The notes beneath the pieces are model-generated. The model was not told the origin of the DNA. It made no database searches and saw only the letters and a program-made list of their open reading frames with translations. DNA of 64,000 nt from the human T2T-CHM13v2.0 reference genome, Homo sapiens, in assembly GCF_009914755.1 (NCBI RefSeq), contig NC_060925.1; one strand, 5' to 3'. Position numbers and translations under genes: made by a program. Positions 1-64,000 of the stretch are shown piece by piece. The number at the start of each line of letters is the position of its first letter. Position 1 is the stretch's first letter.

Positions 1-48
1 ATCCAGATTGAAGACGAGCGGCAGCATGTCAATGACCAGAAAGACCAG
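1..48 (+). CDS. CGN: Cingulin, third-from-last coding exon (partial, truncated by window start)
   Basis: Translates IQIEDERQHVNDQKDQ; donor GTGAGG at 49; splices in frame to 433. Confidence 0.93.
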
Positions 49-432
49 GTGAGGACATGGCACCCTGGAGCCAAGCAACCTGGGGCAGGTATATATTATA
101 TGTTTTCCTGAAAGCCAAGGGAGGCCCTTATCTCCTATAGGTCCTCCAAACTTAGACTTTCCTTGTATAAGGACAGAGATTAGATTGAAAAGACTAGACT
201 AGAGAAGTCATGGTAAGCGTATATATTGAGTGCTTATGATGTGCTAGGTTCTGTAAGTATTACACATGTGTTAATACATTTAATCCCTAAGACAACCATG
301 TGAGGTTAAGGAACTTGCCCAAGGCCACATTTTTCCAGCGGCAATTATACCTTGTCAAGATTGTTATGGGGGAGGGTCCCAGGCCATGGTAGTAGATGCT
401 ATTCAGATGTGTGGACTTGGTATCCTGCCCAG

Positions 433-596
433 CTAAGCCTGAGGGTGAAGGCTTTGAAGCGTCAGGTGGATGAAGCAGAAGAGGAAATTGAGCGACTGGA
501 CGGCCTGAGGAAGAAGGCCCAGCGTGAGGTGGAGGAGCAGCATGAGGTCAATGAACAGCTCCAGGCCCGGATCAAGTCTCTGGAGAAGGACTCCTG
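433..596 (+). CDS. CGN: Cingulin penultimate coding exon (myosin-tail-like coiled coil)
   Basis: CCCAG acceptor ending 432, GTATGG donor at 597; [54 protein letters not shown]; ends phase 2. Confidence 0.95.
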
Positions 597-907
597 GTAT
601 GGGCTACCCTTTTGCCCTTGCTCCATAGGGACACTAGAGCAGGGAGGGAATGGTCTCTCCTGTGCTGGATAAGGAGGAGAATCTCTAACATGGTACTGTG
701 TAGTCACTTGTTTCTGGTTGGAAGCCAGTATATTTATTTATTAGTATCTCAGCCACCATCCTGTACCTCCCCAAATCTGATTAGTTGGGGATTTTGTGAA
801 TAAACTTTAGGCCTTAGAAGAATTGGGGTTTCCTTTGTACAAAAAGGGTGGCTGTCTTAATATTTCTATTTTCCCCTCCCCAACCATTATTCTTCTCTCT
901 GAGTCAG

Positions 908-1049
908 GCGCAAAGCTTCCCGCTCAGCTGCTGAGTCAGCTCTCAAAAACGAAGGGCTGAGCTCAGATGAGGAATTCGACAGTGTCTACGATCCCTCGTC
1001 CATTGCATCACTGCTTACGGAGAGCAACCTACAGACCAGCTCCTGTTAG
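908..1049 (+). CDS. CGN: Cingulin last coding exon
   Basis: Pyrimidine tract plus CAG ending 907; (W)[46 protein letters not shown] is the cingulin C-terminus; TAG 1047-1049. Confidence 0.95.
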
Positions 1050-2929
<1,880 letters not shown>

Positions 2930-4036
2930 AGCAGTAAATGCCTTTTTGAGGGTTAGAGTAGAACAGACCAGAACTGGGTTTTATTCCCTTGGGTCATAGT
3001 GATAACCCCAGCATTCACTTCCCAGGTAGAAAAATCCTCATTCATTCCTAACTGACATAGGACCCAGTCCCTAACTGGGAGGTAGGGACATTTCTGCTGT
3101 TCCTGCCCTAGTGTTGCCTTGAAGAGGGAGCTGGCCCTTCACTAGAGCCTATTGCCAGGTATAGGAGTACTATCCCTTCAGGAGTGGGTCAGACCTCCTC
3201 CTAAAGTATTCTGTCTGCTGTCTCTGTGGACCACAGCCAAGTGAAGAAGCCATCTGCCAAGAGCAGCTGGGCGGGGACGAAGCTCCAGGGTCCTGCTTGG
3301 CCAACCCTCTCTTCTAGGCCCTCAAGATCCCAGCCTAGGCTTGGGGAGAAAATGCAACTGGAAAAGTCAAGGCTCATCCTTTCTCACGAACACAAATTCC
3401 TTTTAAGGCAATGTGTCCCGCCTCTCCCAACTATATAAGGGCAGCGTCAGTAAAAGAGCTTCTGCAAAACAAGCCCCACCCAGAGCCTAAGCTGACTGGG
3501 CCTCCTGGGCCTCTTGCCAAGGAAGTGCACCTGCCAGACTGGCTTAGGCCAGTCTGAGTGAGCTGGACCTTGGTGCCTGCCTTTCTGCGGTGGAGGAAAG
3601 GTTTACTCAGCTCCACAAAGCCTACAGGTGGCTTACGTATAGGGAGAGGAGCATGTATGGAGGAGCAGGCAGGGTGATTCCCTCTGACCAACACTGATCT
3701 TGGAAAGATGGAAAGCGACAAGATTAATGAAGAATGTGCAACCACATACTCCAGATAAAGCTGTTCAGTTAAAGCAGCCCCATGTCGCTCCCAAGCCCCA
3801 CCTTTGTGTAAATCTATGCGAGCACCGATGGGGCATGTCCCAGACCCATTGGCTCCGCCCACCTCACCTCCTCGCCTATCGTTAGTTCTCTGCGAAACCG
3901 CGAACTGGGGGCGCGGCCTATCTTCAGCCCCGCCCCTGATGGGCCTATACAAGGGGGCGGTTCCGCGCGCGCCCGCCCAGTTGGAGCCAGACAGCGGGGT
4001 GGACAAGTGGCGTGTGTGCTGCGACCCCGAGGGAAG

Positions 4037-45371
<41,335 letters not shown>

Positions 45372-46323
45372 GCTGCCTGGAGATGGTTGCTGCCATTGCT
45401 GCTGCCTCTGCCTCGGAGAAGCCCACTGCCCCTGTTGGCTGTTAACACTGCCTTTGACTTCCTGACTGTCCCCTGGCTGCACCCAGGACTTCGGGCTCCT
45501 GTGTCTCACCATTCCCAAGCCCCTGGCCACTCTAAGCTGGGCAGACGGAGCACGAGCACCTATTCAAGGCACTGCAGCCCTTTGGAAGACATTGTCCTGC
45601 AAGCAGGAGCCAGGGCAATATCTATATTCCTACAGTGACTATTTTTCTCTGTAGAGAGCCTCCCTTCTGTTGTAGACTGGACTCTGGCTGCGCCATAAGC
45701 CAGGCCTTCATCAGATTGGGAGAGGTGACAAGATTTGCCTCAGCCCTAAAAGCTGGAGACACAGATGTCCAGAGTGATTGGAGAATGTCCTGGGGGAATG
45801 AAGTTCCTTCCACAAACACAGCTCAGTTCTTAGCAACAAACTGTTTGTTTTTCTACTTGCTCCATCTGCAGCCTACGCTGCCCTGGCCTCCTGCAGACAG
45901 ATAGTGGGGTTACCTGGCAAGGCCTGGTGAGAGCCAGTGAACCTAAGCTTTGACTGGGTGGCCTTGTCTTTCTGGGGAGGAGGGAATGTACATTCAGGGA
46001 GTAGCCTTTTGCGGAAAAATTCTCTAGGGCTACAGACAGTCATGTGTGACTTCTCTCTGCTGTGAAAACTCCCAGAGTCTCTTTAGGGATTTTCCCTAAG
46101 GTGTACCACCAGGCACACCTCAGTCTTCTTGACCCAGAGCCTGAAAACTGTTTTCACTGGGTTCCACCAGTCCCAGCAAAATCCTCTTTGTATTTATTTT
46201 GCTAAGTTATTGGTGGTTTTGCTTACATCTCATGATTGATATAATACCAAAGTTCTATAGCCTTCTCTTGCAGTATTTGGATTTGCTTGAAACCGGGAAA
46301 ACTGTTCCCATTAGGCTTGTTAA

Positions 46324-46897
<574 letters not shown>

Positions 46898-47219
46898 CAT
46901 GGTGTTTTTCTTTAGGGCTCTTCCTACAGCCTTGAGAAGTAGATAGGCATCAGAGTATGGTACTATAGGAATCAGAAAAATTCAAAACAAATGTGGATTA
47001 AGTGTTTAGGCTCTATGTGGCTCACGCAGCCAGAATCCTTAAGTCTGTGTGTTTCTGTGTCTCAAGACTGGGCTCACATTCTGGCTTTGTCCATAACAAT
47101 GCTCTGGGATTTCAGGGAGTTCCCTCATTTGTAAAATGAGGGGGTCAGAGCAGGTGATATCCATGTTTCTTCCCTTTCTGATATTGTTGTCTGTGGCATA
47201 TTCTTTGTATGGCGAATTT

Positions 47220-47225
47220 AATAAA
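47220..47225 (+). terminator. TUFT1 polyadenylation signal AATAAA
   Basis: Canonical hexamer, upstream TGTA, downstream TGTGTC/T-rich sequence. Confidence 0.8.
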
Positions 47226-49000
47226 TTATATTAATGTGTCTCTTTGACCTCCTGGTCTGGTTTCCTTTCACTTTTCAGGGAGGATGAAAGAAGAACATTT
47301 TAGTGCTTCTTGGAAGATGGGCACCCTGTTATCCACATGTGGGAGGTGTGGTCCAAACATCCCAAATGCCATGATATGAGGACTTTGTGGCATTTATAGA
47401 GGTATTAGAAGAAGCTCACCTCCGTGCTCTGAGTCGTGATTGTAGGAGGCAGCCCCTAACTTTAGCTTTGACCCTCTCTGGAGCAATGGCCTTGTAGGAT
47501 CCCTAAGCCTGGCCGCATTGTGTCTCATTTGGAAGAGATAGAGGTAGAGTCCTGTGATTACATAGAGATAGAACAGCAGCACTGGAGGTAGATGAGTAAC
47601 TGCATGCCTTCTGCAGAAATGAAAAGCACTCTGGAAATGCTGACTGCAGCTGTTCAAGGGGGTTCGTTTCTGGCTGTCTCTGGGCATCATTCAATTAGTC
47701 TCATGATTTTTTTTTTCCTTTCTGCCAAGAAGGCAGTTGACTGCAGGGCCAAATGGGGACATAGCTGAATTTACATGAATCTTCTCTGGGCCAAAGAAAC
47801 CAGAAACACAACAACCCCTCATCCCTGGCTTGTTTCCTTTCTAGCTCCCATTTCTCTTCTTCAATTGAAAGAGTGTACATTTTTCTCTGATTTCTTCCCC
47901 CTTCTCCTGCTTCTCAGCCAATTCACACCACAGGCTTCAAACACATTGGAAACCTCTTTCCTTTGCAGACCCGGATTTGTCTTCTGACACCCGTGGCTCT
48001 CTTCTTTCTCTGGCAGTCTTGTTTGGCATGGCTAGATCTAGACTGTACTTGCTCTTAGAATATTAACAGGGTGGAAGCAGGGCGGGGTTGACCAAGGTGC
48101 CAAGAAGACTCACAGGGCTGGAGGAATACTGGAGTGAGTGTGCTGCCATACATGAAAGGGAGGCTCCCGCCGGGCCTCCTGTGCTCAGTGGGAGGAACCA
48201 AGATTTGGGTTGCAGATAATGGAGCAGTCTGGAGGCATTCCAGAGACTCGAACCAGGGGTCTAAGAGAGTCCTTGGACAAAAACATGCCACTGGTGTATA
48301 TTTCCTAGAGTTTAGTTATGCCACAACCAAAGAGAGTAGGGGCATGACACAGGGGAGCGGGGGGCACAGGTTTGGAAAGGGAATGTAGTCAGGGAAATAC
48401 AGTTTGTATCTTGGTGATCTTGTCAATTAGAGACGGAGAATGGGGGACTGGAGGAGAATGAGATGGTGTTCAGGGCCTAAAGAAAAGGTGTGGCGAGTAA
48501 GGCTCTTGGTTTAGTGGCCTGTTTATTGCCTATGTTTTGTCATTTTTAAGCCAACTCCTCTGTGCTGCCTTAATATTTTGTGGAGGGAGGATAGAGTCTG
48601 ATTCCCTGGGACCTCTGCCATGAAGGCCTGTTTCTTTGAGCTGGGTGTTGAGAGCTGCTCAGACATGCAGCCGTCATCAACAGTGTCCTGTAAACCTGGA
48701 GCGTCAGCCCAGCACGGGAAAAGAAGCAGCAGCACCCTGCCTGCCGAACAACTGCCCCATCTTCCCCATCTTCGTCTGTTCTTTCCCCTGCACAGAAAAA
48801 AGCCTGGCAGTGACACAGTATTTCAACCAAATGGTGCATTGGAACCTTTTTCAAACTAAATTTCTAAGGCCAAGAATTGATTGGCTCATTTTCATCTCTA
48901 TTTAAACGTACCTTTTGCTATGATATGTCCCACTAGGAAGTGTTTCCACTTTGGAAAGGAAAGGTGCTCTGACATGGCAGGAGTTAAAGCAACTTAATTA

Positions 49001-52757
<3,757 letters not shown>

Positions 52758-53933
52758 TTATTAAGCTCCTGCTCTCTACAGGCCACCGTGTCTTTGACCA
52801 AGGATTCAGGTAGGGACACAGCAGCGAACAATACAACTTTGCTCTTGCCCTCAAACATCTTGTGTTAGGTAGGATAACATGGGCTAAAAGTTGGAGAAAA
52901 TGTGACTGCAATTGGTTTAAACAACAAAGGACCAGTGTTTCTGGTTGAGGTGACAGAAAAGTTCAGAGACACTTTAGACTCAAGTGAGCCTGCATAGAGA
53001 AGCTTGAGGTCTCACCAAATACCCAGCTTCTTTTCATTTCTTCTCTCTGCAGAAGAGGTTTGTTGCAGTGCTTATTATAATCATATAAAATGGGAAACAA
53101 CATGTGTCCAACAATAGAGAAATGGGTAAGTAAATGAGGATGCAGTCACTCTGGGACATTATGCATTCACTACAAATGGCTGTTATGAAGACTATGTCGC
53201 ATCAGGGAGCAGTGCTTAGAATGTTAAATGAAAAAAGTAGGACACAAAATTTTATGAACATTTATGACAGCTTTGCAAAACAAAATGTTTCTGGAAAGCC
53301 TAGAAATAAATATACCTAAATGCTAATCATGTTAGCGGGGTGGGTTTTGCCTTTGTTTTTGTCTTCTGTTACCTTTATTCTTTTATCTAAATTTTCTAGA
53401 GTGTTTACTCTCTCTCCAGCTAGGCTGTGTTCTCACTGCCTTCTGCACATACTGGGATCATTCCTGTCTTTGTACAATTGCTGGTGTTATTTCTTTTACC
53501 AGCAATGCCTTCCTCTTTTGACCTATTAATCCATTAAATATTTACTGATAATCGAATCAAGGGTATTGTATAGCTTATGCAAGATAATGTATTTGAAAAC
53601 ACTTTTGTAAAGTGCTTCACAGATGTTACTTGTTATTGTTAGGTGGAAAAAGAGGAGGAGGAGGAAGAGAAAGAACCTATTATTTGCATGATATTGAGCC
53701 AGGTACCGTAGGGGATGTCTGGATGGAAAATATAGAACAGGGTTGTAGCCTTCCAGAAGTTTGCACTTGTCAGATGGATGGGAGAAAAACAGCAGCATGT
53801 GAAATAGGTGAATAGTCATGGAACATGTGAAATGCTAATATGAGAGAAGGGTGGAGAGGCTGTGGAGCTAGAACTAGGCTCCGAAGGATTTGGGCAGGTA
53901 GATCGGCAGGAAGAAAGCTTGAGTTGGAAATGA

Positions 53934-54377
<444 letters not shown>

Positions 54378-55133
54378 TAATCTTTAAAGTGAAAGGTCTC
54401 CATTAGAGGTTTTTGTTTGTTTTTGTTTAAACTAGTATGTAAGTTCTGTCAAGGCAGGGATTTTTCTTGCCTGTCTTGTTCAACACTGAATCCCTAGTAT
54501 CTAGAAGAGTGGCCCCTGGCACATAGTAGATGCACAATAAATATTAGTTGAAGAGAAGTTGGAATGAATGAATCACTAGAGTGACATGATAAAATAAGAA
54601 GGCTAATCCCAAAGAGGCAAAGAGCATGGATTGAAAAGGTAAAGGCTGGCAGCAAGGAAACAAGTAATAGATGTTAGGGCACCTCCAGGCATGAAGCAAT
54701 GAGGGGCTGAACTGCGATAATGGCCACTGGACTGGAAAGAAAGGGACTGGTGGTGTGAGAGTCACTGGGAAAGAACTGATAGGCCTTGGTGACTGACCAA
54801 CTGGTGTAGGAGAAAAGGAGAGGAAATAATGAAAGATAACATCAAAGAAAGTTCCTCATTCTTCAAGACTTAACCTGTGTTCTCTTTCGTGAAGCCCTCC
54901 CAGAATTCTCAAGCCTGTGTTGTGTTCCCTTTCTGCTCAACACAGATCATCTGTATTACCCTGTTGTAGGATGTCATAATGTACTGTCTTCCATTATAAT
55001 TCGGACTTTGCATGTGTTTGTTTCCCCAGAGAGACTGCAAGCTTTTAAAGGTCAGGGATATCTCTAATTCCACAGTGCCTAGCCCTAATAGTGCCACAAA
55101 GTAGATGGTTAATACGTGCTTACTGATTTAGAA

Positions 55134-55348
55134 CAAGTTTATTCAATCAAGCCATCCTGGGCCGCGTCAGGATGGCTTTGAATGTGGCCCAATGCAAATT
55201 TGTAAACTTTCTTAAAACATTGAGATTCTTTTGCAGTTTTTTTTAAGCTCATTGTCTATTGTTAGTGTTAGTGTATTTTATGTGTAGTCCAAGATAATTC
55301 TTCTTCTTCCATTGTGGCCCAGGGAAGTCAAAAGATTGAACAGCCCTG
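55134..55348 (-). mobile_element. MER30 hAT MITE
   Basis: MER30 motifs (GGATGGCTTTGAATG, GTTAGTGTTAGTGTATTTTATGTG, GGCCCAGGGAAG); 8-bp TSD ATTTAGAA at 55126-55133 and 55349-55356. Confidence 0.85.
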
Positions 55349-56035
55349 ATTTAGAAGAAACCTGTATTTTTTTCATCATAAAGAGGCATTTCTGTTTGTT
55401 TTTTTTTTTAAATTATTGTTTTCATTTTCTTTCTTAGTTGGCCCTAGGGAATGAGGAAGAGACAGATTCTGGGACCAATATCCTCCTTACGGGAGAGTCA
55501 AATGCCAGCTATTATCATTGCCATCAGCAATAAATAATCTTATTCATGCATTCATTCACTTGTTCTTGTATTCAGTCATTCAACAATAGGGGAATAGTGT
55601 AGCATAGAGTTTAAGGAGTTAGCATGGGCTTTGGATCTTGCTCATAATCTTAGATATGTTACTGGCCATACTAGTTTGGAAAAGTTATTTAAGCTCTCTA
55701 AGCCTTAATTTCCTAATCTATAAAACCAAAATAATAATGCCTATCTAATAAGAACATTTACCAAGTGCTTACATGCACTGTCATTTAATCCCCATTTTAC
55801 AGATGAGGGATTGAGACATAGTAAGTCACTTGTCCAAGGATGCACAGGTAGAAAGTGTCAAACCAGTTCTAGGTCATAGGTGATTCGATTCCAGAGCACT
55901 TGTGCTTAGTGCCATGCCTGACAATCTCATGGGTGTGGCAGTGGCCAGCACAAAGCCATATGAGGGGATCCTATGTGGCACGTTTGGCATGTAGCACATG
56001 CTAAATATGTTAATAATTGTCAATAAGTATTTTTT

Positions 56036-56350
<315 letters not shown>

Positions 56351-56477
56351 AAATAATTTTTTTTAGCATTCAATGTCAGAGAAGATATAGGGCATGGCTT
56401 TGAGGATGTGAAGAGGAAAAGATACACAGACTCTGCTCTCAAGTTGCCACCAGTCTAGTAGTGCCACCAGACACTGG

Positions 56478-57235
56478 TGTAAACCAAAAATAAAAATCTA
56501 AGCCTCCCCAACTATCTGAATGGACCCGTCTTCTCAGCCAAGGGCATTCCAAAGTTAACCTGAAAAACTAGTTCAGGTCCTGATTAGAAGCAGGAGCTGG
56601 ACATACCTCATCATAACCCTCATCCCTTTTGGAATTACTGATGGAACAGACTCTTTAAGTCTGATAAGAAACATTTACAATCTATTGTTTCTGAAGCCTG
56701 CTACCTGGAGGCTTCATCTGTATGATAGAAGGTTGGTCTCACAATCCCTTATCTTGACTCAGATATTCCTTTCTATTGATTCTAATTCTATTGATTCCTG
56801 ACATAGCACTCAGGAGATCCTGAGAACATGTGCCCAAGGTGGTCAGGCCACAACTTGGTTTTACACATTTTAGGGAGACATAAGGCATCAATCAGTACAT
56901 GTAAGGATGTACATCGGTTTAGTAAAGAAAGGTGGGACAACTGGAAGGGGGTTGGGGGAGCTTCCAGGTCATAGGTAGATTCAAAGCTTTTCTGACTGGC
57001 AATTGGTTGAAAGAGTTAAGTTACTGTCTAAAGACTTGGAATCAGCTGGGTGCTTACATGTACTGATTGATGCCTTATGTCTCCCTAAAATGTGTAAAAC
57101 CAAGTTGTGGCCTGACCACTTTGGGCACATGTTCTCAGGATCTCCTGAGTGCTATGTCACAGGCCATTGGTCCCTCATATTTGACTCAGAATAAATCTCT
57201 TCAAATATTCTATAGTTTGTCTCTTTTCATTGACA
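56478..57235 (+). mobile_element. MER4-family solo LTR with internal inversion/duplication
   Basis: Starts TGTAAACCAAAAATAAAA and ends AATAAATCTCTTCAAATA...TTGACA; segment 56799-57044 is in reverse orientation. Confidence 0.8.
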
Positions 57236-57980
57236 CTTGTATGCCAAGAGGCAGACAATCATAAACTACCACTGCTAAAAGAAACCTTAGAAAGCATCCG
57301 ATCCAACTCCCTCATTTGACAGATGAGTAAACCGAGGCCCAATGGCGGGGGTGGGGGAGTGAATTACTTTAGGTTGAAATTTGGACAAAAATCTAGATCT
57401 ACACTGGAGTGCAGTGTCCTTGACCTAAGGAAAGTTCAAAAAGCGGCAGAGAGATGGTCCCTATCCGAGGCCTGCGTGCACTTACAAAGTAGCTTCCTGG
57501 GGAAGCAGAAGCGGTTTGGGGAGGGGGCGGGCCAGGGGAGTGGCTGACGGGGAGAGCTCAGCCTTTAGCCAGACCCTCCGGGATCCCCTGGGATCACTTG
57601 GCTCACTCGAGTACACAACCCTTTTGCATCTTGTGTACTTCTAAATTTCAAATGGTGACTTCCTCTCCCTTCCCTGTCTTTTAATAAGGGTGTGGGGTAG
57701 CGGGGAGATTCTATTCCTGTCTACTTCTCTAACTGTTGCAGGTTCTTAGCTGAAGGACCCAATCTCTCTGATCCTCAGGCTCCTTCAAAACAAAACAAAA
57801 CAAAACAAAACAAAACGAGAAACCAGAAAAGTAGGGGATGGACTAAGTTCCCTTTTAGCTCTAAAATTCCATGGGTCTTCGGAGGGGAAGACAATGCTTT
57901 CAGAGCACGTTTAGCCGGTGAACCTGAAAACGAGGATTTTTTTCATTTGCGAAGTGGAGGTACTCCTGCGCGCCCAGGAT

Positions 57981-57999
57981 GCAGCCACTAGAGGGCAGC
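57981..57999 (+). promoter_or_regulatory. CTCF core motif candidate
   Basis: GCAGCCACTAGAGGGCAGC closely fits the CTCF consensus CC(A/G)(C/G)(C/T)AG(A/G)(G/T)GGC(A/G)(C/G), in a locally CpG-richer non-repeat patch. Confidence 0.65.
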
Positions 58000-58297
58000 A
58001 AGTCTTCCAGCACCTGTGCAGGTGGCCGCCGCCGGGCCCCACAGGAAGACAAGCAAGTTGTCTCTTCAGACCTGCCTGGGTCTCTGTAGTTTTCATGTTG
58101 TAAATCCTAAACTCAGTTCTTTAGCAAAGAGCAGCCAGCCAAATTAGGATGAGATGAGGGAGCCATTTTGTAAATTAGGCCTAGCACCAGAAGGATAAAA
58201 AAAGAGGCCTAAAAAGATACTGGATTCTAGGAAAGCAAATATTTTATGAAAAATTGAAAATGTGTCCGTGTCCTAGTTTAGTCTGCCTTACAGCTCA

Positions 58298-59621
<1,324 letters not shown>

Positions 59622-61535
59622 TCAGTGAGGGTGGCAAGGAGGGCTGGGTGCTGGCCTGGCTCATCCTACCATGATGAGGTCAAGTGGCCCCTTCACCTCT
59701 CTGAGTCTCGGTTCCCTCCTCTGTCAAATGGCAGGTTCTTCAGAGCTCCAATCAGCAATAATGACATTTCAAATCAACGCAACTTCCCAAAAGATTCCAG
59801 ATGACCTGTCCAATGGCCTTTCCAAATGTAGAAGGCCTGGATCCCTTGAGAAGACAGTTCTCACTAGCAGATTATAATCTTGTAGAAGATCTAGAACACT
59901 CATGGAACAAAGACTTAAGGATATCATCTTCATCTAGAAAAATAGTGTTGCTTACTCAGCAGCAATAGGACTAGAACTTCAATTTGTTTTTGCCTTCCTT
60001 CTCCCTGGGCCACGGAGGGGTCATGGTCGGGATTAAGCTGCCTGTGGCTTTACTCGTTCAGTCTCATTTCTGGACCTCTGCTACCTTGCCAGTTGTTTCT
60101 GAGACACACCATGTCCTTCTTCACCTCTCTGCCTTTCCATGTGTGCTTCCTTCGGCCTGAAATTCTTTTCCCTGCCTTATCCTTCTGAGAAGCTCCTAGT
60201 CATCCTTCAAAACCCCACTCAAATGACATCTGTTTGGTGAAGTCTTCTCTGACTCCCCAGAGAATCCCCAGACAGAGTTAATCATCCCTTATCAGGGCTC
60301 CCACAGCAGCTGGCACAAAACTTATCACAATGTACACTACTTGTTTGTTTTCATGTCTGCCTCTCCCCCAGGCCTGAGAATTCCTAAGGGAAGGGGTTGA
60401 TTATTCATCTTCATGTCTGCAGCCCTGGCCCAGTGCCTGGCAGGTAGTAGGGACCCAGTCAGTGCTGGCAGAACTGAAGTAAGTTCTCCTTCCTGTAACC
60501 AGCAGAGTGTTTTTCCAGGTGGCTGACCAGGATCACTGAGCAAAAGACAATCACTCCATGAGGCAGCCCTGGGGCACTTGCCTGGCATCAGGAGCTCAAC
60601 GCAGAGAACTGAATGCTAATGTTTAATGTTTGTGCACTGGAGGGCACACATCATTCAAAATTTGATGGAGGCTGTTTAGAATCTATTTTAATCCCAGAAG
60701 ATGACATGTAAGGAGAAATTTTCTGATAGTGTGATTAAGCTCTGGGACATGAGTTAAAGGGGTGGTGGGTGTTGCAATGTTGAAGGTCTTTATAGTCTCT
60801 GATTTTTTCAGAAAAGACTGTGTGGAGTGAGTAGCTGAAATGTGAATAGATGACCTCTGATTTTAAGGTTATGTAATGGGATTGGATAGGTCTCTTGCTC
60901 GCTCTGGGCATTGGACATGGTGTGGGGCTTTGGTAGCTTCAGGTGGAATGACCTGGCCCTCCATGAATGAGTGTTGAGGTTGGACACACGGCTGCCACTT
61001 CTCTGTACTGCTCCCCACAGCTTAGCCTCATCTGCAAACTTCGGAGGGATCAGTCCATATGAGTACATATGTGTTGTCAGTAAATAGACTTTTCCAGAGC
61101 TGCCAGTATCAGCTGGTGCTCTGTGCTTGTGCTTCTCTTTGGCTCTCTCTGCCTCCTGGTCCCAAAGGCTCTTGGCGTGGATATGGGGATAGCCAGCTGT
61201 ATTGAAAAAGGATGACTACACAACAAAAGAAGAAAGGTGAGGGTCACCTTCAAGGGGAAAGGTAAGTGGGTGTCATGGTTGATTCCATTCCGTGCTGGGG
61301 ACTCCCTTGCAGGGCGTTCCTTGGGGGTGGAATTTTTTGACTTGTGCTTTAGTCAAAACAACCATGGGTCTGAGGAAAGAGGAGAGGATGGCACATGAGT
61401 AGGACAGAAGTGATCGCTGAGGCTGGGAAATGGCTGTCACTCACATATTAAAATAGCCCAAAAGCCCAACATTAGGGTTATTAGTGAAAATTTTTTCAAG
61501 TTTAGCACAATTTTTTTGCTCTATATCTTAAATAG

Positions 61536-62535
<1,000 letters not shown>

Positions 62536-62939
62536 TAAACAATTTTGATAAGCATGTCCTGCAAAATCATATTTATTGAAATTTCTCCATCTGTAGTTTA
62601 TAGTTGGAGGGAACAAACTAAAGAGAAGTGCATTGAATATAATTGGCTGCTTGTCCAACTCCATCCTCCCCTGTCCCCCTCACTCCCATCCTTCTTTGAC
62701 CCCCGGTTTTGTTCTGGTATTCACTGGCAAGCTCCTCACACTGGGATGGGTCTACTCTTTGACCCAGGGGTAAGTTTTGATTAGTTTAAGTCAATCATGG
62801 CATTTTTTGGCCAATGATTAGTTTAGCAGATTATCATGTGATATACTTTTGTCTCATGAGACATGAGAGAAAGCTGATGCAAGGCTACTGGAAAGGGTTT
62901 CTTGCTTTTCCAATAGACTCAGGATGAAATTTCCTATTT

Positions 62940-64000
62940 CTCCCTCCCCCTCCCCCTCCCCCTCCCCCTCCCCCTCCCCCTCTCCCTCTTCCTCTCCCTC
63001 TCCCTCTCCCTCTCTCCACGGTCTCCTTCCACGGTCTCCCTCTGATGCCGAGCCAAAGCTGGACGGTACTGCTGCCATCTCGGCTCACTGCAACCTCCCT
63101 GCCTGATTCTCCTGCCTCAGCCTGCCGAGTGCCTGCGATTGCAGGCGCGCGCCGCCACGCCTGAGTGGTTTTCGTTTTTTTTTTGGTGGAGACGGGGTTT
63201 TGCTGTGTTGGCCGGGCTGGTCTCCAGCTCCTAACCGCGAGTGATCCGCCAGCCTCGGCCTCCCGAGGTGCCGGGATTGCAGACGGAGTCTCGTTCACTC
63301 AGTGCTCAATGGTGCCCAGGCTGGAGTGCAATGGCGTGATCTCGGCTCGCTACAACCTCCACCTCCCAGCCGCCTGCCTTGGCCCCCCAAAGTGCCGAGA
63401 TTGCAGCCTCTGCCCAGCCGCCACCCCGTCTGGGAAGTGAGGAGCGTCTCTGCCTGCCCCCCCATCGTCTGGGATATGAGGAGCCTCTCTGCCTGGCTGC
63501 CCAGTCTGGAAAGTGAGGAGCGTCTCTGCCCGGCCGCCATCCCATCTAGGAAGCGAGGAGCGCCTCTTCCCCGCCGCCATCCCATCTAGGAAGTGAGGAG
63601 CGTCTCTGCCCGGCCGCCCATCGTCTGAGATGTGGGGAGCACCTCTGCCCCGCCGCCCTGTCTGGGATGTGAGGAGCGCCTCTGCTGGGCCGCAACCCTG
63701 TCTGGGAGGTGAGGAGCGTCTCTGCCCGGCTGCCCCGTCTGAGAAGTGAGGAAACCCTCTGCCTAGCAACCGCCCCGTCTGAGAAGTGAGGAGCCCCTCC
63801 GTCCGGCAGCCACCCCGTCTGGGAAGTGAGGAGCCCCTCCGCCTGGCAGCCACCCCGTCTGGAAAGTGAGGAGCGTCTCCGCCCGGCAGCCACCCCGTCC
63901 GGGAGGGAGGTGGGGGGGGTCAGCCCCCCGCCCGGCCAGCCGCCCCGTCCGGGAGGTGAGGGGCTCCTCTGCCCGGCCGCCCCTACTGGGAAGTGAGGAG
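62940..64000 (+). mobile_element. SVA retrotransposon, 5' part (hexamer repeat, Alu-like domain, VNTR), truncated by window end
   Basis: (CCCCCT)n/(CCCTCT)n at 62942-63015; Alu-like region starting CCACGGTCTCCCTCTGATGCCGAGCC; GC-rich VNTR units (CCCCGTCTGGGAAGTGAGGAGC) from about 63420. Confidence 0.95.

What the first reader, a model, noticed from the sequence alone, without database searches (positions are those of the whole stretch)
56761..57159. 107-bp near-perfect inverted duplication inside a MER4-type LTR (A-C'-B'-C-D rearrangement)
Seen: 56799-56905 is the reverse complement of 57053-57159 at 106/107 positions. The single mismatch would be a G:U pair in a + strand RNA. The 147-bp spacer is mostly the LTR's own middle segment in reverse orientation. 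The left junction has a duplicated TTCTATTGATTC, with TGATTCC repeated at the inverted end, and the right junction has an 8-nt filler (GCTGGGTG). Inference: the arms are far more similar than an old LTR should be to itself, which implies a much younger replication template-switch (FoSTeS/MMBIR-like) event or ongoing gene conversion. It could form a cruciform or a long RNA hairpin (ADAR/Dicer substrate), and the arms could mediate recurrent flipping of the spacer, i.e. an inversion polymorphism.
Basis: partly seen in the sequence, partly recalled or inferred. Interest (0 to 1): 0.72.

Follow-up and report, generated by a model that had tools for sequence, protein, structure and literature searches.

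The report
Inverted duplication inside an old retroviral LTR
An old solo retroviral LTR downstream of TUFT1 had its middle flipped and 107 bases copied in reverse by one much later DNA copying or repair accident, a known kind of mutation with no sign of function.

Summary
Arms 56799-56905 and 57053-57159 are reverse complements at 106 of 107 positions, with a 147-nt spacer.

The host is a rearranged solo LTR, 56478-57235, with TG..CA ends. Other copies are about 600 nt, ordered A-B-C-D, with one C. The window reads A, rc(C), rc(B), an 8-nt filler, C, D. None of 58 other copies holds such an inverted repeat, so it is not a family feature.

Both arms share 8 family-minority bases and both lack the family TATAAA. 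The copy was therefore made from this locus after it had diverged.

The arms differ by 0.9%, against an LTR branch of 0.057-0.094. That puts the event in the last 5-8% of the LTR's life (95% limit 28-46%), unless gene conversion erased differences.

The structure fits template-switch order 3-1-4-2, or a staggered-break inversion, with extra junction insertions.

The family is class I ERV: 4-nt target duplications, and related proviruses with a tRNA-Lys-like primer site. The name "MER4" could not be tested. No RNA family matches and no transcript is annotated. The finding is real but of a known kind.

The parts
56478..57235 (+). Rearranged solo LTR of a class I endogenous retrovirus, 758 nt, with TG..CA ends. 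Normal copies measure 591-642 nt.
   Evidence: Ends were placed by alignment to 29 and then 29 more genomic copies.
56474..56477 (.). The 4 nt before the LTR (CTGG). With CTTG at 57236-57239 this is a likely decayed 4-nt target-site duplication (3 of 4 bases equal).
   Evidence: In 5 other copies with both ends in the locus, 3 have 4 of 4 bases equal and 2 have 3 of 4.
57236..57239 (.). The 4 nt after the LTR (CTTG), partner of 56474-56477.
56478..56798 (+). Segment A, the 5' part of the LTR in native orientation. It ends in TGATTCC.
   Evidence: Aligns at 81-87% to 29 copies on the same strand as segment D. Star-tree branch 0.084-0.094.
56771..56797 (+). Two copies of the 12-nt TTCTATTGATTC (56771-56782 and 56786-56797), 3 nt apart, at the left junction. 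Other copies have one.
   Evidence: family D6, 100% identical. All 7 family copies in alignment A1 have one copy.
56792..56798 (+). TGATTCC, the short outer repeat. It is kept at the end of A and present again, inverted, at 57038-57044.
56799..56905 (-). Left arm: the extra, reverse-complement copy of LTR segment C.
   Evidence: It matches the same place in other copies as the right arm, on the opposite strand.
56906..57044 (-). LTR segment B, 139 nt, inverted in place. Its last 7 nt are GGAATCA.
   Evidence: The B+C piece has a star-tree branch of 0.067-0.079, like the rest of this LTR.
56906..56915 (.). The 10-nt palindrome GATGTACATC, abutting the inner end of the left arm. In normal order it is the last bases of B, just before the point where copying resumed.
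   Evidence: Read from the sequence.
57045..57052 (+). The 8-nt filler GCTGGGTG at the right junction. It has no counterpart in other LTR copies.
57053..57159 (+). Right arm: LTR segment C in native orientation. It carries the one derived base (57120). The family's TATAAA site lies in this segment but is absent here.
57160..57235 (+). Segment D, the 3' end of the LTR, with AATAAA at 57190-57195.
56167..56179 (+). A stretch of the upstream Alu that equals 57040-57052 (5 nt of B' plus the filler) at 12 of 13 positions. It is a possible template of the filler and not part of the LTR.
   Evidence: (D4). The Alu identity comes from SRP-like Rfam hits at 56037-56320.

Best explanation
SHOWN.
- A class I endogenous-retrovirus solo LTR, normally ordered A-B-C-D and about 600 nt long, here reads A, rc(C), rc(B), an 8-nt filler, C, D.
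- A 246-nt stretch (56799-57044) is a reverse-complement copy of this LTR's own B+C.
- That copy replaces B and is followed by the native C.
- This gives a 107-nt inverted repeat, plus a 7-nt one (TGATTCC), around an inverted spacer.
- The copy was made from this locus after the LTR had already diverged from its relatives.

INFERRED.
- One complex mutational event made it, most likely template switching during replication or replicative repair.
- In that reading, the growing strand left its template after TGATTCC. It copied the opposite strand from the end of C back to the start of TGATTCC. It then returned to the start of C, next to a 10-nt palindrome.
- This is switch-point order 3-1-4-2 in the four-point model.
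- There were extra short excursions: a 15-nt slip-back at the left junction, and an 8-nt filler at the right junction possibly copied from the Alu 0.9 kb upstream. The event is therefore FoSTeS/MMBIR-like rather than a clean two-switch event.
- Timing: about 5-8% of the LTR's age. That is a few million years against tens of millions.
- It is most likely a neutral scar. The hairpin and cruciform are potential only.
For: Anatomy:
- In every one of 29 other copies, the match to 56799-57044 lies on the strand opposite to the matches to A and C-D, and both arms hit the same single place.
- The junctions are shown in alignments A1 and A2.

Not a family trait:
- None of 58 loci has an inverted self-match of 40 nt or more at 90% or better.

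Local origin:
- At 8 of the 106 positions where the arms agree, both carry a base held by under 50% of 46 family copies (1 at 10% or less, 3 at 10-25%, 4 at 25-50%).
- Both arms lack the TATAAA that 27 of 46 copies have.
- The best other copy is only 90-91% identical to C-D, against 99% between the arms.

Youth:
- The arms show 1 difference in 107. An event as old as the LTR would give about 17.
- The 12-nt and 7-nt duplicates are also perfect.
- LTR branch 0.057-0.094; proviral LTR pairs 0.105-0.169.

Mechanism class:
- Passages of PMC5453318 define type 1-3-4-2 (inverted repeat plus inverted spacer, 23% of events) and type 3-1-4-2 (two inverted repeats plus inverted spacer, 1%).
- The filler plus 5 flanking nt match the Alu at 12 of 13. 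Counting the filler site itself, the window holds 4 such matches, against 0.16 expected from shuffles.
Against: - No outgroup or second human haplotype was available. The ancestral state is therefore inferred from paralogous copies, not observed.
- A clean four-point event does not explain the 8-nt filler or the 15-nt left-junction insertion, so at least two more steps are needed.
- I see only 0-2 nt of microhomology at the A/rc(C) junction.
- The same product arises from staggered breaks with fill-in and end joining (PMC1885836).
- The filler 8-mer occurs 8 more times in the 64-kb window, on both strands, since it is Alu-like. A copy within 1 kb is therefore not rare.
- The date assumes no gene conversion between the arms. 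Its 95% upper limit is 28-46% of the LTR branch.
- The copies used for the branch lengths were the best matches to the window, which biases those lengths downward.
Confidence: 0.6

Rival explanations
1. Same product, different process. Two pairs of staggered breaks, 7 nt apart at the A/B border and 107 nt apart across C, were filled in. The B-C segment was then rejoined in reverse by end joining. The filler and the 15-nt left-junction insertion would be end-joining insertions.
For: The inverted segment is flanked on both sides by inverted duplications of sequence that is single-copy in other LTR copies: 7 nt and 107 nt. This is exactly what the staggered-break model predicts (PMC1885836, abstract and passages). 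Both junctions carry short insertions, one of which repeats the immediately adjacent 12 nt. From recall, with no paper seen, that resembles polymerase-theta end joining.
Against: A 107-nt stagger needs long unwinding. The authors themselves call the length of DNA to be unwound a difficulty, and that model was drawn for large inversions. The return point sits beside a 10-nt palindrome, as expected for a replication stall. Nothing here discriminates firmly between the two processes.
Confidence: 0.25
2. The inverted duplication is old, perhaps nearly as old as the LTR. Its arms have been kept alike by repeated gene conversion between them.
For: Arm identity alone (106 of 107) cannot separate youth from homogenisation.
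Against: The 12-nt tandem copy and the 7-nt outer repeat are too short and too separate to be carried along by arm conversion, yet both are perfect. The chance of that is 0.05 if the event were as old as the LTR and 0.22 at half its age, so this evidence is weak. From recall, arms of 107 nt are short for efficient conversion in mammals.
Confidence: 0.1
3. The left arm and spacer come from another copy of the LTR family that was inserted or converted into this one in reverse.
For: The family has thousands of candidate places. The first look found 5209 candidates, of which 40 were scored.
Against: The arms are 99% alike, while the best other copy is 90-91%. Both arms share 8 family-minority bases and the loss of TATAAA. 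The inverted B+C piece has the same branch length as the rest of this LTR.
Confidence: 0.01
4. Assembly artefact in T2T-CHM13.
For: None from these tools. It was not testable because reads and other assemblies are off.
Against: By inference, the structure has a mismatch between the arms, an inverted spacer, a filler and intact unique flanks on both sides. That is unlike a fold-back read chimera. A 400-nt feature also lies well inside single long reads.
Confidence: 0.03

Closest known systems
Template-switch mutations of the four-point model, types 1-3-4-2 and 3-1-4-2 (Loytynoja & Goldman 2017, PMC5453318; passages read)
   Same: [quoted passage not shown] It creates an inverted repeat around an inverted spacer. 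With the 7-nt overlap there are two inverted repeats, which is order 3-1-4-2.
   Different: [quoted passage not shown] Two extra insertions (8 nt and 15 nt) are not explained by two switches. The event lies in a repeat, and that scan used only the unmasked 48.5% of the alignment. Walker et al. 2021 (PMC7954356) required an unmasked donor. Such an event would therefore have been skipped. Their event lists are in supplements that I could not see.
FoSTeS/MMBIR-type complex rearrangements (named in a passage of PMC5453318; details recalled)
   Same: Several successive template switches over short distances, templated fillers and little or no microhomology, giving an inversion plus a duplication.
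   Different: Those are usually described at kilobase-to-megabase scale in disease loci. This one spans about 400 nt, lies in an intergenic LTR, and is present in the reference genome.
Staggered-break inversions flanked by inverted duplications (Ranz et al. 2007, PMC1885836; abstract and passages)
   Same: An inverted segment with inverted duplications of formerly single-copy sequence at both ends.
   Different: Those are chromosome-scale inversions in Drosophila with gene-sized duplications. Here the inversion is 139 nt and the duplications are 7 and 107 nt.
Hairpins and new miRNA genes born by template switching (Monttinen et al. 2023, PMC10710096; passages)
   Same: A perfect stem created in one step from unstructured sequence, near a transposable-element promoter.
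   Different: Their criterion was a stem of 30-55 bases. This stem is 107 bp with a 147-nt loop. No Rfam family matches in the LTR and no transcript is annotated over it.
MER4-group ERV1 LTRs (Repbase names; Kojima 2018, PMC5753468, passages)
   Same: It is an ERV LTR: TG..CA ends, 4-nt target duplications, mostly solo, with some copies flanking retroviral interiors. Its age falls in the tens of millions of years. MER4A1, MER4D and MER4D1 are called primate-specific in PMC10637000.

Membership tests
LTR of a class I (ERV1-type) endogenous retrovirus | TG...CA termini and a unit length shared by many dispersed copies | tested here: met
   The window LTR starts with TG at 56478 and ends with CA at 57235. 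Five copies with both ends in the locus measure 591-642 nt. First-look candidate places numbered 5209 and 2535, with 40 and 39 scored.
LTR of a class I (ERV1-type) endogenous retrovirus | 4-nt target-site duplication. Group I ERVs are listed with a TSD of 4 and group II with 5-6 in Table 1 of PMC11905727. | tested here: met
   In the family, 3 of 5 copies have 4 of 4 bases equal and 2 of 5 have 3 of 4. The window copy itself has 3 of 4 (CTGG / CTTG), which alone would be inconclusive.
LTR of a class I (ERV1-type) endogenous retrovirus | The same LTR flanks retroviral interiors, with a polypurine tract before the 3' LTR and a tRNA primer-binding site after the 5' LTR | tested here: met
   L005 and L006 have a purine tract abutting the LTR start and share about 375 nt upstream of it. 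In 29 of 30 leader loci an LTR end (73-88% identical to window C-D) is followed by a shared leader. The primer site is best matched by tRNA-Lys in 21 of 29 loci ungapped and 26 of 29 gapped, out of 54 human tRNA representatives. The best case is 17 of 18 in L072. Three proviruses have both LTRs.
LTR of a class I (ERV1-type) endogenous retrovirus | The interior encodes gag/pro/pol of gamma- or epsilon-like type | tested here: inconclusive
   In the 3.5 kb after the 5' LTR leader of one related provirus (L145), 0 of the 10 sense-strand open pieces of 40 aa or more matched any Pfam family at E <= 0.01. I went no deeper because the envelope gene could not be excluded.
MER4 (Repbase/Dfam LTR names MER4A-E) | Sequence match to a MER4 reference in a repeat library | not testable with these tools
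   No repeat library is on hand, and the RefSeq mask gives no family names. The paper that first printed MER4 (PMC330213) is not held.
MER4 (Repbase/Dfam LTR names MER4A-E) | Belongs to ERV1, with an age compatible with a primate-specific family | tested here: inconclusive
   The class I features are met (rows above). The branch of 0.057-0.094 and LTR pairs of 0.105-0.169 give roughly 24-94 My, depending on the rate. Many other ERV1 LTR families would pass the same test.
Four-point template-switch mutation, type 3-1-4-2 | One fragment is a reverse-complement copy of nearby sequence, and the flanks are collinear with the ancestor | tested here: met
   56799-57044 equals rc of B+C, while A and C-D are collinear with 29 other copies. 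The ancestor is inferred from paralogues, not from an orthologue.
Four-point template-switch mutation, type 3-1-4-2 | Switch points in the order 3 < 1 < 4 < 2 | tested here: met
   Point 3 (start of TGATTCC) lies 7 nt before point 1 (its end, 56798). Point 4 is the start of C and point 2 is the end of C.
Four-point template-switch mutation, type 3-1-4-2 | The two switches alone explain all differences from the ancestor | tested here: not met
   An 8-nt filler (57045-57052) and a 15-nt insertion repeating the adjacent 12 nt (56771-56797) remain unexplained.
Four-point template-switch mutation, type 3-1-4-2 | The ancestral state is seen in a sister lineage | not testable with these tools
Known structured RNA or miRNA family | Match to an Rfam covariance model | tested here: not met
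   A cmscan of 56000-58000 at E <= 1 gave 7 matches. All lie in the Alu at 56000-56320 and none in the LTR.

The most novel reading that the evidence does not exclude
The event is specific to the human or African-ape lineage, and possibly still polymorphic. It would be a template-switch mutation about ten times longer than those catalogued so far, hidden from genome-wide scans because it lies in masked repeat. Sitting 0.7 kb from annotated hESC enhancers, it would be transcribed as a 107-bp near-perfect double-stranded RNA (a substrate for editing or small-RNA production), or its spacer would flip between haplotypes.
Probability: 0.08. Interest if true: 0.55.

Novelty: new member of a known kind. 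Interest (0 to 1): 0.3.

Why it matters
This is a clean, well-resolved example of a complex inversion-plus-inverted-duplication inside a repeat, the part of the genome that published template-switch scans leave out.

It shows that events with a 246-nt copied fragment occur, and that they can be dated against the host repeat's own decay.

If it proved lineage-specific or polymorphic, it would be a useful marker. It would also be a test case for whether long perfect inverted repeats persist in the human germ line.

As it stands there is no sign of function, and the mechanism class is known.

Tried and rejected
1. Is the repeat part of the family? Rejected. None of 58 loci has it. One locus, L039, has a direct, not inverted, doubling of C.

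2. Is it a foreign LTR fragment? Rejected.

3. Is it a known RNA family? There are no Rfam matches in the LTR.

4. Naming the family from print. PMC330213 is not held. Passages of PMC5753468, PMC4724089, PMC11905727, PMC10637000 and PMC10069462 place MER4 in ERV1 and call some subfamilies primate-specific. They print nothing I could compare with the window. Vargiu's per-provirus primer-site table is a supplement I could not see.

5. Naming from a core gene. None of 10 open pieces matched Pfam.

6. Looking for 5' LTRs among 40 copies by shared downstream flank found only duplicated loci. They were found later through the leader of L047.

7. The LTR queries from L006 and L005 did not return their partner LTRs among the 40 scored places.

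8. Primer-site typing is not clean. Ungapped, 5 of 29 loci are closest to Phe, 2 to Sec and 1 to Ile. The 5' LTRs typed are only 73-88% identical to the window's C-D, so they may be sister subfamilies.

9. The second note corrects this.

Full report
**Observation.**
- The sequence and the repeat finder show one inverted pair: 56799-56905 and 57053-57159, 107 nt, 99% complementary, 147 nt apart.
- A script found a single mismatch. Position 56838 is G and 57120 is T on the + strand, so a + strand RNA would have a G:U pair.
- The 12-nt TTCTATTGATTC occurs twice, at 56771-56782 and 56786-56797.
- TGATTCC at 56792-56798 recurs inverted at 57038-57044. GCTGGGTG at 57045-57052 separates the inverted block from the right arm.
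- Folding 56785-57175 gives -249.6 kcal/mol as RNA (shuffles -114.3 +/- 5.9, z -23, 0 of 100 as good). As DNA it gives -144.9 (z -25).

**What the host element is.**
- A search of the window's own genome with 56500-57260 gave 117 matches, from 5209 first-look candidates of which 40 were scored.
- Alignment to the 29 saved copies places the ends at 56478 (TG) and 57235 (CA).
- The flanks read CTGG and CTTG.
- Five other copies with both ends in the locus measure 591-642 nt. Their flanking 4 nt are identical in 3 and match at 3 of 4 bases in 2.
- Table 1 of PMC11905727 lists 4-nt duplications for group I ERVs and 5-6 for group II.
- Two of the 29 copies (L005, L006) are 3' LTRs. A purine tract abuts the LTR start, and they share about 375 nt upstream.
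- Using the leader after the 5' LTR of a chr12 provirus (L047), I found 101 candidate places, of which 40 were scored. In 29 of the 30 saved loci an LTR end, 73-88% identical to the window's C-D, is followed by the same leader.
- I compared the first 50 nt of that leader with the 3' ends of 54 human tRNA genes fetched by RefSeq coordinates. tRNA-Lys was best in 21 of 29 loci ungapped and 26 of 29 gapped. The best case was 17 of 18. Five loci were nearer Phe, two nearer Sec and one nearer Ile, so the typing is not clean.
- PMC4724089 warns that primer-site usage is unstable.
- One attempt at a core gene failed. In the 3.5 kb after that leader, 0 of 10 sense-strand open pieces of 40 aa or more matched Pfam. 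I went no further into the provirus.
- The element is therefore a solo LTR of a class I ERV with a Lys-like primer site in related proviruses.
- The name 'MER4' could not be tested. In print, MER4 LTRs belong to ERV1 with interior MER4I (PMC5753468), and some subfamilies are called primate-specific (PMC10637000). That fits, but it does not discriminate.

**The rearrangement.**
- In all 29 copies, the stretch matching 56799-57044 follows segment A directly and lies on the opposite strand. Both arms hit the same single place.
- Normal copies therefore read A-B-C-D with one C. The window reads A, rc(C), rc(B), filler, C, D (alignments).
- None of 58 other loci has an inverted self-match of 40 nt or more at 90% or better.
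- The copy came from this very locus. The arms agree at 106 positions; at 8 of these both carry a base held by fewer than half of 46 family copies.
- Both arms also lack the TATAAA that 27 of 46 copies have in C.
- The best other copy is 90-91% identical to C-D.
- At the one differing site, 85% of copies share the left-arm base and 11% the right-arm base. The native right arm has therefore changed since the event.

**Ages.**
- Star-tree branch lengths from pairwise K2P distances, with no consensus built, give the window LTR 0.057-0.094. These figures come from three pieces and two copy sets. The copy sets were the best matches to the window, so the lower values are biased down.
- 5'-3' LTR pairs of three related proviruses differ by 0.105-0.127, 0.157 and 0.169.
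- The rates are recalled, not taken from a call. At 2.2e-9 per site per year these figures mean about 24-43 My. At 1.0e-9 they mean about 52-94 My.
- The arms differ by 0.0093, which is 0.0047 per lineage. That is 5-8% of the LTR branch, or 2-5 My at those two rates (9 My at 0.5e-9).
- The Poisson 95% range is 0.025-5.6 differences. The upper limit is 28-46% of the LTR branch.
- An event as old as the LTR would predict about 17 differences between the arms.

**Mechanism.**
- In the four-point model (PMC5453318), a fragment copied in reverse complement between points 2 and 3 is set between collinear flanks.
- Here point 1 is the end of TGATTCC and point 2 is the end of C. Point 3 is the start of TGATTCC and point 4 is the start of C. 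The order is 3-1-4-2.
- That paper describes this order as giving two inverted repeats around an inverted spacer (1% of events). Without the 7-nt overlap it would be 1-3-4-2 (23% of events).
- The return point follows a 10-nt palindrome (56906-56915).
- Two features fall outside a clean event: the 8-nt filler and the 15-nt left-junction insertion that repeats the adjacent 12 nt.
- The filler with its 5 preceding bases equals a stretch of the upstream Alu (56167-56179) at 12 of 13. Shuffles expect 0.16 such matches in the window, and 4 are found including the filler site itself.
- The 8-mer occurs 8 more times in the window because it is Alu-like, so this is only suggestive.
- A multi-switch, FoSTeS/MMBIR-like replication error is my preferred reading.
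- A staggered-break inversion with fill-in and end joining gives the same product (PMC1885836). It cannot be excluded.

**Function.**
- No Rfam family matches in the LTR.
- RefSeq annotates no transcript across 54000-60000. The nearest elements are hESC H3K27ac enhancers at 57918-58919.
- TUFT1 ends 9.5 kb upstream, and SNX27 starts about 18 kb downstream.
- From recall, a 147-nt spacer disfavours cruciform extrusion, and 107-nt arms are short for recombination. I therefore rate a neutral scar as most likely.

**Known or new.**
- The kind is known. This instance is not in the main text of the papers I read.
- Both genome-wide scans excluded repeat-masked sequence. Their event lists are in supplements that I could not see.
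- I searched no paper for this locus by coordinates.

**Verdict.** The finding is real, locus-specific and comparatively young. It is well explained and of modest interest.

Noticed in passing
window 56033-56370: An Alu element on the + strand, seen as SRP-like Rfam hits and Alu-derived miRNA-family near-hits. It lies 108 nt upstream of the LTR. It carries the 13-nt stretch that resembles the right-junction filler.
   Followed up: partly
window 57440-57600 and 57918-58919: A G+C-rich stretch lies just 3' of the LTR. RefSeq 'H3K27ac hESC enhancer' elements start about 0.7 kb downstream, and a CRISPRi-targeted candidate enhancer lies at 59896-60646. No transcript is annotated.
   Followed up: no
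L039 (chr13:40,499,202-40,500,386): Another copy of the LTR family has two C-D-like segments in direct orientation about 209 nt apart. This is a different, tandem rearrangement of the same LTR region.
   Followed up: no
L029 / L043 (chr12 26.97 and 27.49 Mb); L014 / L015 (chr5); L052 / L053 (chr2): These LTR copies share flanking sequence at about 91%, 99.8% and 99.4% identity. They are segmental duplications of different ages that carried an LTR along. One twin of each pair was dropped from the distance counts.
   Followed up: partly
L061-L090, first 40 nt after the 5' LTR: The primer-binding region of related proviruses comes in at least two forms. One is an 18-nt tRNA-Lys(CTT)-like site. 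The other is longer by a few bases and scores nearer Lys(TTT) or Phe when ungapped.
   Followed up: partly
L146 (chr12:106,902,900-106,903,651): The 3' LTR of the chr12 provirus aligns to its 5' partner in two blocks separated by about 300 nt. This suggests a later insertion inside that LTR.
   Followed up: no
window 57300-57350: Directly after the LTR lies a stretch that, from recall only, looks like the core of an old MIR-type SINE. It was not tested.
   Followed up: no
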